DNA from: a virus
Lineage: Duplodnaviria; Caudoviricetes
Direction: 5' to 3' (one strand)
DNA length: 64,000 nucleotides
Virus record (IMG/VR): IMGVR_UViG_3300050034_000334
Part shown: piece by piece, positions 1 through 64,000 of the stretch
How the letters are laid out: each line of letters begins with the position of its first letter
Position numbering within the stretch: position 1 is the stretch's first letter
Program-made: the position numbers and the translations under genes
Notes under the pieces: generated by a model
Told to the model about the DNA's origin: nothing
Databases searched by the model: none
The model's input: only the letters and a program-made list of their open reading frames with translations

Positions 1-1
1 A

Positions 2-727
2 GACGACGTCACTGTCTGCAAACCTAGCCAACTCTCTAACTATGAAGCTGAAGGTTGGAGCTTAGTCTACCCCGAACAACAGTGGATTTACAAAGATGAC
101 GAAGAACGTCGTGTTCTGAAAACTGATCTTCCTCCTCTCCTCCTCGATGGTTGGGAATGCGGAAGATGCTATCGTGCTACTGATTCCACTAAACAGAAAC
201 TTTCCGATTGGAGTTTAGCCAAGCATAAACAAAGAACTGCAGAACCTAATGGTTATTCCTTCATACCTAAAGGAGATCAGCACCATCGTAGAGTCCTAGG
301 CATTTCGGAAGAAACCAAGCAAAAGATCCGTGAAACTCTCATGGGGCGTACTCTAGCACCAGAGCATGCCGATAAGGTTCGTGTTGCTACAATTGGCAAA
401 TCCTGGACCTGGTCCTTGGAATCCAGAGCAGCCAAGTCCCAATCCATGACAGGAGAGGGCAACAATCGCTTTGGCAAGCCTGGTTACTGGAAAGACAAGA
501 CCAGACCTCAGTCAACTCGTGACAAAATGTCCGCTTCTCAATCCGCTCGCACTGATAATGCCTTCTGGAAAGGTAAGGTCGGTCCACACAAAGACCATCT
601 TCAATCTCAGAAATCTCGTGACCAGATAGCTCTCAAACTCACAGGTAGAATAGCTTCTGAAGAAACTCGTCGTAAGATGCGTGAGGCCCACGCTCTAAGA
701 AAGAAACTATCAAATCCAGTAAAGTGA
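2..727 (+). CDS. Homing endonuclease C-terminal region with NUMOD3 repeats (5' end outside window)
   Basis: Frame open from base 2 to the 727 stop; repeated SEETKQKI/SEETRRKM basic NUMOD3-like motifs. Confidence 0.7.
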   Translation, partial: DDVTVCKPSQLSNYEAEGWSLVYPEQQWIYKDDEERRVLKTDLPPLLLDGWECGRCYRATDSTKQKLSDWSLAKHKQRTAEPNGYSFIPKGDQHHRRVLGISEETKQKIRETLMGRTLAPEHADKVRVATIGKSWTWSLESRAAKSQSMTGEGNNRFGKPGYWKDKTRPQSTRDKMSASQSARTDNAFWKGKVGPHKDHLQSQKSRDQIALKLTGRIASEETRRKMREAHALRKKLSNPVK

Positions 728-759
728 GCAGTATTACTATCTCGAGGAGCACAAAATCA

Positions 760-1302
760 ATGGCTCAGAAATCCTACTTGGCAAAGAGACAGATCTACTT
801 TTCAATTGGAGCAACTTATGTTCGCCCTGGTGACATCCTAACCTACGAAGAGAGTGTGTCAAGAATGACCATCTTCCGTGGTGGAGTCCTGGTCGGCTCA
901 GTTCGTCAGACAGCGACCGGAATCAAGAGTCTCCTAGCACAGAAAGTTCCTCTGATCGAAGAGATCAAGCCAACTCCGGTTGCTCCGGTTGTGGTGAAGG
1001 AAGAGCCCAAGGTTGATCCCGCTGTGCCAGAAAGATACATTGGCCACGAGGCAGAGTACTTGGCGGACACACAACGGGCACAGACCATGGACCCAGTGGT
1101 TGTTCCTGTTCCTGTAGAGAAGCCGATTGTCCTGGCTGATCTGACCAAGGCCAAGATTGCGGCTCATGCCAAGACCTTTGGTCTGGAAATTGATCCGGAG
1201 GCTTACACTAAGATTGATCTGATTGCTCGTGTGGAAAAGCACAAGGAGTCACTCAACAATCTGCCGACTATCGCCGATGATACGAGCCAAACCGACTCTT
1301 GA
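760..1302 (+). CDS. Hypothetical protein with C-terminal HeH/LEM/Rho-N-like helical motif
   Basis: GAGGAG RBS at ~744; LADLTKAKIAAHAKTFGLEIDPEAYTKIDLIARVE. Confidence 0.6.
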   Translation: MAQKSYLAKRQIYFSIGATYVRPGDILTYEESVSRMTIFRGGVLVGSVRQTATGIKSLLAQKVPLIEEIKPTPVAPVVVKEEPKVDPAVPERYIGHEAEYLADTQRAQTMDPVVVPVPVEKPIVLADLTKAKIAAHAKTFGLEIDPEAYTKIDLIARVEKHKESLNNLPTIADDTSQTDS

Positions 1303-1328
1303 GTTCTTAAGAGAGGGCATTGTGCTCG

Positions 1329-4187
1329 ATGGCAACTGTTGACACCAACCTTGATTCCGCCATATTCACTGGCAACTCTCAGTTTGTTTTCAGTGGATCC
1401 AATCTGTATGTGGTAGGAAACACCACAACGACTGGAAGTCTGGATGTATTCCTTTCAACAGATTACGGATACACCTTTACAAACGTCGGTTCTGTGACCG
1501 TTGCTGGAGATACAACCAAGGGATTTGATCCTGCTGTGTGCCTTGACTCCGGCGGGATTCTTCGCATCGTTGGAACTATCTATGGCTCAGGTGGTTCCAC
1601 CTCCCTAGGGATCTACTTCTTCAACATCAGCACACACACGTTTGCCAGCAACTCTCCATTCATAATTGTAGCGGGATCTCAGATTGGCCGCGACTACGAT
1701 GTCGCGATGCTGCCTGACTTGACGGTGATGGTCGTGTCCTCCTTGCTGAATCAGGGAGGTTTCTACGGAGAGACTGTGATGGCCTATTTCCTAAGTGCCA
1801 GCACTTCTTCTCCTGCAGTTTTGAGTTCGCATGAACTCACTTCAAGTCCATTCAGATCTGGAAACACTTTCGGAACTGTCTCGACTTTGGCAAATGCAAC
1901 TGGAGTGGAAGTCTATCTAGGATCTCACAACAAGGTTTTCACCTTCACTCCGTTCCCAGCATCCATCACTCTTTACAAATACACCCAGAGCACCACAACC
2001 TGGGCAACCAGCACCTTGACTACCATAATGTGTCAGTACATCGATGATAGAATGACCATCATTGGCGATGGCACAAAGCGGTATCTGAGTCAGTGTTTCT
2101 TCACTCAGACCAGGTACAGTCTTGTTGGAAATGCCCTGCTGGGATACAGCGCGGATTCAGGAGCCACTTGGTCATGGGAATCCTATCTTGGAACAGGACT
2201 GCAATCAATCACTGATCCTGTGATCAGTGTCGCGCCTGAAGGATTGCGTTTTTCTTATGTGGAGAAGAACTTCACTTCCACCAACACTGGCAATGTGATG
2301 AACGGAACGCTCCGTGTCAAGCTCCTGGGTGTCGCTCCTTGGTCCATCACGATTGATCCGACTTTCTACAATGTCATCACCACTTCACGTCTGAGAGGAA
2401 CCAAGGACAAACTTCTTGCAGGAATGCTCTATGCCCTGATGGGAGAAACCACCTCTGGAGATGGTCAATTCTACACAGGATACAGCGTTCCACCAGTAGC
2501 TGCCATCGCTACTTCTACGATTTCTCTTCCAAGAGGAAGCACTCTAGTTTTGGACGCATCTGCAAGCTACGATCTAAACGGAAGCCCTCTACGTTTCACC
2601 TGGTCCACCGACAACGCGGTTGTACATGTAACCCCGATTCCTGACATTACTGGAGCAGCGAATACAGCCGCCATCTTCACTCCAACGAATACAGCTGCTC
2701 CTCTTCAAACAGCCCATGTGAGCGTGGTTGTAGAAGATCTCGATTTGAATGGCAATCCTATCCATCCCTGGGATCCAGTTCATCACACACCTGCAAGTGA
2801 ATTGGCAACATGTACGGTCACGATTCCTCTTCTTCTGGCCCCGGTTATCGGATATCTGTCACCGTTCAATGTCTCTAGAGGAACAATTGTAAGGATCGCT
2901 CCAACAATCACTGACGATGCTGTTGGAGTGACTCTCAGCTATGCTTGGACTCAGGTGTCTGGCACCACGATTGCTCTGAGTGACACAGATTTTCCATTCC
3001 TGAATGTTCTAACTCAGGCGGCTCTGCTAACAGGTGAAAGCCTGGTGTTCTCTCTATCTGTAAGTGATGGAATCAATCTTCCAGTTTTCAGAAATTTCAC
3101 CATCAATGTCGCTGCTCATGCTTTTGCTGAGCCGGATACTTTCATCAGTAGAGGAGTCTGGAGCGGCAACATCGCCCAGCGTAACACAGCTGGTTCCTAC
3201 CTCTCTGATGAGAGTTGCCTTGCATCTTCTCTGAACAATTACAAGAAGTACACCATGATTGATGGCACTGAAAGAACTCTGGTTGTCACGCCAACAGACA
3301 TCATGGTGTTTAACTACAGCGGTGCCACTGATACCACTCCACAGCAGGTGATTCTTCGCAGATTCTTTCCTCCTGGATTTCTGACAGTAGTTGACGGTGT
3401 TCAAACTGAAGACGACTACACGATCATGTTGGCAAGTGACGGGAATCTCTACAAGTACACCACAGCCCCGGCCATCAACACTGACAACTATGATTCCATA
3501 ATCTACTTGCCTTCTTTGACCTCCATGACCTTTAACAAGTTGCTGTGCACCTACAATTTCAACAACACTCGAGTTCTGGCACTCAGTGGACCTCAAGGAT
3601 GCTACCTGCTCCAGATCGACAATGCCTACTTTACCACGACCATTGGCATGGCAATTTCTCCTTCATCCAAGCTCCTGTTTGGAGGATCGAATGTAGTCTG
3701 GATTCGCACCAACAACGTAGAGTCAACCATTCAGGGGAAGGTTCTGCTTGGAACTGTCCAAAATGGCAACACCTACGAAACTCTGATCGATTTGAGCAAG
3801 AGAATTATCCTTGGAACATGGGAATCGGCCAATTTGAGCAACGCGATCGTAGACTCAGGGGAAATTCTTTTCAATGCAGAGTCGAGCTACATGGGATTCC
3901 CATCTCCTCCAGTTCTGGTTTCTGCGTTGGTTGGAACCATTTCGCATTTTATCGCTCCTGTGTGGATCACCTGGACACAGAATCGCCCAGACCTGATTTC
4001 ACTGTACAACCTCTTTACCTCGAATGATGGAGGAACTTCTTGGAGTGAAGCTCTCACAGTGACCAACGGCAACCAGTTGTCTGCTATTCTCCCAATGACT
4101 CAGGGTTACACCTACCAGCTTCGAATGCGAGCAATTAACACTGATGGAGTGAGTGGATGGTCAAATGTACTGTCCGTGTCCATCTAG
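1329..4187 (+). CDS. Large beta-rich virion/tail protein (propeller-like, PKD/Ig-like and C-terminal FN3-like domains)
   Basis: ~950 aa S/T/G-rich; LDASASYDLNGSPLRFTWST and YAWTQVSG (PKD-like); YTYQLRMRAINTDGVSGWSNVLSV (FN3-like). Confidence 0.65.
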   Translation: MATVDTNLDSAIFTGNSQFVFSGSNLYVVGNTTTTGSLDVFLSTDYGYTFTNVGSVTVAGDTTKGFDPAVCLDSGGILRIVGTIYGSGGSTSLGIYFFNISTHTFASNSPFIIVAGSQIGRDYDVAMLPDLTVMVVSSLLNQGGFYGETVMAYFLSASTSSPAVLSSHELTSSPFRSGNTFGTVSTLANATGVEVYLGSHNKVFTFTPFPASITLYKYTQSTTTWATSTLTTIMCQYIDDRMTIIGDGTKRYLSQCFFTQTRYSLVGNALLGYSADSGATWSWESYLGTGLQSITDPVISVAPEGLRFSYVEKNFTSTNTGNVMNGTLRVKLLGVAPWSITIDPTFYNVITTSRLRGTKDKLLAGMLYALMGETTSGDGQFYTGYSVPPVAAIATSTISLPRGSTLVLDASASYDLNGSPLRFTWSTDNAVVHVTPIPDITGAANTAAIFTPTNTAAPLQTAHVSVVVEDLDLNGNPIHPWDPVHHTPASELATCTVTIPLLLAPVIGYLSPFNVSRGTIVRIAPTITDDAVGVTLSYAWTQVSGTTIALSDTDFPFLNVLTQAALLTGESLVFSLSVSDGINLPVFRNFTINVAAHAFAEPDTFISRGVWSGNIAQRNTAGSYLSDESCLASSLNNYKKYTMIDGTERTLVVTPTDIMVFNYSGATDTTPQQVILRRFFPPGFLTVVDGVQTEDDYTIMLASDGNLYKYTTAPAINTDNYDSIIYLPSLTSMTFNKLLCTYNFNNTRVLALSGPQGCYLLQIDNAYFTTTIGMAISPSSKLLFGGSNVVWIRTNNVESTIQGKVLLGTVQNGNTYETLIDLSKRIILGTWESANLSNAIVDSGEILFNAESSYMGFPSPPVLVSALVGTISHFIAPVWITWTQNRPDLISLYNLFTSNDGGTSWSEALTVTNGNQLSAILPMTQGYTYQLRMRAINTDGVSGWSNVLSVSI

Positions 4188-4201
4188 AGTATTAGAGGCC
4201 C

Positions 4202-5200
4202 ATGGGATTGCTAAACAAGAGCGAGCTTCTCAAAACCCTGCGCGCAATTATGGGTTTCGATGTGAATGCTTCGCCCTTCGCGGCCTTGGAACTGAAATCC
4301 GATGAACCCTGTTTCTATCGCAGTAGCCACACCGGCTTCATTCAATCCAAGAACTACGGATCTGGAAATCACACCCACATACTTCTTTCTCACCTGAGAG
4401 ACTCTCTGCAGGTTCTCAAGGATGAAGCTGTTGAGCTTTCCTTGGACGGATCTGGGGTGTTGAAACTCTCGAGCACAGACAACGTCTACGAATCCGAGAT
4501 TCGAGTTCACACAGTTCGTCCTGAACAGGCTGGACTGAAGACTCACAACATTGGCGACATCGTTCATCGGCTTCCTGCTCACGTATTCCAGGACTTTGAT
4601 GCCAGACCGTTCATCTGTGCTGCCCAGCCAACTCTGATTGACGGAAGAATCATGATGCCTACTCAGTCAGGAATTGTCGTATGGCAGGGTCCACAAGATC
4701 TCATTCCTCTCTCGCTGTATCCAAGAGAGACCATGCTCAAGTTCATTTCGAGCTCTCAGAATTTGGAGAAGGTTGTGGTCTCTTCCAAAGGATACTGGGG
4801 TGCGGTGGCTGGAGGTCTGATCTCGTTTATTTCTGGACACACTACCGGAGACACCCTCTACAAGAGTTACAACGTCTCTGGAAAGCCTTTGGACACGTTG
4901 CCGGCTGAACGTCTAATTGTGTCACTCGAAGCGGCGGCTGGTATGTGTGGAGACAACAAGATCGAGATCGACCCGTTGCTGGGTGTTGTAACCCGAGACA
5001 CCACTGGGAACCAAAGCAGATTTGCCTTCGGTAGCCATCAGGGTTGGAGCAAGTTCGCGATCACTGGAAGAACGGCCAAGGTCATTGCTGACGCCTTGCG
5101 TCAGTCATCGGACACAGACACTGCTCTGGTCTATGTTCCCACCAATCAGTCTATGCGACTGGTTCGAGGTAATTGGCAAGTGAACTTCCGAACCTTCTGA
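4202..5200 (+). CDS. Hypothetical protein, possible divergent beta sliding clamp
   Basis: 332 aa; N-terminus LNKSELLKTLRAI resembles clamp N-termini; replication-gene context. Confidence 0.35.
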   Translation: MGLLNKSELLKTLRAIMGFDVNASPFAALELKSDEPCFYRSSHTGFIQSKNYGSGNHTHILLSHLRDSLQVLKDEAVELSLDGSGVLKLSSTDNVYESEIRVHTVRPEQAGLKTHNIGDIVHRLPAHVFQDFDARPFICAAQPTLIDGRIMMPTQSGIVVWQGPQDLIPLSLYPRETMLKFISSSQNLEKVVVSSKGYWGAVAGGLISFISGHTTGDTLYKSYNVSGKPLDTLPAERLIVSLEAAAGMCGDNKIEIDPLLGVVTRDTTGNQSRFAFGSHQGWSKFAITGRTAKVIADALRQSSDTDTALVYVPTNQSMRLVRGNWQVNFRTF

Positions 5201-5955
5201 ATGACAGTATTATCAATAACATGGACACTGTCTTGCTTACTCGTCTGGCCACTATAAGAGGTCGGCACAGTCATCTTGGAACTCAGATTCTCTTCGAGGA
5301 CAGGAACATTGCTCGACTCCATGGGAAGATTGAGCAACTTGAGAAGGACAAGATCGAACTGGTCAAGGTTCAGACTCTCATTGACCGAGCCATAACGACA
5401 ATCAGCGCAAATGGGATCGGGAAGATCGAGCAGGTTGTGACTGCTGGACTTCATCAAGTCTTCGGAAACAGAGGGAATCTGCGTTTCGTAGTTGAGAAGA
5501 AAGAGGGCAAACGCGGCAACATCTACAAGCTCAAGGTACAGAAGACTCGCAAAGATGGTCTCGTGATCCAAGGAGATGTCCTCAAGTCCTTCGGCGGCGG
5601 CCTGGCAAACGTCATCAGCTTTCTTCTCCGAGTCATGATGATCAAGAAGTTCCGCTTAACCCCATTTATAGTTCTGGATGAAAGTTTCTCAAACGTCAGT
5701 GCAAACTACTTGCCACAGGTGAGTGCTATGCTAAAATCTCTCACGTCAAAACATGGATTTACAGTACTGCTTGTTACTCATCAGGCAAGAGTAGCTGAAG
5801 AGGCAGATGCTATTTACCAAGCAGTTCCCAGTGATGACGAGAATGGTTCACCTCAACTTGTGAAGACAGAATTTTCGGAGGATCTTTTTGCTAATTTACC
5901 TTCTTCAGAATCTAGCCAACAAGAAATGTTACGTGGGTCAATGGAGGGGGAATAA
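5173..5955 (+). CDS. SbcC/Rad50/SMC ATPase, C-terminal half
   Basis: Coiled coil, then signature SFGGG and Walker B FIVLDESF, LLVTH; no Walker A; start may be ATG 5221. Confidence 0.8.
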   Translation: MASELPNLLNDSIINNMDTVLLTRLATIRGRHSHLGTQILFEDRNIARLHGKIEQLEKDKIELVKVQTLIDRAITTISANGIGKIEQVVTAGLHQVFGNRGNLRFVVEKKEGKRGNIYKLKVQKTRKDGLVIQGDVLKSFGGGLANVISFLLRVMMIKKFRLTPFIVLDESFSNVSANYLPQVSAMLKSLTSKHGFTVLLVTHQARVAEEADAIYQAVPSDDENGSPQLVKTEFSEDLFANLPSSESSQQEMLRGSMEGE

Positions 5956-6514
5956 TCTTCGTCACAGATGGAGTATGCATCTGCGAGATGCCTTCAAGTA
6001 CAAAATAGATACACGGTTGGCTCGTGCAATCAGAAAATACGGTGAAGAATCCTTCACTCTCGAGATTCTCTCTTCTGCTTCATCTCCAGAAGAACTCAAT
6101 AAGTTAGAAACCTTGTGGATTGTGGTTCTGAATAGCATCAATCCAGAATTTGGGTATAACATGACTTTTGGAGGAGATTCGAGAACTCCTGATGAAGAAA
6201 CTCGAAGGAAAATTGGTGATAGCAATCGAGGACAAAAACGAGGTCCGGAAGCTCTGGCTAATCTATCCAGATGCAAGCAAGGTTCAAAACACCCTATGTT
6301 TGGAAAACATCATTCCCTGATTACTAGGAATCAGATGGCAAAATCTCACTCTGGAGTGCCTAAAGGAACTCCCAGTGAAGAGACAAAAGCAAGTATCAGT
6401 AGATCGTGCCAGGGAAGAATTCCTTGGAATAAGGGGAAGAGCGATGCTCGATACAACGCTACTCCGAAGGCTGAAGCCGAAGCCATTGGAAGAGATAATT
6501 TCGAGGCTGAATGA
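5888..6514 (+). CDS. GIY-YIG homing endonuclease with NUMOD3
   Basis: IYLLQN..KCYVGQ, GYNMT; TTG start with GGAGG RBS; overlaps both neighbours. Confidence 0.85.
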   Translation: MLIYLLQNLANKKCYVGQWRGNNLRHRWSMHLRDAFKYKIDTRLARAIRKYGEESFTLEILSSASSPEELNKLETLWIVVLNSINPEFGYNMTFGGDSRTPDEETRRKIGDSNRGQKRGPEALANLSRCKQGSKHPMFGKHHSLITRNQMAKSHSGVPKGTPSEETKASISRSCQGRIPWNKGKSDARYNATPKAEAEAIGRDNFEAE

Positions 6515-6818
6515 GTTAGTTCATCGCCATTGCAGGAAATACCTCAAGAGAAATCTCAAACCTTGCCCTTACAACTGCAAATTGGCCAAGTGGAACGGAC
6601 CCCGGCTTATTTGCTGTGAGGGTCGTAACAGCCTAGACCCAGAGAAATGCTTCAGACCAGAGAAGTTCGTGCCGATATTCACCAAGGCCGAACTGTATGA
6701 GCAATTCAAGAGTGATCTTCGAGATCCGGAGACCTTGGTTCGCGAATACCGAGATCTGGCGATTCTTTTTTGGTGCGTGGGCGCTGACGGAGACATCATA
6801 GAGGAAACGAAGAAATGA
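6444..6818 (+). CDS. Hypothetical Cys-containing protein
   Basis: ORF track (from ATG 6444). Confidence 0.5.
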   Translation: MLDTTLLRRLKPKPLEEIISRLNELVHRHCRKYLKRNLKPCPYNCKLAKWNGPRLICCEGRNSLDPEKCFRPEKFVPIFTKAELYEQFKSDLRDPETLVREYRDLAILFWCVGADGDIIEETKK

Positions 6819-6981
6819 CAGAACCTGCTCAGTTTACCGATATCGACGGATTGGAGCACCGGCGTTCTTCAGCGGCCCATCATCACCTTTAGGCGGCACA
6901 GGCCAATATTTAGGACAAGCAGAGTTATCTCTACATGGATAACCCCACAATGGACATCCTTTACAGTGCTCTGGACAGAGT

Positions 6982-7251
6982 TTAGTGAGGTAGATGGAAA
7001 TATCCAAGGATCAAAGCTCCAACCACGGTTCCCACCACTCCAATAACCATCACCAGAGTAGCTCCGGAAATCCAGATTAGAGCCGTGACTGGTGTTTCTA
7101 GTTTGGTGACCCTAGACACAAGAGATTCTCCATTTCCTTCGTACACAACCCGACGTAGAGTTTTCACATCCTCAGCGATATCTTGCACAAACTGGCAAGG
7201 TACCATGCACTTCTCAGCTATGTTAATGTTCCCGATGCCAAGTTCACTCAT
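6982..7251 (-). CDS. Small membrane protein, holin/XhlA-like
   Basis: Coiled N-terminal part, C-terminal hydrophobic helix LIWISGATLVMVIGVVGTVVGALILG. Confidence 0.5.
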   Translation of the reverse strand: MSELGIGNINIAEKCMVPCQFVQDIAEDVKTLRRVVYEGNGESLVSRVTKLETPVTALIWISGATLVMVIGVVGTVVGALILGYFHLPH

Positions 7252-7333
7252 TGTGTACGATTCTCTCTGATTGAGCCGTTGAACTGAATATCTGGCCCTA
7301 TCTATAGTCTATAGAGGAGGGCAAAGTTGAAGA

Positions 7334-7363
7334 ATACCCGATTATTAAATTCATAGAGTAGAG
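7334..7363 (+). promoter_or_regulatory. Bipartite promoter-like motif ATACCCG-N17-GTAGAG
   Basis: Matches motif recurring 15x; upstream of 7395. Confidence 0.6.
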
Positions 7364-7394
7364 AGTCCAAGACTACTGATCCCGAGGCAAAGAC

Positions 7395-7781
7395 GTGAAA
7401 GCAACAAGGGATGATTACCGCGCATTTTTCGATTATCTTGATTGTCCAGAATCTAAGACAACGGAGACAGGCTGCTCTCATGAAGATGCAGTAGTCCTAT
7501 CTCAGTTTTCTGATTTCTCTGTGCCTTCTAGGATCTCAACTATTCGTAGACGAAGCATTAGTCCACAGGCTGGAAAGGCACTATCTATCCTTGGTCATGC
7601 CATCGAGTACTTATCAGACGAATTCATACATGACTACGATGGAGTCACACAAGTAGGTATGAGTGCACAGATCAGAGCAATTCAGATACTGATGGCCGCT
7701 AACCGTCAGGTCTATTTTGAATGCCCAGAAATGCCAACAGTGATGGAAAGGATACGGAGAGTACTTCATGGGATCAGGTAA
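7395..7781 (+). CDS. Conserved hypothetical protein (Acidobacteriaceae-like)
   Basis: RRSISPQAGKALSILGHAIEYLSDEF...ANRQVYFECPE, recalled from memory. Confidence 0.55.
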   Translation: MKATRDDYRAFFDYLDCPESKTTETGCSHEDAVVLSQFSDFSVPSRISTIRRRSISPQAGKALSILGHAIEYLSDEFIHDYDGVTQVGMSAQIRAIQILMAANRQVYFECPEMPTVMERIRRVLHGIR

Positions 7782-7782
7782 G

Positions 7783-8037
7783 ATGATTCAACCCACGAAA
7801 GAAGTATACAAACTCGCTTTGGAACTTGCTTGCAAGGATACATGCAAGAATTTTCAGTACAGTCGTGATCCTGGTTACTTCATCCAATGTGCCGAACGGA
7901 TCATCACTGAGAAAAACCTCACTGTGATCGTAGTTCTACACTCGCAAAGCAGTAGGGAACACTTGCCGACAACCCTTTCTACAGCGGATCAGCAGTCCAA
8001 ACTCCAGCTGAAGTACACGCATAAAGTGTCGTTGTAA
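7783..8037 (+). CDS. Small hypothetical protein, paralogue of 50888..51046
   Basis: MIQPTKEVYKLALELAC...AERIITEK. Confidence 0.55.
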   Translation: MIQPTKEVYKLALELACKDTCKNFQYSRDPGYFIQCAERIITEKNLTVIVVLHSQSSREHLPTTLSTADQQSKLQLKYTHKVSL

Positions 8038-8195
8038 GAGTTTATGCGTGATGGAGACGATCCTATTATCAAAGAGCATCGGATGGATTGTCCACGATGC
8101 CGAGCCTAGAGTGTACTTGCTTTCGCAATCAATCACGACCAGACAGTCACTTTCTACCGATGATAAACATAGACTAGAGTACGAGTTGTTGACTT

Positions 8196-8224
8196 TTTCA
8201 TTACCTCATATAGAGGTAATGAAA
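8196..8224 (+). promoter_or_regulatory. Hairpin occluding the RBS of a homing endonuclease
   Basis: TTTCATTACCTC-atata-GAGGTAATGAAA, perfect 12 bp stem. Confidence 0.75.
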
Positions 8225-9048
8225 TGAAAGGGTACTACGTGTACATGTATCTTCGATCTAAGTCTTCTCCTAACGGAGAAATTGGAACTCCGTACTATGT
8301 TGGAAAAGGGAATGGAAGTAGAATTCAGGAGTTTCATGGAAGGCACATCGCAGTCCCAAAATCTTCAGAAAATAGACGGACGGTTTCTGAAGGGCTTAAC
8401 GAAGCTGATGCTTTTCAACTCGAGATGCTCCTCATTCATCAGTATGGTAGGATAGATCTTGGAACTGGATGCCTTCACAACCTTACCGATGGAGGAGAAG
8501 GTGCGAGAAGGTCACTTAGGAAACCTCAATCAGAGGCGTTAAAGGCTCGTAAGAGTGTGATCATGAAGGAGTGGTACTTAAAGCATGGTGTTTCAAAGGA
8601 AAGACGAGATAAGATTCGTACAACTTTAACCAGGTACTACCAGCATAATACCAATCCTCGTGCTGGATCAGTAACGTCTGAAGAACAGAAGACGAAAGTA
8701 AGTCAGGCTATGAAACAGGTATGGTCCGTTCAAGAACATCCAATGAAGGGGAAACCTAGGAGTGAATCTACTAAACAAGCCATGAGTGTGGGTATGAAAG
8801 AGTACTATAAAAATGGAGGAATACCTCCAGGATTAGGAGTTAGTCCAAGTGTACTTACACGCGAGAAAATAAGTCAAAAGTTAACAGGAGTTAAGCATTC
8901 TGAAGAAAGACGTAGACGTCGAAGTGAACAAATGAAATCTATGTGGGCCAAAAGAAAGGCAGAAAAGAATGACGGGAATCGAATGGTACCAGTCTTGGTG
9001 GCAGGACGTTCCGTTGCTTATCTCCGAGACCAATGTCATCTATCGTAA
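8224..9048 (+). CDS. GIY-YIG-type homing endonuclease with NUMOD3
   Basis: YYVYMYLR...PYYVGKG..R, LHNLTDGGEG, HSEERRRRRSE. Confidence 0.85.
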   Translation: MKGYYVYMYLRSKSSPNGEIGTPYYVGKGNGSRIQEFHGRHIAVPKSSENRRTVSEGLNEADAFQLEMLLIHQYGRIDLGTGCLHNLTDGGEGARRSLRKPQSEALKARKSVIMKEWYLKHGVSKERRDKIRTTLTRYYQHNTNPRAGSVTSEEQKTKVSQAMKQVWSVQEHPMKGKPRSESTKQAMSVGMKEYYKNGGIPPGLGVSPSVLTREKISQKLTGVKHSEERRRRRSEQMKSMWAKRKAEKNDGNRMVPVLVAGRSVAYLRDQCHLS

Positions 9049-9772
9049 GCAGATTGCTAAGGGTCTGTCAGACAAGGTTACAGCAACCAAGAAGAAGATC
9101 ATCTCCGAGCGTGGATGGGAGCCTTGCGCTCATCTGATTGAGAAGAATTTTAGTCAAACTCTTGAGGAACTGCATTTCTTCTATGTACCCAGGGGATGGT
9201 TGCCTGGGCCATGTTTTATCTTTCCTCAACGAGATCTGACGGGTGCCTTCACCCGAGCGCAGACAAGGCCCTTGTACAAAGTGGTCTACAACACAGAAGA
9301 GGGTGAGAGCACAGCCAAATACTGCGTTGCCGGTTGCAAGAAGGATGACTTCAACGGACCAATCTGGCTGGGCAATGATCCACGAACTTTACAGATGATC
9401 GTGGAATTGGGATGGGTTATCATTGTAGAAGGACCCTTCGATCTCTTGGCCTGTCGTCTTCTGTGTCCAGATACTCCTTTCCTTTGTTCCATGACCAAAA
9501 ACATCGGCGAGAGACATGAAGACTACCTTCGCATGATGGGCGTCACCAAGATATTTCTGATGTATGACAACGAAGCTCCCAAAGCAGGCAAGGATGTGGG
9601 AGCCGGAAACCTATCGATGTGGAGGATTCAGAATCACATCAAGTGGTGCCAGGTAGACGTTATCCTCTCCCCAGCGGAAGATGCTTCGGCTTGCCTTAAG
9701 AACCCTGTTAAGGCTAGACTTCTCAAATCTCGAATTCTTTCAGCAGTTCCGGTATCAGTCACTCATGAATGA
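8969..9772 (+). CDS. Primase-like Toprim protein
   Basis: IIVEGPFDLLA and FLMYDNE Toprim motifs. Confidence 0.7.
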   Translation: MTGIEWYQSWWQDVPLLISETNVIYRKQIAKGLSDKVTATKKKIISERGWEPCAHLIEKNFSQTLEELHFFYVPRGWLPGPCFIFPQRDLTGAFTRAQTRPLYKVVYNTEEGESTAKYCVAGCKKDDFNGPIWLGNDPRTLQMIVELGWVIIVEGPFDLLACRLLCPDTPFLCSMTKNIGERHEDYLRMMGVTKIFLMYDNEAPKAGKDVGAGNLSMWRIQNHIKWCQVDVILSPAEDASACLKNPVKARLLKSRILSAVPVSVTHE

Positions 9773-9992
9773 GTGGCAATTCTTTGAGGAAATGGACAGG
9801 GAAGACATGTTGTTAGCTGTTCCAGGCATCATACCGGGTCGTCCTCGATTCGGATATCCCAGTACGGAACCATGCTGGGTTTGTGGCAGGCACAATAACA
9901 ACCAGGCCGAACCTCGATTCCTCTATGTGGTCTGTGAAGATCACCAGAATGTTCCACCAACAGAGATAAACCGGAGATTCAGACCAGAGTGA
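9765..9992 (+). CDS. Hypothetical protein
   Basis: ORF, overlaps neighbours in operon fashion. Confidence 0.5.
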   Translation: MNEWQFFEEMDREDMLLAVPGIIPGRPRFGYPSTEPCWVCGRHNNNQAEPRFLYVVCEDHQNVPPTEINRRFRPE

Positions 9993-10258
9993 GTGTCTAC
10001 GTCGATCCGCTCTTCGAGTACGGAGGCAATGCGAAGCACAGTTGTCACATGTATGCCGACACCCTTGAAGAACTTCACGCCATGGCGAAGAAGATCGGGA
10101 TGAGACGTGAGTGGTTTCAGAACAAAGAGAATGGCGACCTGCCCCACTACGATTTGGTCGAGAGCAGACGAGTGAAAGCAATAATGTTTGGAGCCGTGGA
10201 ACATACCAGACATCAGATGGTTGAGTATCGAAGAGCAAGGAGAGAATCGAATGTATAA
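9989..10258 (+). CDS. DUF4031 family protein
   Basis: VYVD...SCHMYADTLEELHAMAKKIG..REWFQ...PHYDL..RR..A...GA. Confidence 0.85.
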   Translation: MSVYVDPLFEYGGNAKHSCHMYADTLEELHAMAKKIGMRREWFQNKENGDLPHYDLVESRRVKAIMFGAVEHTRHQMVEYRRARRESNV

Positions 10259-11645
10259 GCGTGGAAATTGGTCTGTGCTGGGAGTGAAGAAAAACGACAA
10301 GCTGCTGGAAGCCATCGGTCAGCCAAGGATGATGCTGGAACTATCGGCTCTGGTTGCCCTGGTGAGTTGCAAGATGAAGGAAATCACGACGTCAGGCATC
10401 AATCCATTTGCTCAGCCTCGTCTGGATGAAACCATCTATGCAGTGACCAGTGATTCCACGGACGAGCCTTCAGACTTCCTGGAAAACTTGTACCACTATG
10501 CCAAGGACACCCCGGCTGACCGGGCGATCGCGGACATCGATCCCTACCTCCCATTCGTCGGACTCAGTGAATCCGACTACAGTCTGGGCGACGAGAAGTT
10601 TGCCTTCTGGTATGTCATCAATCAGTGGAAGGACTCGAACGACGCGGCGAGCTTCAAGGAGAAGCTCTGCTACGAGAGGTTCGAACGTCCATATGCGTTC
10701 ATCAGTGGAGACGACAAGAAGCGCATCGATGCAGAAGCCTCCTCACAGACGGCCATCCTCCGCCGGCAGTTTCCGGTCTTCATTGATTTCCGGGCGGGAC
10801 TGATCTTCGCCGAGACCACTGCAGGCCCCGAGATTGAGATCCTACTCGACACCTTCAAGACCATTGGGTTGGAAATCGAAGGTCGTCACTGGGAGTTTGA
10901 CAACGATCCTCTCTGGATGTTCAAGTTCCTGAACTTCGCGGCAGAGAACACCAAGTACAAGGAAGAATTCGCCAAGCGTGCCGAAGAACTGACCATGTTC
11001 TCCAAGGGCAACATTGCGAAGCTCGAGAACAAGGCCATGGAGGCAATTGTCTCGAACTACTATTCCTTGGCCGAACTTCCCAACTCTCTGTGGGCTGGCT
11101 TGAAGGCACCGGCTCAGTTCCGTCTGCATCCAGCGAGCGACACCCCTATTGGCGCCACGACACCGAGCAATGCGTGGACCGTGCTCAATTTCACGGATGA
11201 TGCTCAAGTGTTCGCTTCGGGCGTGGTCATCCAGGAACTTTACACCAGGATCAACAAGGCTGACCAGAGCGAGAAGATCATCCGCAAGGATCTCTTCACC
11301 CTCACCATCGACCCATCCATCAACAACTTGGACTTGGGCGTGGCCTTCCTCAAGGGATTCGATCTTCCCAAGATCAAGACGGAGATCAACCGTGAAGTGA
11401 AGAAGACCAAGACCAACCTGGCAATCTCTCAGTACTGGATGCGCTGGCTCCAGGAAATGGAAGAGGCCGTCCTCACCTTCATCAGTTGTGTTCGCGACAC
11501 CCTCGAACTTTCCGGCAGCGCCAAGGCTGGTATCCTCCCCATGGATCTCGACGATGACAAGAGCGGAACCTTTGTGATGGGCACGGACGTGAGTTCCGTC
11601 AGCGATTCGCCAGCTGTGGTGTTCATCGACAAGAAAACGGCATGA
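10251..11645 (+). CDS. Hypothetical 464 aa protein, weak RdgC-like segment
   Basis: Long ORF with strong coding bias. Confidence 0.6.
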   Translation: MYKRGNWSVLGVKKNDKLLEAIGQPRMMLELSALVALVSCKMKEITTSGINPFAQPRLDETIYAVTSDSTDEPSDFLENLYHYAKDTPADRAIADIDPYLPFVGLSESDYSLGDEKFAFWYVINQWKDSNDAASFKEKLCYERFERPYAFISGDDKKRIDAEASSQTAILRRQFPVFIDFRAGLIFAETTAGPEIEILLDTFKTIGLEIEGRHWEFDNDPLWMFKFLNFAAENTKYKEEFAKRAEELTMFSKGNIAKLENKAMEAIVSNYYSLAELPNSLWAGLKAPAQFRLHPASDTPIGATTPSNAWTVLNFTDDAQVFASGVVIQELYTRINKADQSEKIIRKDLFTLTIDPSINNLDLGVAFLKGFDLPKIKTEINREVKKTKTNLAISQYWMRWLQEMEEAVLTFISCVRDTLELSGSAKAGILPMDLDDDKSGTFVMGTDVSSVSDSPAVVFIDKKTA

Positions 11646-11651
11646 GGACTT

Positions 11652-11957
11652 ATGACCGCCAAAGAAGAAGTGATTGAAATCCTCAACAGGATGAGATTCA
11701 ACAGTGAGGACTTTACTCCCGAGACCATTGCTGATGCTTTGGAAGCAGAAAATCTCATCTCAATGAACGCTCATCTCGAGGCTCTCCGTCGCATCAGTGA
11801 GGCCCTGGGCCATCCGTATAGAGGCGACACCACCAAGTCCTGTCTCGACCTGGCAGACCTTGCTGTCATCAAGATTGGAATTGGTCTTGGGAAAGAAGAG
11901 GATCTAAAGAACAATCCGTTCAGGCAGCACTGGATTGAAATGGGAATGAAGCCGTGA
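11652..11957 (+). CDS. Hypothetical protein
   Basis: GAGGA RBS, ORF. Confidence 0.6.
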   Translation: MTAKEEVIEILNRMRFNSEDFTPETIADALEAENLISMNAHLEALRRISEALGHPYRGDTTKSCLDLADLAVIKIGIGLGKEEDLKNNPFRQHWIEMGMKP

Positions 11958-12673
11958 GAGTTACCTGCATATCCGACACTCATGGATTCCAAGGCCACAT
12001 GAGGTTGCCAGATGGAGATCTACTCATTCATGCTGGCGATTTTTCTATGAATGGAAATCCCATCCAGGTCCTCAATTTCCTAGCCTGGTTTGAAGAGGTG
12101 TGTTCGAAGTTTACCTATGGCGGTATTCTGATTGCGGGTAACCACGACCTCACACTCGATCCAAATCGTTGCTCAAAGGAAAACTTTGTTCTCATCAGTC
12201 ATCTGGTTCGACAGGGCAAACACTTCAAATACCTCGAAAACTCTCATGTGATCCTACCCAATGGCATCACAGTGTGGGGAAGCCCTTACACACCCTGGTT
12301 TCTGGGACACATCTGGGCTTTCAGTCAGACTGAGGACAAGCTCCAGTTGAACTGGTGGGGAATTCCTCAGGAGGTTGACATCCTCGTGACTCATGGCCCG
12401 GTGTGGGGCATTCTAGACCAGATCATCCCCGGGAGCGGTGAACATCTGGGCAGTCCTTCACTCAGAAATCTCATCGACAGAGTCTTTCATGACATGAAAC
12501 TTCATGTTGGAGGGCACATCCACGGAGGGTACGGGATTCACCAGGATCCTCGAGATTCAAGTGGTCGAATTTTTGTAAATCCGTCTTTCGTAGACGAGCG
12601 GTATCATCCAGTGAACGATCCTATTTCTGTGGAGATCAAGGAGAGAACAAATGGCTTCATCCAGAGGATATGA
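11954..12673 (+). CDS. Calcineurin-like metallophosphoesterase
   Basis: ISDTHG, HAGDF, AGNHD, VTHGP, GHIH motifs. Confidence 0.92.
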   Translation: MRVTCISDTHGFQGHMRLPDGDLLIHAGDFSMNGNPIQVLNFLAWFEEVCSKFTYGGILIAGNHDLTLDPNRCSKENFVLISHLVRQGKHFKYLENSHVILPNGITVWGSPYTPWFLGHIWAFSQTEDKLQLNWWGIPQEVDILVTHGPVWGILDQIIPGSGEHLGSPSLRNLIDRVFHDMKLHVGGHIHGGYGIHQDPRDSSGRIFVNPSFVDERYHPVNDPISVEIKERTNGFIQRI

Positions 12674-12995
12674 ATCACGTGTTTTGAAGGAACCAGCCCC
12701 AAATCGTATACGAGAACGCGATATGGACGAGTGTTGCAACGAGGCACCCAGTCCTTCTACGGACGACAGTTTGCTGAGAACAGCAGCCAGGAATCACGAA
12801 CTTTCCTGTGACATTGCCACCCTGATCTGCAATGTTGAAGACCTCCTGTTCGAACCCCGCAAGGATGCCAGCGAGGGTAAGACGGTTGAATCTCCCAGGA
12901 CGGTCGAGACCTTCTTGAACCAGACCGGCTCAAGTCTCCATTTCACCAAGAGACGTCTTGAGGTTCTGCTGGGCAGACTGGGAAGCAAGGGATAG
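12651..12995 (+). CDS. Hypothetical protein
   Basis: AGGAG RBS, ORF. Confidence 0.55.
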   Translation: MASSRGYESRVLKEPAPNRIRERDMDECCNEAPSPSTDDSLLRTAARNHELSCDIATLICNVEDLLFEPRKDASEGKTVESPRTVETFLNQTGSSLHFTKRRLEVLLGRLGSKG

Positions 12996-12996
12996 T

Positions 12997-13959
12997 TTGA
13001 ACACAAACGTCCTCATCATTGACGGAAGCAACGCGGCCCATCGCTTCAAGGCTGTGTTGCCTCCACTGAATGGCCCTCATGGAGAGCGGGTAGAGATCAT
13101 GCTGGGACTTCTCCGCATGATCTCCTCCACAGTTCGCAACAATACTGCCCAGGAGATCTACGTCTGCTGGGACGGTGATGGATCCCGGAAGATTCGAACA
13201 GACATCGATCCTGAATACAAGGCCAATCGAGGCGACAAGAACGACTTTGAGAAGAGCATGGACAGTCTCATGCACCGTCAGGTGGAATGGTTCTGGGAGC
13301 TCTTTGGTCAATATCTGCCGCTCACTTGGATCGTCTCGAACAAATACGAAGCTGACGATCTCATCGCGATGTTCTCTCATGCCTGCAGCAAGCGCGGCGA
13401 GAAGGCCCTGATCGTCTCCAACGACAAAGACATGCTCCAGCTGGTCACCAAGGAAGTCAGCATCTACAGTCCTTCCACCGAGAAGTACTGCACGCTGGCA
13501 AACTTTGCCGAGTACAGCAAGGGATTTCCCAGCCCAGAAGTCCACTTGATGGCCAAGATCCTCATGGGTGATGGTTCGGACAACGTCAAGGGAGTGGGTG
13601 GAGTCGGAGAGAAGACCGCCATCAAGTTGCTGGAAGAGTATGGGACCCTAGACCGTCTCGTGAGTTACCAGACCCCGGCGCTCGAGAAGTTGAAGGTCGG
13701 AAGGAACATCAAGGCTGGCGTAGATCGCATCAAGATGAATCGGGAATTGATGTCGCTTTCACTTCCCTTTCACTTCCGACCGGACATGAAGTCGGTAGAA
13801 GTGAAGGAGGGAGTCTTGAATCCCGAGGCGTTTCGCAAGAGCTTGATCAAAATGGAGTTCATGTCCATCTTGGCTTCGTACACTCAGTTCATGCGCGCCT
13901 TCGAGTACAATCCAGTGTCAGAAGAACAAGAACTCTTTGATAACGAAGAGACGTTCTAG
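12997..13959 (+). CDS. 5'-3' exonuclease / flap endonuclease (PolA N-terminal / T5 D15-like)
   Basis: LIIDG, WDG, YKANR, EADDLI, SNDKDMLQL, GDGSDNVKGVGGVGEKTA. Confidence 0.93.
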   Translation: MNTNVLIIDGSNAAHRFKAVLPPLNGPHGERVEIMLGLLRMISSTVRNNTAQEIYVCWDGDGSRKIRTDIDPEYKANRGDKNDFEKSMDSLMHRQVEWFWELFGQYLPLTWIVSNKYEADDLIAMFSHACSKRGEKALIVSNDKDMLQLVTKEVSIYSPSTEKYCTLANFAEYSKGFPSPEVHLMAKILMGDGSDNVKGVGGVGEKTAIKLLEEYGTLDRLVSYQTPALEKLKVGRNIKAGVDRIKMNRELMSLSLPFHFRPDMKSVEVKEGVLNPEAFRKSLIKMEFMSILASYTQFMRAFEYNPVSEEQELFDNEETF

Positions 13960-13988
13960 TAACCCATTGAAGACTGGAACGAGTAGAG
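13959..13988 (+). promoter_or_regulatory. Bipartite promoter-like motif GTAACCC-N17-GTAGAG; ATG 6 nt downstream
   Basis: Motif match. Confidence 0.6.
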
Positions 13989-13994
13989 GGTCAG

Positions 13995-14450
13995 ATGGAA
14001 ATCGAAGTGATCACAGGCGATTGTGTCACTGGACACATCGTCGAACCTGAAGATGGCAGCAACCCCATTGGGTTCTCTGCTCGCAGTAACGATCACACCG
14101 GCTGGGTTCGTCTGACCGTTGGTCAGGATGCAAACTCAGTATCCTTCGAAGGCAAGAAGGAAGAGCTTCAGAAGTTGGTTGCCGATATGCAAGAGGTCCT
14201 GAACGACATGACCGAACCCTGGCCAGAGATATCTACCACGATGAATAACTTGCACTGGGATGGCAACCTGACTTGTGTTGAGATTGACAAAACGCACAGA
14301 CACGTAACACTTGACGATGCCGGTAGACCAGCTATAGATGGATACTGCGTGCCAGATACTGTGATTGGTCGTGCACAGCTTCAAATGGCACTACAAGCTG
14401 ACGACATTGCAGGCTTTGCTCCGCTCGCTTTGGAACACGATGATGCCTGA
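13995..14450 (+). CDS. Hypothetical protein
   Basis: ORF directly after motif. Confidence 0.6.
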   Translation: MEIEVITGDCVTGHIVEPEDGSNPIGFSARSNDHTGWVRLTVGQDANSVSFEGKKEELQKLVADMQEVLNDMTEPWPEISTTMNNLHWDGNLTCVEIDKTHRHVTLDDAGRPAIDGYCVPDTVIGRAQLQMALQADDIAGFAPLALEHDDA

Positions 14451-14682
14451 CATGAGCATGGGATCTAAGAGACCAAAGCAAATGAATTGCCGATATGAAC
14501 CGGCATATCCTGATCATGCTACGGTGTGCTTTGCTGAACATGGAGGATCATCAATGGTGGTTCATTCTATTTCACAACGATGTTCAGTAGAATACCCACA
14601 CGAATTCACAAATTGTGGCGAATTTGATCCTCCTAGAGTCTTAGCTGCCATTTTGGGAGTAGTTTCACCTCTTCTGTTCTGA
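14440..14682 (+). CDS. Small hypothetical protein
   Basis: ORF overlapping previous stop. Confidence 0.4.
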   Translation: MMPDMSMGSKRPKQMNCRYEPAYPDHATVCFAEHGGSSMVVHSISQRCSVEYPHEFTNCGEFDPPRVLAAILGVVSPLLF

Positions 14683-15562
14683 CCAATTCTTTCAATCTGT
14701 CATTGCTGACTTTTTGTGGGTTATCCTCTTCTGTTAGAACCTTGAATTTGTCTCCTAAAACAGCTTGGGCGGCTGCAAATTTGGCTTTGTTTCCGGCAGT
14801 ATAGGTCAAGGCTTCGGGTTTTATCTCAATGAACTCTCCTGTGATTGGAAGGAAGAAATCGGCAAAGAAGGTCTTTGTACCAGTTGAGGTCTGATATGAG
14901 ATTCCGTAGCATTTCTTCTCAGCAGTCTCCCAGACCACTCCTTCCTTATCAAATTTCAACATGTAGGAAAGCTCAAGGAGACTTCGAAAGTAGTGACCCT
15001 TATACCAACCACTCCACCCACAACCAGAGCCAATAGGAGAAGGCTTTCCGAACATAGGGTTGTTGGAACCGGAAGAATCCAAACTTTGCTTTTCTTTGAA
15101 TTTTGACAAACGAAGATCAGCTTCTTCTTTACCAAATTTGGAGAGCCACACAGAGTAAAACGAACGACCACTCATTGGGTTATCACTGGTCATGAGATCA
15201 CTGTGAGCCTTCTTGCGAGTTGGATTCCAAGGACGTCCTATCTTTGAGTTGACGTCTACTCTGAGACGACCAGCTTCATCTTCTCCGTACTTCTCTCTCC
15301 AAAGAGAATCCACTGATTTACCAAACATGAGGTTCTTATTCCCAGTACACGAACGATGAAATTGAGCAGCTTTTTCTAAAGCAGTATTGGAAAGACGATG
15401 ACCTTTTCTTTTGTCGCTTACGATCTTTCGAGCCTCCGTAGTCCATCGACGACTAGAGGCACATTTGCGACATATTCTGGATTCATTCATCGCCATTTGT
15501 TGTTCTCGCTGATTTTTGTGAATGACTTCACGACCACATTGAGGACAAATTCTTGGATACAT
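14633..15562 (-). CDS. Homing endonuclease with NUMOD3 and TnsA-like PD-(D/E)XK domain
   Basis: NPMSG/NPMFG, YFRSLLELSY, FFADFFLP..GEFIEIKP. Confidence 0.75.
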   Translation of the reverse strand: MYPRICPQCGREVIHKNQREQQMAMNESRICRKCASSRRWTTEARKIVSDKRKGHRLSNTALEKAAQFHRSCTGNKNLMFGKSVDSLWREKYGEDEAGRLRVDVNSKIGRPWNPTRKKAHSDLMTSDNPMSGRSFYSVWLSKFGKEEADLRLSKFKEKQSLDSSGSNNPMFGKPSPIGSGCGWSGWYKGHYFRSLLELSYMLKFDKEGVVWETAEKKCYGISYQTSTGTKTFFADFFLPITGEFIEIKPEALTYTAGNKAKFAAAQAVLGDKFKVLTEEDNPQKVSNDRLKELVRTEEVKLLPKWQLRL

Positions 15563-15618
15563 ACTAGAGAATTCGGTAGTCTCTTCCTTGAGGCAACTAT
15601 CGGGATAGGACTTATCCC

Positions 15619-16758
15619 TTGTCTCTGATAACTCACAGACCCAAGAATTTCAACGATGTTGTGGGTCAGACTCGAGCAATTCGTGTGCTCACAGCAATTA
15701 TGACCAAAGCTATCTTTATTCCAAGAGGTTTCCTACTCGAAGGGCAAGTAGGAACCGGCAAAACCTCTGTTGGCTACCTTCTTGCGAAGGCCCTGATGTG
15801 TCACAACGATCCTCTGGGCTGCAACAGTTGCCCTTCCTGCATTCTCATAGCCGAACAAGGAATTGAGCAGCACCCAGACTTCCTAGAAGTGGACGCGGCG
15901 AGCAATCGAGGGGTGGAGAACGCTCGCAACATCCTACTCCAAGCGGAGTCCTTGTCAGTTATAGGGAAGCGGCGGGTGGTGTTGATTGACGAGGCTCATG
16001 ACCTGACAACGCTGGCCTGGGATGTCTTTCTGAAGCCTTTGGAAGTGAAGGACAACAACAGCGTGTTTATCTTCGCTTCGAGCGAGGGTGATTCCATTCC
16101 CAAGACCATCCGATCACGTTGCGCCAAGGCTCGTTTCAACATCATTCCTGAGGATCTTCTGCTTGGTTTGCTCTGTAACACAGCCAATGCACACAACATC
16201 AAGTACGACATGGATGCGATGAAACTGATTGCCAGGGTGTCCAAGGGAATCGTGCGCGATGCCTACACCACTTTGGACTCGGTTGCTTCGATGGGATTGG
16301 TCACCAAGGAACTCGTACAGGCTGTCGTAGATACAAGCCTAGACGATTCATGCGTGAAGATCTTTCTCCATATCCTTCGCAAAGAGCAAATCGAGGCTTG
16401 CAAGATCTGCGACGAAGCCTGTGGTGCCAACTCTCCGGTCAAGGTCATCCAGACGATGTTTGAAGTTTATGGCAGGGCGATCTTCAAGCCAGAGGGACCG
16501 GCTCATGAAGCCATTCGAGCCGGATTGGGTAACGTATCATTGGTTACTTCAGTTTTCATAAAGTGGAGCCTGCTTTCGAGCCTATCATTGGATGCGATGC
16601 CTTTGTTCATCATCGACATGATGAACATGCTTGAACCTGAAAATAGACAGACAAACAGGCAAACGTATGTTATCTCCGGTCCTTCTAAATCAGATATGGC
16701 AGAGGAAGTACTCAATATTCGGGAGCTACTGCAGCAAACTGGTGGTCATGTCGATTAA
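15619..16758 (+). CDS. dnaX: DNA polymerase III gamma/tau-like clamp loader subunit
   Basis: HRPKNFNDVVGQ, GQVGTGKT, CNSCPSC, DFLEVDAASNRGVE, IDEAH, TIRSRC. Confidence 0.92.
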   Translation: MSLITHRPKNFNDVVGQTRAIRVLTAIMTKAIFIPRGFLLEGQVGTGKTSVGYLLAKALMCHNDPLGCNSCPSCILIAEQGIEQHPDFLEVDAASNRGVENARNILLQAESLSVIGKRRVVLIDEAHDLTTLAWDVFLKPLEVKDNNSVFIFASSEGDSIPKTIRSRCAKARFNIIPEDLLLGLLCNTANAHNIKYDMDAMKLIARVSKGIVRDAYTTLDSVASMGLVTKELVQAVVDTSLDDSCVKIFLHILRKEQIEACKICDEACGANSPVKVIQTMFEVYGRAIFKPEGPAHEAIRAGLGNVSLVTSVFIKWSLLSSLSLDAMPLFIIDMMNMLEPENRQTNRQTYVISGPSKSDMAEEVLNIRELLQQTGGHVD

Positions 16759-16869
16759 TCGAATATTTTCTTCAAATTGCTCGTTATGTGAAATTCACAG
16801 TATAGATTAGTAGCCATCGGTGTCGGTTGTTCTCTGTTAACCTTGCCTTCACCGACAACTGAGGTTACT

Positions 16870-17445
16870 ATGTCCTGCATCTACTTGCTGACTAACGTAG
16901 TGAACAAAAAAGTCTATGTTGGCAAGACAAAAGGAGATCCTCTCTTCCGTTGGAGGGAACACGTACACGATGCGAATAACGGAAGTATTCTTCCATTTCA
17001 CTGTGCATTGCGTAAGTACGGAGTAGAGAATTTTCAGTTGTCAACTTTGGTGCTTGGAGATTACTCTAGAGAAGATCTGAATAATTTAGAAAAACAGTTC
17101 ATCTCTGATTACCAATCCTACCCTCCAAATCTTGGATTTGGATACAATTCCAGCCCAGGAGGAGATGGTGGTGCAGAGATTGCACTTGGACCAAAAAGTC
17201 AAGCAACTCGTGACAAGATATCAAAATCCAGACTGGGTTATGTGGTTCCTAGAGAGCAAGTAGAAAGACAGCGAGCTAAACTACTAGGAAGAAAGCAGTC
17301 TCCTGAGCACATTAAGAAGAGATTGGCTCATCTTGGGGATAGAAACCATAAAAACCTAGGAAGAACTTTGTCACCAGAGTGGAGAGCTCACATTTCTCTT
17401 GGTCTTCTAAAATGGAACAGAAAGAAGACGGAGGTGGAGGCTTGA
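16870..17445 (+). CDS. GIY-YIG homing endonuclease with NUMOD3
   Basis: CIYLLTNVVNKKVYVGKT, GYNSSPGG, QSPEHIKKR. Confidence 0.88.
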   Translation: MSCIYLLTNVVNKKVYVGKTKGDPLFRWREHVHDANNGSILPFHCALRKYGVENFQLSTLVLGDYSREDLNNLEKQFISDYQSYPPNLGFGYNSSPGGDGGAEIALGPKSQATRDKISKSRLGYVVPREQVERQRAKLLGRKQSPEHIKKRLAHLGDRNHKNLGRTLSPEWRAHISLGLLKWNRKKTEVEA

Positions 17446-18626
17446 TCCTTTTTTATGGGGACAGAAAGGTTCTAGAAGGCCGGGTGTGGTACCTTCTCGA
17501 GCTGTCTAGTGATAAGACTGTTCAGTCTATCATGAAACGGGTCGGAAAGGCCATACCGAGCATATTTCGGGACCAATCTATAGAAATTTTCCTCCCAGTA
17601 TTTGAGCGCGATCTCGATGAGTTCGACATGCGAACTGGCAACTATATCTTTGCCAGATCCACTGGACTTACACAGTTACTTAGACTCAAGACCATAACTG
17701 GAATAGTGGGAATTGTAACTGAGGGCGAGTGTAATCGACCTTCAAAAGCCATCTTGGTTGAAGACGACTATGTTCAGCAAGTCATGTGCGATGCCAAGAA
17801 GGCATTCGATGACAGGATCTTGGGGATCAAGGTCGGCAGTTTCGTGAGGATTCTCGATGGGGAGACCCGCGACTATTGTGGCAAGGTGACTGTGATTCAC
17901 GACGGCAAGGCGGCGGTCCAGGTCGAGCTCAAGACGAAGCTGGTTATCATAGAAACACCCCTTCGAAATCTCATCAATCTTCCTCATGTCCCTCCGGAAC
18001 AGCAGGTCTTCTACTATGGACCTCTGGTGAAGGAGATGATGGACGAGCAGCAGGACAACGGTCGACTTCTGGTCGAGGAAGATCTTGAGTACGAAGATGA
18101 GATCCCGGTCGAGGTGGACATTCCTCTCATCACAGATGACATCAATCACCATTCCAGACAGAAGACCATCACGGCGCTCGCCAAGCGTTTGGTCTTTGAA
18201 GGAATCACTGAGCCGGTGCCCTTGGCTGCCAGAGTGATCACTGCCATCAAGGCTCACGAGGTCAAGGCCCCGAAGAATCTCTTCATCGTTTACTGCGTGC
18301 TGAAATCCTCTCTGATGGACAATCACTTCACCAAGATCGATCCCACGATCAAGAACTATCGCGATGTCATACACAAGTTTGGCAAGTCATACAAGTTTTC
18401 TGCCAACGACATCGCGGAGATCGATCCAGAGCTTGGCATTCCGATCACAACCATTGGTGTTTGCAATGACGGACGATCTCGTGAGGCTCGTCTCAAGAAG
18501 CTGATGATGGCTTCAAGTAGTGAACCTGAGACAGTCCTTTGCATAGTGGAACCAGAGAAAACGATCATTCGTAGTATCGAGAATGAGCCTCACGAAATGC
18601 GGTTGCTGACTGCCGGAGTGAATTGA
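17442..18626 (+). CDS. NusG-family transcription factor (NGN+KOW) with ~200 aa C-terminal extension
   Basis: WYLLEL, EIFLP, GNYIFAR, IKVGSFVRILDG..RDYCGKVTVI; TTG start with GGAGG RBS. Confidence 0.75.
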   Translation: MILFYGDRKVLEGRVWYLLELSSDKTVQSIMKRVGKAIPSIFRDQSIEIFLPVFERDLDEFDMRTGNYIFARSTGLTQLLRLKTITGIVGIVTEGECNRPSKAILVEDDYVQQVMCDAKKAFDDRILGIKVGSFVRILDGETRDYCGKVTVIHDGKAAVQVELKTKLVIIETPLRNLINLPHVPPEQQVFYYGPLVKEMMDEQQDNGRLLVEEDLEYEDEIPVEVDIPLITDDINHHSRQKTITALAKRLVFEGITEPVPLAARVITAIKAHEVKAPKNLFIVYCVLKSSLMDNHFTKIDPTIKNYRDVIHKFGKSYKFSANDIAEIDPELGIPITTIGVCNDGRSREARLKKLMMASSSEPETVLCIVEPEKTIIRSIENEPHEMRLLTAGVN

Positions 18627-19231
18627 TGGAAGTCAAGAGAGAAATTGTCCACAGGCTCACGTTTGTCAATGACTGCGGTTGCCAGTCCATACGAGAGTAC
18701 AAGGATCAGATGTGCAAGGAGCCTATGGGTGGCAGCAAGTTCACAGCTTGTGATGTCCACAAGGCCAAATCTCAGGACGTCCAGGAAATCCTGGAAATGA
18801 TGACCAATCAGGCTCTGGATAGAGAGGCTAGTAGCACCCCGGCTCCTCCTGTTCAGCATGTCTCCGGACCGGATGCTCGGTTTCCGTTATTGGGGAATGT
18901 CGTGGTCACAGAAGGCTCGAGCACTGTGGTCGCTACGGGCGGCGGAAAAGCAACGACCATGCATATGCCAAACATGCCCAAGAGGAATCCTGAAGACATT
19001 CTCAATCCTCGGACAGTTAGCCGCACAGTTGTAACCACATCCAGAAAATCCTCCAAGACAGCGGCTCCGGCTGCTCTCGATATGCATGATGAGGACGCTG
19101 CACTCTTTGCCGGCGCAGGATCGGATGCTCAGATGGATGAGGTAGAAGAGCACGAAGGTCTTACGGCTCTTCTGGACAATGGTGGCTTGGGTTCACTTGA
19201 AGATGATCCCGATCGCTCTACTTCTTCTTAG
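18623..19231 (+). CDS. Hypothetical protein (N-terminal Cys/His cluster, acidic tail)
   Basis: ORF. Confidence 0.6.
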   Translation: MMEVKREIVHRLTFVNDCGCQSIREYKDQMCKEPMGGSKFTACDVHKAKSQDVQEILEMMTNQALDREASSTPAPPVQHVSGPDARFPLLGNVVVTEGSSTVVATGGGKATTMHMPNMPKRNPEDILNPRTVSRTVVTTSRKSSKTAAPAALDMHDEDAALFAGAGSDAQMDEVEEHEGLTALLDNGGLGSLEDDPDRSTSS

Positions 19232-19535
19232 CAGCTTCTCGTCTTAGAGAATTCCAAATCCAGGTTCTCCAAGCGGATTCGGTATCTAGAATCTGACTTT
19301 TCGAAGTCGGTTGAGGAGCATCGTCACACCAGGCGAACTCCATTCCCTTTGTTGTGTGAGACACCATCACGAGGGTTCCCCTGGGAGGATCTTTCACAGG
19401 TAGACCACCATGCTTTAGATCTTGAAAGAGGAGGCGAGCTACATCCATCCAAGTGGGATCTTCTCCTAACCTGTTATGCCTGATTTTAATGGGAATGATG
19501 GAGATTTCGTCTTGAATTGGAGAACAAGTAGCCAT
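19218..19535 (-). CDS. Hypothetical protein
   Basis: ORF with GAGG RBS. Confidence 0.55.
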   Translation of the reverse strand: MATCSPIQDEISIIPIKIRHNRLGEDPTWMDVARLLFQDLKHGGLPVKDPPRGTLVMVSHTTKGMEFAWCDDAPQPTSKSQILDTESAWRTWIWNSLRREAAKKK

Positions 19536-19579
19536 ATTTATCCCTCAGAACTGGATACTCAGATTCAGCTTCCTTTCTA

Positions 19580-20534
19580 CTATCGTCTCGCGATGAAAAT
19601 CTTGTGACCCGCAGGTTTCAGCGGCTTGTTTTCCGGCCCCTTGATGTATGCTTCGATGAAGATCTTCTTGAAAGATCCATCCTTGTACGGCTGATTCCGC
19701 CAGTGTCCACTGACTTCCCATTGCCATTGCCAGTCTACCGGGTGCAGTTCGTCACTCTTGGGACGATCCTCTTCCAATCGGCGAAGGCTGATCACTCTGA
19801 CATCAGGAGAGATCTTCTCGTTGGCACGCTCGTGACGGCGGCGGGTGGGACGGTCGACGGGAACGGAAGTGTGATGAGAGAGTCGCTGGGCCATGAGATA
19901 CTGAGCAGCATACACCCAGCGCATCTCATGCTTCATGTCAGATTCGCGACCCTTCAAGTATGCTCCCATTCCAAAGGATTTGGACTCGAAGTCGTGGATC
20001 CTGTCGATCAGTTTGTCGCCTTGGGAGAGAGTGAAGTGTGACCAGCAGCCGAACCCGGTCTTTCCGGGCATATAGCTCTCGAAATCTTGGTAGCAGAGGA
20101 AGTACATCTTGGTCTCAGAGACTTTGAACCATCCCAAGGCAGAGACCCTGAGACCAGTCCCTCCAATTTCGCTCTTATAACGGGATCCTCCAGTCCAGGA
20201 TTTTGCAACTCCGGATTGGGAACTTCGAAGGGAACTTCAATCCACATCCATCCTTGGGGAGAATGGACCCAGGACATCTCGAACTCGATGTCGTCTGGGA
20301 TGGTGGATCGTGCGTTCTCTACCAGAGAGCAGAAGTTCTTGTTCATGAAGAAGGTGTCGCCGGTTTCCAATGCGTGTTGGTATGCGGGAAGAGCCTCTAG
20401 ATATGAGGATGCAGCTTTTGGCCATCCCGATTGGCAATCCTGGTGATGTGATTCCAGGCCGGTCCTCCCTCTATTCTGGCCCATTTGAGCCAACGGAAGC
20501 GGACTTCGATCGCATTGATGTACTCGCTCTTCAT
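19580..20534 (-). pseudogene. Phage hypothetical gene split into three frames by two -1 shifts
   Basis: Frames 20534-20397, 20493-20008 and ~20238-19580 overlap sequentially; C-terminal VSGHWRNQPY...IFIEAYIKGP motif. Confidence 0.6.
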
Positions 20535-20716
20535 CTTACTCTCACAATTTCTCCAGTTGGTCTCTTCTCAAGGAACTTGACACAGACGTCCCAAAATAGA
20601 GCATCGGGGTGATTCAGGTAGGCACCTGCCAGCAAGCCAAACAACAGAGCCAAAGTGGTCTGCTCGTTGGTTATCACCGCAGCGGCGATGTAGCGGCAGT
20701 CGCTAGAATCTCGCAC
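20531..20716 (-). CDS. Small hypothetical protein
   Basis: GTG start overlapping previous TAG; stop overlaps next ATG. Confidence 0.45.
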   Translation of the reverse strand: MRDSSDCRYIAAAVITNEQTTLALLFGLLAGAYLNHPDALFWDVCVKFLEKRPTGEIVRVR

Positions 20717-20877
20717 TACCAATTTCCTCCGGCAGTATCAGCTTCTCCAAACGTGCAGGGACCGCACATTCCGGTGGCAGGAACAACTGGAGTCTCGCCA
20801 CAGACTTCGCACTTTCTGGTCCAGTCTGGCGTTGTGTCAGTTTCGCGCGGCTTCTTCGTGGGTTTCTTCTTGCTCAT
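20716..20877 (-). CDS. 53 aa zinc-finger-like protein (below ORF-track cutoff)
   Basis: MSKKKPTKK...CEVCGETPVVPATGMCGPCTFGEADTAGGNW. Confidence 0.65.
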   Translation of the reverse strand: MSKKKPTKKPRETDTTPDWTRKCEVCGETPVVPATGMCGPCTFGEADTAGGNW

Positions 20878-21206
20878 TTGTTATCCAAAATTCCGGAATC
20901 GTCGATCAGGGTTTCCATCTGGTCAACTTCCTGCTTCATCTTGCGAAAGCTGGGAGAGAAGATGCAATGGATCCAATCTGGCGAATTCTGAACCAGCCAG
21001 GTCCAGGTCTTGATGTGAAGTGGTGCAGGCTTGATGCCTCGAGTGAGCAGCAACGCTGCATCACCGACTACATTGAGGGGTGCTTTGAGCTCGTACAATC
21101 TCTGAAGCCGGTCAAGTCTTGATCGAAAGACGTGGTCTGGCACCCTGAGTTCGTTCATAAACCTTTGCATAAATAGACCTCTCCATGTCTCCCCTCCATT
21201 CCTCAT
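20874..21206 (-). CDS. Hypothetical protein
   Basis: ORF; motif variant with N18 upstream. Confidence 0.55.
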   Translation of the reverse strand: MRNGGETWRGLFMQRFMNELRVPDHVFRSRLDRLQRLYELKAPLNVVGDAALLLTRGIKPAPLHIKTWTWLVQNSPDWIHCIFSPSFRKMKQEVDQMETLIDDSGILDNK

Positions 21207-21299
21207 CTACGCGAGGTCTGATCAAAATCGGGTAATCAGATGCTATCCCAAAACCGCCAGAAGATGATAGCCATTCGTTGGCGAAGTCTGTGAATTTTG

Positions 21300-21698
21300 C
21301 TAAACCTCATTTGATCCTTCTTTCTTCAACCATGAGAAGCCTTGGGTTTCTTCGTTCCAGTGACAACTGGAATCCGTTTCAGCTAACTCTCTGAGGTGAT
21401 TGGCCAAGTGAGGATTGTTCACGCTCTCCACATAGACCCCTTGATATGTCTTGCCACAGCTCTTCTTGAAGAGTTCGAAAGTCTGTTTGAAGAGGCCGCG
21501 CCCACGCATTTCCTTGATCACTGTGATATTGGCAAGGTCGATGAAGAGGTACAGGTGGCGATTCACCATGTGATGACCCTTGCGAACATAGACAGAAAGC
21601 TGTCCAGTCGTCAGCCACTCATTCTTCGCATGAGGAGAGGCAAGGAACTTCTCCAACAGAGTTCGGAGCGAACGATCCAGCTTGATGGGCTCAACCAT
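21300..21698 (-). CDS. GNAT-fold acetyltransferase-like protein
   Basis: IDLANITVIKEMRGRGLF, YVESV. Confidence 0.5.
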   Translation of the reverse strand: MVEPIKLDRSLRTLLEKFLASPHAKNEWLTTGQLSVYVRKGHHMVNRHLYLFIDLANITVIKEMRGRGLFKQTFELFKKSCGKTYQGVYVESVNNPHLANHLRELAETDSSCHWNEETQGFSWLKKEGSNEV

Positions 21699-21705
21699 AC
21701 GATCA

Positions 21706-21735
21706 CTCTACGCATCAGATGATGTAAACCGTTAG
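21706..21735 (-). promoter_or_regulatory. Bipartite promoter-like motif CTAACGG-N17-GTAGAG; ATG 7 nt downstream
   Basis: Motif match. Confidence 0.6.
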
Positions 21736-21772
21736 TGTGAAATGACTATCACAACCCAGATAGAAGGAATTT

Positions 21773-22495
21773 ATGCTCACAAAACTCCTGAACAAGTCAT
21801 CTGCAGTGAGGCCCCGGTCAGTGCTTCGTAGCACAGATCGGAATTACATGCGCCTCTTGAACGACGGTGCTCACTTCACGCGTGAGACCAGGAAGTCCAA
21901 TGGGAGCCAGCAACTTCGCTGTGTACTTTCTGATGGAGATACTAGAGTTCTCACTTCAGCAGTCTTTTATGACATGCTGGAGCGCGGCCTGATCGAGATT
22001 GGCAACACTGAAATGGGAGATAATCAAGCCACAGACTTCTTCACCATCAGTGGAAAAGGCAAGAAGATCCTTGAGGGTGAGGATCCATACGCTCCTGTGC
22101 TTCCTGAAGATGAGCCTGAGCAGACGTCAGAGATGCCTGATGAGATAGTGCCTCCGGCCCCGGAATCTCCTCTGATTCCAGCAACTGCAGGTCTGAAAGT
22201 CAATCTCTGGAAGAAAATTGCCGAGAACAGACCCAAGCTCAAAGATCTGAAAGTCATCTCTCAGGATGGTCGCTACATCGATCCTTCGGTTCCTAACAGC
22301 AACCTTGAGGTCTACACAGCATTCGTGAAGTGGAGCGATGATGGAGATGACAAGATGGCTGATGAAGAGATTGACGTCCTGGCAAAGAGCGAACTTCACG
22401 CTGAAGAGATCGCTGCTGCAGCCATGAGACAGGATTACGAGCCTGGTGGCAGGATCATCGGTATCAGACAGAGGATTCGCGGAACTTATTATTGA
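21773..22495 (+). CDS. Hypothetical protein (possible winged helix N-terminus)
   Basis: AAGGA RBS; FYDMLERGLIEIG...FTISGKGKKIL. Confidence 0.6.
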   Translation: MLTKLLNKSSAVRPRSVLRSTDRNYMRLLNDGAHFTRETRKSNGSQQLRCVLSDGDTRVLTSAVFYDMLERGLIEIGNTEMGDNQATDFFTISGKGKKILEGEDPYAPVLPEDEPEQTSEMPDEIVPPAPESPLIPATAGLKVNLWKKIAENRPKLKDLKVISQDGRYIDPSVPNSNLEVYTAFVKWSDDGDDKMADEEIDVLAKSELHAEEIAAAAMRQDYEPGGRIIGIRQRIRGTYY

Positions 22496-22551
22496 CATCA
22501 GTGATCTAGTAAAGCGATTTAACGATTGATGAACATCGGAAGGAGGCTGTT

Positions 22552-22926
22552 ATGGCCCCTATCATCACTCTAAAGAACTGGTTCCGGAAGGATTTGCGTT
22601 ATGCAAACTGGGACCGCGACGTGGAGATTCTAAAGGACACTGAAACTGAGTGCTCCATTAGAGTTTACACGGATACACACAGCTATCGCATCGGAGCCAT
22701 GGTTCGTGAAGACGGAACTGGCTATCTCGGATGTGAGGCTTCTACTCGGAAGCCCAGGGCTGGAGAAGACCACACTCGTGGCAACGATCTTCCCGATGGT
22801 CTGTTCACTCGTGCCAATTGGCAAAGTATTCTTGGTTCGATTGTGGGATATGAGCTCGTGAAGATTCATCGTGAAGTACCCAAATCACCCGGTCTAGTGT
22901 CCGAGGAATCTGTCCAGAAAGTCTGA
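22552..22926 (+). CDS. Conserved phage hypothetical protein
   Basis: AGGAGG RBS; YLGCEASTRKPRAGEDHTRGNDLPDG. Confidence 0.65.
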   Translation: MAPIITLKNWFRKDLRYANWDRDVEILKDTETECSIRVYTDTHSYRIGAMVREDGTGYLGCEASTRKPRAGEDHTRGNDLPDGLFTRANWQSILGSIVGYELVKIHREVPKSPGLVSEESVQKV

Positions 22927-23115
22927 CGCATCATAGAGTCCCAGCCGATTGGCGGCGACCTTGAGGATCACAAGCTGCTCCTTGGTGGAGTATTGCGCTT
23001 GCGGCTGCTTGGGGATCGACTCGGCAGCAACCATGCGAGGATCGCGATTCGGTAAAGGGAAAGAACAAAGGCTTGCAGGATAAGGCGTGGAAGTATCGTT
23101 ACTCTTATCACTCAT
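22894..23115 (-). CDS. Hypothetical protein
   Basis: ATG 6 nt after GTAGAG (weak -35 TTAGCTG). Confidence 0.5.
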   Translation of the reverse strand: MSDKSNDTSTPYPASLCSFPLPNRDPRMVAAESIPKQPQAQYSTKEQLVILKVAANRLGLYDASDFLDRFLGH

Positions 23116-23147
23116 GCTTTTCTCTACTGATGTGAGTTGCCAAACAG

Positions 23148-23900
23148 CTAACCACCAGTACAAAAAGGACAGATGGGACTTGTAAGGTTGCGATTAACGT
23201 GCCATCGAAGATGTGCCAACTTCTGTATCTGACCTGTTGCTGACGCTAGTTTTCCAGATTTGGAAGCGGCATATCGCTGATGTTCCGTCGTTCTTAGTGA
23301 GGAGAGTTGTCCATTTTGCACTGCTTTTTGACCGGATTTCTTTCCGTTTTTACGAGCTCTACCACTACGAACGTGATCTTTTCCAGCGGCTATTCCTGCC
23401 TTAACCTGATGCTCGTGAGTTCTTAGCCTTGCCAGGAGTCCAGATTCCACAGCGGCCTTCCCCAGCAATCTAGCATGTTCGATCTGACGTTTTCTTCCAT
23501 GCTCATACATTAGAGAGTAGTTTTCCAGTTCTTGCTCAGTTAGGTGGGAAACCCAAACTTTGCGACTAAAATTACTCATCATAAATAGAACTCTTTGAAA
23601 AGGAACATATTTTGGAGCACAGCTTGATAGAAAGTAATGAGCCTTGAAATGATTGGCCGGTGCCAGGCATATCCTGTTGTTTGGGTCATTTCTGTACTGA
23701 GGAAATTCATTCTTAGGCAGAATGTGATGAAACTCTCCAGTGTCGGCTGTACAGAGGGATTCTAAAAAAGTGAAATACGATGAAAAATCACTCTCTGATA
23801 ACCGATTAGACAAAGACTTTCGTAGATAATCAAGTATTATCACAATAGGTAATACTGTTGTGAGGAGAATATCTTGCAAATTGGGTTCACCGGCACGCAT
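23148..23900 (-). CDS. HNH homing endonuclease with GK-A-SG repeats
   Basis: EFHHILPK...NRICLAPANHFKAH; real start probably downstream of 23900. Confidence 0.75.
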   Translation of the reverse strand: MRAGEPNLQDILLTTVLPIVIILDYLRKSLSNRLSESDFSSYFTFLESLCTADTGEFHHILPKNEFPQYRNDPNNRICLAPANHFKAHYFLSSCAPKYVPFQRVLFMMSNFSRKVWVSHLTEQELENYSLMYEHGRKRQIEHARLLGKAAVESGLLARLRTHEHQVKAGIAAGKDHVRSGRARKNGKKSGQKAVQNGQLSSLRTTEHQRYAASKSGKLASATGQIQKLAHLRWHVNRNLTSPICPFCTGG

Positions 23901-24323
23901 CGCGGAATGACAGATTCACAGAAGACAGCAATAAAAAGTCTTCTCACGAAGCTGTATGCGGCGAGCTACGTCATTGATCGCGAGCACAATTTCCGCCACG
24001 GTCAATGCGTTGGTGCCGATGTTCAGTCAGCCGCTATGGCGAAGGAAATCGGATTCCGTGTAATTGCATTTCCCGGATATCCTCCCGATAACCCGACCAA
24101 CATGTCCAATCGGGGAGGGTTCGATGGCAACGATGAGGTCATGCCAGAAGGTGCTTTCCTAGAACGCGATCATCTCATCGTAGACGCTTCCACCACCATG
24201 ATTGCCACCCCGGCTCAACAGCATGAAGTCCTGAGATCTGGAACTTGGGCCACTGTTCGCTATGCTCGTAAGAAGGGCAAAATTGTGATCATCGTTGCTC
24301 CGGATGGAGAGATGTCTGTATGA
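23874..24323 (+). CDS. SLOG/DprA-Rossmann superfamily protein
   Basis: IGFTGTHRG, HGQCVGAD, RDHLIVD, SGTWATVRYARKKGK. Confidence 0.75.
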   Translation: MQIGFTGTHRGMTDSQKTAIKSLLTKLYAASYVIDREHNFRHGQCVGADVQSAAMAKEIGFRVIAFPGYPPDNPTNMSNRGGFDGNDEVMPEGAFLERDHLIVDASTTMIATPAQQHEVLRSGTWATVRYARKKGKIVIIVAPDGEMSV

Positions 24324-24505
24324 GGCGTCGTGCAGTGCACAACAAACCCTTTCTCTACTTTCGCAGTGGATACTGGTATGTTCAGATCGGAAAGAGAAAC
24401 TGGACAGCGTGGAGATTTGACTGGGCTCTCCATCTGGTGAAGGAGTACTGGCGTCGTAAGAACCTGGAACAGTTGATGAGAGAACGAGGTCATGTTGACG
24501 TATGA
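24320..24505 (+). CDS. Small hypothetical protein
   Basis: ATGA overlap. Confidence 0.45.
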   Translation: MRRRAVHNKPFLYFRSGYWYVQIGKRNWTAWRFDWALHLVKEYWRRKNLEQLMRERGHVDV

Positions 24506-24677
24506 AGTACCCAGTCTGCGCGGCCTGCAAGGGAAAGGGAGAAGTTCCTTGGAGCAGTCGATATGCCGCTGACGCCAACGGGGAATTCTCCATGTCTGGC
24601 GAGATCAGAGAAGAGAAGACCTCTGTGTGTAAAGTGTGCCATGGAACAGGAAATGGGAAACTGAATGAGAATCACTG
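24502..24677 (+). pseudogene. DnaJ-type CxxCxGxG zinc-finger peptide, frameshifted
   Basis: CAACKGKG in one frame and CKVCHGTG in the -1 frame. Confidence 0.4.
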
Positions 24678-25210
24678 AGAAGTACACTTTCTTCTATGGC
24701 ACCAACGACATCTACTCCAACTTCCACCCGGCTCCCTTTGTTACCGATGTGATCGAGCTTGGTCTGATCAAGCAGTCATTCCCCGATTCCGAGCATTACT
24801 TCATGCTCTGCAAGGCTCTCTACTTTCATGATCTTCGGACTGCCAAGCGAATCATCACTGCTGAGACTCCAGCCATCGCCAAGGCCCTGGGTCGTGTGGT
24901 GACCAACTTCAACAAAGAAGTTTGGGATGCTGCTTCCCGGGAGTGGATGGACCTGGCTTGCTATTTCAAGTTCAGTCAGAATCCGGAACTCCTCAAGCAG
25001 CTACTGTCCACCAAAGGGACCATCTTGGTAGAAGCCTCACCCACGGACACTCTTTGGGGAGTGGGCATGAATTACTACGATGATCGGATCCTTGACCCGG
25101 CGAATTGGCGCGGCAAGAACTGGTTGGGAGAGGTCCTTACGGCTCTTCGTGATCGCTATCTATCTGGATTATTGAACACAAAATACCCGATCCCCTCTAG
25201 TTCGACGTAG
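24665..25210 (+). CDS. NADAR (YbiA-like) hydrolase
   Basis: YSNFH, SEHYFMLCKA, KFSQNPEL..LLST, LVEASPTDTLWGVG, GKNWLGEVL. Confidence 0.93.
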   Translation: MRITEKYTFFYGTNDIYSNFHPAPFVTDVIELGLIKQSFPDSEHYFMLCKALYFHDLRTAKRIITAETPAIAKALGRVVTNFNKEVWDAASREWMDLACYFKFSQNPELLKQLLSTKGTILVEASPTDTLWGVGMNYYDDRILDPANWRGKNWLGEVLTALRDRYLSGLLNTKYPIPSSST

Positions 25211-25212
25211 AG
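25183..25212 (+). promoter_or_regulatory. Bipartite promoter-like motif ATACCCG-N17-GTAGAG
   Basis: Motif match upstream of 25224. Confidence 0.6.
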
Positions 25213-25223
25213 GGATCTTAGAT

Positions 25224-25784
25224 ATGAGTTCTAGATTTCAAAACGTGTACATATTCCATGGTCAGGGAGAGACTCCTGAGGGAAATCCCCTGACATTGGA
25301 AGAAATGCTCCGGGCGAGATTCCCAGGTGTGAACTACATTCGACCACTGTTGCGTCATCGAAATCCATCGGTCACCGCCAAGGATTCATTTAGGGCAGCA
25401 TCCCGCAAGACTTTCATGATTGAGCCCAAATCTTTGATCATCGGATTTGGTATGGGTGGCTTGATCGCCGCCGCGCTCCAGGAAAGATTTCCTCTTCACG
25501 AACTATCCGTCTTCGCAATTTCATCTCCCACCAACATGCCAACTCTGACCCTCAACAAGAGGATCGAGGATTGCCGTGTCGCATTATACTCTCACTTGGA
25601 CAAAGCAACAGAGAGTGCGACTGCCGGCTGGCCTGATCTCACAAACCAAGCCTACGACGTGTCTTGGATGATGTCAGCAACACATCAGAAGTACAGCGTT
25701 GCCACTGTCGTCTCAGCTTTCATGATCGATGAGTACATCGCCATAGCAGTGAAGAACGTGTTTGGAGATGACGATGCCGATTGA
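25224..25784 (+). CDS. Alpha/beta hydrolase-fold protein (YqiA-like), nucleophile Ser absent
   Basis: YIFHG, LIIGFGMGGLIAAAL. Confidence 0.6.
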   Translation: MSSRFQNVYIFHGQGETPEGNPLTLEEMLRARFPGVNYIRPLLRHRNPSVTAKDSFRAASRKTFMIEPKSLIIGFGMGGLIAAALQERFPLHELSVFAISSPTNMPTLTLNKRIEDCRVALYSHLDKATESATAGWPDLTNQAYDVSWMMSATHQKYSVATVVSAFMIDEYIAIAVKNVFGDDDAD

Positions 25785-26331
25785 ACTTAAGACAGCAATC
25801 ATTGTTGACCCGATTGGCAGTTCACTTGGAGATAGAACTCCAGAGGATGAGATCAAGCAACACATCAAGGATTTCTCCGAACTGCTTTCTCCAGCCAAGT
25901 TGAAGGTCTATTCTCCTTGGTCGTGTTATCCAGAGGATCTGCAGCCGGGAACGGACCTGGTGCTTTTCGACTACGGCGGGATGATGCTCGGGAACTCAAT
26001 GGCAGAAAAGAACTCGTGGCATCTGGTCACCTATGCTGCAGATAATCCCAGTGCTCTCGTAGTCGTTGTCAGTTCGTTCACATGGACCAACGTGATGGCC
26101 TCCGAACTGGAAGCGCGGAAAATGCTCGAGGTGCACAACATCGTGCCACGTTACTGGGAGCCCAAACGTCGCTATGGAGATGTCTTTGGTGGCGAAAAGG
26201 AACCAGATGACTGGGATTGCATCCCACAGTGGTTCCGTGACATGCACAGCCTTCCAAGAATTGACCCTTATGCGGCAACTGTAACAAAGCTAGTCACACC
26301 CAGTAAGATCAGGAGAACGAGGAAGAAATGA
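25762..26331 (+). CDS. Hypothetical protein, receiver-like fold possible
   Basis: AIIVD, TDLVLFDYG. Confidence 0.5.
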   Translation: MEMTMPIELKTAIIVDPIGSSLGDRTPEDEIKQHIKDFSELLSPAKLKVYSPWSCYPEDLQPGTDLVLFDYGGMMLGNSMAEKNSWHLVTYAADNPSALVVVVSSFTWTNVMASELEARKMLEVHNIVPRYWEPKRRYGDVFGGEKEPDDWDCIPQWFRDMHSLPRIDPYAATVTKLVTPSKIRRTRKK

Positions 26332-26558
26332 CTCTCAAGATCCCGAGAACGGGAGACGTTGTGTTCCGCATGCTCGCCGGGGAGATTGAACTGCCCCTGG
26401 TTGTCCACGTTGTTCGTGATGGCAAAGTGATCTGCGGTTCCTGGGAATTTGATCTCGCCACTGGTGCTGAGATCGATGACATGTTGGACTGGGGTCCTCC
26501 GCCCATGCAGACCGGGAGTTTCCTCCGGTTGAAAAACGGAGAAATCGAAGTTAGGTAG
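26328..26558 (+). CDS. Hypothetical protein
   Basis: ATGA overlap. Confidence 0.55.
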   Translation: MTLKIPRTGDVVFRMLAGEIELPLVVHVVRDGKVICGSWEFDLATGAEIDDMLDWGPPPMQTGSFLRLKNGEIEVR

Positions 26559-26570
26559 AAGGAGAACCAA

Positions 26571-27056
26571 ATGGCAAAAGACAAGGAAAACAAGGATTCA
26601 AATACTCGGCGGTGTTGTGCAACTGTCGCTGCGGCTCACTATCTGCACGGTCGGTTGGAACAGCAGATCGAGAGCTTTGCTTCACAGTACGATCTTCCCT
26701 CTGATGAACTCGTTTCCAGAGTGGGACTGTTGCTGGCCGGTGATTTCTTGGCAGAGCACACGGTTGCCCTCCATCGGGTGGATCTGGAAGAGGAACTTCA
26801 ACAGAAGGCGGCAGAGGCTTTCCAGGAATTCTTCCAGTCGCAGCATGCTGCGAAGAAGGTAGCCAAGAAGGCGGCCAAGAAGGAAGAGAAGGCAGCCAAG
26901 AAGCCTCATCTCGTCGCCAAGACCAAGGCAAGCTCCAGCGCTGGCAACAAGGACTACTGGGCCAAGTTGTCTCCCTTGCAGCGCAAGCGCGAAGTGGCTC
27001 GCCGCAAGAAGGTCTCGGTGGCCAAGAAGGCAGCGGCGGTCAAGGCAGCAGCCTAG
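26571..27056 (+). CDS. Hypothetical protein with K/A-rich histone-like tail
   Basis: AAGGAG RBS; KKVAKKAAKK. Confidence 0.65.
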   Translation: MAKDKENKDSNTRRCCATVAAAHYLHGRLEQQIESFASQYDLPSDELVSRVGLLLAGDFLAEHTVALHRVDLEEELQQKAAEAFQEFFQSQHAAKKVAKKAAKKEEKAAKKPHLVAKTKASSSAGNKDYWAKLSPLQRKREVARRKKVSVAKKAAAVKAAA

Positions 27057-27086
27057 TTCCTGTTCGTTCGATAGGCTGAGTGCGAA

Positions 27087-27344
27087 GTGTGCTCAGCCGT
27101 CGACACCAGAAAGGATCCTGTGATTACAGTAACTCCAAGTCAAAGTTCAACTCCACCCGATGAACAATGGGCTCAGGAAGTCTGTCTTATGGGTCGAGGA
27201 TCCAGCTGTTGCAGTTTTCTTGGCAACAATGGTCACTGGGCATGCATGAAGAAGACAGAACTCGCCTTTTCCATAAATGAACGTCGTAGACTCCATACGA
27301 TTGGCGCCATGGGCGACAACTGTGAAGGAAGATCCTTAGAGTAA
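27087..27344 (+). CDS. Small Cys-rich hypothetical protein
   Basis: CLMGRGSSCCSFL...GDNCEG. Confidence 0.5.
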   Translation: MCSAVDTRKDPVITVTPSQSSTPPDEQWAQEVCLMGRGSSCCSFLGNNGHWACMKKTELAFSINERRRLHTIGAMGDNCEGRSLE

Positions 27345-28814
27345 TCAGTTCGGCTTCTTCTCCTGCTTGAACTCATGTTCAAACATCTCTTTGGAGATAT
27401 CAGCGTCGAGCTGATTGGCTCCTCTCTGAATTGTGGGAAGTAGTGCTTTGAACTCTGGGTCAGTGATCACAGCCTGATTCTTTTCCTCGACCGTCTCTTC
27501 AATCGAAGACAGATGGTCTTCGGGGATATACTGCTCACACTCCTGCAGAATCTTCGTGAAGTCATCCATGTCCATGGGATAGTCCGGCTCGGCAAAGATA
27601 GGCTTCAACCTATCCACAATCGGCTGCCACCCTTCCCGCTCAGCATCGGTGTAGAGCAAGTAGAGCGATTGCTTGAGAGGGTTGTGGAGGATCTCATTGA
27701 TGAGCACCTGCTCCGCTGTCAGCTCGATCTCTACCTCTGGGTCAGTGTATCTCGTGATGGGTTGAACCCTGCCGGCCTTAAGATCCTTGCAGTGATTCGA
27801 TGATTCCAACTCCAACTTACGCAGTTGTTGACCCTGTCTTATTTCAAAATTCTCAGAGGCACAGTTGATCAGGTATCCGTTGATCTTCAGACAGAGATCC
27901 ATCACGTCATCTGGCCAGCTGCTGGAGTAGATGAGTTGTAAGAGACCGTCCATCTCAAGATCAGTCAGCTTGACGTTCTTGCCCAGATTGATGTTGGCGA
28001 ATCTGAGAGATTCGCGAATTGCAGGAGTGTCAAGAATCTTGGCCGCCGTGCAGCGCAGCGTGGCTCTCTGACTGAGAGCCTTCTCGAGTAGATCAATTTC
28101 CAACCAGACCTGCTTGGTCTCAGGGTCCTGACGCTGGGCATCTTCCACCACATCCCCGGTATCCAGCAGCACCCACTCCTGAACATTGGCCACAGTTGAG
28201 TAGTCATAGACCAGGCCCACAAGATCGGCTTTCATTGCCTTGAACAGAATGTTTGCCAGGAGATTGGGAGAGAACGGACCCTCCTTGGGCTTATTCATGT
28301 TCTCCGGAATCCAGTAGTTGGGACACTCCTGCCTGATGAGGTCCCAGATATACTCGTCCGACTGCTTGTACAGATCCCGGGGATGAACAAACTTGTCCTG
28401 GGTGTTGCTGGTGGCCTTCTGAAGAACCTCTCCGAAGTGACGTCCCTCTGCGATCATCTCGCTGTACTGCTCAAGATCCGCAATGGTTGACTCAGCCACC
28501 CCGGTGTCGCTGATGTACTGCTTGCCCAGACGAGTGTCTCCGCCGAACAAAGCCCTGCGATGGGAGACAAAAGCAAGTTCGACTTGTAGGAATCTGGGAT
28601 CATGAACCATATTCCAAGACGGTCCCAGGGTCTCACAATATCCCTTCTCCCCGAAGACGATGCCGTGAATGATCTTGGCATATTCGAACTCTTCCTTGGC
28701 GACTACCTCATCCTCATGGAAAAGATATACACGTTTTCCATCATCCAAGAGACCCAGCAAGTTCCGAACTAATCTGTCCACAAAAGATACCGTCCTAACT
28801 TTGTTTGACTTCAA
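27345..28814 (-). CDS. Hypothetical 489 aa acidic protein
   Basis: Long ORF. Confidence 0.7.
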   Translation of the reverse strand: MKSNKVRTVSFVDRLVRNLLGLLDDGKRVYLFHEDEVVAKEEFEYAKIIHGIVFGEKGYCETLGPSWNMVHDPRFLQVELAFVSHRRALFGGDTRLGKQYISDTGVAESTIADLEQYSEMIAEGRHFGEVLQKATSNTQDKFVHPRDLYKQSDEYIWDLIRQECPNYWIPENMNKPKEGPFSPNLLANILFKAMKADLVGLVYDYSTVANVQEWVLLDTGDVVEDAQRQDPETKQVWLEIDLLEKALSQRATLRCTAAKILDTPAIRESLRFANINLGKNVKLTDLEMDGLLQLIYSSSWPDDVMDLCLKINGYLINCASENFEIRQGQQLRKLELESSNHCKDLKAGRVQPITRYTDPEVEIELTAEQVLINEILHNPLKQSLYLLYTDAEREGWQPIVDRLKPIFAEPDYPMDMDDFTKILQECEQYIPEDHLSSIEETVEEKNQAVITDPEFKALLPTIQRGANQLDADISKEMFEHEFKQEKKPN

Positions 28815-28882
28815 GATCCTAGGCAGAACCTGCCTTCGGTTCTATTTCATGATACTCGCAAAATCCGCTTTCCAAAAGGAGA

Positions 28883-29401
28883 TTGCCTATGAATCTGGTT
28901 CACGTCAACACCTCAACCTTCATCTCACCCAGTTTGTTCGAGGATAAGAATGCATTCTATGGCAATAACTGGTACAAAGCCACCACCGTAAGCAATAGCA
29001 ACTATTTTCTCCAGGGAACTACGGTGGCCAATACCACTAAGGTTTACTTTGGCTTGAGGAATCGTGTCAACAATGTTCCAACAATTGTATCAGGAGGCAA
29101 TCCTTGGAATTGCGTATTTGTAAACAGTAACTATGATGGCTGTGCTGTAGACTCAGCAGGAGTGCTTGATGTTACCGCTACAGTCTCTATTCCACGAGGA
29201 GCTACTTCGTTGGCGGTAGTGTTTCCGCGCACAATGGCAGCAGTACCAAATAACATAAATATCTCCAATCCTAATGCAACTTGGCAACCTTCCTTTTCGT
29301 ACGGGAATGTAACAATCACTGGAATGACTATATATTTCAGTGTTGCTGCACCGTCTGCCCTTCATGTACTGTACGAGGCTGAAGTTTCACAGAACTCATA
29401 A
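28883..29401 (+). CDS. Probable structural protein
   Basis: AGGAG RBS; N/T/S-rich. Confidence 0.55.
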   Translation: MPMNLVHVNTSTFISPSLFEDKNAFYGNNWYKATTVSNSNYFLQGTTVANTTKVYFGLRNRVNNVPTIVSGGNPWNCVFVNSNYDGCAVDSAGVLDVTATVSIPRGATSLAVVFPRTMAAVPNNINISNPNATWQPSFSYGNVTITGMTIYFSVAAPSALHVLYEAEVSQNS

Positions 29402-29649
29402 TGACCCAAGACCAGCTTGCTCTCATCACGGCAAACACATTCCAGTGGCAGCAAGCTGTTGACTTCGTCCCGGATGGGTTGGCTCGGCAAATCGCCAGCG
29501 GTTACAGAAACATTCCAACTTGGGACTGTGAAAGAGTTCTGGACAGCCTGGTCGCTTTGGGAGTGCTTGAACAACAGGCCTGTGATCCTGGTACACCCTA
29601 CTGGATGAGATACTTTCGCTTGACTCAGAACTTTGCGTTCCCACTGTAG
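29401..29649 (+). CDS. Hypothetical protein
   Basis: TAATG overlap. Confidence 0.5.
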   Translation: MTQDQLALITANTFQWQQAVDFVPDGLARQIASGYRNIPTWDCERVLDSLVALGVLEQQACDPGTPYWMRYFRLTQNFAFPL

Positions 29650-29661
29650 GGGAAGCCACCT

Positions 29662-30174
29662 ATGAAGGTCTGTGTTTTCAACACCACGAACAACCTCATT
29701 CAGCCGGTCGATATTGCGTCGAGTGGTCTCACTCTGGCCAATGTGGATGTAACTTCCTCTGTTGGAAATTTCACAGTGGCTCATGGTCTCATTCAAACCC
29801 CGTCAGCAGTTGTGCTTCAGATGACTTCTAGCGGAGATATTTGGTTTCAAGATACTCCATTCGATGCCACTTATCTCTATCTGGACGCTGCGGTTGCTGG
29901 TCTAACAGCGATCGCTGCTTGTTTCCTTGGTGGAGGATTACTAACAACCTCCGTTCTTCCATTCACTCAACTTCCAGCAGTAATCGCAGTTCCAGACGGG
30001 GGAACTTCCTACCTGCTACCCACCATTCCAGGCTATCCTGCTGCTTCGTTCTACTTCGTCAACGGCATCAAGAGGCAATATGGTGTTTACTACACCATCA
30101 CTGAGGGTTTGCTCACGATATTGGCCCCATACCCACCAGAAGCGGGAGACTCACATGAAATCTACTACACCTAG
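29662..30174 (+). CDS. Probable structural protein
   Basis: FYFVNGIKRQYGVYYTI motif. Confidence 0.55.
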   Translation: MKVCVFNTTNNLIQPVDIASSGLTLANVDVTSSVGNFTVAHGLIQTPSAVVLQMTSSGDIWFQDTPFDATYLYLDAAVAGLTAIAACFLGGGLLTTSVLPFTQLPAVIAVPDGGTSYLLPTIPGYPAASFYFVNGIKRQYGVYYTITEGLLTILAPYPPEAGDSHEIYYT

Positions 30175-32830
30175 GATTTTCTTCATCTTTGCGTGCTTCC
30201 TGGCTTTGCTTGGGGTCAATGCCTCGGCGCAGACTGTCAATCCAAAGACAGATATTCGTTGGCCAGCATCATGCACTGGTACTGCGATCTACTACAACAT
30301 CGTCACAGGACTTTGCACAATTCCTCCTTCTGGTATCACCTCTATCTCAATTGCCACATCCAATGGCTTTCAGGGTTCATCGAGCGGTGGACTGAATCCA
30401 ACTCTGACCCTGAGTGTTGATTCAACTCACGTGTTGCCAGTGAATACAGGTCTAGCAACGACCTATCTTAATGGGGCAGGCACTTACACAACGCCACCAG
30501 GAGGTGGAGGCACAGTAAATTCGATCTCAGTCGCCACATCCAACGGTTTTCAGGGATCGTCAAGTGGAGGACCAACTCCAATACTGACCTTGAGTTTGGA
30601 TTCTACCCACGTCCTACCAGTGAATACAAACCTGGCAACGACCTTCCTCAATGGTGCAGGTTTCTATACAACACCTCCAGGCACTCCGTTACCTGCTACC
30701 GTGATGCAGACGAATCAGAATGAAACCTTCGGCACCTATCAATTCAATCTCGCCAATTCAACCTTGTTGACCCTACCACCAACTGTTACAGTGGCCGGCA
30801 AGGTCATCAATCAGCCAACCAGTTCAGGAACTTATGCACTGACAAGTCAACTGACAACACCACCGATCGTGATCAATGGTATTGATGACTCTCTTTCAGG
30901 ATGGAAGGGAGTTTGCGCTTACACAGCGACTGCCATCGGTACTTGGACCGGAATCACGAACACGATCACTGTCAGCAGCGTGGCTGGAACCATCGTAGGA
31001 GGTGGGTCTCAGGCGGTATGGGATGGCGGACACAGTGCTGTCAGTGCTGCAGTAGTCAGCATCGTCGGTAGCACTGTTGTTCTGACCACCAACACCCTCT
31101 CTTCGCAGCCTGGAGGAATTCAGTTGTATTTTGGCTGCAATCCTGGTGGTGACAATGTTCCAGGAGCTACTGCTCAGACTGTTGGTAACCCGACACCGTC
31201 TATAGATGGTGCCTCCATGCTGGTCTCGTTGACCACACTTCCTGTATCCACCCAGACCAACGCTCTGTGGGTATACGAAGCTGGAGCTTGCGACTCTTGC
31301 ACCAATGTAACCTCAGATTTTGAGATCTACATCAACAATGGAGCGGCTGCTGACAACATGGAGTTTGATTCGTTCATCTTTGACCATACGGATCTGCTTG
31401 ACTTCATGTGGGGCACACAGTGTAACCAGACGCTCGGAGTTTGGCAATATGCCAACAACAGCAGTCCCTGGCAGTCCACGACCGCTGCTTGCAACCTGAC
31501 CTCTGGAACATGGCATCACATTATTGAAACCTTCCACCGCGTTCCAGGAGACACAAGTTGCGGAGGAATGCCCTGCGAGTATTGGGATGACATTACGGTT
31601 GATGGAGTTGTGAACCACATCAATGCAACCTACACAGCAACAAATCTTTACACCAACTGGGCATCAGGATCTGGATTGCAGTTCCAGATCGATATCCCAG
31701 CATCAACAGGAACTGCAATCACTGTTTCTGAGAATCTTGATCAAATCCTCTTTCAGGAATCTCCCACTGCAGGCTACTGTCAGATCGCTGGCTGCACGAT
31801 GTCTGGACCGTTCCTTGTTCCGACCATCAATGGCCTGAGCGTGACCAACATTGGTATCGGAGCCGGATCTGTGAACCTTGGTGGTTCTCTGACCGCCTTC
31901 TCATCTGGCACTGGCAACTTGGCAGTCGGACCTGGAGTTCTCAATTCAAACACCACCGGCAGCAACAACGTGGGTGTTGGCCAGGGTGCTCTGTATGTCA
32001 ACACGTCTGGAACAAACAACGTGGCAGTTGGTCTTAACTCCTTGAATTCCAACACCACTGGTGGCGGAAACACTGCTGTGGGACAGGGAGTCCTGGTTGC
32101 TAACACCACTGGAGGAGCCAACACTGGCATCGGCAAGAATTCTCTCACCCAGAACACCCTGGGCGGTGGCAATACTGCTATCGGTTACCAGGCTGGATTT
32201 AACCTGTCTACACCGTTGACGAACAACAACGCCTCAACTTTCATTGGTGAAAATGCCAACACCAGCGTCGATGCTCTGTCAAATGTCACCGTCATTGGTT
32301 ACAACGCACAGGCCACCACAAGCAACACAATCATGATCGGCAACTCTGCTGTGACCGCGATGTGCTGGGCAGGTGGTCGTGCTTGCTGGTATAGCTCTTC
32401 GGGACTTCCATCCTCTGCTCTCTGCACGGTTAGCAACATCGGATCAATCTACTCCAACACAGACGGTAGCAGCCCGACCACGACGTTGTACATGTGTACT
32501 TCGGCTGGTACCTGGACCGCCAGCGCCACTGGAGGCGGCACTACAAGCACCATCTGCAGCGGGTCATTCGCTCTGAGCACAGCCCTTATCGCGGCGGGTG
32601 GTGACTATCTCAACACTCAAGCCTGCACAGGATTGCTGTCCACAGATACCATCACTCTTGATTTCAACCTTGATCCAACCTCGACTGTGGGATTCATTCC
32701 TGGTTCTGGAGCGATTCTTTCTCTCTACAAATTCCCCACAGCCGGAACCATTAACGTGTATCAGGTGAACAACACGGCATCGAGTATCACGCCAGGAGCG
32801 GTGACGGTCAATTACCGTGTCTATCGCTAG
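30155..32830 (+). CDS. Signal-peptide adhesin/fibre-like protein (tandem repeat, ConA-like domain, YadA-head-like repeats)
   Basis: MKSTTPRIFFIFACFLALLGVNASA-Q; NTAVG..L..NTTG repeats at ~31900-32350. Confidence 0.7.
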   Translation: MKSTTPRIFFIFACFLALLGVNASAQTVNPKTDIRWPASCTGTAIYYNIVTGLCTIPPSGITSISIATSNGFQGSSSGGLNPTLTLSVDSTHVLPVNTGLATTYLNGAGTYTTPPGGGGTVNSISVATSNGFQGSSSGGPTPILTLSLDSTHVLPVNTNLATTFLNGAGFYTTPPGTPLPATVMQTNQNETFGTYQFNLANSTLLTLPPTVTVAGKVINQPTSSGTYALTSQLTTPPIVINGIDDSLSGWKGVCAYTATAIGTWTGITNTITVSSVAGTIVGGGSQAVWDGGHSAVSAAVVSIVGSTVVLTTNTLSSQPGGIQLYFGCNPGGDNVPGATAQTVGNPTPSIDGASMLVSLTTLPVSTQTNALWVYEAGACDSCTNVTSDFEIYINNGAAADNMEFDSFIFDHTDLLDFMWGTQCNQTLGVWQYANNSSPWQSTTAACNLTSGTWHHIIETFHRVPGDTSCGGMPCEYWDDITVDGVVNHINATYTATNLYTNWASGSGLQFQIDIPASTGTAITVSENLDQILFQESPTAGYCQIAGCTMSGPFLVPTINGLSVTNIGIGAGSVNLGGSLTAFSSGTGNLAVGPGVLNSNTTGSNNVGVGQGALYVNTSGTNNVAVGLNSLNSNTTGGGNTAVGQGVLVANTTGGANTGIGKNSLTQNTLGGGNTAIGYQAGFNLSTPLTNNNASTFIGENANTSVDALSNVTVIGYNAQATTSNTIMIGNSAVTAMCWAGGRACWYSSSGLPSSALCTVSNIGSIYSNTDGSSPTTTLYMCTSAGTWTASATGGGTTSTICSGSFALSTALIAAGGDYLNTQACTGLLSTDTITLDFNLDPTSTVGFIPGSGAILSLYKFPTAGTINVYQVNNTASSITPGAVTVNYRVYR
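30341..30682 (+). repeat. Two ~54 aa coding repeats, 180 nt apart
   Basis: SISIATSNGFQGSSSGG...DSTHVLPVNT.LATT.LNGAG.YTTPPG x2. Confidence 0.9.
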
Positions 32831-32843
32831 GGAGATTGCTGAA

Positions 32844-34895
32844 ATGAAACAGTACCTCACACTTGCAGTTCTAGCTTTCTCTCTTCCGATGTGGGCTCAG
32901 AGCACGGTTGCAACCGGAGACTCTAGAACAGTCACTGAGCCCATCTTTCCGTCAATCTGTGCAAGAGTGAATGCAACAAAGTACATCAAGCAGACGACTG
33001 CTGTGAACATTGATCCCTGGAATTCAACATGTGGATCTACTGGAGGAACCTTTGGGATTCTCTGGTGCACTGGAGGCACGGATTATCAGCCCTCGTCTTC
33101 GTCGAGCAGCTATGTCTCGGCGGAAACTCTGGACAACACGGCTGTACAGAATGCACTGAACTCTTGTCCCAGTGGTCAGGGAGTTGAATTGATCCCGGGC
33201 ACAAGTGGTCAAAATGCTTTCGTCCTCGCGCCGTTCAGCATCGTAAACAGTTCTGGAGCAGGAGTAAATCTCATTGTTGATGCAGGCATTCACGTGTTTG
33301 CCTCGCGCAATCTGTCTGACTACGGTGGCACCAACTGTGGACTGACAACTAACTCTACCAGTGATTGCAATCACTGGATCACTTCGCCCAGCACGACTGG
33401 CGCTGGCATCTATGGCTATGGAGTGCTTGATGGACGTGGATGGTCTGCTTACATCGGGCAAACAACTCATGGATTCTATGCCAATCGCATTCTAGCCTAC
33501 TGTGATGCTCATGGTGGAGCCATAGCTGGATCTCCCGGTTGCCCGAACACAACTTCTGGTGTGAACTCTTACGGGCCAAACGGGATCAATCTGATTGGCA
33601 CAACCAATTTCACCATGTACAAGATCTCATTGTGGAACAGTGGAAACTTCCTTATTAACTGGCAGAGTGGCAATGGGTTCACTGCCTGGGATGTGAAGCT
33701 GATCGCTCCGTTCGAAGTTTCGAATACGGATGGTTGGGATCCTCTCAACTCGACTAATGGTACGTTCACTCACAGCTTCATAAGTGTTGGTGATAACCAT
33801 ATGGCTGTGAAAGCAACATCAGGAGCTTCCTCCAACATCACGTTCTCAAATTCGCAAACCGGCGCTGGAATTGGAGTGGCAATTGGCACGAATGCTACAA
33901 ACGGGATATCCAACGTCCTGGTAGATACTTTGGTGCAAAATGGAAATCTCTACAGCACTCAGAGCGCAGGAATAATGATTGGATCGAGCACCGCAGACGG
34001 TGGCCTTGTCAACAAAGTGACCTATCGGAACGTCTGCATGGTGAACGAGTACAACTCGATTCGTTTATACACCAACTATGGCGGTAACACTGGGTCAAAT
34101 ATTCCTGTCTATCAAAACATCCTGCTGCGTAACATCACTGTGTTGCCCAGTACTGCTCCCTACACCACAGGCAACTCAGGCAGATATACCTTCCAGGGAT
34201 TAAGTGGACATCCAATAATTGCCCAAATCGACAACTTGCACATCCTGGGTACAAATCAAGGTGTCGCTGCTCAGTCAGGAGTAACGACTGATCAGTACTC
34301 GGCCATATACCTTGGTCCTGGGACGGTCGATTCCACGCTTCTAACCCAGTTTTCTGGTGGTACAGGAGTCACTACCTCTGGATCCACCACTTCCACTACG
34401 CAGTACGCTTGCACCAGCACAACCTGGCAGCCACTGATTGGCGAATTGAACATCAAGACTTCGGTTTCCAACAACAATCAAACAGCGACTGTGATAGCCT
34501 TGGCTCCGTTCACCCTACAGGCCGTCCTACAGCCATCGACAGCAATCAGCACAAAGGAATCTCCGGCTCTCACAGCCTCAGTGAATTTCTATGACAATTG
34601 TTTCACAACTCCGACAAGTTGTTCACCAATCGGAACTGTTGCGCTTTCAGGAGATGGGACATATGCTGCCTATACTCTATCCAGCGGAACTTCACTGGGA
34701 ACTCACAACTACATAGCTTATTATCCAGGAGATTCGAATTATCCAGCATACACATTTGGATCAGTCACGGTCACTGCAGTAACAGCGCCACCTGCTGCAA
34801 AGTCGTATGCACCCATTGTGATTGGTGAATTGGTGACCCCGGCAGGTTTCGAACCTGCGACCCTCTGCTTAGAAGGCAGATGCTCTATCCACTGA
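32844..34895 (+). CDS. Secreted GH28 polygalacturonase-like (PehA-like) beta-helix protein with C-terminal Ig-like domain
   Basis: Signal peptide, GDSRTVTEP, DGRG, NTDGWDP, VGDNHMAVK; last 21 codons antisense to tRNA-Arg. Confidence 0.8.
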   Translation: MKQYLTLAVLAFSLPMWAQSTVATGDSRTVTEPIFPSICARVNATKYIKQTTAVNIDPWNSTCGSTGGTFGILWCTGGTDYQPSSSSSSYVSAETLDNTAVQNALNSCPSGQGVELIPGTSGQNAFVLAPFSIVNSSGAGVNLIVDAGIHVFASRNLSDYGGTNCGLTTNSTSDCNHWITSPSTTGAGIYGYGVLDGRGWSAYIGQTTHGFYANRILAYCDAHGGAIAGSPGCPNTTSGVNSYGPNGINLIGTTNFTMYKISLWNSGNFLINWQSGNGFTAWDVKLIAPFEVSNTDGWDPLNSTNGTFTHSFISVGDNHMAVKATSGASSNITFSNSQTGAGIGVAIGTNATNGISNVLVDTLVQNGNLYSTQSAGIMIGSSTADGGLVNKVTYRNVCMVNEYNSIRLYTNYGGNTGSNIPVYQNILLRNITVLPSTAPYTTGNSGRYTFQGLSGHPIIAQIDNLHILGTNQGVAAQSGVTTDQYSAIYLGPGTVDSTLLTQFSGGTGVTTSGSTTSTTQYACTSTTWQPLIGELNIKTSVSNNNQTATVIALAPFTLQAVLQPSTAISTKESPALTASVNFYDNCFTTPTSCSPIGTVALSGDGTYAAYTLSSGTSLGTHNYIAYYPGDSNYPAYTFGSVTVTAVTAPPAAKSYAPIVIGELVTPAGFEPATLCLEGRCSIH

Positions 34896-34906
34896 GCTAC
34901 GAGGCC
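34831..34906 (-). tRNA. tRNA-Arg (TCT)
   Basis: Cloverleaf, loop CTTCTAA, CCA. Confidence 0.95.
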
Positions 34907-35136
34907 ACGACTTCTTCAGGTAATGGATCGCGGCAATACTGCCTTAGATTCCGATCACAAGACCCGATGCTCTTGTAATTTATCCTACCCTCTCGCAGTG
35001 TCATGTGATTGCAATCACTGGGAGTGTCCTCATTCTCGAGACATTCATCTTCCCAGTAGCACACTGGACAGATTTCATACACATGACGCACGTCTTCGAG
35101 AGTGTGATTACCGCAACAAGGACAAGGAAATAGCAT
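34897..35136 (-). CDS. Cys-rich CPCC domain protein
   Basis: FPCPCCG...EICPVCYWED. Confidence 0.85.
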   Translation of the reverse strand: MLFPCPCCGNHTLEDVRHVYEICPVCYWEDECLENEDTPSDCNHMTLREGRINYKSIGSCDRNLRQYCRDPLPEEVVAS

Positions 35137-35149
35137 GTCTCACCAAACT

Positions 35150-35226
35150 TGGTGACCGTGGAGGGGATTGAACCCCCGACCTGCGGTTTAGGAAACCACC
35201 GCTCTATCCAACTGAGCTACACGGTC
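35150..35226 (-). tRNA. tRNA-Arg (CCT)
   Basis: Cloverleaf, loop TTCCTAA, CCA. Confidence 0.95.
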
Positions 35227-35387
35227 ATGCCTAACTTCTCTTTCAGGTACTCTCTCATCTGATACACTTCGTTCGGCTTGCACCAGATGTACACCGGACC
35301 CGTTGGTGCGGGTATAAGGCTCTCAGCAAATGCTCTTTGGAGCATCTCCAACGTGATATCTCCCGCATTGGATTGTTTCAGTTCCAT
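35217..35387 (-). CDS. Small hypothetical protein between tRNAs
   Basis: MELKQSNAGDITLEML... Confidence 0.4.
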   Translation of the reverse strand: MELKQSNAGDITLEMLQRAFAESLIPAPTGPVYIWCKPNEVYQMREYLKEKLGMTV

Positions 35388-35395
35388 GGATGTTA

Positions 35396-35471
35396 TGGTG
35401 CGCCCGAAGGGACTCGAACCCCCAACCAACTGGTTAAAAGCCAGATGCTCTGACCATTGAGCTACGAGCGC
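35396..35471 (-). tRNA. tRNA-Lys (TTT)
   Basis: Cloverleaf, loop CTTTTAA, CCA. Confidence 0.95.
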
Positions 35472-35526
35472 ACAGTGCGTTTGCCAGGCTCGTCTGAAGG
35501 TTTTCGCATTGTGACACTCCTCTCTC

Positions 35527-35674
35527 AAAACTGATCTTAGAACCGGATCAGGGATTCCGGCAGGTTGTTAGCTGATCCGGTTCCTCGATTGATCAGGAGC
35601 GTTGAACTAGGTTTACCGAACTAGACGATCCGGATTACATGAGCACGGAGTGCTCGATGCGCGAATAGCCTCAT
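35527..35674 (-). promoter_or_regulatory. Candidate third leader/attenuator-like structured region
   Basis: 17 aa ORF 35674-35621; 12 bp stem 35540-35551/35572-35583. Confidence 0.35.
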
Positions 35675-35783
35675 CCTCTGTCTGAACCTCTACCTGAACA
35701 ACTCTCCTGAACCTCTAAACTTGGGGCCGAATCGCCTCGTGCACAGACGATATCTACCTCCGACTCGGCCAACATCGGTCATC

Positions 35784-36314
35784 TCAATAGAACAGGTACT
35801 TCTTCCACTTTTCCATGCCGGCACCCATAGAACGAATCAGGTTCCGGTTGGTGTGAATGGTCAATGGACGAGGGTAGCGAATCAGTTTCATGTCCTTGAT
35901 ATCGCTCAGATCCCTGTCGCCCTTCTTCTGGTTGCAAGCCTGACAAGCCGTGACCAGGTTCTCCCAGCAGTTCCTTCCACCCTTGGACTTCGGTACAACG
36001 TGGTCCCAGGTGAGATTCTTTGCTGAGAACTGAACACCGCAGTACTGGCAGGTGTAACCGTCGCGAAGGTAGATGTTCCGTCTGCTCAACTCCTGCTGAC
36101 GGTGTGGCACCTTCCGGTACTTCACCAGCCTGACTACGCAAGGAAGAAAGAATCCTGGACGAACCAAGAGGTCATACTCTTCCTCAGACTTGGCAACTCC
36201 CTTGATTACCATGCACAGTGCCCGCTGAGCACTCGCATAGCGCAGCGGCTCGTAACTGGCATTCAGTACGAGAACCGGAGTCGACTTGATGAGAGTGTTG
36301 GTTGCGGACAACAT
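35784..36314 (-). CDS. HNH endonuclease (McrA-like)
   Basis: VLVLNASYEP, NIYLRDGYTCQYCG, DHVVPKSKGG..WENLVTACQACNQKK. Confidence 0.92.
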   Translation of the reverse strand: MLSATNTLIKSTPVLVLNASYEPLRYASAQRALCMVIKGVAKSEEEYDLLVRPGFFLPCVVRLVKYRKVPHRQQELSRRNIYLRDGYTCQYCGVQFSAKNLTWDHVVPKSKGGRNCWENLVTACQACNQKKGDRDLSDIKDMKLIRYPRPLTIHTNRNLIRSMGAGMEKWKKYLFY

Positions 36315-36374
36315 GGTGGTTTCCTTTCTTGAAAAATGGTGGAGGATCGGTCCGGAATGACTTCACCCCCAAGT

Positions 36375-37001
36375 TCAGGCTGCCGACTTGATAGAGTCTA
36401 AAATTCTCACACATCTGGTCAAGTACCTGCTTCCTGAAGAATCACTCAATCCGACTTTTCTTAATGCTTGAGAAACAGTTTCAGACGTTCTTAGAGCTTC
36501 AAGCAACTGTTCATCTGAAATTCTTCCTTCGCTACTTCTACCCACTTTGTTTCCGCAATAGGTGGGCAACTGACTGTCACAATTGGGACAAATACCTCTG
36601 AAGTTACTGCGAGAATTGTTGGATCGCACACCATCTATGTGATCTAGCCGAAGAGATATGGGTTTTCCATTCCACTCGTCAATCCCACAGATTAAGCACT
36701 TTCCTCCTTGTTCCCTTACAACCCTTTCCTTCTTACTGCCATACCCTAGATCTTCAAAGGGAGTAGCAGCTGATCTGGCGAGTATCTTGGCAGCCCGTTT
36801 CTTTATCGCCTCTGCTGACTGAGAATTTTCTCGAAAGGTGACGTACTTTTCATGATGTTCGGAGTACGCCTTCCTGCTCTTCTCACTCCTGCTCCGATTT
36901 ACCTCCGGAGTCCAGGTCCTTGAATGACTACATTTGGAAGAGCAGAAATTTCCTTCTCCGTATGAGCCATCATGTTCCTTACCACACTTCTTGCAGATCA
37001 T
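36375..37001 (-). CDS. HNH homing endonuclease
   Basis: CKKCGKEHDG...CSSKC; LDHIDGVRSNN.RSNFRGICPNCD. Confidence 0.88.
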   Translation of the reverse strand: MICKKCGKEHDGSYGEGNFCSSKCSHSRTWTPEVNRSRSEKSRKAYSEHHEKYVTFRENSQSAEAIKKRAAKILARSAATPFEDLGYGSKKERVVREQGGKCLICGIDEWNGKPISLRLDHIDGVRSNNSRSNFRGICPNCDSQLPTYCGNKVGRSSEGRISDEQLLEALRTSETVSQALRKVGLSDSSGSRYLTRCVRILDSIKSAA

Positions 37002-37006
37002 TCTAA

Positions 37007-37031
37007 GGGACTCCTTATACTAAAGAATCCC
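37007..37031 (-). promoter_or_regulatory. Hairpin occluding RBS with AGTAT in the loop
   Basis: GGGATTCTTT-AGTAT-AAGGAGTCCC. Confidence 0.65.
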
Positions 37032-37042
37032 CTAGTTCAAAT

Positions 37043-37120
37043 TGGTCGCAGTGAAGGGATTTGAACCCCCGACATCTTTCTTATGAGGAAAGCGTTCTCA
37101 CCAGGCTGAACTACACTGCG
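37043..37120 (-). tRNA. tRNA-Met/Ile2 (CAT)
   Basis: Cloverleaf, loop CTCATAA, CCA; C1-G72 paired. Confidence 0.92.
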
Positions 37121-37155
37121 ATTTATTCTTCGAACTACACTGCGATTTATTCTTC
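37108..37155. repeat. Perfect 24 bp tandem duplication spanning the tRNA 5' end
   Basis: GAACTACACTGCGATTTATTCTTC x2. Confidence 0.95.
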
Positions 37156-37156
37156 G

Positions 37157-37321
37157 TCATTTCCGTTCATCAAGTTTCTCCTGGTGGCATTCCAAACACT
37201 TCTGCTTGAGAGGCCACTCGTTGTTACACGTCGTGACCTCTGTTGAGTTGCATGAAGGACAGTGAATCGAGGCCTTATCCAGCCATGCGAGCAGTTCCTG
37301 AAACTTCCTGTCGTCCTGCAT
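37157..37321 (-). CDS. Small zinc-ribbon protein
   Basis: CPSC...CLEC. Confidence 0.5.
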   Translation of the reverse strand: MQDDRKFQELLAWLDKASIHCPSCNSTEVTTCNNEWPLKQKCLECHQEKLDERK

Positions 37322-37487
37322 ATTCGGCCTTGATGTACTCAACTTCCTTGCTGTTGCAACTCTCGAGCTTCCGCCCGACCTTCCAATCCTTCTTGCGCTG
37401 CTCGATGACAAACTGAGTCCAAGTGTAAGAAGACGAGTAACTCGACTTCTCCTCGTAGCAGCGGAACCAAAGACCGTTGAAGTTCAA
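37275..37487 (-). CDS. Hypothetical protein
   Basis: ORF. Confidence 0.45.
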   Translation of the reverse strand: MNFNGLWFRCYEEKSSYSSSYTWTQFVIEQRKKDWKVGRKLESCNSKEVEYIKAEYAGRQEVSGTARMAG

Positions 37488-37490
37488 ATA

Positions 37491-37766
37491 CTATCCGTCA
37501 TACCACGAACGAGGGACCTCCCCACCTGGGAGACTTACCTGCAGTTCTTGACAGATGAACCTTGCAACATCTTCCGGATGGACTTCTCCGTCGCTCGTCT
37601 TCTTCCAGCGACCCCGGTCGATGTTGTCTTGTGACAAACCCATCAACTCACTCAAATCCTTGTGATGCATCCGACCATCCGGAAATCTCACGAACAAGTC
37701 GGCCTTGCCAATCTTGAAGAGGAACGTCACTCCTCGAACTACGATCCTACGCATGCGGGACTTCAT
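37491..37766 (-). CDS. Hypothetical protein
   Basis: ORF. Confidence 0.55.
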   Translation of the reverse strand: MKSRMRRIVVRGVTFLFKIGKADLFVRFPDGRMHHKDLSELMGLSQDNIDRGRWKKTSDGEVHPEDVARFICQELQVSLPGGEVPRSWYDG

Positions 37767-37920
37767 GAGGACCTTTCAGTGTCTTTTCCATCCTGGAGAA
37801 GCACCCTTCGAGTTGAATCAACGCCACGACACCAACTACAGCCAGACTGACAAACATCCCCACTAAACATCCGAACAGAAAGGCAAGATGCACCAGAGCG
37901 GAAATCTCATCAGGGTTCAT
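37747..37920 (-). CDS. 57 aa membrane protein (below ORF-track cutoff)
   Basis: MNPDEISALVHLAFLFGCLVGMFVSLAVVGVVALIQL. Confidence 0.5.
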   Translation of the reverse strand: MNPDEISALVHLAFLFGCLVGMFVSLAVVGVVALIQLEGCFSRMEKTLKGPHEVPHA

Positions 37921-38137
37921 GCCATTCTGATACTGCGTTTCGCTTCTCCAGCGAACTTTTACCTGCTGCGAGAGAGAGACGGACGGTTGTCGATACGTTT
38001 CAACCCACGCTCAAAAGAGCGACATTTGATCGAGGCCAGGTGCCGGTTGACAATCCACCACGTGCCTCTTCCCAGGATAGACGCGCCTCTCCGATCAGGA
38101 CTGTTCCGACCACCGGAGACTACCCTAGACTAAACTT

Positions 38138-38545
38138 TCACCACTCGAAGTCCTTTGCAAGATGAACATTCTTCACCTGCATATTCTTCGTCGGAGTAAA
38201 TCTAAGTGTCACAGTTCCGCCTCCTTGAAATTGTTGGATCGGTAACCAGTAGCACTTTTCTGTAGCGGGCAAGTAAGCAACTACCACATCAATCTCTTCA
38301 GACGTGTACTTCTTCTTGTATCCGCTATTTCGGCATTCAGCCGATAGACCCACTTCAACAGAATCCTTCGTCAAGCTACAGCTGCAATACTTCACTTGAA
38401 CCCTGAGAAGTTCCTTTCCGTTGTCGACCACCAAGTCGTACCTGGCGTCTACAGAAGGAACGCTCACAATCCATCCCAACTCGGTGGCTCGGAGCATGAC
38501 TTTCAGCTTTCCGATCTCACCCTTTTGATGAGTGCTTGCTAGCAT
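38138..38545 (-). CDS. PD-(D/E)XK endonuclease of the group I intron-associated (I-Ssp6803I-like) family
   Basis: KGEIG, RYDLVVD, RVQVKY, YTSEEIDVVVAY. Confidence 0.85.
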   Translation of the reverse strand: MLASTHQKGEIGKLKVMLRATELGWIVSVPSVDARYDLVVDNGKELLRVQVKYCSCSLTKDSVEVGLSAECRNSGYKKKYTSEEIDVVVAYLPATEKCYWLPIQQFQGGGTVTLRFTPTKNMQVKNVHLAKDFEW

Positions 38546-38567
38546 ATCTCATCAATACTCAAAACTT

Positions 38568-38643
38568 TGGTGCGAGCGGAGGGGATCGAACCCCCGACGT
38601 CCCGGTTAAGAGCCGGTTACTCTACCAACTGAGTTACGCTCGC
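38568..38643 (-). tRNA. tRNA-Lys (CTT)
   Basis: Cloverleaf, loop CTCTTAA, CCA. Confidence 0.95.
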
Positions 38644-38747
38644 ACATCTACAAAAAGGCTCTCCGGGGAGGTGGGCCATCCCTCCATACACTCCTCGCGA
38701 AAGAGAGTGTGTCTTGCCACTATGAAACGACCGGAAACTTACAAATT

Positions 38748-38913
38748 CAACGCCGGTGCTCTATCCAGGCTGAGCTACCACCAAGCGAATGGACCGTTCC
38801 GCCGACCTTGATTCCCCTCTAGAAAAGGAATCCTGGGACTCTTAGGGCATGGTCACTTGCTCTGTCTAAACGGGTGGGTTGGATTCGGACCAACGACCAC
38901 CGGCTGCTTGTTG
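38748..38913 (-). ncRNA. Circularly permuted tRNA-like RNA (class I core, no anticodon loop, no CCA)
   Basis: 3' half (38904-38871) precedes 5' half (38784-38752); stems complementary. Confidence 0.75.
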
Positions 38914-38938
38914 GGCGGAATGATCACACCCGAATCTT

Positions 38939-39013
38939 TGGCTCCTGAGGAGGGATTCGAACCCACAACCATTCGGTTAACAGCCGAACGCTCTGCCGTT
39001 GAGCTACCCAGGA
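38939..39013 (-). tRNA. tRNA-Asn (GTT)
   Basis: Cloverleaf, loop CTGTTAA, CCA. Confidence 0.95.
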
Positions 39014-39020
39014 ACACTTG

Positions 39021-39215
39021 TTATACTGCAACTTCCTCAATCTCGATCTGAACCTTCTTGCTGCTCATCACTTCGTCAGCAACACCGAAGGCAACCTCAT
39101 AATCCTCAAATCTGGTTGCCTCGTAGCGATATCCAAACCTCAAAGTGCGGGTGATCGCAGCATCGTCTGAGATGACATAGTTCGATGTATTCGGTACTCT
39201 CAAGATGTGCTGCAT
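39021..39215 (-). CDS. Small hypothetical protein
   Basis: ORF; motif variant (N15) upstream. Confidence 0.5.
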   Translation of the reverse strand: MQHILRVPNTSNYVISDDAAITRTLRFGYRYEATRFEDYEVAFGVADEVMSSKKVQIEIEEVAV

Positions 39216-39261
39216 GACCTTACCCTCTACTCCGATTTATGAGATCGGGTACTGCTGAATT

Positions 39262-39337
39262 TGGGGAGTCTAGAGGGATTCGAACCCTCGACTACTGGTG
39301 CCACAGACCAGCGTTCTACCGCTGAACTACAGACTCC
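39262..39337 (-). tRNA. tRNA-His (GTG)
   Basis: G-1/C73, loop CTGTGGC, CCA. Confidence 0.95.
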
Positions 39338-39348
39338 ATGAAATTGTT

Positions 39349-39422
39349 TGGCTGCCTCTGTAGGATTCGAACCTACATATCCTGGTCCAGAGCCAAGTGT
39401 CCTGCCATTGAACGAAAAGGCA
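39349..39422 (-). tRNA. tRNA-Gln (CTG)
   Basis: U1-A72, loop CTCTGGA, CCA. Confidence 0.95.
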
Positions 39423-39443
39423 ACATGTGAAACCGAACTTGTT

Positions 39444-39522
39444 GGGCAGGAACGGTGGGAATCCATTGACCTCCTGGTTGGAGCCAGAAGGCGTGGAAAC
39501 CCATTCTTCCGCTGAACTGCCC
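39444..39522 (-). ncRNA. Long irregular hairpin with anticodon-like apical loop CUCCAA
   Basis: GGGCAG/CTGCCC closing stem plus stacked helices. Confidence 0.45.
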
Positions 39523-39524
39523 GA

Positions 39525-39692
39525 CCGGGCAATGACTTCTAAGCTACATTCGCCGAAGCGAATGCTGGTCAACCTTCTCACCAGATCCCCGCCGTTGAAG
39601 GCGGTGCTTTGTTCGGACTCGCCACGGAGGTTCCAGCCTCATGGGTCTGTCCTGGTCTAGTCGCACTGGCCCCTGGAAGGTCCATTGCCCGG
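39525..39692 (-). ncRNA. ~170 nt multi-hairpin RNA
   Basis: 10 bp closing stem CCGGGCAATG/CATTGCCCGG; UUCG tetraloop hairpin. Confidence 0.55.
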
Positions 39693-39737
39693 AAACTTTA
39701 TTGCACGAACGAAAAGTAGACTAAGAGGCGGTGCAAA

Positions 39738-39884
39738 CTACTTGATGAACAATCCGTCAATCACGCTCTTGGCTTTGTCTTCCGTTCTGACATAGTTCCG
39801 GACCACGTAGGTCTCGGCTATGATGCGAAAGCCGCCATCTCGTAAAGGATGAATCGTATACCCGCGATATATTGTGTCTTCCAT
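39738..39884 (-). CDS. 48 aa protein, probably leaderless
   Basis: MEDTIYRGYTIHPL; ATG 6 nt after GTAGAG. Confidence 0.55.
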   Translation of the reverse strand: MEDTIYRGYTIHPLRDGGFRIIAETYVVRNYVRTEDKAKSVIDGLFIK

Positions 39885-39890
39885 ACGAAT

Positions 39891-39920
39891 CTCTACTGGA
39901 AAACCCAGCATATCGGTTAA
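39891..39920 (-). promoter_or_regulatory. Bipartite promoter-like motif TTAACCG-N17-GTAGAG
   Basis: Motif match. Confidence 0.65.
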
Positions 39921-39925
39921 TCTTT

Positions 39926-40000
39926 TGGCGGGAAATAGAGGAATCGAACCCCTGAGTTCTGATTTGGAGGCAGACAGTTTACCAACTAGCTTAATTTCCC
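39926..40000 (-). tRNA. tRNA-Trp (CCA)
   Basis: Cloverleaf, loop CTCCAAA, CCA; one anticodon-stem mismatch. Confidence 0.9.
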
Positions 40001-40001
40001 G

Positions 40002-40571
40002 TTGAATCCAGACTTTCGGAACCATTACTGGAGGTTCCAATTGAAATCTTGCGAAAATTGCACTACTCTTCACGATGGTACTTATGGTTCTGGTCGTTTC
40101 TGTTCAATTGGCTGTGCTAGAGGCTTTGCCACCAAAGCATCTAGGTTAAAAATCAACCAAGAAGTGAGTGCTAAACTGAAGGGTAAACCTGTTCGTAATC
40201 GTAGTCCTCATAGTAAAGAAGTGAAGGAAAAGATACGCAGAAGCATCAATCAAGGATTTCAAATCAAATTCCAAAAGTGGATAGATGACTGGCTTTCCGG
40301 AAAGATACATCCCACAAGAGCCAACTATAGAGTAGTGCACAAAGCATTAGCCATTTTAAGAGGAGATAAGTGTGAACAATGCGGTTGGAAAGAGGTTCAT
40401 CCGAAAACTGGACTTATCCCAGTGCAACTTCATCATATTGACGGTGATGGAGATAACAATTCACCAGATAATGTGAAACTGTTGTGTCCAAGCTGTCATT
40501 CACTCACTCTCAATTTCATGGCTTTGAACTACTACAACAAATTGTCAAAGATCACGCCGTTGTTCGCCTGA
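40002..40571 (+). CDS. HNH homing endonuclease, antisense to the tRNA operon
   Basis: CENC..HDG...CS..C; CEQCG..QLHHIDGDGDNN..NVKLLCPSCH. Confidence 0.88.
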   Translation: MNPDFRNHYWRFQLKSCENCTTLHDGTYGSGRFCSIGCARGFATKASRLKINQEVSAKLKGKPVRNRSPHSKEVKEKIRRSINQGFQIKFQKWIDDWLSGKIHPTRANYRVVHKALAILRGDKCEQCGWKEVHPKTGLIPVQLHHIDGDGDNNSPDNVKLLCPSCHSLTLNFMALNYYNKLSKITPLFA

Positions 40572-40588
40572 GCGAATCAATTCAAACT

Positions 40589-40665
40589 TGGTCGGGCCAC
40601 TAGGGTTCGAACCTAGGACCTTGGGATTATGAGTCCCTTGCTCTAACCAACTGAGCTATGGCCCG
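40589..40665 (-). tRNA. tRNA-Ile2/Met (CAT)
   Basis: Cloverleaf, loop CTCATAA, CCA. Confidence 0.93.
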
Positions 40666-40693
40666 AACTCGAACTCGGCTCGTGCAAAAACTT

Positions 40694-40770
40694 TGGTGAT
40701 CCCGGAGGGAGTTGAACCCCCAACCTTATGGTTCGTAGCCATACGCGCTATCCAGTTGCGCCACGGGACC
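40694..40770 (-). tRNA. tRNA-Arg (ACG)
   Basis: Cloverleaf, loop CTACGAA, CCA. Confidence 0.95.
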
Positions 40771-40789
40771 ACTCTCAAAATCCATCCCT

Positions 40790-40825
40790 AAAAACCAAAT
40801 CCCGCCAGCTTGTGGGCTTGGCGGG
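40790..40825 (-). terminator. Intrinsic terminator of the attenuator for tRNA array A
   Basis: CCCGCCAAGC-ccacaa-GCTGGCGGG followed by ATTTGGTTTTT. Confidence 0.75.
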
Positions 40826-40852
40826 TGGAAACTCTGAAAATACCAGGTAGGA

Positions 40853-40948
40853 TTACGCACTACCTCCAGAATCCAGACCGCCGATGGCATGCTGATTTCG
40901 CTGCCACTGCTTATGCTGTCTCATCGAATTGGTCTGTATCTGTTTCAC
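40853..40948 (-). CDS. 31 aa leader peptide of tRNA array A (MKQIQTNSMRQHKQWQRNQHAIGGLDSGGSA)
   Basis: AAGGGAG SD, GTG start; 17 of codons 2-20 cognate to downstream tRNAs. Confidence 0.75.
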   Translation of the reverse strand: MKQIQTNSMRQHKQWQRNQHAIGGLDSGGSA

Positions 40949-41010
40949 AGTACTCCCTTGACAAATTTCATAATACTACGGTTTCCTCTGATCGGGGAAA
41001 CTATTTTTGC

Positions 41011-41134
41011 CAGTGATTACGGAATCCTTTGTAACAAAACACTCAACCATGAAGGATTCGAACCTTCGCTATGAATGCACCCAATCATGACACTGTTCAG
41101 CACCAGGGGTCTACAAAGGATTCCGTAATCACTG
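41011..41134 (-). ncRNA. Small RNA closed by a perfect 23 bp inverted repeat, contains a T-arm
   Basis: IR 41011-41033/41112-41134; GAAGG-TTCGAAT-CCTTC inside; starts just after promoter motif. Confidence 0.6.
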
Positions 41135-41143
41135 TACATTACA

Positions 41144-41173
41144 CTCTACCGAACAACTTCTCAAAACGGTTAA
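41144..41173 (-). promoter_or_regulatory. Bipartite promoter-like motif TTAACCG-N17-GTAGAG (array A operon)
   Basis: Motif match. Confidence 0.7.
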
Positions 41174-41384
41174 TGATGCCTTTAGACAGATTCAGGGAGG
41201 TACTCGCGTCTTTTATCTCCCAGCCCGGTGGCCACCAGACAATTAGAAGATTGGCCTGACGCTTTCGCTCCCTGTCACTGCTCGAGTCTATCCTGTGTAC
41301 TTTAGGAAGCAAGGCTCTGTTGGCTCCACCGCGCAATGGGTGATGAAGACCTGCCCCTCACTCACTTGTCAACTCAATGGATTC

Positions 41385-41414
41385 CTCTACGGTGGTCTGT
41401 GGAGGAACGGTTAG
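41385..41414 (-). promoter_or_regulatory. Bipartite promoter-like motif CTAACCG-N17-GTAGAG
   Basis: Motif match. Confidence 0.65.
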
Positions 41415-41426
41415 GCGGTCACTGGC

Positions 41427-42500
41427 TCATCGGTCAGTTGGGCATCGGCCATCGTTCAGACGAAGAGTGAACTGAGCGATATGAACTGGCTCATTCTCTT
41501 TGATGGCCTTCTGCCAGTAGAACTGATACTGACTGGCGTAACCTGCCAGCTGGGCATCCTCCAGTGTGAACTTCACAAAGGGGATGAGATTTTTGCCTCC
41601 CTCGATGCCGAACAAACGGGGACCAAGAGCCTTCCTGATTCTGGCATAGGTGTAGCTGATGTAGATGCCAGGACTGGTGACGTTGCACCAGTTCTCAATG
41701 TCGAGGATGGTGTTCTTCCCGACTGCAGCTGAGTTGAACTGCCAGGCCAGGACGTTCCATGCCAACTGAGGAGAGACTACAGCGTTCTCGCTGGGCTTGA
41801 TCACCTTGCTAACTTCTTCGAACAGTTCCTCAGCCGCCACAAGGTTCGCTTCTGCTCCCTCCTTCTCCCGGGAGCGCATCTTCTTGTAGTCCTTGCCCAG
41901 AACCAGACCCATCGGCTTGTGCTGATCTCCCAATCCCAGGCTCTTGAAATGTTCGTGTTGCTCATACCCTGTCAGATATAAGTCCGGAGCACAGAATTCT
42001 ACGAAGCTCAGATCGTGTGCTGCATAGGTTGGACGACCGTCAGAGCGGTATATCACGACACCGTTGAACATCTTACAGCCTTCGTACTCTCCGGTGCCGG
42101 GAGTCAGTGTGTATCCTGTGGGCGGCTTCATGTCCCTATCAAATAAGATGAATGGCTGATATCCGGAGATGTGACACCAGTTGTTGAATGCCGTGTACGC
42201 TCCCTCTTTCTCGCCAATGGTGACTCCCAGCATTGCGACTGGCTTGGCTTTGGTGATATTTGCCAGCGCGGCGGCGATTGCCAGGTTCTTGATGTGCCCG
42301 ACATGAAGGTCTTTGTTGAGGTTAGGTGAGAATCCATCCAGAGTTATCTCGGATGGTTTGGCTTTCTCAGGCCATTCCCAGACGGTTGGCGTTACATGGT
42401 AGTTGTGGTAAATACCCACAGATTCATAACGAAATCCCTTGAGATCGAGTGGAGTGAGTGAAGTGACACCAACTCCCACTTGTTCAGGTATAGGATGCAT
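41427..42500 (-). CDS. Minimal arginyl-tRNA synthetase-like class I aaRS
   Basis: FSPNLNKDLHVGH (HIGH), YRSDG.PTYAAHDL, GYEQHEHF, KMRSR (KMSKS), YISYTYARI. Confidence 0.8.
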   Translation of the reverse strand: MHPIPEQVGVGVTSLTPLDLKGFRYESVGIYHNYHVTPTVWEWPEKAKPSEITLDGFSPNLNKDLHVGHIKNLAIAAALANITKAKPVAMLGVTIGEKEGAYTAFNNWCHISGYQPFILFDRDMKPPTGYTLTPGTGEYEGCKMFNGVVIYRSDGRPTYAAHDLSFVEFCAPDLYLTGYEQHEHFKSLGLGDQHKPMGLVLGKDYKKMRSREKEGAEANLVAAEELFEEVSKVIKPSENAVVSPQLAWNVLAWQFNSAAVGKNTILDIENWCNVTSPGIYISYTYARIRKALGPRLFGIEGGKNLIPFVKFTLEDAQLAGYASQYQFYWQKAIKENEPVHIAQFTLRLNDGRCPTDR

Positions 42501-42553
42501 GAGATCTTCCTCTCCAACCACATTCTACCAGAAGATGCCGGAATAAGGCTAGT

Positions 42554-42583
42554 TTACCCGATCTCTGGTACCGCAACGTAGAG
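42554..42583 (+). promoter_or_regulatory. Bipartite promoter-like motif TTACCCG-N17-GTAGAG; ATG 6 nt downstream
   Basis: Motif match. Confidence 0.7.
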
Positions 42584-42589
42584 TGAAGT

Positions 42590-43297
42590 ATGAAAAAGAC
42601 AATCCGTCTCACCGTGGGCAATGTCGAAACCTCTGGCGCGGAAGCTATTGTCAACGCAGCGAACAGGCATCTCAAGACTGGTCGCGGTGTATGCGGTGCG
42701 ATCTATGCCGCCGCTGGCGTGACAGAGCTTGAAACCTATGTAGCAGATCACTTTGAAGGCTGCCGCACCGGCAGAGCCGTGGTGACTCCAGCGTTTGGCA
42801 TCAGCGGATCCAAGTATGTCCTCCACGCTGTTGGTCCGATCTACTCCGAATACACTCCCCTAGAGGCGGCTCGCCTCCTCCGCAAAGCCTATCACTCGAT
42901 CTTTGAACTCTGCTACTCGCTGGGAGTCAAGAATGTCGGCGTCGTGGCGATCTCGTCTGGTATCTACGGGTATCCGGTTGAAGACGTTGCGAACATCGCG
43001 GCTGACGAGGCCATGCGCACCCCTTACAAGGGCGACATCACCTTCTACGTCTGGCAGGACAATCTGGCCGTCTTCGAGAAAGCCTTCGCTTCGATCCTCA
43101 CTCCAGCAGTTCCTGTGATCGTCGATAAGTGCGCTGTATGCGATTTGCCGGCTGACCACATCGACCATATCGGCCTTCTTGGAATGGGAATTGACCATCC
43201 TTTCAAAAGTTCACTGCAGCCAGTTACACCAGTATCTGATCCTGTGGACGCGAGCACGCGCAAGGTCTTCACGATGGATGACCCAGCAGTAGTCTGA
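42590..43297 (+). CDS. Macrodomain ADP-ribose hydrolase
   Basis: AIVNAAN..L..G.GVCGAIYAAAG, VLHAVGPIY, AISSGIYGYP. Confidence 0.93.
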   Translation: MKKTIRLTVGNVETSGAEAIVNAANRHLKTGRGVCGAIYAAAGVTELETYVADHFEGCRTGRAVVTPAFGISGSKYVLHAVGPIYSEYTPLEAARLLRKAYHSIFELCYSLGVKNVGVVAISSGIYGYPVEDVANIAADEAMRTPYKGDITFYVWQDNLAVFEKAFASILTPAVPVIVDKCAVCDLPADHIDHIGLLGMGIDHPFKSSLQPVTPVSDPVDASTRKVFTMDDPAVV

Positions 43298-43301
43298 CAC
43301 T

Positions 43302-43556
43302 ATGGCGCCAACGAAGTGGAAGAAAATTCGCTGGTTCTTCAAGATCGGCACTGACTACTTTGCCCGGTCTGAGATCAAGTCTGTTCGGCAGTTGAAGACT
43401 CCGTCTCCTGATCGAGACGGAGGACCTGATCGTACCTGGATTGTGACGGTCACCCCTGAGTCAGTCGGTGGTGACCCTCGCTACAGCAAGATCTGGGTCA
43501 CTGAAGAACAGGTTGCGCCTATCCTGGTTGCTCTCGAGGAAGAGGTCAACGGATGA
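43302..43556 (+). CDS. Hypothetical protein
   Basis: ORF. Confidence 0.55.
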   Translation: MAPTKWKKIRWFFKIGTDYFARSEIKSVRQLKTPSPDRDGGPDRTWIVTVTPESVGGDPRYSKIWVTEEQVAPILVALEEEVNG

Positions 43557-43572
43557 TTGAATTAAAAGAACA

Positions 43573-43872
43573 TCAGATTAAGGTTTCTGGTCTGAGGAAG
43601 CTCAGTGCCAAGGTCCTTAGAACCAAACTACGACTTGCTCCTGGGTCTACCGCAAACATGCGAACGTCATGCAGTCTCGTAGCGAGATTCTGGAGTTTCT
43701 TGAGATCTTCTTGTATCTGCAGGTATGTATTGTAATTCACCATGACCGCCAGCTTCTCGCCCTTTGTACTTATGACGAGAACCTCTTCGGCCTCAATGGA
43801 CAAGGCGATTCGTACTGCAAAGCCGGTAACTGAGGCGGCCAAGGTCAAGGTCGACAACGACAACGCACTCAT
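43573..43872 (-). CDS. Possible Phd/YefM-like antitoxin
   Basis: EVLVISTKGEKLAVMVNYNTYLQIQEDL. Confidence 0.45.
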   Translation of the reverse strand: MSALSLSTLTLAASVTGFAVRIALSIEAEEVLVISTKGEKLAVMVNYNTYLQIQEDLKKLQNLATRLHDVRMFAVDPGASRSLVLRTLALSFLRPETLI

Positions 43873-43901
43873 ATAGGGATTCAAGATGGGGAAGTGGGAC
43901 A

Positions 43902-44126
43902 ATGATGTATCCGTGCTTAGGCTGGGTCGATATCTACGAAAGAATGCCACAGCCAGGGGATCACGTTGAACTTAGAATGTCCGACGAACCTCATGGAAAC
44001 TCGGGAAGCATATGTGGAATCACGAAAGTGAACAAGACTCCGAAGTTAGGAGAACACTGGCCAATCCCGGATCCCAGGTCAAAGGGTAGGATGGTCTGGG
44101 TTAGGTACTGGAGAAGAGTTCAGTGA
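43902..44126 (+). CDS. Hypothetical protein
   Basis: ORF. Confidence 0.45.
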   Translation: MMYPCLGWVDIYERMPQPGDHVELRMSDEPHGNSGSICGITKVNKTPKLGEHWPIPDPRSKGRMVWVRYWRRVQ

Positions 44127-44332
44127 ATTTGTCTCGTTCAGTTCAGCGTCGTGTTGCAGCCCAGAAAGGTGAGCCTGCTCCAACTTTTGAGAACAAGGCC
44201 ATAGAGGAGTCTGCAACTGGGGGAAGAATACATGAAGCAGTTGAGGCTATTCGCCAACTCAGAGAGAAGAGAAAGCTCGCTGCTCCAGTCATCCTACCCG
44301 ATCCTTCAACCGACTCAGTAGAAGATGTGTAA
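44123..44332 (+). CDS. Hypothetical protein
   Basis: GTGA overlap. Confidence 0.45.
   Translation: MNLSRSVQRRVAAQKGEPAPTFENKAIEESATGGRIHEAVEAIRQLREKRKLAAPVILPDPSTDSVEDV
44294..44323 (+). promoter_or_regulatory. Bipartite promoter-like motif CTACCCG-N17-GTAGAA
   Basis: Motif match upstream of 44353. Confidence 0.6.
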
Positions 44333-44352
44333 CTATTCAGGAGAACCCGCAC

Positions 44353-45033
44353 ATGAGTAAACTCACCGAAGCATTGCATCATATTCCTGGTGCAAACCTC
44401 GTCGTGGACTTTGACGATGATAAACCAGAACCCAGTCATCACCCCGATCGCGCTGCTGCTCCACCAGCTGCCTCTCAGGGATATCAGCCTCAGCAGCCTC
44501 AACCGGCCTCCTATCAACCCAATGCCTACACTCCAGCTGTTGGTGTAGTGGGAGTTTCCACTGTCGATCCTAACAACGATGCCTACCAGCGTCTGCTTGC
44601 CAAGACTGACTTCAAGACCTCCAAGGCTTCGGTGGTCATCGAGGGATGTCTCGCTCTTCTTGCCAATGTACCAATGGATGATCGTCTCAAGTTCAAGGCG
44701 GCGGTCGCTCAGGCCGGAGCACAGGGCATCACAGCGGACGTTATTCTGTCCACCTTTGACCAACTCAAGCAGGCACTGCAGGATGAAGGCGAGAAGTTCG
44801 CCAAGTTCATTCAGAGTCAGCTGGACAAAGAGGTCACAGGCCGGCAGAACCAGATCCAGCAGCTTACTGCTCAGGCTCAGCAGATTCAGGCTCAAATCAA
44901 TCAACTGAACGAAGATTCGTTCGCTGCTCAACAGAAGATTCAAGGCGCACAGCACACGTTCGACACCGCGTTCACTGCTCGTTCGGCTGAATTGGACAAC
45001 GAAAAAGCAACCAAGGCAAATCTACTCAATTAA
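44353..45033 (+). CDS. Coiled-coil protein, first gene of ABC-linked cluster
   Basis: AGGAG RBS; Q-rich coiled coil. Confidence 0.7.
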   Translation: MSKLTEALHHIPGANLVVDFDDDKPEPSHHPDRAAAPPAASQGYQPQQPQPASYQPNAYTPAVGVVGVSTVDPNNDAYQRLLAKTDFKTSKASVVIEGCLALLANVPMDDRLKFKAAVAQAGAQGITADVILSTFDQLKQALQDEGEKFAKFIQSQLDKEVTGRQNQIQQLTAQAQQIQAQINQLNEDSFAAQQKIQGAQHTFDTAFTARSAELDNEKATKANLLN

Positions 45034-45067
45034 CAAGTTCGCTGGGAAGGCGAAACGGAGAAACACC

Positions 45068-46120
45068 ATGGCTATGGAACTGCCCACCGTTGATACTGCA
45101 AAATCCTTCTGGTCTCGACCGGAAGGAAAAGTCGGTGCCCTTATCCTTTTGTTGATCGCGGGTCTGGGCATCTATGAATACTCACTAATCCTGCCCTGGT
45201 TTGTCACGATGCTCGAGGATACCGTTCACATGGTGTTTCTCGGATGCGTTTTGGTAGCCATGGGTTGGCTGCTGTTCAGCAAGACTTCGCACATGATGTT
45301 CCGGGTTCTCATGCGCGTCTTCACTGGCTTGTTTGTCAGCGTCTATCCGATTGAGATCATCGAAGACAAACTCACGGAGATGAAGAAACGGCGCGACAAG
45401 ATGAACGCACAGATCTCGGAGGTCTCCGGTCAGATTGTCACTCTACAACGGGTCATGACCAAGAATCATCAGGATGCTGTGCAGGGTTTCAACATGGCAC
45501 ATGCTGCCCAAGATCAGGCCGCTCGAGCCAGTGACGATGCTGAGAGACTCCGCAAGCAGCTACAGATACAAGCCAATGCGCGCAAGGCCCAGAGACGTGA
45601 GAACGCCAATGTCGGCTATGCCACACTGCTCCAGAAACTGCAGGGCATCTACAGCTTCCTGTCCAAGTACGCTGCCCACATCGACTTCTTCATCGATGAC
45701 ACCACAGACGAAGTTGAGCAGAAGAAGATCGAGTACAAGACGACCAACACTGCCTTTGGCGCCATGACCATGGCTATGAAGGTGATGAAGGGCAACGCGA
45801 CTGAAGAAGACATCTACGGCCAAGCGATGGATTACATCGAGTCCGATGTCAGCCGCAAACTGGGAATCATGGATGATCTACAACGGGTCAGCCAGAACTT
45901 CATGGATGGTCTTGACGTTCAGGAAGGTGCTGTTGACACCCAGGCTCTCCAGGCTCTCAACGATTATGAGCACAAGCTGCTCACTTCCGGCGACACTGAA
46001 CTCGCAGTGATGCTACCGGGATCAACCCCGCAGAAAGTACCAGTGGCTCGTGGGTCAGTGACAACGATGCCTTCGTTCAGCAACTCAGGCGGCGACGACT
46101 ATTCCAGTCTCCTCAAGTAA
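45068..46120 (+). CDS. Two-TM membrane protein with long coiled coil (PspA-like)
   Basis: Two hydrophobic helices then coiled coil. Confidence 0.7.
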   Translation: MAMELPTVDTAKSFWSRPEGKVGALILLLIAGLGIYEYSLILPWFVTMLEDTVHMVFLGCVLVAMGWLLFSKTSHMMFRVLMRVFTGLFVSVYPIEIIEDKLTEMKKRRDKMNAQISEVSGQIVTLQRVMTKNHQDAVQGFNMAHAAQDQAARASDDAERLRKQLQIQANARKAQRRENANVGYATLLQKLQGIYSFLSKYAAHIDFFIDDTTDEVEQKKIEYKTTNTAFGAMTMAMKVMKGNATEEDIYGQAMDYIESDVSRKLGIMDDLQRVSQNFMDGLDVQEGAVDTQALQALNDYEHKLLTSGDTELAVMLPGSTPQKVPVARGSVTTMPSFSNSGGDDYSSLLK

Positions 46121-46164
46121 CCACCGCTCAGGCGGAATTCAGCAACAGAAAGAAGAGAGAACAC

Positions 46165-46467
46165 ATGAAAATCAAGAAGGGTCCCGGAATCATATTGGGC
46201 ATCCTGGTGGTGGGTCTTGGACTGTACTTCGGTCGTCCGTTCTTACTGGCCCACCTTCCCTCCAACTTCCTCAAGAGCATCGGTGTCAGCAAAGTTGTCA
46301 TGCCTGACATCAAGGATGCAACAATCAAGAACGTCACTCCGGTTGCGTTCCCCAGCACTTCTGCAGCCGAAACCTCTGCGACTTTATTTCGCGGCGGCAT
46401 CTGGGAGTGGAATGCTCAGAGGTTGTTCATACTTAGGGTCTTGAAGTCAAAAGACCTTATAGATTGA
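46165..46467 (+). pseudogene. Truncated ABC substrate-binding protein (N-terminal ~85 aa only)
   Basis: TM anchor, IWEWNAQ, then abrupt shift to AT-rich intergenic-like sequence at ~46420. Confidence 0.55.
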
Positions 46468-46499
46468 ACAAAAGAGTATCATTGAGAAAGGTGAAAATC

Positions 46500-46757
46500 A
46501 TGACAACTGGAGTATTGGAAATCGAAGGCAATGGCCTACTGATCATGCTCGACAAAACTGGCGATTCGAGGATGCAGTGGGATCGCGATAACCCTGAAGA
46601 AGTCACCAAGGCCGAAGCTCGATTCAAGGAGTTGAAGGGCAAGGGTTATCTGGCTTACAGCGTGGGCAAGAAGGGTGACCGTGAAGGCGAGGTCATCAAC
46701 AAATTTGATCCCAGTCTTGAGCGCATCATCATGCACTCTCCGATGCAAGGAGGCTAG
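46500..46757 (+). CDS. 85 aa protein ending in di-glycine (ubiquitin-like candidate)
   Basis: ...[20 protein letters not shown]. Confidence 0.65.
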
Positions 46758-46759
46758 TC

Positions 46760-46984
46760 ATGTCGGAAGCACCTAAATACAAAGGTAAGGTCAAGTGGTT
46801 CAATAACGCCAAAGGATATGGATTCATTGGGCGTGAAGATGGGCCAGATGTATTCGTTCACTACTCGGCAATCCAGTTGAACGGATACAAAACTCTCAAA
46901 GAAGGTGATGATGTCGAGTTCGGCATTGTCGAAGGACAGAAAGGTCCCCAGGCGGATTCAGTTATTCGTTTGCAGGATGTGTAA
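46760..46984 (+). CDS. csp: Cold-shock protein (CspA family)
   Basis: [30 protein letters not shown]. Confidence 0.96.
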
Positions 46985-46998
46985 GGAGGAGATCGAAC

Positions 46999-47508
46999 AT
47001 GTGTCTTGATGCGGTCACCGAAACCTATGACCATCCTTCCACGCTGATTGTAGATGGCTGGAAGGAATTCGGAGGGTCAACCAAGCAGCCAACCTTCCAA
47101 AACTACACATACAAAGGATCCAATGTTGTCCCTCTCGACACCTGGATTCCGGCTTCCAACGAGCATTCAGCGCAAATCAAAGCCAACGACGGCAAGAAGT
47201 ATGAGCCAGGGTTTCACACCTACTTTGATGAGACCGAATTCAAGGGCATGGGCAGGTCTAATTCAAATTCATATCGCCGCGTGTTCCTCCGCAAGGTCTC
47301 TTGTCTTGGCCGGCAGTCCAGTCTGAAGACGGTTATCGCTCTGGAGATGTATGTTCCATCTGACCAGAACGGATGGCCTCCAAAGAAATCCAGGGATGAC
47401 GACGATCCCATCACTCCTATCACTCCCAGCGATCCTTCAGCGAAGAAGAGGACGCCCAGGAAGAGCATCATGGAACGCTTCAGAGGAATCACTCCGGGGA
47501 ATGCCTAA
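46999..47508 (+). CDS. Hypothetical protein
   Basis: AAGGAGG RBS. Confidence 0.65.
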   Translation: MCLDAVTETYDHPSTLIVDGWKEFGGSTKQPTFQNYTYKGSNVVPLDTWIPASNEHSAQIKANDGKKYEPGFHTYFDETEFKGMGRSNSNSYRRVFLRKVSCLGRQSSLKTVIALEMYVPSDQNGWPPKKSRDDDDPITPITPSDPSAKKRTPRKSIMERFRGITPGNA

Positions 47509-48464
47509 TGCCTAACGCCGAAGCAGTCACTCACGGATACAATCCCACTCCCTTTCCGCTCATGCTCACGGATGGAACTGCCACCACCGCACCCAATCGA
47601 GCTACCCTCGCTCCTCTCACTGTTCCTCTGGACATGTGTGTAGCTTCGAGTTGGGAACTTCCTCCAGGAGGTCCGTATGCAGGGCCTGATGCTGACCCCA
47701 ACTGGGCTGGTCTGGATCTCGTTGCGACTAACAATTCTCATCCCTACTATACCGGATGGGATTATGGAGTCGGATCAGGTCAATCGGTGGTAACCATGAA
47801 CTACAAGATCGATTACCCGACCATAACGACCACCAATGCCAGCAACTATGTGTACTATTACAACCTGGGCAACTATGAGTACACTCCGGCAGAAGCATCG
47901 GTCGTCAACGTCAAGTACAACTATCAGAACTACATGCAACAGTACCAGAACATGATGGTCCAGAACTACCAGAATTATGTGGGGAACGTGATCGTCACCA
48001 ACGATTATGTTTGCACTCCGGATCAGGTCAACTGGCAGTATGTCAATGTTTCTCCTGCCTATCACGAGTCGGAGGAACAGAAGGCTACAAGGCTGGCTGC
48101 CCAGCAGTTGCGTGAAGAGGAAGAGAAGGCTGCAGAGACTCGTGCAGAGGATCTGTTGATCGCTCTTCTTACGGACGCACAGATCCTTCAGTACCAGATG
48201 CACGGATACTTCGAAACCGAAGTCAATGACAAGATCTACCGCATCAAGAAGGGGCGGTCAGGGAATGTCGAATTGATCGAGGAAGGGAAGCCCAAGTTCC
48301 GGTATTGCGCTCATCCATCCGAATGGACTCCTAATCAGGACGTCATGATCTCCCAGCTGCTGATGCTCAAGACTGACGAAGCTCGGTTCCTGAAGACTGC
48401 CAATCGGACTGTGCTCTATCAACCGGCTGTGGCTCAGGCCATGGCAGCACTGGACAGGTTGTAG
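47508..48464 (+). CDS. Hypothetical protein with Y/N/Q-rich linker and C-terminal YCAHP domain
   Basis: AEDLLIALL..QILQY...YRIKKGRSGNV...YCAHP...DVMISQLLMLKTDEARFLKTAN. Confidence 0.7.
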   Translation: MPNAEAVTHGYNPTPFPLMLTDGTATTAPNRATLAPLTVPLDMCVASSWELPPGGPYAGPDADPNWAGLDLVATNNSHPYYTGWDYGVGSGQSVVTMNYKIDYPTITTTNASNYVYYYNLGNYEYTPAEASVVNVKYNYQNYMQQYQNMMVQNYQNYVGNVIVTNDYVCTPDQVNWQYVNVSPAYHESEEQKATRLAAQQLREEEEKAAETRAEDLLIALLTDAQILQYQMHGYFETEVNDKIYRIKKGRSGNVELIEEGKPKFRYCAHPSEWTPNQDVMISQLLMLKTDEARFLKTANRTVLYQPAVAQAMAALDRL

Positions 48465-48465
48465 C

Positions 48466-48759
48466 ATGAAACTTCACTTGAATGAATCCTCCAGGGAGAT
48501 TGTAACTGGTATGGCTGGGCTCCTTGGAGGACGCGTCATCGCGGTCTATTCCAGCAAGAGCGCGGCGGAAGAGATTGTCCGTCTCGTGAATGGAAGTGAA
48601 GCCCAGCTGGCTGCGCTCACAGGAGTGAAAGCCTGGTTTCAGAAGTTGGAAGATGACACTGATGACATGGATCCTCTCAAGGCCATGCGTCAACTCTATC
48701 ATGCTCCGGTTCATGCCATGCTGGACAAAGGGATCGCTGCCACCAAAAAGAGTCGTTAA
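48466..48759 (+). CDS. Hypothetical protein
   Basis: ORF. Confidence 0.55.
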   Translation: MKLHLNESSREIVTGMAGLLGGRVIAVYSSKSAAEEIVRLVNGSEAQLAALTGVKAWFQKLEDDTDDMDPLKAMRQLYHAPVHAMLDKGIAATKKSR

Positions 48760-48785
48760 CCGATCTCATTGCTGAGTCGGTAGAT
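48756..48785 (+). promoter_or_regulatory. Bipartite promoter-like motif TTAACCG-N17-GTAGAT
   Basis: Motif match. Confidence 0.65.
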
Positions 48786-48884
48786 CGAGTCTACAACAGA
48801 AAGCATTCTCAAAGAGTACCGTGCGAGCTTAGGCTCAAAACTCATGAGGCGGAGGGTATGAGGGTGCTTTCTGTTGTAGATTCG
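48786..48884 (+). ncRNA. Structured 5' leader/small RNA closed by a 15 bp perfect (21 bp with GU) stem
   Basis: CTACAACAGAAAGCA/TGCTTTCTGTTGTAG with three inner hairpins. Confidence 0.5.
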
Positions 48885-48898
48885 TCAATGGAGAAACA

Positions 48899-49687
48899 AT
48901 GCACGTCGTCAAAAGAATGATCACCCCTAACGGGAAACTCGACAAGAGAACTGTTTCGGCTATGATAGTGGTCGAGATTGCGATCTTTGCAGCAGTGTGG
49001 GTGACTTCACCCTTCGTGTTCCTTCCAAAGCCTCAGGATGTCCTCAGCGCCATGGGTGACCTATGGCAGCAGGGTTTGGCCCTGGAACTCATAACGAGCC
49101 TCACGCTCAACTTCCAGGCTCTCCTGGTGGCCTCGCTCCTCTCTCTGGTCATGGCTTATCTCGGCACCGTGCCCCTCTTCCGACCTGCCATTCAGATGAT
49201 AGGCAAGCTGAGATTTCTGAGCATGGTCGGGTTGACATTCTTCTTCACCCTGATGACGAACTCAGGTCACCAACTCAAGTTGTCTCTCCTGGTATTCTCA
49301 GTCTCGGTCTTCTTCGTGACTGGCATGGTGGATGTGATCAATTCCGTTCCCAAGGAGAAGTACGATCTATGTCGAGTCCTTCACATGGGACCCTGGCGGA
49401 CTCTCTATGAGGCGGTCATCCTCGGTCAGTTCGACAAAGCCTTCGATGTACTCAGGCAGAACGCGGCCATCGGCTGGATGATGCTCTCCATGATTGAGGG
49501 CATGAGCCGTTCGGAGGGTGGAATTGGCGCGATGCTGATGACCCAAAACAAGTATTTCCATCTATCCGAAATCATGGCCATTCAGATAATCATCCTGGTC
49601 CTTGGCTTGCTCCAAGACTTCGTTCTCGGCTGGCTGAAGAGTCTGGTATGCCCATATGCCAATCTTGTACTGGAGAATAACAAATGA
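48899..49687 (+). CDS. ABC transporter permease (NitT/TauT family)
   Basis: FLPKPQDVL, multiple TMs, EAA-like loop, EGGIGAML. Confidence 0.85.
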   Translation: MHVVKRMITPNGKLDKRTVSAMIVVEIAIFAAVWVTSPFVFLPKPQDVLSAMGDLWQQGLALELITSLTLNFQALLVASLLSLVMAYLGTVPLFRPAIQMIGKLRFLSMVGLTFFFTLMTNSGHQLKLSLLVFSVSVFFVTGMVDVINSVPKEKYDLCRVLHMGPWRTLYEAVILGQFDKAFDVLRQNAAIGWMMLSMIEGMSRSEGGIGAMLMTQNKYFHLSEIMAIQIIILVLGLLQDFVLGWLKSLVCPYANLVLENNK

Positions 49688-49962
49688 ACCCTCTCATGCA
49701 GCAGTTTCTTCACCTGGATTTTGGCTCTGGTGCATTTTGGATCATCATGACCGCTGTTGGCGGCCTGGTCTCCATGGGACACACGCTCATCAACAAGAAG
49801 TATCCCGGGCACCGGCACACCTTTGACCCCAACAAGTGGGAGATGACCAACGAGATTGAGTATGTCGACGATAGCATCGACAAGTTCTACATCAACACCT
49901 GCTTGGGCTGTGGAATGCTCATAGAGAAGACAATCGAGATTGAATCCAAGTCAGAGGAGTAG
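49684..49962 (+). CDS. Small membrane protein inserted between permease and ATPase
   Basis: ORF with one TM. Confidence 0.5.
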   Translation: MNPLMQQFLHLDFGSGAFWIIMTAVGGLVSMGHTLINKKYPGHRHTFDPNKWEMTNEIEYVDDSIDKFYINTCLGCGMLIEKTIEIESKSEE

Positions 49963-49964
49963 GA

Positions 49965-50819
49965 ATGTTCGTTCAGTATGAGTACAAAGAGACACTCTTG
50001 AAATTGGATAATTTGTGTCTGAATTTTGGGCCGAAGCCAATTCTCAAGGGAGTATGTGCTGAGATCAAGGATATCTACATTCCTGGCAGAACGACAGGTC
50101 AAATTGTCGGATTCCTTGGCCCATCCGGAGTTGGTAAGACTCAGTTGCTTCGTCTTCTGGCTGGCCTGCATGACCCCACCAGCGGACAGGTTCTTCTTGC
50201 TAATGGAGCAGAGACTGGCAAATACGACGGAACCTTTCATCCCGTGTCTGCTGGAGAAGTCGGAGTTGTGGCTCAGAACTACCCTCTGTTCGAGCATCGT
50301 TCGGTATTTGGCAACCTGATGTTGCCGGCGCTCGCTCATGAACAGAATCGTGCAACAGCCAAGGATACGGTCCTCACTCACCTGGACAAGTTCGGGTTGC
50401 TTGACAAGAAAGATCTCTATCCCTGTCAGCTTTCTGGCGGTCAGCGCCAGCGGGTTGCCATTCTCCAAATGATCATCTGCAAAGAGAGATTCATTCTCAT
50501 GGATGAACCTTTTTCTGGACTTGATCTGATTGCCATTGAAACCATCATGGAGACTATTCAGGAGGCAGCAAACTTGCGTGAGGACAACACTGTTATCATT
50601 GTCACTCACGACGTCACAGCGGCTGTCTCGATTGCCGACCACATCTGGCTGCTGGGTAGGGACCATGATGCTGAGGGCAAGGTAATTCCTGGTGCACGCA
50701 TTGTCGAAACTTACGATCTGCTCGCTCGTGGTCTTTGTTACGAGCCGGGAATTATCACTGCCAATCACGGGTTCACAGACACAGTGCGTGAAATCAAAAC
50801 CAGATTCAGAACTCTATAA
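49965..50819 (+). CDS. ABC transporter ATP-binding protein (NitT/TauT family)
   Basis: GPSGVGKT, LSGGQRQR, ILMDEPFSGLD, VTHD. Confidence 0.95.
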   Translation: MFVQYEYKETLLKLDNLCLNFGPKPILKGVCAEIKDIYIPGRTTGQIVGFLGPSGVGKTQLLRLLAGLHDPTSGQVLLANGAETGKYDGTFHPVSAGEVGVVAQNYPLFEHRSVFGNLMLPALAHEQNRATAKDTVLTHLDKFGLLDKKDLYPCQLSGGQRQRVAILQMIICKERFILMDEPFSGLDLIAIETIMETIQEAANLREDNTVIIVTHDVTAAVSIADHIWLLGRDHDAEGKVIPGARIVETYDLLARGLCYEPGIITANHGFTDTVREIKTRFRTL

Positions 50820-50887
50820 ATTGGCCATTTTCTGAGTTTGGCAGTATTGGGCAAACGCATGGAGGAATCTCAGTCATGCGGCGGAAG

Positions 50888-51046
50888 ATGATTCAGCCCA
50901 CGAAGGAGATATACAAGCTGGCATTGGAGCTTGCTTGCCGAAACGCTGGAAAGAATTTTCAGTACAATCGTGACGCTGGATATTACATTCAATGGGCTGA
51001 ACGGATCATCACTGAAAAGGAAAAGAAGAAAACCTTAAAAACTTGA
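50888..51046 (+). CDS. 52 aa paralogue of 7783..8037
   Basis: MIQPTKEIYKLALELAC...AERIITEK. Confidence 0.55.
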   Translation: MIQPTKEIYKLALELACRNAGKNFQYNRDAGYYIQWAERIITEKEKKKTLKT

Positions 51047-51106
51047 ATCCCCAGTATCATAGCGATGGAGCCGTTGCTCTACAAATCAAACTGAGGATAA
51101 TCCAAA

Positions 51107-51379
51107 ATGTCGACCACACCAGTCGTACCTATTGGCCCACCTGAAAAGGTCAAGCTGTCACCCTCCCAACAGAAGTATGTCGCCCTCCTACAGAAGAAAG
51201 TCCTCGACTACCAGGCCTCGGCTCAGTCCGAACTGAATCGCTTGACCGGTCATCTGCAGGACGCCCTGGCCTATGTCCGCGAAGAGCTCGGAATTCCGGA
51301 GGGTCATCCGTATTCCCTGACTGAAGATGCTTCGCATCTGGTCCACACTCCTCCTCCCGCTCCAACAACCGAACAGTAG
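51107..51379 (+). CDS. Hypothetical protein
   Basis: GAGGA RBS. Confidence 0.6.
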   Translation: MSTTPVVPIGPPEKVKLSPSQQKYVALLQKKVLDYQASAQSELNRLTGHLQDALAYVREELGIPEGHPYSLTEDASHLVHTPPPAPTTEQ

Positions 51380-51381
51380 AG

Positions 51382-51666
51382 GTGGAATACGTGGTGCTCA
51401 TTCTCCTAGTTTGCGGGTTGGCCGGTCTCTTCTTAGGATTTGGAGTGATCTCAGGAGTCTATTTGGCGCAATGGGTATGGAAGAAGCTGCGCCAACCCAC
51501 GGAGAGGGAGATGTATGTCTGGGAATGTTGTGTGTGCCGTTATCGAGTGCAGTCAAATCACGACCTTCACATCAACGATAGACTGATTTGTGTGCAATGT
51601 AATGCTGAGATGGAGCCTTACGTTCCAAAACAGCAGTCTGATGCTACAACAGTCGTTCTCAGCTAA
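51382..51666 (+). CDS. Membrane-anchored zinc-ribbon protein
   Basis: TM, then CCVC..CVQC. Confidence 0.55.
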   Translation: MEYVVLILLVCGLAGLFLGFGVISGVYLAQWVWKKLRQPTEREMYVWECCVCRYRVQSNHDLHINDRLICVQCNAEMEPYVPKQQSDATTVVLS

Positions 51667-51674
51667 GGAAAGTC

Positions 51675-51881
51675 ATGCCCTTTCCCAAAACATTTGATGA
51701 CCTCAAAGCAGCCGGATACACTTTCCTGGACGATGCCACTTGTCGGGATTGCGGAGAAGAGATAGAGTGGTGGGAAACTCCCAATGGGAAGAAGATGCCC
51801 ATCGACCACATGACTCGTGGTTCTGATCCTGTTAGAGTTCATTTTGACACCTGTGCAGAGAGATCCGACGACAAATGGTGA
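51675..51881 (+). CDS. Small zinc-finger protein
   Basis: CRDCGEEIEW..TPNGKKMPID...HFDTC. Confidence 0.6.
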   Translation: MPFPKTFDDLKAAGYTFLDDATCRDCGEEIEWWETPNGKKMPIDHMTRGSDPVRVHFDTCAERSDDKW

Positions 51882-52037
51882 GCGAAGAACTGTTCCCGAG
51901 ATGAGGAGGCTGAAATGGGTGGTGGACCAGAATGCAGCGTTGAATCGGTGAGAATGTACTTGTATGGAAATATAGAAGGTCCTGGAAAAACCCAGTATCA
52001 GAGGCAAAGCAGTAAAATTGATCACCAGGAGTTTCCC

Positions 52038-52325
52038 ATGGACTTTAGTTCACTTTCGTCGAATTCCGTTATTCGCTTTGCCGCCACAATGATTGCTGTA
52101 GATCATGGAGAGAGCAATCTCAAGACCGACAAAAAAGAGGTTCGGAGAGAGGTTCTCGATCTGGCCAAGAAGTTGACCGGATTGAAACACAGCAAGCTGA
52201 TGACCGCTGATCGCATCTATATCAACTCTACCTTGACACCTACAATGGCAAGGATGAGTACGACAGCCGAGTCAATGACAATCCCGAACTTTGGGAAGAC
52301 TTCTGTGTTCGGCTTTATCGTGTAA
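52038..52325 (+). CDS. Hypothetical protein
   Basis: AGGAG RBS before ATG 52038. Confidence 0.5.
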   Translation: MDFSSLSSNSVIRFAATMIAVDHGESNLKTDKKEVRREVLDLAKKLTGLKHSKLMTADRIYINSTLTPTMARMSTTAESMTIPNFGKTSVFGFIV

Positions 52326-52442
52326 CCAACTAGCAGGATTGCATCGAGGGACCGCAGGGTGCTCACAAGTACAGTCGAAGGCTAACATCCGGGAGTTGTG
52401 GTCCAGGACCAAGCGGCTGACTGCGGTTCGCCAAAGGAGCAT

Positions 52443-52748
52443 ATGGACGAGTTGTTCAGAATCGATGAGAATGGGCAGAAGTGGGTCACCGCTACTGATG
52501 GGAAAGAGTACAAGGTGACCGGGTATCCTGGCCAAGTGAAGTCAGGATACATGTGTGCTGTTGATTTCCAGCATGAGGTCGGAGAGGCTCCCCAAACCGG
52601 ACCAATCTGTGCGAGTCTAGAGAGTTTGTTTGCGGCGAAACCCTGCATCTCAGAATGCGGCTGGGTTCGAGTTCTCGTGATCGGAGTGGAGTTTGGGAAG
52701 CCAACAGTGGATCTCACTGTCCCAGAGAAAGAGCCAACTATCCAATGA
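52443..52748 (+). CDS. Hypothetical protein
   Basis: AAGGAG RBS. Confidence 0.5.
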   Translation: MDELFRIDENGQKWVTATDGKEYKVTGYPGQVKSGYMCAVDFQHEVGEAPQTGPICASLESLFAAKPCISECGWVRVLVIGVEFGKPTVDLTVPEKEPTIQ

Positions 52749-52912
52749 GCTATATGCAATTCCAGCAGCGTTGCAAAGCCTGTCAGAAGTCCTGGAACGC
52801 TGCGTTTGGAATTGTCCCTCTGGATCGATTCATGGAGGCTATCATCATTCGTGATACGCGCTGGCTCGGGCAGGAACGCCGCAAGGCTGAGCGCAGAAAA
52901 GGGGAACTGTGA
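52745..52912 (+). CDS. Small hypothetical protein
   Basis: ATGA overlap. Confidence 0.4.
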   Translation: MSYMQFQQRCKACQKSWNAAFGIVPLDRFMEAIIIRDTRWLGQERRKAERRKGEL

Positions 52913-53716
52913 GCTGCTCTTATCACAAAGAAGGTTGTGCATCTACTGGACAAGTGATTGGCGGAAAGTGGATTTGCCTTAATCATATGCCCGGCGAATT
53001 TAACGCCCTGCAAGCCTCACACGAGGAACTGGTAAAGGCGCTGAAAGAGGCGCGGGGTTACCTCGCCAATTATTCGCGCAGGGAAATGTGGGGAACCGAT
53101 GGCGACGACGATGTAAAACACGCTCAGGACGTTATTGTTGTCGCCCTAGCTAACGCGGCGAAGCTGGCCCCAACCCGTACCCAACCCGTACCAAAAGTGA
53201 GGCGAAATGACTGCTCTACTAGTCCTGTCCGCGCCCACCATGTTGGCCGTGGCTGTCGTTATCTTTGTCTACGTCTCCGGCCTGTGCCGGGGGAAGAAGG
53301 GTGCGCTGTGATTGGTGACGACTTCCACTCTCATCTTGACGAATGCCAACGGTGCAGAGAGGACGTATTTAATCTCTGTCCTGTAGGAATCAAACTCCTA
53401 ACAGACGCAGTGAAGACCATCGATGATCCCATGATGCGCGGACTTGTGCAGTGGAATCACATCGTACAAAGGGAGGACCGCAATGCCAGTTGAACGTCTC
53501 GACAAACTGATGATCGATGCGACCGGCCATGGCTACTACCAAGCAGACGACGCCGATCCCGACGAGGCCGTTACGCCCTATGCCAAAGCACGTGCCAGGG
53601 AGGATGCGCTACTAAAGGCGCTGAAAGCAGTTCTGGATCTCCACTGCTCTATGGATATGGGCGAAACTTCTACGCAAGCGCGGCTACTCATCCGCGAGAT
53701 CAAGGCCACCCGATGA
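52909..53716 (+). other. Mosaic patch of short ORFs resembling temperate-phage early genes
   Basis: ORFs 52909..53493 and 53483..53716; repeated AAAGGCGCTGAAAG (LVKALK/LLKALK). Confidence 0.45.
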
Positions 53717-53889
53717 CACTCCGCAACGGCTCCTGGACCAACCGAACCGACCCGATGTACGACCACTCCCACGAGTACCGTTCATCCACTGTACCGCGTC
53801 GTTACGTTAACGGAACCACCATTTTCTGCGCTATTATTCTAGTTGTGTGGGGAATCGTAATCATTTTCAAGCACTAAAAAAGGAGAAAT

Positions 53890-54144
53890 ATGGCAAACGA
53901 ATTAACGATTATCAACCCAATGACCATCGGCAAGGAACTTCAGAAGTACGAAGTTCAAATGGAAAAGGCTTTGCCGCTTCATATGTCAGCGGCAAGAATG
54001 GCGAGAATTGCGCTTACATCCTTGCGTGTTAACCCAAAGTTGTGTGGCTGCACACGAGAATCATTTTTTGGTTCCTTGATGGCTGCTTCGCAAAGTCATC
54101 AGAGGGCCGTCAGGCATTGGCGGAGGGAATCAGATTTGAACTGA
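53890..54144 (+). pseudogene. recT: RecT recombinase N-terminal fragment
   Basis: MEKALPLHMSAARMARIALTSLRVNPKL..CTRESFFGSLMAASQ, truncated at ~54092. Confidence 0.8.
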
Positions 54145-54205
54145 TGGAACCTTTCGGTTCGGCACGTTAGCAGTGTGCTGGATTAAACCGCTCTCCCATC
54201 CCTCC
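54118..54205 (-). tRNA. tRNA-Ser (GCT)
   Basis: Long variable arm, loop CTGCTAA, G73, CCA. Confidence 0.95.
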
Positions 54206-54216
54206 GTTGTAAACTT

Positions 54217-54299
54217 TGGTGCCCAGAAAGGGGATCGAACCCTCACGATTTCTCAACGGTTTTTAAGACCGCAGCGTCTGCCAGTTTCGCCATCCGGGC
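54217..54299 (-). tRNA. tRNA-Leu (TAA)
   Basis: Loop CTTAAAA, A73, CCA. Confidence 0.95.
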
Positions 54300-54647
54300 A
54301 CGAACCTTACCTGTGTTTCTTCCACAAAATGTGAGAAGTTGACTGTCGCAGTTGGGACAAACCTTTCTCATGTTCTCCCGACGGCAATCTCGCTTTCTCC
54401 CATTGATGTGGTCAATTCTCATTACCAGAACTTGACCGTTCCACATTCCTGTCAAGCCACAGATCGTACAAACTTCTGGAAGTTCTTCTCTGAATCGATC
54501 TTTGGCTGCTTGTAGATGTTCAGAGTTGTCTACAAACACCACAGAGTCTAATAACTTGAGTCTGTGAGATGTCGTGCCAGGTTTCCAAGGTTTTCCACCT
54601 GGCACTCTTCTGGAATCAAATCCATTGCTAAATGGCTTTCCACTCAT
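54243..54647 (-). CDS. HNH homing endonuclease whose 3' end runs into tRNA-Leu(TAA)
   Basis: CTICG..IDHINGRKRD.RRENMRKVCPNCD. Confidence 0.85.
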   Translation of the reverse strand: MSGKPFSNGFDSRRVPGGKPWKPGTTSHRLKLLDSVVFVDNSEHLQAAKDRFREELPEVCTICGLTGMWNGQVLVMRIDHINGRKRDCRRENMRKVCPNCDSQLLTFCGRNTGKVRARMAKLADAAVLKTVEKS

Positions 54648-54667
54648 GCTTCTTAGAATACTGCCAT

Positions 54668-54877
54668 CTAGGCTTCAACCTCACAAGTTGTTCCACCACC
54701 AGGGCATGCCGGGAGGAGGCACTCTGCCCCTTGTTTTACGAGGTGAATTGCCCCGTTCCCCAGTCTTGCCGATTTGAAAACTAATACTCGAGCCATGTTC
54801 TGACAATGGCTGCACAAAATCGGGTGCTCCAAATGAGCGTGGTCTACAGGAAACTTCACTAGATTGGCCATTCTCAT
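54668..54877 (-). CDS. Small hypothetical protein (CxxC)
   Basis: ORF with GAGGAG RBS. Confidence 0.45.
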   Translation of the reverse strand: MRMANLVKFPVDHAHLEHPILCSHCQNMARVLVFKSARLGNGAIHLVKQGAECLLPACPGGGTTCEVEA

Positions 54878-54976
54878 TCTCCTCAGTGATTATGGTTCGG
54901 ACAGTAATCATGTCCAAACCCTACTCTTTGTTGAACTGCATGAAAGGTCAAAGTAGCTCTCTGCAGCTTAATCTTT

Positions 54977-55061
54977 TGGTGCCGATGGCCGGGATCGAAC
55001 CGGCACGCCCGAAGACACTGGCTTTTGAGACCAGCGCGTCTTCCAATTCCGCCACATCGGC
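54977..55061 (-). tRNA. tRNA-Leu (CAA)
   Basis: Loop CTCAAAA, CCA. Confidence 0.95.
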
Positions 55062-55075
55062 ACATTTCAAACCTT

Positions 55076-55160
55076 TGGTGCCCGATAAGAGACTCGAACT
55101 CTCACGCCTTGCGACAACAGATCCTAAGTCTGCCGCGTCTGCCAATTCCGCCAACCGGGC
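55076..55160 (-). tRNA. tRNA-Leu (TAG)
   Basis: Loop CTTAGGA, CCA. Confidence 0.95.
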
Positions 55161-55173
55161 ACTTACTAAACTC

Positions 55174-55329
55174 TTGTACGAACGAATGACGAGATGGGAA
55201 ATGCCTTTCGGCTACCGCTGCCTTTGCCAGCTTGGCTACTCCCCGTCATGGTCGGGGAGACAGGACTCGAACCTGTGAAGACTTTCGTCGGCGGTTCCAA
55301 GATAACCCACTACTCTACGGCTCGTACAA
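55174..55329 (-). ncRNA. Circularly permuted class II tRNA-like RNA with internal ACCA
   Basis: 3' half (55295-55249), TGA linker, 5' half (55245-55214); 8 bp terminal stem. Confidence 0.85.
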
Positions 55330-55333
55330 AACT

Positions 55334-55422
55334 TGGTCGGGATGAAGGGAGTCGAACCCTCACGCTACTTGATTTCGCTCGTGGACCTGAACCACGCGTG
55401 TCTGCCATTTCACCACATCCCG
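55334..55422 (-). tRNA. tRNA-Leu (CAG)
   Basis: Loop TTCAGGT, CCA. Confidence 0.95.
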
Positions 55423-55441
55423 AAACTCTACTTCAAAACTT

Positions 55442-55528
55442 TGGTCGGAGCGAAGGGATTCGAACCCTCCCGATGTTGCCACCATGAGCACCTCAAGCTC
55501 ACGCGTCTGCCAGCTTCGCCACGCTCCG
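55442..55528 (-). tRNA. tRNA-Leu (GAG)
   Basis: Loop TTGAGGT, CCA. Confidence 0.95.
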
Positions 55529-55534
55529 ACATCT

Positions 55535-55750
55535 TCAAACTTCTGTTCTCACACTCTTGGGGAGATCCAACCCCCATCCACGTTGAATATTCTCCGAGTC
55601 CGTGGTCATGAACAACTCTTTGACCTTCCATCGGTCACTCGGATCCTTATCAAGATCTACCTCAACACCGGGCCTCAGTCGACGGTCAGCAGGCAGCCAG
55701 GTGATCATGTGGCTAGTTCCCTGTTGGATTAGTGCCTGAATCAGCTTCAC
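55535..55750 (-). CDS. Small hypothetical protein between tRNAs
   Basis: AAGGA RBS, GTG start. Confidence 0.55.
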   Translation of the reverse strand: MKLIQALIQQGTSHMITWLPADRRLRPGVEVDLDKDPSDRWKVKELFMTTDSENIQRGWGLDLPKSVRTEV

Positions 55751-55769
55751 GGTGTTCCTTTCAAATCTT

Positions 55770-55861
55770 TGGTGCAAGCGGAGGGATTTGAACCCCCAAT
55801 GTTAGCTGCTAGAGCGGCAGATTTACAGTCTGCTGCGACCAACCGTATTCGCCTCGCTTGC
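55770..55861 (-). tRNA. tRNA-Tyr (GTA)
   Basis: Loop CTGTAAA, long variable arm, CCA. Confidence 0.95.
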
Positions 55862-55863
55862 AC

Positions 55864-55890
55864 AAACAAAAACCACTCCCGGAGGAGTGG
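55864..55890 (-). terminator. Intrinsic terminator of the attenuator for tRNA array B
   Basis: CCACTCC-tccg-GGAGTGG-TTTTTGTTT ending 2 nt before tRNA-Tyr. Confidence 0.85.
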
Positions 55891-55918
55891 CTCTTGTGAA
55901 CTTGGTTTTGAGGTCGTC

Positions 55919-56011
55919 TTATATGCCTCTCCACCTTGCCACAGAGCCACTCGGCAAGCTAAGGTAATAGCTTGACAGTGACGGGGACGAAGATAGAGAC
56001 AGTAAACGCAT
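55919..56011 (-). CDS. 30 aa leader peptide of tRNA array B (MRLLSLSSSPSLSSYYLSLPSGSVARWRGI)
   Basis: GAGG SD 9 nt upstream; 16 of codons 3-19 are Leu/Ser/Tyr. Confidence 0.8.
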   Translation of the reverse strand: MRLLSLSSSPSLSSYYLSLPSGSVARWRGI

Positions 56012-56038
56012 GACGAAATTCCTCACTCTTACATGATA

Positions 56039-56068
56039 CTCTACTGAGCGGAAAAGTAAAGCGGTTAG
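56039..56068 (-). promoter_or_regulatory. Bipartite promoter-like motif CTAACCG-N17-GTAGAG (array B operon)
   Basis: Motif match. Confidence 0.7.
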
Positions 56069-56073
56069 GAAAA

Positions 56074-56316
56074 CTATTTTCCCGTGACGACGGATTTCTC
56101 TTTACGAGTGGCACTATTGGCAATGTCTTCATACTCGAATTCTTGGAGTTTGTGAAGGTTCTTCATCTGAAAACGAACACCCTGGGCTGCCGTGATCTCC
56201 TCATATCCTGTGGGAGTAGCTTCACCACGATAGATCTGGAGGAGAGGTCCTCCCTCAACAGGAAAAGCAATCAGGGGGAAATCTCTCATGTAGGCAGTTA
56301 GCTGATCGTCTTCCAC
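56074..56316 (-). CDS. Hypothetical protein
   Basis: ORF. Confidence 0.45.
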   Translation of the reverse strand: MEDDQLTAYMRDFPLIAFPVEGGPLLQIYRGEATPTGYEEITAAQGVRFQMKNLHKLQEFEYEDIANSATRKEKSVVTGK

Positions 56317-56320
56317 CAGG

Positions 56321-56641
56321 TTGTCTTCGTTAAATTCTTCACCAGACTCTTCCTCTCATCAAGAGTACCAACACGACGAGATCAAGGTCAAAGGTCGCAA
56401 GTTTCACTCCGACCAGTACCTGGCGACGGTTGAGCATCCCATTCCTCCTGCCGGCGAATATCGTGTGACCCGCACCAGCTATGGCGGCGGCGGAACAGGC
56501 ATGGGTCCCCATGACGTCTTTCCGGACGGTCATCGCGTGTATGCCAAGCCGGTCAATGCCGACGAGCCACTCATCTCATTCTATCAGACCGGCTGCTTCA
56601 CGGCCATGATCGAAAATCCCAAGATTGTTTCAAGAGTCTGA
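56321..56641 (+). CDS. Hypothetical protein
   Basis: GGGTGMGPHDVFPDGHRVYA. Confidence 0.5.
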   Translation: MSSLNSSPDSSSHQEYQHDEIKVKGRKFHSDQYLATVEHPIPPAGEYRVTRTSYGGGGTGMGPHDVFPDGHRVYAKPVNADEPLISFYQTGCFTAMIENPKIVSRV

Positions 56642-56680
56642 ATTCCTGTTCCTTCGTAGGAGTGGAAAATGAAATCAAAA

Positions 56681-57040
56681 CTACTGAAGACAGCTGCTGG
56701 GGAAGAGTATGCTGTATTTCTTGGTGGAGATGATCAAAGCGAGGGTGGCCCTGTGATCTCCACCGGGATAACAGGTACTCTTGAGCAGATATTTTCGAGA
56801 ACCGATCATTTGTACACCCGACTCAGTGAATTGGAGGTCTACTTCACGAATGTTGACCTTGCGAACTCCGTCGTCTTCTAGACCTTCCAGAAACTTCTGA
56901 TCCACCAGTAGATATACATTGCCAAAGTAGTCTGGAGGAATGGTGACTGTTGCTTCATAGGGAGTATGTCCCTCTTTGGCGACTCGAACATGGTCACCTA
57001 GATCAACGGCGAGAGGAGGAAACCTTAGAATCTTTGCCAT
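56681..57040 (-). CDS. Hypothetical protein, probably leaderless
   Basis: ATG 7 nt after GTAGAT of motif 57048..57077. Confidence 0.55.
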   Translation of the reverse strand: MAKILRFPPLAVDLGDHVRVAKEGHTPYEATVTIPPDYFGNVYLLVDQKFLEGLEDDGVRKVNIREVDLQFTESGVQMIGSRKYLLKSTCYPGGDHRATLALIISTKKYSILFPSSCLQ

Positions 57041-57047
57041 GAATGAA

Positions 57048-57077
57048 ATCTACTCTCTTTTGCATATAATCGGTTAG
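57048..57077 (-). promoter_or_regulatory. Bipartite promoter-like motif CTAACCG-N17-GTAGAT
   Basis: Motif match. Confidence 0.65.
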
Positions 57078-57121
57078 CGGAGCCAGTATCAAGAGTTGGT
57101 CATTGCCGATTGGAGATCAGA

Positions 57122-57454
57122 ATGAAACGTACTATCCTCTTTGTACTGCTGTTCATCGCCTCCGTGTGTGTAGTCACAGCACAGGATAAACCTGTTGTAA
57201 ATAGAGTTGTTCCAACTGCCGCACCACCAATCCTTGGCACCGCTGATCGCCTTGCTCTCCAGGGCTTAGAGAAGATCAAGGCTGATGCTCAGAAACAATG
57301 GAGCGAGGCCAACGATCAGGAATTCGCTGTCATGCGTGAATGGCAAGTTGCTCATCCAGGCTGGCATGTCTTCTACAATCCTCAGGGCGACGCCAAGAAC
57401 TTCACTATCGTGCAGGACGAGAAGCCCAAGACGAAGGTTGAAGAGAAGAAGTAG
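57122..57454 (+). CDS. Secreted hypothetical protein
   Basis: MKRTILFVLLFIASVCVVTA-Q signal peptide. Confidence 0.65.
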   Translation: MKRTILFVLLFIASVCVVTAQDKPVVNRVVPTAAPPILGTADRLALQGLEKIKADAQKQWSEANDQEFAVMREWQVAHPGWHVFYNPQGDAKNFTIVQDEKPKTKVEEKK

Positions 57455-57491
57455 TCTTCTGTCTTCTGGACTCATAGTGGAGGGTCATGCT

Positions 57492-58268
57492 ATGAGTCTG
57501 GAAAAGGTTGTTCTGCCGGGCAAGCGTCTCGGATGCAAAGCCAAGAAGATCGATTCAAGAACTCTGAAGATGGCCAAGTATTTGGCATCTGGTCTACCTC
57601 CAGCGCCTCCTTCTGTCGATTGGACCAAGAGCATCACTGTTTGGGGCATGATGCTTAACGACCAGCTTGGCTGTTGCACTATTGCCGGCCTCGGTCATGC
57701 AATTCAAACCTGGGTAAGCAACGCCAGCATGCCAAATGCTGACACCCTGAATGTCACTGATGCCGAGATTCTGAAAGGATACGAGGATTTCGATGAATAC
57801 AACCCTCAAGATCCTTCCACTGATCAGGGCGGCATTGAGCTCGATGTGCTCAATGATTTCAAGAAGCAGGGATTCGCTGGCGCCACACTCTCTTCATTCG
57901 TTTCAGTGAACGTGAAGAACCTGGCAGAAGTTCGTCAGGCGATTGATCTATTTGGTGGGGTCTACATCGGAGTGGAGCTTCCGCTCTCGGCACAGGGTCA
58001 GACTATCTGGGATGTGATTCCAACGGATCCTGGTGAATCTAACCTGGCTGGATCATGGGGTGGTCACTGTGTGTGGGTGCCCAAGTACGATGAGACGAGC
58101 TTCACTTGCATCACATGGGGTGCACCACAAAAGATCACCGTGGAATTCTGGAAGGCGTATGTCGACGAGGCTTATGCTCTGCTCAGTCCACAGTGGATAG
58201 AAGCCATTCCACCAGTGGGTCGCTTTGATCTTGCAACCCTCCAGGCAGACATCGCACAGATCGGCTAG
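57492..58268 (+). CDS. Papain-like (C1-type) cysteine peptidase
   Basis: NDQLGCCTIA, WGGHCV, ITWG. Confidence 0.7.
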   Translation: MSLEKVVLPGKRLGCKAKKIDSRTLKMAKYLASGLPPAPPSVDWTKSITVWGMMLNDQLGCCTIAGLGHAIQTWVSNASMPNADTLNVTDAEILKGYEDFDEYNPQDPSTDQGGIELDVLNDFKKQGFAGATLSSFVSVNVKNLAEVRQAIDLFGGVYIGVELPLSAQGQTIWDVIPTDPGESNLAGSWGGHCVWVPKYDETSFTCITWGAPQKITVEFWKAYVDEAYALLSPQWIEAIPPVGRFDLATLQADIAQIG

Positions 58269-58711
58269 AATCTTTGCCAAGGAACGTCTGCTTCATCGTC
58301 TTCGGATTTTCCAACGAAGCGGACAGCTGCCTGAAAACTGGGCAAATCATTGAGAAGATCTGCTACGGTATACAGATCTTCTAGATTGTCTCCAAACTTT
58401 GGCGGAAGAAGGCTCAGTTGCATGTCTTCTTTCGCTTCGGGCCAAGCTACATTCCAGCGAGTCTCCCAGCCACAAATCCGGCGGCCATATTCGTAGACCT
58501 TGACATAAGGCCCACACCAGCCCACAGGAAATTGCCAGCTGAAACATAGCCAGGTCCAGATGGATCCGCATTGGTCAAGACGATGGTACTTCTTGACCTT
58601 CGTGCTATGGAGAACCAGAGGCTTTGGAATCAGCTTGAAATACACCCAGACCATGAGACCAATCACGGATGCACTCAGTAAGAAACTTACGATGAGTCGG
58701 CTAAGAATCAC
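58265..58711 (-). CDS. Membrane-anchored hypothetical protein
   Basis: N-terminal TM. Confidence 0.5.
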   Translation of the reverse strand: MILSRLIVSFLLSASVIGLMVWVYFKLIPKPLVLHSTKVKKYHRLDQCGSIWTWLCFSWQFPVGWCGPYVKVYEYGRRICGWETRWNVAWPEAKEDMQLSLLPPKFGDNLEDLYTVADLLNDLPSFQAAVRFVGKSEDDEADVPWQRF

Positions 58712-58802
58712 TTTGTCTTCCTTTCTTCTTGAGGGTATTGATCGTCCTCACCAGGTCGCTCACACAGGTCGTTGAAGAACTTTCCCATTCTTTTGATGAC
58801 AG

Positions 58803-59969
58803 TTACAGTCCCAGGATGCGTTCAACCTCGGCATCGATGGCGTTCTGCTTGTCGCTGACGGTCTCGGTGACCACCTCGACCTCGTCTTCCGCTTCCATGA
58901 CCGCCGTGCTGGTCTGGGGTTCGACAGCGAACGAGACCTGAACATTGGAGCCACGGAAAGGGTTGTTGGCGGTCGCGGCCAGAACGACTTCCAGAGCCTT
59001 GGACTTCTGCTCGTCGCCAGAGCCGAACATTGCCGCTTCGGCGCGAGCCGTTTCCTTGGTGTATCCAGGCTTCACGCGGATGCCAGTGCGGAAGTGATCG
59101 CTGTATTCGGTGATTGCGTTCAGGAGGTTGTATGCCGATCCGCGAATCTCGGGAATGGCGTTGCCGTCATTGGATTCGAACAGTTCGAGGATCTTCATGA
59201 TAATGCGCTCGCGACGAGTTACTGCCTTGCCGTCTGCGGAGATCGGAAACATCGTGTTGACGACGGTCAGGACCGTTTCCTTGGTCATCTGACGTTCTGC
59301 CAGAGAGTTCAGCTTGATTTCCAGGAGTTCAGCATTCATGATCGCGCCATTCATCAGCATCTTGGCGTCTTCCATGCGCTGTTTGATCTCCTTGGTGTGG
59401 CGGAGGAACAACGTGGAGCCATTGCCGACGAGGGCCATGTTCAGGGTGTTCTCGCAGACCACGCGAGTCGAAGTGATCTTCGCGGTGCCGGAGGCCAGAC
59501 CGTTGTGGGCGTTGGTGAAGAGCAGGTAGTTCTGGGAGATGTCGTTCGTGCCGGCGATGCGGATGTCCTGAGGAAGACGAGCCATGGTCCAAATGCGCTC
59601 ACCCTTGCCCAGTGCACCGGCGGATTCATAGTGCGAGCCGGAACCTTCCAGCAGCGCGTCGACGAAATCGAAGGCATAACGATTTTGGATCGGAGTGTAG
59701 TCCTTGCCAACGTGGCCCAGGTACTGTCCGTCTGAGTCGCGGTAGATGCCGAATGTGTTGAGGAGAACCTCGGAGACGTTCGTGATGGGATTGATCATCG
59801 TAATGGGGTGCTTGCTGACGGTCCAGTCCAGGTGAGCCAACTTCATGGCCTCTTCCCAGGTGACTGCACCGGGAGTGCGCTGACCCAGCAAGTGCCAGGC
59901 TGCCTTGCGATCGCCCACGCAAAACATTGCGTCTTCGCCTTCTGCGGTGTGTTCAATGTTGTGTGCCAT
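58803..59969 (-). CDS. DUF932 (phage/plasmid-like TIGR03299) protein
   Basis: MAHNIE..AWHLLG, YTPIQNRYAFDF, ESAGALGKGERIW, TRVVCENTL. Confidence 0.9.
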   Translation of the reverse strand: MAHNIEHTAEGEDAMFCVGDRKAAWHLLGQRTPGAVTWEEAMKLAHLDWTVSKHPITMINPITNVSEVLLNTFGIYRDSDGQYLGHVGKDYTPIQNRYAFDFVDALLEGSGSHYESAGALGKGERIWTMARLPQDIRIAGTNDISQNYLLFTNAHNGLASGTAKITSTRVVCENTLNMALVGNGSTLFLRHTKEIKQRMEDAKMLMNGAIMNAELLEIKLNSLAERQMTKETVLTVVNTMFPISADGKAVTRRERIIMKILELFESNDGNAIPEIRGSAYNLLNAITEYSDHFRTGIRVKPGYTKETARAEAAMFGSGDEQKSKALEVVLAATANNPFRGSNVQVSFAVEPQTSTAVMEAEDEVEVVTETVSDKQNAIDAEVERILGL

Positions 59970-60001
59970 GTTTGGTATTCCTTTCTGGTTCGATTGTGAA
60001 C

Positions 60002-60448
60002 TTACATGAGTTCTCTACTGAGTCGAAACTCGGATCGGTTAGTCGAAACACCAAGGTCTGGATCTGGATAGGCGAACTTGGTTCCGAATTCCTTCATCAG
60101 CTCGACCTGCTCGTTCACCAGATGCTGAGACCAGTTCCGTGAATCACCCGGATGCTGGGCAACTGCGACGAAGAGCGTGTTCGGGTCTCCACCGCTCATC
60201 ATGGGCTTGATACCAGTCACCTGACCCAAGCCACCAACCACATCGTCTTCTCCGTGGTCGATGTAGAGACTTGTGGCAACATAGATGTAGTCGCCAATCT
60301 TGGGAACCCAGGGTTTGCCGGACTTGATCAGCTTACGGAGGACCGAGAGCTTCTTTTTGTCGAGTTGATTCTCGTCCGCGTGAGCCTGAGCCTTGGTGGG
60401 GAAAGTTTTCCCGGTGCGTTCACTCTGGAACCGTTTGACTTCAATCAT
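60002..60448 (-). CDS. Hypothetical protein
   Basis: GGAGG RBS. Confidence 0.6.
   Translation of the reverse strand: MIEVKRFQSERTGKTFPTKAQAHADENQLDKKKLSVLRKLIKSGKPWVPKIGDYIYVATSLYIDHGEDDVVGGLGQVTGIKPMMSGGDPNTLFVAVAQHPGDSRNWSQHLVNEQVELMKEFGTKFAYPDPDLGVSTNRSEFRLSRELM
60013..60042 (-). promoter_or_regulatory. Bipartite promoter-like motif CTAACCG-N17-GTAGAG
   Basis: Motif match upstream of 59969. Confidence 0.65.
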
Positions 60449-60692
60449 TGGGACCCTCCGGTGGAAATATCTTGAGCCAGCATGTGGGGCAGTAGCCAGA
60501 GATCAATTGCTCACGAACCTCTTTGGATATGGATTTGAGAGCACGCTGGATGAGTTGACCGTTCTGCCAGTCAGTGAACTCGCTCTCAGGAATGTAGAGA
60601 CGAGTGCTTTCCTTGCATTTTGGACAGGTCGTCAGTACAACGACACACCAGACGCCGTCATGATCTGTTTCATCTATGCAACTGAATGGCAT
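60441..60692 (-). CDS. Zinc-finger hypothetical protein
   Basis: CPKC...REQLISGYCPTCW. Confidence 0.6.
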   Translation of the reverse strand: MPFSCIDETDHDGVWCVVVLTTCPKCKESTRLYIPESEFTDWQNGQLIQRALKSISKEVREQLISGYCPTCWLKIFPPEGPND

Positions 60693-60919
60693 TATTCTTC
60701 CTTCTTTCCTGTGCGAGCGAGTCGCTCCGCTTCCAAGCAAAGGATGGCTTTCTTGTACAGTTCATCCTTCGCAACCAGGGACTTGTAGGCTTTCTCAGAG
60801 GCAGCTTCGCGGCTCGACCCTGAGATGACAAGAGCGTCCATGATCTTGGCATGGACAGTCAGGTTGTGACGTACTCGCCGATCGTTTGTCTTGTAGTCGC
60901 GATTGTTTCCGAGGCCCAT
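60692..60919 (-). CDS. Hypothetical protein
   Basis: TAATG overlap. Confidence 0.55.
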   Translation of the reverse strand: MGLGNNRDYKTNDRRVRHNLTVHAKIMDALVISGSSREAASEKAYKSLVAKDELYKKAILCLEAERLARTGKKEE

Positions 60920-61179
60920 TAGAGTCCTCTTTCCTTGGCGATGCCGGTCGGTTTCCAGTACAGCGCCTTTGCGGATTCAGGGTGGAGATCGTCTACCGTA
61001 CTTACGATGGGACGATCCCATTCTGGGCGCATGAACAGTAGAGGAACCTTTGAGGTTGAGCAGGGTGGGTTGATGCGATATTCCGTCCAGCCATCCTCTT
61101 CAAGAGCCAGACAGGCATCGGAGAAGCGAGCCTGATAGTCGCTTCTCCATTCGTGCTTGATATGTGCTACAGGAAACAT
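60919..61179 (-). CDS. Hypothetical protein
   Basis: AGGAGG RBS. Confidence 0.55.
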   Translation of the reverse strand: MFPVAHIKHEWRSDYQARFSDACLALEEDGWTEYRINPPCSTSKVPLLFMRPEWDRPIVSTVDDLHPESAKALYWKPTGIAKERGL

Positions 61180-61188
61180 TGTCCCCTC

Positions 61189-61902
61189 CTACTGGATCGA
61201 GATGTATGCCGGTTGATTGCCGTGAGGAGCGGTGCACCAGGTCAGGTACGAAGGATCGTACTTTCCAGGAGCGGCGGCAACCGCAGCCTTGAACTTGCCG
61301 ACCGTGCCCACGCTGGCGAGCAGATCGAATGTGTTGGCAGCCTTGGAACCAGCCTTATACGGATTGGTGGAAGTCAGGGTGACGATGCGAGCCGAATCGG
61401 CAAATCCCTTCTTGGCGACGGGAGCCTTGGGAGCAGGAATCGGAGGAACTGAAACTGGCACATTGCCGAAGAGCGGTGCCGGCACAACAGGAGCCGGTCC
61501 AACGCGGAAGTGTTTCAGAGCCATCTTGACGTCTTCGTCCCGATACAACATGACCTTGCCGGTGCGGGTGTTCTTGCCCACGATGGGATAGGTCGTGCGC
61601 TTAGGTTCGATGCCGATGATCTGGATCTCTTCGCCACGGACAATGAACTTGGCATTGAAGTCGCTGGGATCAAGGCCAAACATGTGGCAGTACTTGGGGA
61701 AGTTGAGTGCCCGCATATCGACCGCCGCGCCACTTGTGGTGACCGACAGGATTTCGAGTTTCATGTTTCCGCTGTTACCGTCACGATCGTATGAGGCACC
61801 CGCACCCTTGATGGTCACGCCATGCTTTTGGCCAACGGACAGGAGGGCTGCGTCGATATCGATCCGGAGAGCTTTCAAGAGTGTTACTTCAATCTTCGCC
61901 AT
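61189..61902 (-). CDS. Hypothetical protein, probably leaderless
   Basis: ATG 6 nt after GTAGAG. Confidence 0.65.
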   Translation of the reverse strand: MAKIEVTLLKALRIDIDAALLSVGQKHGVTIKGAGASYDRDGNSGNMKLEILSVTTSGAAVDMRALNFPKYCHMFGLDPSDFNAKFIVRGEEIQIIGIEPKRTTYPIVGKNTRTGKVMLYRDEDVKMALKHFRVGPAPVVPAPLFGNVPVSVPPIPAPKAPVAKKGFADSARIVTLTSTNPYKAGSKAANTFDLLASVGTVGKFKAAVAAAPGKYDPSYLTWCTAPHGNQPAYISIQ

Positions 61903-61908
61903 GAGCTT

Positions 61909-61938
61909 CTCTACGGAACTCATGCGAGAAACGGTTAG
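61909..61938 (-). promoter_or_regulatory. Bipartite promoter-like motif CTAACCG-N17-GTAGAG
   Basis: Motif match. Confidence 0.7.
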
Positions 61939-62822
61939 GATGGATTGAACTTCAAATTCCTTCCCGCTTCGAAGTATTCCCAAGGATCCTTGAACTCGTC
62001 ATTCAGGAATCTAACTTTGTATCCTTCTCGCTGAAGACGCTGGGAGTATTTCAGTCCGGTCTCATCAGAGTCGAGGAGGAAGATGATGTCAAGTCCTTCC
62101 ATGAACTTGAAGTGAGCCTCCGAAGCGAAGGCAGATCCCAATCCTACGCTCTGTCCTTCCTCCATGAGATCACAGGCGATGTGATCGTATAGACCTTCGA
62201 CGACATAGACCGGCTTGGAGGGGTCAACCTTCTGAAGTCCAAAGGTGGCTTGTCTCCCATGAGAGAAAAGCCACTTACACATGAGACTGCTGATGTGATC
62301 GTCCACGAAGCGGAAGACCAGGCAGTTCAGATTTCCCTGTCGATCGTAGCTGGGGCAGGTCATGAACTCTTCTTGAGTGAGGTCGACAACGAATCCCAGG
62401 TTGGCCAGGATAGCACTTGAGATAAGCATCGCATCCCGGTTGAATGGAAAGTAGTTCTTCCATGACGTATACTGATGGGGTTCCCATTTCCAGCTGGAGA
62501 TTCCGTAGTTCGGAGCGACCTCGAGTGGAAACTTCCGGTCGGTCAGAAATTTGGTCACCCGTTCACTGATGGGTCGACTCAGGAAGGCCATAGTCTCTTC
62601 AAGCGAGATTGGTGGGTAGTGGGGAGTGTAAGGAATCTTCATGCGTTGGGCGATGTGGGCAGCATACTCAGGGAAGACAGTATGGACATCCAGCATCTCC
62701 TGAATCCCATCGGTTCCCACTATGGCCTTGATGATGTCGTCATCGTCTTCATTGACGAAGTACTCAAGAAGTGGGCAAGGATCAATGAACAGTTTTTTGA
62801 CAAAGGATTTAGTCTTTCCCAT
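61935..62822 (-). CDS. Second Toprim primase-like protein
   Basis: VYVVEGLYDHIA, IIFLLDSDETG, FKDPWE. Confidence 0.75.
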   Translation of the reverse strand: MGKTKSFVKKLFIDPCPLLEYFVNEDDDDIIKAIVGTDGIQEMLDVHTVFPEYAAHIAQRMKIPYTPHYPPISLEETMAFLSRPISERVTKFLTDRKFPLEVAPNYGISSWKWEPHQYTSWKNYFPFNRDAMLISSAILANLGFVVDLTQEEFMTCPSYDRQGNLNCLVFRFVDDHISSLMCKWLFSHGRQATFGLQKVDPSKPVYVVEGLYDHIACDLMEEGQSVGLGSAFASEAHFKFMEGLDIIFLLDSDETGLKYSQRLQREGYKVRFLNDEFKDPWEYFEAGRNLKFNPS

Positions 62823-62827
62823 GCATT

Positions 62828-63403
62828 ATGGGTACTCACTTTCTTATGCCCTGCGCCATTTCGCCTCGTGAATTTCCGAAAGTCGTCAACGACCTTGAGA
62901 GGTTACACTTCTCATCGAATGTCCAGTCTGTCTTCAAGAAAGAGTCGAATACCAATCCGGCTCTCATTGTGAAGATGATGGAAGCTGTTCCACGTAACCA
63001 GCGTGTGAGGAACGGAACGCAAGAGGAAACTCTCATCAGAGGAGGAGATCCACTTGCTTTGCTCAAGTACATGGATCTCGTGGGTATCGGAGAGTGGCCT
63101 GCTGCTGAAGATACTCTCGCAACCTCAGTGAAGAGTGCGATCGGATATGTCGAGCAGATAGGCAACAAACCATTCCCCAAGGGAGAGCCTCAAATCGCGA
63201 CCCAGGCCAACCTGGCCTTCTGGTATGCCACTGAGGTTCTGAAGACAAGATTTCCTGCCGGCGAGCCAGCTATCAAGACAAGACCCAAGATCTGGGCTGC
63301 CTACGTCGAGGAGCTAGAAGAAATGGGTCAAGATTTGCCTGAACAGGATTGGGAAGAACTGCCTGGGATCACAGTTGAGCCACCCAAGAAGAGGAGACCA
63401 TAA
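62828..63403 (+). CDS. Hypothetical protein
   Basis: ORF; YATEVLKTRFPAGEPAI. Confidence 0.6.
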   Translation: MGTHFLMPCAISPREFPKVVNDLERLHFSSNVQSVFKKESNTNPALIVKMMEAVPRNQRVRNGTQEETLIRGGDPLALLKYMDLVGIGEWPAAEDTLATSVKSAIGYVEQIGNKPFPKGEPQIATQANLAFWYATEVLKTRFPAGEPAIKTRPKIWAAYVEELEEMGQDLPEQDWEELPGITVEPPKKRRP

Positions 63404-64000
63404 TGCCTAGATTCATGTCAAGTCTCCTGAAGGACGCTGCCTCCAATGCTGTCATCAAAGAGGCACAGGCTCGGTTCGGCGGCAATCCTGATTTTCCGAA
63501 GGATGAGATCGGCGTCTCGCGCCTGTTTAGTCGTCTAGACAACCTGGTGCCCAAAGAAGTTCAGGCCTCTGGAATCGGCAAGCAGATCTACTTCTTCCTG
63601 CTCAAGTTGCTCTTCAAAGAAACTCCTCCCGGATTCGTTCTGGGAGAGGATGACTACAAAGTCAAGCCTCTGATCAAATCCTATTGCAACGCTCTAGACA
63701 AACAGCAGCTGGCTGCTCAAGATCGTAGTCTCGACAGATACCGCAACCTTGAGGAGCTAGAGACCACGCTGGAGGCTATCGAGGAGAAGAAGGTTCCCAA
63801 GCTGGAGGAAGGCAAGAAGTCCGTCTACACTCCACAAGAGGAAGCAATCATCAAGAAGGGATCGAAGATCATCTACGACAGCGGCGGCTGGACAGTTTAC
63901 AAGTGCCCACAGTCCTCTGCTCCGGATGTCCTGGCTGCTGTTAAGCTCCTTTGCGATAACCCTCGGCATCATGTTTCTTGGTGCGTGGGAAGAGGAGCGA
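63403..64000 (+). CDS. Hypothetical protein, truncated by window end (PcfJ-like WC motif possible)
   Basis: Open frame MPRFMSS...HVSWCVGRG. Confidence 0.6.
   Translation, partial: MPRFMSSLLKDAASNAVIKEAQARFGGNPDFPKDEIGVSRLFSRLDNLVPKEVQASGIGKQIYFFLLKLLFKETPPGFVLGEDDYKVKPLIKSYCNALDKQQLAAQDRSLDRYRNLEELETTLEAIEEKKVPKLEEGKKSVYTPQEEAIIKKGSKIIYDSGGWTVYKCPQSSAPDVLAAVKLLCDNPRHHVSWCVGRGA

What the first reader, a model, noticed from the sequence alone, without database searches (positions are those of the whole stretch)
41427..42500. Minimised ArgRS-like protein immediately upstream of the tRNA array
It has HIGH and KMSKS-type motifs but is only ~357 aa. Most of the N-terminal (A20-reading) domain and the insertion domain are missing, and the anticodon-binding domain appears cut short after HIAQFTLRL. 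Inference: relaxed-specificity synthetase, tRNA-binding protein or non-canonical amide ligase; a possible partner of the Arg-like permuted RNA.
Basis: partly seen in the sequence, partly recalled or inferred. Interest (0 to 1): 0.6.

Follow-up and report, generated by a model that had tools for sequence, protein, structure and literature searches.

The report
Deletion-truncated compact phage arginyl-tRNA synthetase gene
This jumbo-phage gene belongs to an unusually small (about 395 residues) arginyl-tRNA synthetase family found almost only in huge phages, but this copy has lost its last 46 codons to a 901-base deletion and is most likely a recently broken allele, not a further-minimised enzyme.

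Summary
Window 41427-42500 (-) encodes a 357-aa ArgRS-like protein with HIGH (HVGH) and a KMSKS-like loop (KKMRSR). It stops making family sense after ...HIAQFTLRL.

Two separate things explain it.

1. The gene belongs to a conserved family of compact ArgRS (about 385-410 aa), found on 45 IMG/VR viral contigs, many of 200-675 kb. In 185,579 species genomes it appears on only a few uncultured-genome (MAG) contigs. The full-length form folds confidently (pLDDT 93) and matches ArgRS structures best (Z 30.6). It keeps the arginine-pocket residues, the DALR domain and the Asn-bearing strand at the end of the N-terminal domain. The genes sit next to phage tRNA-Arg genes more often than chance (10 of 21 loci, P about 1e-4).

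2. The window copy is cut by a clean 901-bp deletion. A 98.6% identical contig (L003) carries the missing 46 codons plus three small genes. The deletion removes 40% of the DALR domain, including two positions invariant from canonical to compact ArgRS, and adds 9 out-of-frame residues. The same truncated protein is on 5 contigs (longest 342 kb). Two other deletion alleles exist, and the cultured relative Tunturi_5 lacks the gene.

Verdict: a recently broken allele of a dispensable accessory gene. This scan had already noted the compact family on other DNA.

The parts
41457..42500 (-). Native part of the compact ArgRS gene, codons 1-348 (ATG start)
   Evidence: 347 of 348 residues identical to full-length P0002. 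98.6% nucleotide identity to L003 3876-6043. PF00750 hit.
41427..41456 (-). Nine foreign codons (NDGRCPTDR) plus TGA stop, read out of frame from the tail of a neighbouring gene
   Evidence: The same bases in L003 (6946-6975) are the in-frame end of a 143-aa membrane-protein ORF.
41457..41458 (.). Deletion junction: 901 bp present in L003 (6044-6944) are missing between these two bases
   Evidence: blastn colinearity: L003 ..6043 = window 41458 and L003 6945.. = window 41457. Sequences read. At most 1 nt of microhomology.
41411..41457 (-). Remnant (last 15 codons plus stop) of the 143-aa transmembrane ORF that follows ArgRS in the intact allele
   Evidence: L003 ORF 6560..6991, aligned to the window. 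Bases counted.
42294..42305 (-). HIGH motif (HVGH, residues 66-69), preceded by SPNLNK (42312-42329), which includes the Lys upstream of HIGH
   Evidence: P59, N60, K63, G68 and H69 are invariant in compact and canonical ArgRS.
41868..41885 (-). KMSKS-like loop (KKMRSR, residues 206-211)
   Evidence: K206 is invariant in A2. It aligns with canonical GKKMSTR / GKPFKTR.
41946..42029 (-). Arginine-pocket motifs TYAAHD (158-163) and YEQHEHF (179-185)
   Evidence: Y159, D163 and Q181 are invariant in A1 and A2. Coordinates. The assignment to arginine binding rests on my recollection of the yeast ArgRS structure papers.
42396..42413 (-). IYHNYH strand, the last strand of the remnant N-terminal (Add-1) sheet
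   Evidence: N33 is invariant in A2 and at least 90% conserved in A1. The family profile aligns it with N102 of N. gonorrhoeae ArgRS. The model has strands at 11-14, 24-28 and 31-35.
42507..42515 (-). Shine-Dalgarno-like GGAGAGGAA, 6 nt before the ATG at 42500
   Evidence: Sequence read.
40694..40770 (-). tRNA-Arg(ACG) with A20, the first tRNA downstream of the gene
   Evidence: ARAGORN and Rfam. D-loop AACTGGATA.

Best explanation
The ORF is a member of a huge-phage family of compact arginyl-tRNA synthetases (about 385-410 aa). The family keeps the class I Rossmann core (HIGH, KMSKS-like loop, arginine pocket), the DALR anticodon-binding domain and a three-stranded remnant of the N-terminal domain. 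It has shed the rest of that domain and most of the insertion modules. It most likely still charges tRNA-Arg, including the phage's own A20-bearing tRNA-Arg species encoded nearby. In this genome a single 901-bp deletion removed the last 46 codons (half of the penultimate helix, the last helix and the C-terminal tail of the DALR domain) together with two small genes and most of a third. The gene was fused out of frame to the tail of a membrane-protein gene. ArgRS needs correctly bound tRNA even to activate arginine (established knowledge), and the lost segment holds residues invariant across all ArgRS. The 357-aa product is therefore most likely inactive or unstable: a recent pseudogene of a dispensable accessory gene. 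Shown here: the family, the fold, the deletion and the coexistence of several alleles. Inferred: arginylation activity of the intact form and loss of function in the truncated form.
For: Family: 257 proteins at E<=1e-3 in the word-indexed search, typical length 380-450 aa, many on contigs of 130-650 kb. There are 123 clusters (50% identity) at E<=1e-10, while canonical ArgRS appears only at about 1e-6. 45 IMG/VR loci were fetched. Only MAG contigs and no isolates turned up among 185,579 species genomes.

Fold: the AF2 model of the full-length form has pLDDT 93.1 and pTM 0.92. The best structural matches are all ArgRS (6ao8 Z 30.6, 378 of 394 residues aligned; 4oby Z 30.2), against about 22 for CysRS and MetRS. 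A family profile finds only ArgRS in the PDB (E 3e-20).

Conserved residues: N60, K63, G68, H69, Y159, D163, Q181, K206, Y280, Y283, R287, Y356 and L386 are invariant across compact and canonical ArgRS.

tRNA link: the nearest tRNA gene is tRNA-Arg in 10 of 21 loci (label permutation mean 4.25, P about 1e-4). 19 of 22 of the tRNA-Arg genes in these loci have A20, against 3 of 81 other tRNAs.

Deletion: window 43625-41458 matches L003 3876-6043 and window 41457-40688 matches L003 6945-7716. The 901 bp between them hold the ArgRS 3' end and ORFs of 57, 64 and 143 aa. The missing C-terminus is nowhere in the window or in the 187-kb record. In P0002, DALR_1 (PF05746) spans residues 282-393 and the window stops at 348; DALR is no longer detected in the window copy.

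Population: the exact truncated protein is on 5 contigs, the longest 342 kb. Full-length alleles are on about 17 contigs. Two further deletion alleles exist: P0262 (a 1130-bp deletion at a TGCTG microhomology, 6 contigs) and P0260 (an in-frame 63-bp deletion). The only cultured relative, Tunturi_5 (308.7 kb, complete), has no match to the family profile at E<=1.
Against: The remaining 348 codons have no stops or frameshifts. Divergence from L003 shows purifying selection (12 synonymous and 7 non-synonymous codon changes, dN/dS about 0.17). This fits a very recent deletion, but it equally fits a truncated protein that is still in use. The allele is carried by at least five assembled contigs, so it is not strongly deleterious. 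No enzyme activity of any family member has been measured. Loss of function is inferred from conservation and the model, not tested.
Confidence: 0.72

Rival explanations
1. The truncated 357-aa protein is still functional, for example as a synthetase with weakened anticodon reading or as a tRNA-binding protein, and the deletion allele is maintained for that reason.
For: The catalytic core, arginine pocket and N-terminal strand are intact. The ORF is otherwise undamaged, with dN/dS about 0.17 against L003. The allele is present on 5 contigs, including one of 342 kb.
Against: The break falls in the middle of helix 339-358 and removes helix 366-385 and the tail. That is 40% of the DALR domain, including Y356 and L386, which are invariant in all ArgRS aligned, and I361, G364, L379 and M388, which are at least 90% conserved in the family. 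A 901-bp out-of-frame fusion that also destroys three neighbouring genes looks accidental. Other alleles delete far more of the gene (P0262). The cultured relative has no such gene.
Confidence: 0.15
2. The compact family as a whole is not a tRNA-charging enzyme. It would be an ArgRS paralogue with another job: a non-canonical amide ligase, a tRNA-modifying enzyme like GluQRS, or a partner of the anticodon-less tRNA-Arg mimic.
For: TIGR00456 scores only 54.9 bits against a cut-off of 261.65. Most of Add-1 and the insertions are missing. aaRS paralogues with new functions are known (MshC appears among the structural matches at Z 19.9).
Against: Known repurposed paralogues have lost or changed the anticodon-binding domain or the substrate pocket (my recollection of GluQRS and MshC). 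Here DALR, the arginine-pocket residues, HIGH and the KMSKS-like loop are all conserved. ArgRS structures beat all other class I enzymes by about 8 Z units. The genes are significantly linked to A20-bearing tRNA-Arg genes.
Confidence: 0.08
3. The truncation is an artefact (chimeric assembly), or the gene is split by an intron and its 3' part is encoded elsewhere.
For: The record is a metagenome-assembled virus fragment, 60% complete. Strain mixtures can produce chimeric contigs.
Against: The identical 364-aa product (called from the upstream GTG) is on 5 contigs. Both flanks are colinear with L003 at 98.6-99% identity. The missing 901 bp contain three other ORFs, not an intron-like insert in the window. 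No C-terminal coding piece exists anywhere in the window or the 187-kb record. No intron family was hit by Rfam at E<=1.
Confidence: 0.03

Closest known systems
Canonical bacterial arginyl-tRNA synthetase (ArgS; TIGR00456; PDB 4oby, 5b63, 6ao8, 1iq0)
   Same: Same fold and domain order: Rossmann core then DALR (Z 30, about 380 residues aligned). Same HIGH region with the upstream Lys, the KMSKS-like GKKM.SR loop, the Y...D and Q..HF arginine-pocket motifs, the Y..Y...R DALR motif and the conserved Asn strand before the core.
   Different: About 395 aa instead of 535-610. The N-terminal domain is reduced from about 100 residues to a three-stranded remnant of about 35, with no PF03485 hit. HIGH to EQxxHF is 120-150 codons instead of 212-234. 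Sequence identity is only 15-24%. It fails the TIGR00456 cut-off. The window copy also lacks the last 46 residues.
Compact ArgRS family of huge phages, as annotated by JGI ('arginyl-tRNA synthetase') and noted earlier in this scan on other genomes (e1-5377879, e1-5468716, e1-5869844)
   Same: The window gene is a member. It is 99.7% identical to P0002 over 348 residues, 57-58% to the next clade and 35-48% to the rest.
   Different: It is a 3'-truncated allele: 348 native residues plus 9 foreign ones, against 385-410 in intact members.
tRNA synthetases of huge phages in general (Al-Shayeb et al. 2020, PMC7162821)
   Same: [quoted passage not shown]
   Different: That paper does not describe ArgRS or a compact form in its main text (0 occurrences of 'arginyl' or 'ArgRS'). 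Here ArgRS is the only synthetase-like gene found in the 187-kb record; six other aaRS Pfam families gave no match.
Synthetase paralogues with lost domains (GluQRS/YadB, MshC)
   Same: Class I cores that have been trimmed. MshC appears among the structural matches (Z 19.9).
   Different: Those have changed substrates or lost the anticodon-binding domain (my recollection). The compact ArgRS family keeps both the arginine pocket and DALR.

Membership tests
Arginyl-tRNA synthetase (EC 6.1.1.19) | Class I Rossmann catalytic domain with HIGH signature | tested here: met
   PF00750 at 26.5 bits, above the 23.3 cut-off. HVGH at residues 66-69. G68 and H69 invariant. Fold Z 30.6 to ArgRS (full-length allele).
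Arginyl-tRNA synthetase (EC 6.1.1.19) | KMSKS-type loop or the compensating Lys upstream of HIGH | tested here: met
   KKMRSR at 206-211 with K206 invariant, and K63 in SPNLNK invariant.
Arginyl-tRNA synthetase (EC 6.1.1.19) | Arginine-pocket residues (acidic residue and Asn before HIGH; Tyr...Asp; Gln of the Q..HF motif) | tested here: met
   D55 (at least 90% conserved); N60, Y159, D163 and Q181 invariant in A1 and A2. The mapping to arginine contacts rests on my recollection of the yeast ArgRS structures.
Arginyl-tRNA synthetase (EC 6.1.1.19) | Complete DALR anticodon-binding domain (PF05746) | tested here: not met
   Met in the intact allele (P0002 residues 282-393, 23.7 bits against a 22.3 cut-off). 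In the window copy the domain ends at residue 348, lacks Y356 and L386, and gives no PF05746 hit at E<=1.
Arginyl-tRNA synthetase (EC 6.1.1.19) | N-terminal Add-1 domain (PF03485) that reads the tRNA D-loop | tested here: not met
   No PF03485 hit in the window copy or in four full-length members scanned, nor in the precomputed Pfam columns. Only about 50 residues precede the core. A three-strand remnant with the conserved aromatic-x-Asn strand is kept.
Arginyl-tRNA synthetase (EC 6.1.1.19) | Score above the NCBIfam equivalog cut-off (TIGR00456) | tested here: not met
   54.9 bits against 261.65.
Arginyl-tRNA synthetase (EC 6.1.1.19) | tRNA-dependent arginine activation and arginylation of tRNA-Arg | not testable with these tools
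   Only indirect evidence: significant adjacency to tRNA-Arg genes.
Compact ArgRS family of huge phages | Length 385-410 aa with the conserved N-terminal P.P...G.GF ... YHNYH region and the C-terminal LAKKL...Y...LLGM tail | tested here: inconclusive
   The N-terminal and core features are present and the sequence is 99.7% identical to member P0002. The C-terminal tail is absent because of the 901-bp deletion. The gene is a member by descent but a broken one.
Compact ArgRS family of huge phages | Carried by large phage genomes rather than by cells | tested here: met
   The window lies in a 187-kb IMG/VR record. 45 viral contigs carry relatives, many of 200-675 kb. Only a few MAG contigs appear among 185,579 species genomes.

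The most novel reading that the evidence does not exclude
The repeated, independent deletions in this one gene are not neutral decay but selected escape. There are three deletion alleles on about 12 of 29 contigs of one phage population, and the gene is absent from the cultured relative. Under this reading the compact ArgRS, or its charged product, is sensed by a host defence or is costly in some hosts, so phages that lose it win there, while the intact gene is favoured in hosts that restrict arginine decoding. The locus would then be a balanced presence/absence polymorphism of a phage translation gene.
Probability: 0.1. Interest if true: 0.6.

Novelty: new variant of a known kind. Interest (0 to 1): 0.33.

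Why it matters
The compact family is a natural experiment in how far an ArgRS can be pared down: about 180 residues fewer, with Add-1 reduced to one small sheet. It may still read A20 and the anticodon. That is useful for understanding tRNA-Arg identity and as a small scaffold for engineered translation systems. I found no paper that describes it, but JGI already annotates members as arginyl-tRNA synthetase and this scan had met the family on other genomes. What is specific to this window is mundane but informative. Intact and deleted alleles coexist in one phage population, which shows directly that a phage-borne synthetase is an expendable accessory gene. It also warns against reading the shortened end as a designed feature.

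Tried and rejected
1. Intron or split gene. I looked for the missing 46 residues by tblastn (word size 2) in the window and in the whole 187-kb record and found only noise. Rfam at E<=1 gave tRNAs only between 33 and 57 kb. Rejected.

2. Frameshift or sequencing error. Rejected, because the downstream bases are colinear with a different part of L003, 901 bp further on.

3. Alternative genetic code. Not needed; the ORF is open in table 11 and the break is a deletion.

4. Close DNA relatives in GenBank phages. None by megablast. By tblastn only two uncultured huge phages matched, at 30-34% identity.

I therefore could not fetch the 342-kb contig carrying the truncated allele, the P0262-type contigs, or the long contigs of P0027, P0032 and P0036.

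6. The search for related loci with single proteins P0002, P0027 and P0036 in viral contigs gave nothing useful. The alignment query worked.

7. Partnership with the tRNA-Arg mimic. BLAST of window 38748-38913 against Tunturi_5 gave only 22-25-nt matches.

8. Residue-level check of the A20-reading Tyr/Asn of T. thermophilus ArgRS. phmmer alignments to 1iq0 start only at residue 99, and the Shimada 2001 and Delagoutte 2000 papers are not held. The N33 equivalence rests on MAFFT alignment A2 and the profile alignment to 6ao8.

9. I did not fold the truncated protein. AlphaFold with a family alignment would reproduce the parent fold and says nothing about stability.

Full report
**What is there.** The minus strand carries an ORF at 41427..42521 (364 aa from GTG) or 41427..42500 (357 aa from ATG). 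Pfam gives only the ArgRS catalytic domain PF00750 (26.5 bits, cut-off 23.3). NCBIfam gives argS TIGR00456 at 54.9 bits, far below its 261.65 cut-off. PHROGs gives one family of unknown function. HVGH is at residues 66-69 and KKMRSR at 206-211. The gene lies in a 187,058-bp IMG/VR virus record estimated to be 60% complete. Its only relative among GenBank phages for a tail protein is Tunturiibacter phage Tunturi_5 (308.7 kb, Acidobacteriota host). Eleven tRNA genes follow the gene on the same strand, the first being tRNA-Arg(ACG) at 40694-40770.

**The family.** A search of 5.8 billion proteins returned 257 relatives at E<=1e-3, nearly all 380-450 aa long. Many are on contigs of 130-650 kb, and where a source names them it calls them 'arginyl-tRNA synthetase'. 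An exhaustive HMMER search of 1.84 billion cluster representatives found 178 clusters at E<=1e-3 and 123 at E<=1e-10. Canonical ArgRS of 535-610 aa appear only at the fringe, around E 1e-6. A pattern scan with the family alignment (A1, 37 sequences) found 45 loci on IMG/VR viral contigs, many of 200-675 kb. In one genome for each of 185,579 prokaryotic species it found only a handful of MAG contigs and no isolate. This is therefore a virus-borne, uniformly short ArgRS-like family, not a set of fragments.

**Fold and conserved residues.**
- AlphaFold2 on A1 gives a confident model of the intact 394-aa form (pLDDT 93.1, pTM 0.92).
- Foldseek's first 20 PDB matches are all ArgRS. VIA-align gives Z 30.6 to N. 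gonorrhoeae ArgRS (378 of 394 residues aligned, rmsd 3.4) and Z 30.2 to E. coli ArgRS, against about 22 for CysRS and MetRS.
- The family profile hits only ArgRS chains in the PDB (best E 3e-20).
- Alignment with five canonical ArgRS (A2) shows where the roughly 180 residues went. Most of the N-terminal domain is gone, as is a block of about 70 residues after the HIGH helix, a block of about 25 residues before the G-x-x-x-x-[RK]-S-D-G strand, and several short loops. HIGH to EQxxHF is 120-150 codons in all 45 phage loci against 212-234 in canonical genes.
- Invariant across both groups are N33, P59, N60, K63, G68, H69, Y159, D163, Q181, K206, Y280, Y283, R287, L348, Y356 and L386.
- As I recall the yeast ArgRS structure papers, the acidic residue and Asn before HIGH, the Tyr...Asp pair and the Gln of Q..HF form the arginine pocket. 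All are kept.

**The N-terminal remnant.** The first 35 residues of the model form three strands (11-14, 24-28, 31-35). The last strand (G-I-Y-H-N-Y-H) aligns with the canonical G-F-[IL]-N strand that closes the Add-1 domain, both in MAFFT alignment A2 and in the profile alignment to 6ao8, where family N33 pairs with N102. As I recall Shimada et al. 2001 (title cited in PMC9976931), an aromatic-x-Asn pair in this domain (Tyr77 and Asn79 in T. thermophilus) is required for A20 recognition. I could not confirm the residue equivalence directly. The family keeps an aromatic residue two positions before the near-invariant Asn.

**Link to tRNA-Arg.** Of 47 loci, 21 have a tRNA gene within about 4 kb. 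The nearest one is tRNA-Arg in 10 of these 21. Shuffling tRNA labels within loci gives a mean of 4.25 and reaches 10 in about 1 of 10,000 trials. A few loci are near-duplicates, so the effective sample is somewhat smaller. Of the 22 tRNA-Arg genes in these loci and in the window, 19 have A after G18-G19, against 3 of 81 other tRNAs. A20 and C35 are the main bacterial arginine identity elements (PMC9976931). The phage tRNA-Arg species therefore look chargeable by a host ArgRS as well, which fits the synthetase being dispensable.

**Why this copy is short.**
- P0002 (394 aa) matches the window protein at 347 of 348 residues and then continues for 46 residues that every aligned family member has. 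These residues are encoded nowhere in the window or the 187-kb record.
- A metagenome contig with the intact allele (L003, Ga0181534_10002777) is colinear with the window on both sides: L003 3876-6043 matches window 43625-41458 at 98.6%, and L003 6945-7716 matches window 41457-40688 at 99.0%.
- The 901 bp between them (L003 6044-6944) hold the last 46 ArgRS codons, a 57-aa CxxC...CxxC ORF, a 64-aa ORF and most of a 143-aa membrane-protein ORF. None of the three has a Pfam match.
- In the window the ArgRS frame runs out of frame into the last 47 bases of that 143-aa ORF, giving NDGRCPTDR and a stop. The junction has at most one base of microhomology, and 901 is not a multiple of three. This is an ordinary illegitimate deletion.

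**What was lost.** In the model the break falls in the middle of helix 339-358 and removes helix 366-385 and the tail. Pfam DALR_1 covers residues 282-393 of P0002, so 40% of the anticodon-binding domain is gone, and the domain is no longer detected in the window protein. The lost part contains Y356 and L386, which are invariant from canonical to compact ArgRS, and I361, G364, L379 and M388, which are at least 90% conserved in the family. ArgRS is one of the synthetases that need bound cognate tRNA to activate the amino acid (established knowledge). A broken anticodon-binding domain should therefore abolish both steps. This is an inference, not a measurement.

**Population picture.** The 90%-identity cluster holds these forms:
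- full-length forms (394 or 401 aa, depending on the start called) on about 17 contigs;
- the exact truncated window protein on 5 contigs, the longest 342 kb, which rules out a one-off misassembly;
- P0262, in which codon 91 is joined to the hairpin/T-arm element downstream of the gene, on 6 contigs; relative to the window this is a 1130-bp deletion (42227-41098) between two TGCTG pentamers;
- P0260, with an in-frame 63-bp deletion in a variable surface segment.

Window versus L003 differs at 12 synonymous and 7 non-synonymous codons (dN/dS about 0.17), similar to the neighbouring macrodomain gene (5 and 3). The truncation is therefore recent and has not yet been followed by further decay. Tunturi_5 has no match to the family profile at E<=1. 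Six other aaRS catalytic Pfam families give nothing in the 187-kb record. The gene is thus a lone, accessory synthetase that this phage lineage gains and loses.

**Comparison with what is known.** The family works like, and descends from, ArgRS, but it fails two formal membership tests (the TIGR00456 cut-off and PF03485). The window copy also fails a third, a complete DALR domain. Al-Shayeb et al. 2020 report up to 15 synthetases in huge phages but do not mention ArgRS or compact forms in the main text. Four literature searches found no description of a compact phage ArgRS. The scan's own notes record the same family on three other genomes.

**Verdict.** There is no support for an amide-ligase role or a partnership with the tRNA mimic. 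Interest is moderate to low for this locus, and the family itself is the more interesting object.

Noticed in passing
window 40002-40571 (+) versus L003 7875-8423 (+): At the same place in the tRNA array, after tRNA-Arg(ACG) and tRNA-Met, the window has an HNH-like ORF (PF01844, 20.9 bits, just under cut-off). The intact-allele contig has a GIY-YIG-like ORF instead (PF01541, 19.2 bits). Different homing-endonuclease-like genes occupy one site in near-identical phages.
   Followed up: partly
window 43798/43799 versus L003 2238-3703: L003 carries about 1.47 kb that the window lacks, between otherwise 97-98% identical flanks. It holds a 201-aa and a 110-aa ORF. This is a second indel polymorphism within 2.5 kb of the ArgRS gene.
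   Followed up: no
window 41011-41134 (hairpin/T-arm element) and allele P0262: The P0262-type deletion ends at window 41097/41098, inside the 23-bp-stem element noted by others. It removes the 5' arm of that element, so the element is also dispensable in those genomes.
   Followed up: partly
proteins P0027, P0032, P0036, P0155 (contigs of 233-648 kb for the first three): Four divergent family members are called from the conserved internal Met of the AMLG motif and lack the HIGH-bearing first 90 or so residues. They could be recoded stops, split genes or true 5' truncations. The contigs could not be fetched.
   Followed up: partly
proteins P0127 (1077 aa) and P0030 (573 aa): Two longer relatives exist. 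In P0127 the compact ArgRS module is residues 685-1031, behind an unassigned N-terminal region of about 680 residues. P0030 has a 120-residue N-terminal extension and a Cys-rich insert. Pfam sees only PF00750 and PF05746 in both.
   Followed up: partly
L004, L005 and proteins P0004-P0011 (57-58% identical clade): In the nearest clade the protein is only 330-356 aa as called. The tblastn match starts at residue 22 of P0002, so the first strands of the N-terminal remnant may be absent while the YHNYH strand is kept. The gene there sits between tRNA-Asn and tRNA-Lys genes.
   Followed up: no
window 34831-34906, 35150-35226, 40694-40770: All three phage tRNA-Arg genes (TCT, CCT, ACG) carry A20 and an encoded CCA end.
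   Followed up: yes
window 42590-43297 (+): The divergently transcribed neighbour of the ArgRS gene is a clear macrodomain protein (PF01661, 100.6 bits). It is conserved at dN/dS about 0.19 between the two alleles.
   Followed up: partly

What the first reader, a model, noticed from the sequence alone, without database searches (positions are those of the whole stretch)
55174..55329. Circularly permuted, anticodon-less class II tRNA with internal CCA inside the Leu array
Seen (minus strand): TTGTACGA...ACCGC (anticodon 3' strand), variable arm GAC-GAAA-GTC, T-arm ACAGG-TTCGAGT-CCTGT, CTCCCCG-A-CCA, 3 nt linker TGA, CGGGGAG, TA, D-arm GCC-AAGCTGGCAA-AGGC, A, GCGGT, then GCC-GAAA-GGC...TCGTACAA. 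Acceptor (7/7), anticodon stem (5/5) and an 8 bp terminal stem are perfectly complementary, so it is one permuted RNA, not two broken tRNAs. Established: permutation occurs in two-piece tmRNA, algal/archaeal permuted tRNAs and YrlA Y RNAs; LeuRS largely ignores the anticodon and reads A73. Inference: RNase P cleavage plus 3' trimming would give a two-piece, possibly leucylatable or tyrosylatable RNA lacking an anticodon (decoy for tRNA-targeting toxins, aminoacyl donor or Y-like RNA), co-induced by the attenuator. No Ro60 gene is in the window.
Basis: partly seen in the sequence, partly recalled or inferred. Interest (0 to 1): 0.88.

Follow-up and report, generated by a model that had tools for sequence, protein, structure and literature searches.

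The report
Phage Y RNA with tRNA-like core
The "back-to-front tRNA" among this large phage's leucine tRNA genes is real: it is a phage version of a known small RNA class (YrlA-type Y RNAs, partners of the ring protein Ro60), unusual mainly because its sealed acceptor end carries a built-in CCA and no Ro60 gene lies in the sequenced part of the genome.

Summary
Window 55173-55329 (minus strand) is one structured RNA: a long terminal stem encloses a circularly permuted tRNA-like core (T-arm, 7-bp acceptor capped by A-CCA-UGA, D-arm, 5-bp anticodon-like stem).

It is not a new kind of RNA but a YrlA-type Y RNA. A covariance model built from 27 related phage elements, with this one left out, finds it end to end (69 bits, E 3e-18). 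The same model finds the Ro-adjacent RNAs of Mycobacterium phage Rizal, Streptomyces phage Quantum and Gordonia phage Sixama.

The family's stems covary strongly. All 11 near-complete phage genomes carrying it encode TROVE (Ro60/Rsr) or the Ro-like DUF2828.

This 187 kb contig (about 60% complete) has no such gene, yet holds at least four more RNAs with the same handle. In jumbo phages these RNAs lie more than 10 kb from the Ro gene, inside tRNA arrays, as here.

About a third to a half of family members have NCCA right after a 7-bp acceptor stem (chance 1 in 64). This suggests RNase P opening into a two-piece RNA, as shown for M. smegmatis YrlA.

The scan has met this kind before, in other phages. 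Verdict: new member of a known kind.

The parts
55173..55329 (-). Whole Y RNA (Y1), as matched by the leave-one-out covariance model. The terminal stem can extend to 55172-55331.
   Evidence: R1 hit over model positions 1-144, 69 bits, E 3.3e-18; fold; coordinates.
55320..55331 (-). Lower (handle) stem, 5' strand: UUUUGUACGAGC.
   Evidence: Pairs with 55172-55183. The equivalent 9 bp covary across 29 family members.
55315..55321 (-). GCCGUAG. This is the counterpart of the YrlA motif GNCGAAN0-1G (putative Ro60/Rsr contact), with the second C bulged.
   Evidence: Motif from PMC4201824. In the family alignment, G18, C22 and G23 are invariant. Bulged C24 is followed by G25 paired to U178 in 27 of 29 members; ours and L047 have G-C there.
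55306..55311 (-). Upper stem, 5' strand: AGUGGG.
   Evidence: Pairs with CCCA(U)CU at 55192-55198. Family upper stem is NNNNGGG/UCCNNNN (helix 2).
55301..55305 (-). UUAUC, part of the family-wide GGGUUAUC. It corresponds to the conserved YUAY of YrlA.
   Evidence: YUAY is described in PMC4201824.
55291..55295 (-). Anticodon-like stem, 3'-side strand: ACCGC.
   Evidence: 5/5 pairing with GCGGU at 55214-55218.
55280..55289 (-). Variable-arm hairpin: GAC-GAAA-GUC.
   Evidence: A similar arm is present in L034b but absent from most relatives.
55260..55276 (-). T-arm: ACAGG-UUCGAGU-CCUGU.
   Evidence: The T-stem covaries in the family (helix 3).
55253..55259 (-). Acceptor stem, 3' strand: CUCCCCG.
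   Evidence: 7/7 with CGGGGAG. The identical stem occurs in phiM12, L034, L049, L050, L059, L062 and L063.
55249..55252 (-). A73-C74-C75-A76, encoded inside the cap loop.
   Evidence: NCCA at this place in 12 of 27 and 6 of 20 family members.
55246..55248 (-). 3-nt linker UGA. If RNase P cuts between 55246 and 55245, this is at once the 3' trailer and the 5' leader.
   Evidence: Sequence. The cleavage is inferred from the M. smegmatis YrlA precedent.
55239..55245 (-). Acceptor stem, 5' strand: CGGGGAG (C1-G72).
55220..55236 (-). D-arm: GCC-AAGCUGGCAA-AGGC, with A14, G15, G18 and G19. It is preceded by U8-A9.
   Evidence: (aligned to the YrlA D-arm).
55214..55218 (-). Anticodon-like stem, 5'-side strand: GCGGU.
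55203..55212 (-). Extra GNRA-capped hairpin GCC-GAAA-GGC. It is an insertion relative to most family members.
   Evidence: It appears as an insertion in the model alignment.
55192..55198 (-). Upper stem, 3' strand: CCCAUCU.
   Evidence: It corresponds to the family's conserved (A)UCC block.
55172..55183 (-). Lower (handle) stem, 3' strand: GUUCGUACAAGA. It corresponds to the family's conserved ACUUGCUCGU block.

Best explanation
The element is a YrlA-type Y RNA gene of a large (probably jumbo) phage from peat and wetland habitats.

Shown here:
- It belongs to a phage RNA family with a conserved, covarying handle: a lower stem, a bulged C, an upper stem ending in GGG, then UUAUC. The handle encloses a circularly permuted tRNA-like module.
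- In other phages this family sits beside, or in the same genome as, a Ro60/Rsr (TROVE) or Ro-like DUF2828 gene.

Inferred:
- The handle binds a Ro60-type ring protein, encoded in the unsequenced ~40% of this genome or by the host. The tRNA-like module is the effector or tRNA-mimic domain.
- The RNA is transcribed with the Leu tRNA array and released by the same enzymes. It starts 2-4 nt after the CCA of tRNA-Leu(CAG) and ends about 11 nt before tRNA-Leu(UAG).
- Because it has a 7-bp acceptor stem stacked on a T-arm, with A73-CCA encoded in the cap, RNase P cuts 5' of C1 (between 55246 and 55245). Exonucleases then trim the UGA. The result is a nicked, two-piece Y RNA held together by the acceptor, anticodon-like and handle helices: a 5' piece of about 83 nt ending in CCA and a 3' piece of about 74 nt. 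This is what was found experimentally for M. smegmatis YrlA.
For: - Model built without this element: 69 bits, E 3.3e-18, full length.
- The same model hits RNAs next to annotated Ro-like genes: Mycobacterium phage Rizal 72.5 bits, about 160 nt upstream of the gene; Gordonia phage Sixama 67 and 53 bits, in the tRNA array about 1 kb downstream; Streptomyces phage Quantum 59 bits.
- Rfam's best non-tRNA hit is YrlA.
- Covariation on 29 sequences: 93.4% of cells paired against 67.5% in shuffles; covariation score 0.756 against 0.243; 0 of 500 shuffles reach it; slid registers give 47% or less. The handle stem was not part of any search pattern.
- TROVE is present in 16 of 20 contigs carrying family members, and in 8 of 8 that are at least 90% complete. 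Of three further complete contigs, two have TROVE and one has DUF2828.
- In 79 TROVE-anchored loci, 38 carry the RNA within 5 kb, and all 69 hits lie on the gene's strand.
- In six jumbo genomes the RNAs lie more than 10 kb from TROVE, so the setting seen here is normal for large phages.
- This contig has a second full member (77 bits) and further handle-bearing RNAs.
- A TROVE-encoding phage (L485) has an RNA with a nearly identical handle about 1 kb upstream of its TROVE gene.
- NCCA directly after the 7-bp stem in 12 of 27 and 6 of 20 members, against 1 in 64 by chance.
- M. smegmatis YrlA (7-bp stem) is cut by RNase P and ends in CCA in vivo (PMC4201824; 10.1101/312249).
- The element differs at 1 of 157 positions in a variant strain whose flanking tRNAs are rearranged.
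Against: - No TROVE, DUF2828, DUF7788 or vWA gene, and no match to a family-specific TROVE profile, in the 187 kb held. There is none within 56 kb on one side and 131 kb on the other.
- The score against Rfam YrlA is far below the gathering cut-off (22.6 against 69) and covers only the tRNA-like core.
- The handle departs from the family at its most conserved wobble pair (G-C instead of G-U). The GNCGAA motif reads GCCGUA.
- Nothing shows transcription or processing. The RNA-library data are assembled contigs that could be carried-over DNA, and they give no RNA ends.
- The TROVE-bearing jumbo phages are not close relatives of this phage: clamp-loader identity is about 23%.
Confidence: 0.75

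Rival explanations
1. A Ro-independent tRNA mimic. The phage keeps the RNA for its tRNA-like module alone, for example as a decoy or sponge for host tRNA-targeting defence enzymes, synthetases or modification enzymes. There is no Ro60 partner in this system.
For: No Ro-type gene in 187 kb. The handle is changed at the conserved G-U pair and in the GNCGAA motif. The element sits inside a tRNA array. Different family members mimic different tRNAs: Leu-like D-arms, and an Asp anticodon arm in Y2.
Against: Every near-complete genome carrying the family has TROVE or DUF2828. At least five RNAs in this contig keep the same handle, with compensatory changes (GUAC/GUAC in Y1, GCAC/GUGC in Y2), so the handle is under selection. 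A nearly identical handle lies about 1 kb from TROVE in L485. The contig is only about 60% complete.
Confidence: 0.15
2. A permuted pre-tRNA gene that matures into a working tRNA through a circular intermediate, as in the red alga Cyanidioschyzon merolae.
For: The 3'-half-before-5'-half order and the closed acceptor resemble such genes. The resemblance is noted in 10.1101/312249.
Against: There is no anticodon loop anywhere in the element. In its place is a conserved, covarying Y RNA handle. Splicing endonucleases of that pathway are not reported in bacteria.
Confidence: 0.02
3. A chance junction of two decaying tRNA genes, or a two-piece (permuted) tmRNA gene.
For: It lies in a tRNA array. 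Junctions between tandem tRNAs give partial hits to the model (26.7 bits or less). There are weak Rfam hits to permuted tmRNA (15 bits).
Against: The match is full-length, and the handle and all arms covary across unrelated phages. There is no G3:U70 pair, no room for a tag reading frame, and ARAGORN finds no tmRNA. True permuted tmRNA genes seen in passing (L256, L333) look quite different.
Confidence: 0.02

Closest known systems
YrlA (Y RNA-like A; Rfam RF02553) of bacteria and mycobacteriophages, bound by the Ro60 orthologue Rsr (Chen et al. 2014, PMC4201824; Wang et al. 2018, bioRxiv 10.1101/312249)
   Same: The ends pair in a long stem carrying a GNCGAA-type motif and a bulged C. YUAY follows the upper stem. 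The module order is V region, T-arm, capped acceptor-like stem, D-arm, closed by an anticodon-like stem. The tRNA tertiary-pair positions are present (U8, A14, G15/C48, G18, G19, UUCGA). The model built from this element's relatives hits the Rizal, Quantum and Sixama RNAs next to Ro-like genes.
   Different: No Ro gene in the held contig. The element is embedded in a tRNA array rather than next to rsr. It scores below the Rfam threshold. It has a full 7-bp acceptor with encoded A-CCA, whereas S. Typhimurium YrlA has 6 bp and a closed loop. It also has a long variable arm and an extra GNRA hairpin.
Mycobacterium smegmatis YrlA, the processed two-piece case (Chen et al. 2014)
   Same: A 7-bp acceptor stem. 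That RNA is cut by RNase P in vitro and in vivo, and its 5' piece ends in CCA, giving two Rsr-bound pieces.
   Different: In M. smegmatis the CA is added after cleavage; here the whole CCA is encoded. Processing of the phage RNA is untested. I could not retrieve the M. smegmatis sequence for direct alignment.
Two-piece (circularly permuted) tmRNA
   Same: The gene order is T-arm, acceptor 3' strand, ACCA, short spacer, acceptor 5' strand. Maturation removes the spacer.
   Different: No G3:U70 alanine identity pair, no tag reading frame or pseudoknots, and a normal D-arm is present.
Metazoan Y RNAs with Ro60
   Same: The handle design: a lower stem with a bulged C followed by G-U and A-U pairs, an internal loop, and an upper stem. 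The family's GC-C-GA/UUGC corresponds to the GGUCCGA site contacted by Ro60, as quoted in PMC4201824. From memory only, human Y4 carries GUAGUGGGUUAUC, the same 13 letters as here. That is a lead, not tested.
   Different: Metazoan Y RNAs have no tRNA-like module. The Rfam Y_RNA model gave no hit.

Membership tests
YrlA-type Y RNA (Chen et al. 2014; Rfam RF02553) | T-arm and D-arm stem-loops with a capped acceptor-like stem between them; the ends are joined through an anticodon-like stem | tested here: met
   Sequence, fold. The YrlA model aligns to the T-arm, acceptor and D-arm. R1 gives a full-length hit.
YrlA-type Y RNA (Chen et al. 2014; Rfam RF02553) | GNCGAAN0-1G motif near the 5' end (putative Rsr site) in a stem formed by the RNA's two ends | tested here: inconclusive
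   Ours reads GCCGUAG, one departure from the motif (A to U). Other family members show the same spread: GCCGAUAG, GCCGGAUG, and GCCGUAG in L245b. The bulged C is kept; the following pair is G-C here but G-U in 27 of 29.
YrlA-type Y RNA (Chen et al. 2014; Rfam RF02553) | Conserved YUAY before the V region, and tRNA tertiary-pair positions | tested here: met
   UUAU within GGGUUAUC. U8, A14, G15 with C48, G18-G19 and a UUCGAGU T-loop are all present. This is compatibility by sequence only.
YrlA-type Y RNA (Chen et al. 2014; Rfam RF02553) | Encoded within about 4 kb of, and on the same strand as, a Ro60/TROVE gene | tested here: not met
   No TROVE or Ro-like gene in the 187 kb contig. The contig is about 60% complete. 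In six jumbo phages that do have TROVE, family RNAs also lie more than 10 kb from it.
YrlA-type Y RNA (Chen et al. 2014; Rfam RF02553) | Reaches Rfam's gathering score (69 bits) | tested here: not met
   22.6 bits, model positions 29-81 only. The Ro-adjacent RNA of phage Quantum also fails, at 43 bits, so the threshold excludes genuine phage members.
YrlA-type Y RNA (Chen et al. 2014; Rfam RF02553) | Bound by Rsr/Ro60 | not testable with these tools
   Needs immunoprecipitation. No partner protein is available in the contig to model.
Phage Ro60-associated Y RNA family defined here (model R1) | Full-length match to a model built from other members, which co-occur with TROVE or DUF2828 | tested here: met
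   69 bits, E 3.3e-18. For the family: TROVE in 16 of 20 contigs and in 8 of 8 complete ones; all 69 hits are on the TROVE gene's strand.
Two-piece tmRNA | G3:U70 pair, tag reading frame, tmRNA D-analogue | tested here: not met
   The stem has G3-C70. There is no ORF or pseudoknot region. ARAGORN is negative. Rfam tmRNA_permuted scores 15 bits against a cut-off of 47.
Class II tRNA (Leu/Ser/Tyr), permuted | Long variable arm, an anticodon, and similarity to a resident class II tRNA | tested here: not met
   A variable arm is present, but there is no anticodon loop. The de-permuted halves resemble no resident tRNA (best 24.5 of 79). The acceptor (C1-G72, A73) is nearest to the phage's tRNA-Pro(UGG).

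The most novel reading that the evidence does not exclude
The NCCA-bearing members of this phage Y RNA family, including this element and its sister Y2, may be opened by RNase P into two-piece RNAs whose tRNA-like half is a true synthetase substrate. Y2 is a permuted tRNA-Asp mimic that keeps the anticodon loop CUGUCAA and G73-CCA. The result would be charged, tRNA-specific mimics tethered to a Ro60 ring. Such RNAs could act as decoys or sensors for host tRNA-targeting defences, or recruit synthetases or EF-Tu to a phage RNA-surveillance particle. Distinct mimic classes (Leu-like D-arm with a CGGGGAG acceptor and A73; Glu/Asp-like D-arm with a GCGGGGU acceptor) would then reflect distinct tRNA targets.
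Probability: 0.15. Interest if true: 0.8.

Novelty: new member of a known kind. Interest (0 to 1): 0.45.

Why it matters
It removes a false lead: the element is not a new class of RNA. It also adds some facts about phage Y RNAs that I did not find in the papers I could read.
- The RNAs are common in large environmental phages, often several per genome.
- In jumbo phages they are scattered through tRNA arrays, far from the Ro60 gene.
- They fall into two designs: acceptor stems sealed by tetraloops, and 7-bp stems followed by an encoded NCCA.
- The second design suggests that the RNase P-opened, two-piece form, seen so far only in M. smegmatis, is widespread. That can be tested directly in culturable phages such as Gordonia phage Sixama.
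- The Rfam YrlA threshold misses these phage members, so genome annotations leave them blank.

Tried and rejected
- Rfam at gathering threshold found only tRNAs.
- Megablast of the locus against annotated phages found nothing useful.
- Looking for synteny through the upstream DUF932 gene gave no close relatives; best identity was 45%.
- The first strict DNA pattern found mostly tandem tRNAs, plus one AT-rich look-alike.
- The acceptor-hairpin pattern in prokaryote genomes gave chance hits in GC-rich DNA; one of them passed the T-arm filter but has no D-arm after the hairpin, and none was used further.
- Two searches for M. smegmatis YrlA using the published primer sequence found no exact match, so there is no direct alignment to the one processed YrlA.
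- Laying four metatranscriptome runs on the locus gave only assembled contigs. They show presence in RNA libraries of four studies and a variant strain, but no RNA ends, and DNA carry-over cannot be excluded.
- The clamp-loader comparison showed that the TROVE-bearing jumbo phages are not close kin. The expectation of a Ro gene in the missing 40% therefore rests on the family-wide association only.
- The supplement of Chen et al. 2014 and the 2020 Annual Review are not held. I cannot say whether encoded CCA in phage YrlAs was tabulated there.
- I found no literature on DUF2828 as a Ro-like protein.
- RtcB is absent from the contig.
- DUF7873, a partner reported by an earlier scan note for a different double-module RNA, was not tested because I lacked its accession.
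- The 'second permuted mimic' at 38752-38904 did not hold up as a family member: 14.8 bits, fold z = -0.34.

Full report
**1. The observation**

Read on the minus strand, window 55331-55172 is: UUUUGUACGAGC-C-GUAGAGU-AGUGGG-UUAUCUUGGA-ACCGC-C-GACGAAAGUC-UUC-ACAGG-UUCGAGU-CCUGU-CUCCCCG-ACCA-UGA-CGGGGAG-UA-GCC-AAGCUGGCAA-AGGC-A-GCGGU-A-GCCGAAAGGC-AUUU-CCCAUCU-CGUCAUUC-GUUCGUACAAGA. ARAGORN and Rfam call the flanking tRNA-Leu genes (CAG, ending at 55334, and UAG, starting at 55160) but nothing between them. The MFE fold contains the terminal stem, upper stem, anticodon-like stem, V hairpin, T-arm, capped acceptor and the extra GNRA hairpin (-59.7 kcal/mol, z = -3.57).

**2. What it is**

- A permissive Rfam scan gives YrlA as the best non-tRNA family. 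The hit (22.6 bits, E 0.029) spans exactly the T-arm, capped acceptor and D-arm.
- The window lies in a 187 kb IMG/VR viral contig that is about 60% complete and 50% GC. The phage occurs in peat, wetland and freshwater metagenomes.
- One YrlA, from M. smegmatis, has a 7-bp stem. It is cut by RNase P and ends in CCA in vivo, which gives two Rsr-bound pieces (PMC4201824; 10.1101/312249).

**3. Relatives**

- A sensitive blastn against annotated phages hit unannotated DNA 116 nt upstream of the "Ro-like RNA binding protein" of Streptomyces phage Quantum. It also hit a gap in Sinorhizobium phage phiM12, 2.6 kb upstream of a DUF2828 gene.
- The phiM12 element has the identical acceptor hairpin, CUCCCCG-ACCA-loop-CGGGGAG.
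- Searching viral contigs for that hairpin and filtering for a T-arm gave nine viral elements.
- A second search was anchored on the handle motif GGGUUAUC followed by a T-arm, which leaves the acceptor and the terminal stem free. It gave 29 non-redundant full elements.

**4. Structure and covariation**

The 29-sequence alignment shows these features:
- a 9-bp lower stem;
- an invariant G..CCG with the second C bulged;
- a G-U pair in 27 of 29 members (G-C in ours and in its near-twin L047);
- an upper stem NNNNGGG/UCCNNNN;
- UUAUC, the YUAY of YrlA;
- the tRNA-like module.

On this structure 93.4% of cells are paired, against 67.5% after shuffling. The covariation score is 0.756 against 0.243, and 0 of 500 shuffles reach it. 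Sliding the partners by 1-3 columns gives 47% or less. The handle geometry (bulged C, then G-U, then A-U) is that of the Ro60 site as quoted in Chen et al. 2014.

**5. Membership test**

A covariance model, R1, was built from 27 members without the window element and without L047.
- It finds window 55173-55329 (minus strand) over model positions 1-144 at 69 bits, E 3.3e-18. Everything else in the window scores 26.7 bits or less and is a junction between tRNAs.
- It also finds RNAs next to annotated Ro-like genes. These are Quantum (59 bits), Mycobacterium phage Rizal (72.5 bits, about 160 nt upstream of its Ro-like gene), and two unannotated RNAs inside the tRNA array of Gordonia phage Sixama (67 and 53 bits). 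One of the Sixama RNAs has an ACCA-C cap.
- The Quantum RNA itself scores only 43 bits on Rfam YrlA. Rfam's 69-bit cut-off therefore misses genuine phage members.

**6. Partner protein**

- TROVE is present in 16 of 20 contigs carrying family members, and in 8 of 8 that are at least 90% complete. The four without it are fragments that are 6-24% complete.
- Of three further complete contigs, two have TROVE and one has DUF2828. The DUF2828 protein also carries DUF7788 and a weak vWA match, a Ro60-like layout.
- Starting from the protein instead, 38 of 79 TROVE loci have at least one R1 hit within 5 kb. All 69 hits lie on the gene's strand.
- In smaller phages the RNA lies 130-2,800 nt from TROVE. 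In six jumbo genomes of 375-480 kb it lies more than 10 kb away.
- Our contig has no TROVE, DUF2828, DUF7788 or vWA gene, no match to a family-specific TROVE profile, and no tblastn hit.

**7. The rest of this phage**

R1 finds a second full member, Y2, at contig 154,078-154,218 (77 bits), right after tRNA-Val.
- Its handle matches ours with a compensatory change (GUAC/GUAC in ours, GCAC/GUGC in Y2).
- Its core is a permuted tRNA-Asp mimic that keeps an anticodon arm (loop CUGUCAA) and has G73-CCA in the cap.

Three more handle-bearing RNAs follow (Y3-Y5). Y5 is cut short by a 1.8-2.2 kb deletion relative to sister strains. An 83%-complete phage that does encode TROVE (L485) has an RNA with a nearly identical handle about 1 kb upstream of that gene. 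Neither Y1 nor Y2 is a recent copy of a resident tRNA.

**8. The internal CCA**

- NCCA directly follows the 7-bp stem in 12 of 27 motif-anchored members and in 6 of 20 TROVE-anchored members with a perfect stem. Chance is 1 in 64.
- NCCA caps are 4-14 nt long and AU-rich, like tRNA spacers. In L331 the cap is ACCA alone.
- The other caps are mostly tight loops such as UUCG, GCAA and GUAA.
- Together with the M. smegmatis precedent, this makes RNase P opening the likeliest fate. Nothing here shows it directly.

**9. Expression**

Contigs from four metatranscriptome studies contain the element with 1 difference in 157 nt, in a strain whose neighbouring tRNAs are rearranged. The viral contig L047 shows the same arrangement. 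These are assemblies: they give no RNA ends and cannot exclude DNA.

**10. Verdict**

The element is a new member of the known YrlA/Y RNA kind, from a phage family that Rfam does not capture. The missing Ro gene is most simply explained by the incomplete contig, though a Ro-independent role is not excluded. Earlier notes of this scan reported the same kind of RNA next to Ro60-like genes in Felix O1-type and other phages. They served as leads only.

Noticed in passing
L346:3379-3519 (+), contig 154,078-154,218 (outside the window): Second full family member, Y2 (R1 77 bits). It is a permuted tRNA-Asp mimic that retains an anticodon arm (UCUCC-CUGUCAA-GGAGG). Its acceptor is UGGCCCC-G-CCA-AAUCAU-GGGGCUG. 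Its handle is related to Y1's by a compensatory change.
   Followed up: partly
L346:3526-3637 (+); L347:12414-12561 (+); L347:12569-12611 (+): Three more RNAs with the Y handle (..GAGUCGAUG..UUUGGGUUAUC, CACGAGCCGUUGGAUUGGAUUAUC, UUUUGUACGAGCCGUUAGAUUUGGGUUAUC) but no permuted tRNA module; they are YrlB-like. The last one is truncated by a 1.8-2.2 kb deletion at contig 183,109 relative to sister strains L484, L495 and L511.
   Followed up: partly
It has no Y handle, gives only a partial 14.8-bit R1 hit, and its fold is no better than shuffles (z = -0.34). Weak.
   Followed up: partly
L256:~2483-2560 (+) and L333:~9929 (-): Viral contigs with circularly permuted (two-piece) tmRNA genes: T-arm, CAGCUCC-ACCA, a 4-5 nt spacer, then GGGGCUGAUCUGGUUUCGAC, with G3:U70.
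   Followed up: no
L001:7513-7572 (-) and identical copies in L002, L003, L005, L007, L008: AT-rich phage element: T-arm, AUUAUCC-U-ACCA-UAAU-GGAUAAU, D-arm, then an anticodon-like hairpin (CAAGU-AGUUUAA-ACUUG), all enclosed by a GGGAA../..UUCCC stem. This is a different permutation point, in the variable region. R1 scores 32.8 bits on the core only.
   Followed up: no
L349:5729-5861 and 5937-6070 (Gordonia phage Sixama, MN484601): Two unannotated family RNAs between annotated tRNAs, about 1 kb downstream of the Ro-like gene. One has an ACCA-C cap. Sixama is a culturable system in which to test two-piece processing.
   Followed up: partly
L485:~7360-7520 (+): In a TROVE-encoding phage, a Y RNA with a handle almost identical to our Y2's. 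Its tRNA-like part is in normal D-anticodon-T order, without an evident acceptor stem.
   Followed up: no
L022:64-164 and 5206-5333 (Sinorhizobium phage phiM12): Two further R1 hits (42 and 31 bits) in unannotated gaps of phiM12, besides the element at 3946-4095. phiM12 therefore has several Y-like RNAs near its DUF2828 gene.
   Followed up: no
window 54243-54647 (-): A 134-aa ORF with a weak HNH endonuclease match (E 5.6e-4) lies inside the Ser/Leu tRNA array, as is often seen in phage tRNA clusters.
   Followed up: no

Follow-up and report, generated by a model that had tools for sequence, protein, structure and literature searches.

Leader-peptide attenuation of transcription is known for genes of amino acid biosynthesis and for aminoacyl-tRNA synthetase genes. 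The leaders of enterobacteria include the multivalent ones of ilvGMEDA and ilvBN, as well as trpL, hisL, leuL, thrL and pheL. The pheST attenuator of E. coli, with its pheM leader, makes the capacity for charging Phe-tRNA respond by feedback to the decoding of Phe codons. T-box riboswitches regulate synthetase genes and amino-acid genes; without being translated, they bind uncharged tRNA directly, by means of a specifier codon and the T-box sequence. Clusters of tRNA genes are found in phages such as T4, T5, KVP40-like phages and jumbo phages, including Tunturi 5 (PMC11924767), and published accounts of these clusters cover codon usage, loss of host tRNAs and escape from anticodon nucleases (PMC11924767 among them).

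The locus described here is a module of only ~170 nt that stands before an array of Tyr, Leu and Ser tRNA genes in a phage genome. It likely gates the array by ribosome-mediated attenuation of transcription through a leader peptide. The comparative support for this reading is strong; there is no experiment, and translation of the leader, ribosome stalling and conditional read-through are inferred. As in the ilv, trp, his, leu, thr and phe attenuators, there is a short leader rich in regulatory codons, a terminator before the genes, an antiterminator overlapped by the ORF, and a 1:2/2:3/3:4 layout of pairings. As in ilv and thr, one leader would sense several amino acids, and the multivalent ilv leaders are especially close. 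In contrast to the enterobacterial attenuators, the setting is a phage and not a bacterial chromosome, the regulated genes are tRNA genes and not those of biosynthetic enzymes, and the product decodes the leader. The phage leaders also sample up to ten amino acids, and their antiterminator strand lies inside the ORF, with the stop codon 19–31 nt before the terminator arm.

The resemblance to pheST is that leader-peptide attenuation acts on a component of the translation apparatus, whereas the pheST attenuator controls a synthetase, senses one amino acid and is bacterial. The T-box riboswitches likewise have a terminator/antiterminator leader RNA that reports the state of a specific tRNA, but they do so by direct binding and without translation. 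Like the known phage clusters, the array is interspersed with a small ORF and a homing endonuclease gene.

In a cmscan search of positions 53800–56400 with E values up to 10, every match was either to tRNA or at chance level. No Rfam leader family (Leu_leader, His_leader, Thr_leader, Trp_leader, Phe_leader or others) and no T-box (RF00230) was matched. In the absence of any covariance-model match, the module is analogous and not homologous to the Rfam leader families. No description of leader-peptide control of tRNA genes was found in the full-text literature searched, nor in the Tunturi 5 paper (PMC11924767). As far as that search goes, the class of mechanism is known, and what is new is tRNA genes as the target and the autogenous logic.

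Source and anatomy of the leader module

The window, i.e. the whole stretch of 64,000 nt that was analysed, is the minus strand of bases 47308–111307 in a 187,058-bp IMG/VR virus record, whose completeness is estimated at ~60%. Its DNA is found in peat metagenomes. The closest cultured relative found is Tunturiibacter phage Tunturi 5 (PP885688.1), a 309-kb jumbo myovirus with an Acidobacteriota host (PMC11924767); identity is 40% for the clamp loader and 52% for the CCA-adding enzyme. The leader region has no match in INPHARED by blastn, and the sole IMG/VR match of the 80-aa and 119-aa proteins encoded upstream is a near-identical 7.7-kb contig. The CCA-adding enzyme of Tunturi 5, used as a query, retrieved no viral loci.

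ARAGORN finds 31 tRNA genes in the 187-kb record, in four arrays (record positions 55447, 70538, 153994 and 181579). These genes are grouped by amino acid: Tyr/Leu/Ser, which are the class II tRNAs; Arg/Met/Trp/Gln/His/Asn/Lys; Val/Gly/Asp/Ala/Glu, which have GNN codons; and Pro/Phe.

Table 1. Features of the leader module, its tRNA array and a second module, in positions of the window
Feature	Position	Strand	Remarks
Promoter-like site	56033–56060	−	−35 TTTACT 56060–56055, 16-nt spacer, −10 TATCAT 56038–56033; sigma-70-like; promoter-motif scan
Inferred transcription start	near 56026	−	~15 nt upstream of the ORF; inferred from the promoter-like site
Shine-Dalgarno GAGG	56021–56024	−	9 nt upstream of ATG
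Leader ORF	55919–56011	−	ATG 56011, 30 sense codons, TAA 55921–55919
Regulatory run, codons 3–19	55955–56005	−	16/17 Leu/Ser/Tyr
Region 1 (anti-antiterminator)	55968–55998	−	Pairs with 55929–55961 in free RNA, hiding region 2; MFE helices
Region 2 (antiterminator 5′ strand)	55939–55952	−	GAGTGGCTCTGTGG; within ORF codons 20–25
Region 3 (antiterminator 3′ strand)	55884–55899	−	Terminator 5′ arm CCACTCC 55890–55884 plus upstream flank
Terminator loop, 3′ arm and T-run	55862–55883	−	TCCG 55883–55880; GGAGTGG 55879–55873; TTTTTGTTTGT 55872–55862
tRNA-Tyr(gta)	55770–55861	−	First gene of the array
Conserved 71-aa ORF	55535–55750		Between tRNA-Tyr and first tRNA-Leu; recurs within arrays of distant relatives
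Remaining array	54118–55528	−	Leu(gag), Leu(cag), Leu(tag), Leu(caa), Leu(taa), Ser(gct); 71-aa ORF and HNH gene interspersed
HNH endonuclease gene	54243–54647	−	PHROG 10822, E 6e-21; 3′ end overlaps tRNA-Leu(taa)
RecT-like gene fragment	53890–54144	+	84-aa ORF; PHROG 148, positions 26–84 of a 387-position profile; abuts/overlaps 3′ end of tRNA-Ser(gct)
Second module	40801–40948	−	GTG-started 31-codon leader 40948–40853, run MRQHKQWQRNQH, terminator 40825–40801

The anatomy of the module is shown (Table 1). The initial annotation, made from the sequence alone, had claimed the minus-strand order of promoter, Shine-Dalgarno sequence, 30-codon ORF, terminator and tRNA-Tyr, and all of these elements are present where it placed them. 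Its promoter range, 56068–56039, is right only in part and stops just short of the −10 element. The promoter-like site ends 22 nt from the ATG. The 187-kb record has just four instances of AAAATAGT followed after 23–34 nt by TATYAT, and three of the four precede tRNA-array leaders. A MAFFT alignment of five homologous leaders shows a purine-rich, (A/G)GGAA-like motif ~8–9 nt before the start codon; this is strongest in the studied record (G000), L025 and L010, and degenerate in L009 and in the array A leader of Tunturi 5.

The terminator core hairpin (−12.7 kcal/mol) has a GC-rich stem of 7 bp, or up to 14 bp when the flanks are counted. A consensus terminator scanner did not call the CCACTCC/GGAGTGG hairpin, apparently because the stem runs into the T-run. 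The gap between the stem and tRNA-Tyr is 11 nt, and the T-run abuts the start of tRNA-Tyr (2 nt at most). As the T-run ends right before tRNA-Tyr, the array lacks a separate promoter, and therefore every array transcript must pass the terminator.

The leader region folds with a z-score of −3.99. An antiterminator had been claimed between 55952–55940 and 55898–55885; it is confirmed, and the duplex is taken here as 55952–55939 with 55899–55885 (−23.4 kcal/mol). The CTTGCC/GGCAAG cage of the initial annotation is also present, in a constrained fold. The 1:2/2:3/3:4 layout that it proposed holds for the pairings, and ribosome-masked folding fits this layout in a model-dependent way. The module thus meets the marks of a leader-peptide attenuator, i.e. 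a 5′ ORF with a start codon and ribosome binding site, codons matched to the product, a terminator without a further promoter, and a mutually exclusive antiterminator; for this last mark, the dependence on ribosome position is model-dependent.

The codon content claimed for the run is borne out in full. The run has five different Leu codons, each the Watson–Crick cognate of one of the five downstream Leu anticodons, together with both Tyr codons, and all six Ser codons are represented once codon 21 is counted. It is the single run with at least 16/17 Leu/Ser/Tyr among 212,607 stop-free 17-residue windows in the six frames of the whole 187-kb record. The fraction of Leu/Ser/Tyr is 0.62 in the ORF frame, versus 0.21 and 0.18 in the other two.

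Of the 14 codons for Leu, Ser and Tyr, 13 occur in the leader (P 0.015), and codon diversity over ten leaders is weakly raised (P 0.03). Readability of the leaders by the anticodons of their arrays is not above the expectation from synonymous usage (P 0.13, ten leaders), and therefore matching is established for amino acids and not for single isoacceptors. In the studied leader, 7 of 18 cognate codons have no partner in this record's array, which has no TCN-reading Ser tRNAs. An isoacceptor-level ‘codon sampler’ was considered and is not carried by these diversity and readability values; the claim that specific isoacceptors are sensed is likewise not supported, as it is not separable statistically from amino-acid matching. 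Also rejected was the idea of the leader as a decayed class II tRNA, which was prompted by the GCCGAGTGG motif. Rfam gives no signal there, for a tRNA or anything else, and it is the reading frame that the homologues keep.

The missing Ser tRNAs are found in relatives. In the near-identical contig L002, whose leader is that of the window, Ser(cga) and Ser(tga) follow Ser(gct), and in L012, L013 and L023, which are also nearly identical to the window, the array goes on to Ser(cga), Ser(tga) and Ser(gga). At 54118, precisely the 3′ end of tRNA-Ser(gct), the homology of the window to L002 breaks off. The RecT-like gene fragment found there was matched by PHROGs and not recognized by Pfam. The homology break and the RecT-like fragment together indicate that the array is truncated at a rearrangement and that its TCN-reading Ser tRNAs were lost. 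This bears out the initial annotation, which predicted further Ser tRNAs from the TCN codons and put them as possibly lost at the RecT junction. The leader itself differs in eight near-identical contigs, L012, L013 and L023 among them, by one base, a synonymous change of the first Tyr codon from TAT to TAC.

Matched leaders before other tRNA arrays

Modules consisting of a promoter, a matched mini-ORF and a terminator precede three of the four arrays of this phage. The second module (Table 1) precedes array 2 (Arg, Met, Trp, Gln, His, Asn, Lys; window positions 40770–34831). All six Gln codons of its leader are CAG, and the sole tRNA-Gln of the array is ctg. The leader of array 3 (Val, Gly, Asp, Ala, Glu) takes 19 of 22 residues from that set. 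The leaders of arrays 2 and 3 each rank in the top three of ~200,000 windows. Array 4 (Pro, Phe) has a weak leader candidate, a canonical terminator was not found there, and it is therefore not counted as evidence.

The recurrence extends to other phages. In Tunturi 5 (PP885688.1), all three arrays stand behind a matched leader and a terminator. Its array A (Leu, Cys, Tyr, Ser) has the leader run LCLSSYCLSSSLSLS, the leader of array B (Gln, Gly, Thr, Pro, His, Ala, Phe) is rich in those very residues, and the leader of array C is annotated as a hypothetical protein, gp308. Further metagenomic contigs, L004, L009, L010 and L025, have one matched leader each. L004 carries a mixed array of 16 tRNAs behind a near-consensus promoter and a 28-codon leader, in which 24 of 26 residues come from the array's ten amino acids. 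L009, L010 and L025 were reached via homologues of the 71-aa protein encoded inside the array; these have diverged Tyr-first arrays, each with a Leu/Ser/Tyr leader and a terminator that abuts tRNA-Tyr.

Leaders and arrays covary. In an 8 × 8 matrix of leader-by-array scores, the true pairing outscores every other one of the 40,320 permutations (P ~2.5e-5). Cys codons, for example, are present in the Tunturi 5 leader whose array has a tRNA-Cys and absent from the studied leader, whose array has none. Comparison with related phages had been named in the initial annotation as a check on conserved codon identity and stem covariation. The outcome is favourable: the codon identity of the leader follows the amino acids of the array, and the antiterminator changes with the terminator arm.

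Terminator, antiterminator and transcripts

The covariation between antiterminator and terminator is shown in all ten leaders: the 5′ arm of each terminator has its complement in the last third of the ORF of the same leader. Between homologous leaders the terminator stems have no sequence in common, yet the 3′ strand in the ORF tracks them. Since the stems are out of register in the MAFFT alignment of the five homologous leaders, alignment-free duplex matrices were used and not column-wise counting of pairs. In a 10 × 10 matrix of duplex energies, own pairs total −186.3 kcal/mol, which is equalled by only 4 of 200,000 random permutations (P 2e-5). The geometry is also constant. The distance of 19–31 nt from stop codon to terminator arm holds for 10/10 leaders (28 nt in the studied leader), and the gap between the stem and the first tRNA is 11–30 nt in eight of the ten modules. 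This short gap leaves no space for a promoter, and therefore the arrays are transcribed only through the terminator.

Folding of the studied leader with a 30-nt ribosome footprint masked, and with the RNA ended at the terminator 3′ arm, predicts a switch. The probability of the terminator is 0.93 in free RNA. With the A-site at codons 1–15 the antiterminator duplex forms and the probability is 0.005–0.26, except for codon 6 (0.55); with the A-site at codons 17–28 it is 0.83–0.94. If pairing of the U-run with the A-rich flank upstream is permitted, the MFE structure keeps the terminator even when a ribosome is stalled. Full-length equilibrium folding of seven leaders shows no switch in four (G0_2, T5_1, T5_3 and G1_1). 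It predicts one only for G0_1, which is the studied leader, for G0_3 and partly for T5_2, and inclusion of the U-run removes that of G0_1. When the RNA is cut short before the 3′ arm, all seven leaders form the antiterminator, also without a ribosome, and it is weakened only when a ribosome covers the last ~ten codons of the ORF. The untranslated state is therefore ambiguous. As the folding result is model-dependent and four leaders have no equilibrium switch, the decision is probably kinetic, and the case does not rest on thermodynamics.

Transcripts that cross the terminator are also shown. The stretch is present in four peat/permafrost metatranscriptome runs, and contigs without a mismatch, 55594–56003 in X16 and 55696–55955 in X18, bridge the leader, the terminator and tRNA-Tyr. 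In X16 and X17, coverage starts at 56003–56009, and depth is zero over 56040–56250. It should be kept in mind that this RNA evidence consists of assembled contigs, which report presence only, and that DNA carry-over is not fully excluded. The start of coverage near the promoter and the zero depth upstream fit the predicted promoter start and argue against plain DNA carry-over.

Proposed mechanism, alternatives and neighbouring elements

The mechanism proposed is as follows. Transcription would start ~15 nt upstream of the 30-codon ORF. If charged Leu, Ser or Tyr tRNA is scarce, the ribosome would linger in codons 3–15 and segment 55952–55939 would stay free; this segment would pair with the terminator 5′ arm, and RNA polymerase would read through into the tRNA genes. 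With fast decoding, the ribosome would cover 55952–55939 (codons 17–28) or wait at the stop codon, which is 28 nt upstream of the arm; either way, the terminator hairpin would form and transcription would end. The products of the array are the tRNAs that read the leader, and therefore the circuit would regulate itself, as an autogenous feedback on decoding capacity. Thus, the phage probably makes its Tyr, Leu and Ser tRNAs only when ribosomes read those codons slowly, although this is inferred, without experimental evidence of regulated read-through. The trigger might be an anticodon nuclease or starvation; this was an inference in the initial annotation, which named both as examples, and it stays one.

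If the attenuator reading is true, it explains how phages with 30–40 tRNA genes avoid constitutive tRNA production and why the arrays are sorted into blocks, and the leader becomes a sequence-readable annotation of the tRNAs that its block should supply. It bears on the questions of why phages carry tRNAs, of host tRNA degradation in infection and of anticodon-nuclease defences. The reading is testable now, with modules that are short and with Tunturi 5 and its host, Tunturiibacter psychrotolerans X4BP1, both cultured (PMC11924767). At only ~170 nt, the module is easily moved into reporters or into a defined in vitro translation system.

The alternative that survives best, unlikely as it is, is a constitutive leaky terminator. 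The mini-ORF and hairpin would then only fix how much short transcript is made per tRNA precursor, or would stabilize a 3′ end after RNase P cleavage, without codon-dependent switching. In its favour are the transcript contigs that cross the terminator in environmental samples, the several leaders without an equilibrium switch, and the terminator that is always the MFE structure when the U-run is paired. However, a leaky terminator leaves unexplained the match in composition between leader and array in ten modules. Nor does it account for an ORF 3′ end that keeps its complementarity to a terminator arm while the sequence of that arm changes wholly.

A second alternative is tRNA sensing without translation, whereby the codon run pairs directly with anticodons or uncharged tRNAs in a T-box-like manner and so decides between terminator and antiterminator. 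The leader codons are indeed cognate to the downstream tRNAs, and T-box RNAs show that tRNA-sensing leaders exist. Nevertheless, this is very unlikely. All ten runs are in one frame from start to stop, with the stop codon at a conserved distance from the terminator, and a Shine-Dalgarno-like motif is mostly present (weak in array A of Tunturi 5 and in L009). Conservation across GC-poor and GC-rich phages is in amino acids and not in nucleotides, and there is no T-box or other Rfam match at the locus.

An independent small gene, for a functional peptide or for a structured sRNA that has a terminator of its own, lying upstream by chance and matching the tRNAs by coincidence, can draw on the good fold of the region (z −3.99), on the annotation of the Tunturi 5 homologue of another array's leader as a hypothetical protein, and on the small stable RNAs that the T4 tRNA cluster is known to encode, but it is made very unlikely by the permutation tests (P ~2.5e-5 for leader and array, 2e-5 for the duplex), by a run unique genome-wide, by the lack of promoter space from terminator to tRNA, and by peptides that share only composition, not sequence, from one array to another.

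A bolder form of the attenuator reading is that codon-matched leader attenuators are general in tRNA-rich phages of unrelated lineages. The arrays would then be self-tuning homeostats, on when the matching host tRNAs are depleted, degraded or cut by anticodon-nuclease defences, and off as soon as decoding recovers thanks to the phage tRNAs. Its examples are the jumbo phages of Acidobacteriota, the huge phage of 735 kb and, less surely, phages of Caulobacter and of mycobacteria; they do not quite tip the balance in its favour, and it can only be put forward tentatively. If it were true, the leaders would be built-in sensors of tRNA-targeting immunity. The evidence on generality comes from a quick look at three unrelated tRNA-rich phages. 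The uncultured 735-kb phage (LR756501.1) has a leader (L028:2356–2451) with the run SKHSKHFSSSSKWF before a Trp-His-His-Phe-Lys-Ser array; this leader has a perfect 9-bp antiterminator and a distance of 24 nt from stop codon to arm. The other two are weaker candidates, each with an empirical P of ~0.01. In Caulobacter phage CcrPW (L027:10958–11077), a 39-codon ORF rich in Pro/Lys/Leu/His/Ala/Ser precedes a Pro-Lys-Leu-His-Ala-Ser array. In Mycobacterium phage Phabba (L026:11733–11777), a 14-codon ORF, MFALLSLSSSLRLS, and a hairpin precede a Ser-Leu-Leu-Leu array.

Two further elements were observed near the module. Within the array, between tRNA-Leu(cag) and tRNA-Leu(tag), there is a tRNA-like element on the minus strand (55165–55333) with its parts in permuted order: the T-arm and the acceptor 3′ strand with CCA, a short linker, and then the acceptor 5′ strand and the D-arm. 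The element is closed by a 12-bp helix of its flanks, has a fold z-score of −3.0, and shows weak YrlA and tmRNA-like Rfam matches. ARAGORN made no tRNA call for it; perhaps it is a circularly permuted tRNA gene. Upstream of the module, the segment 56353–56835 has the opposite orientation to that in contigs L002 and L012. An ‘opposite strands’ joint at 56350/56835 is seen in metatranscriptome contigs, and from this joint and the inversion both orientations seem to be present in the population.
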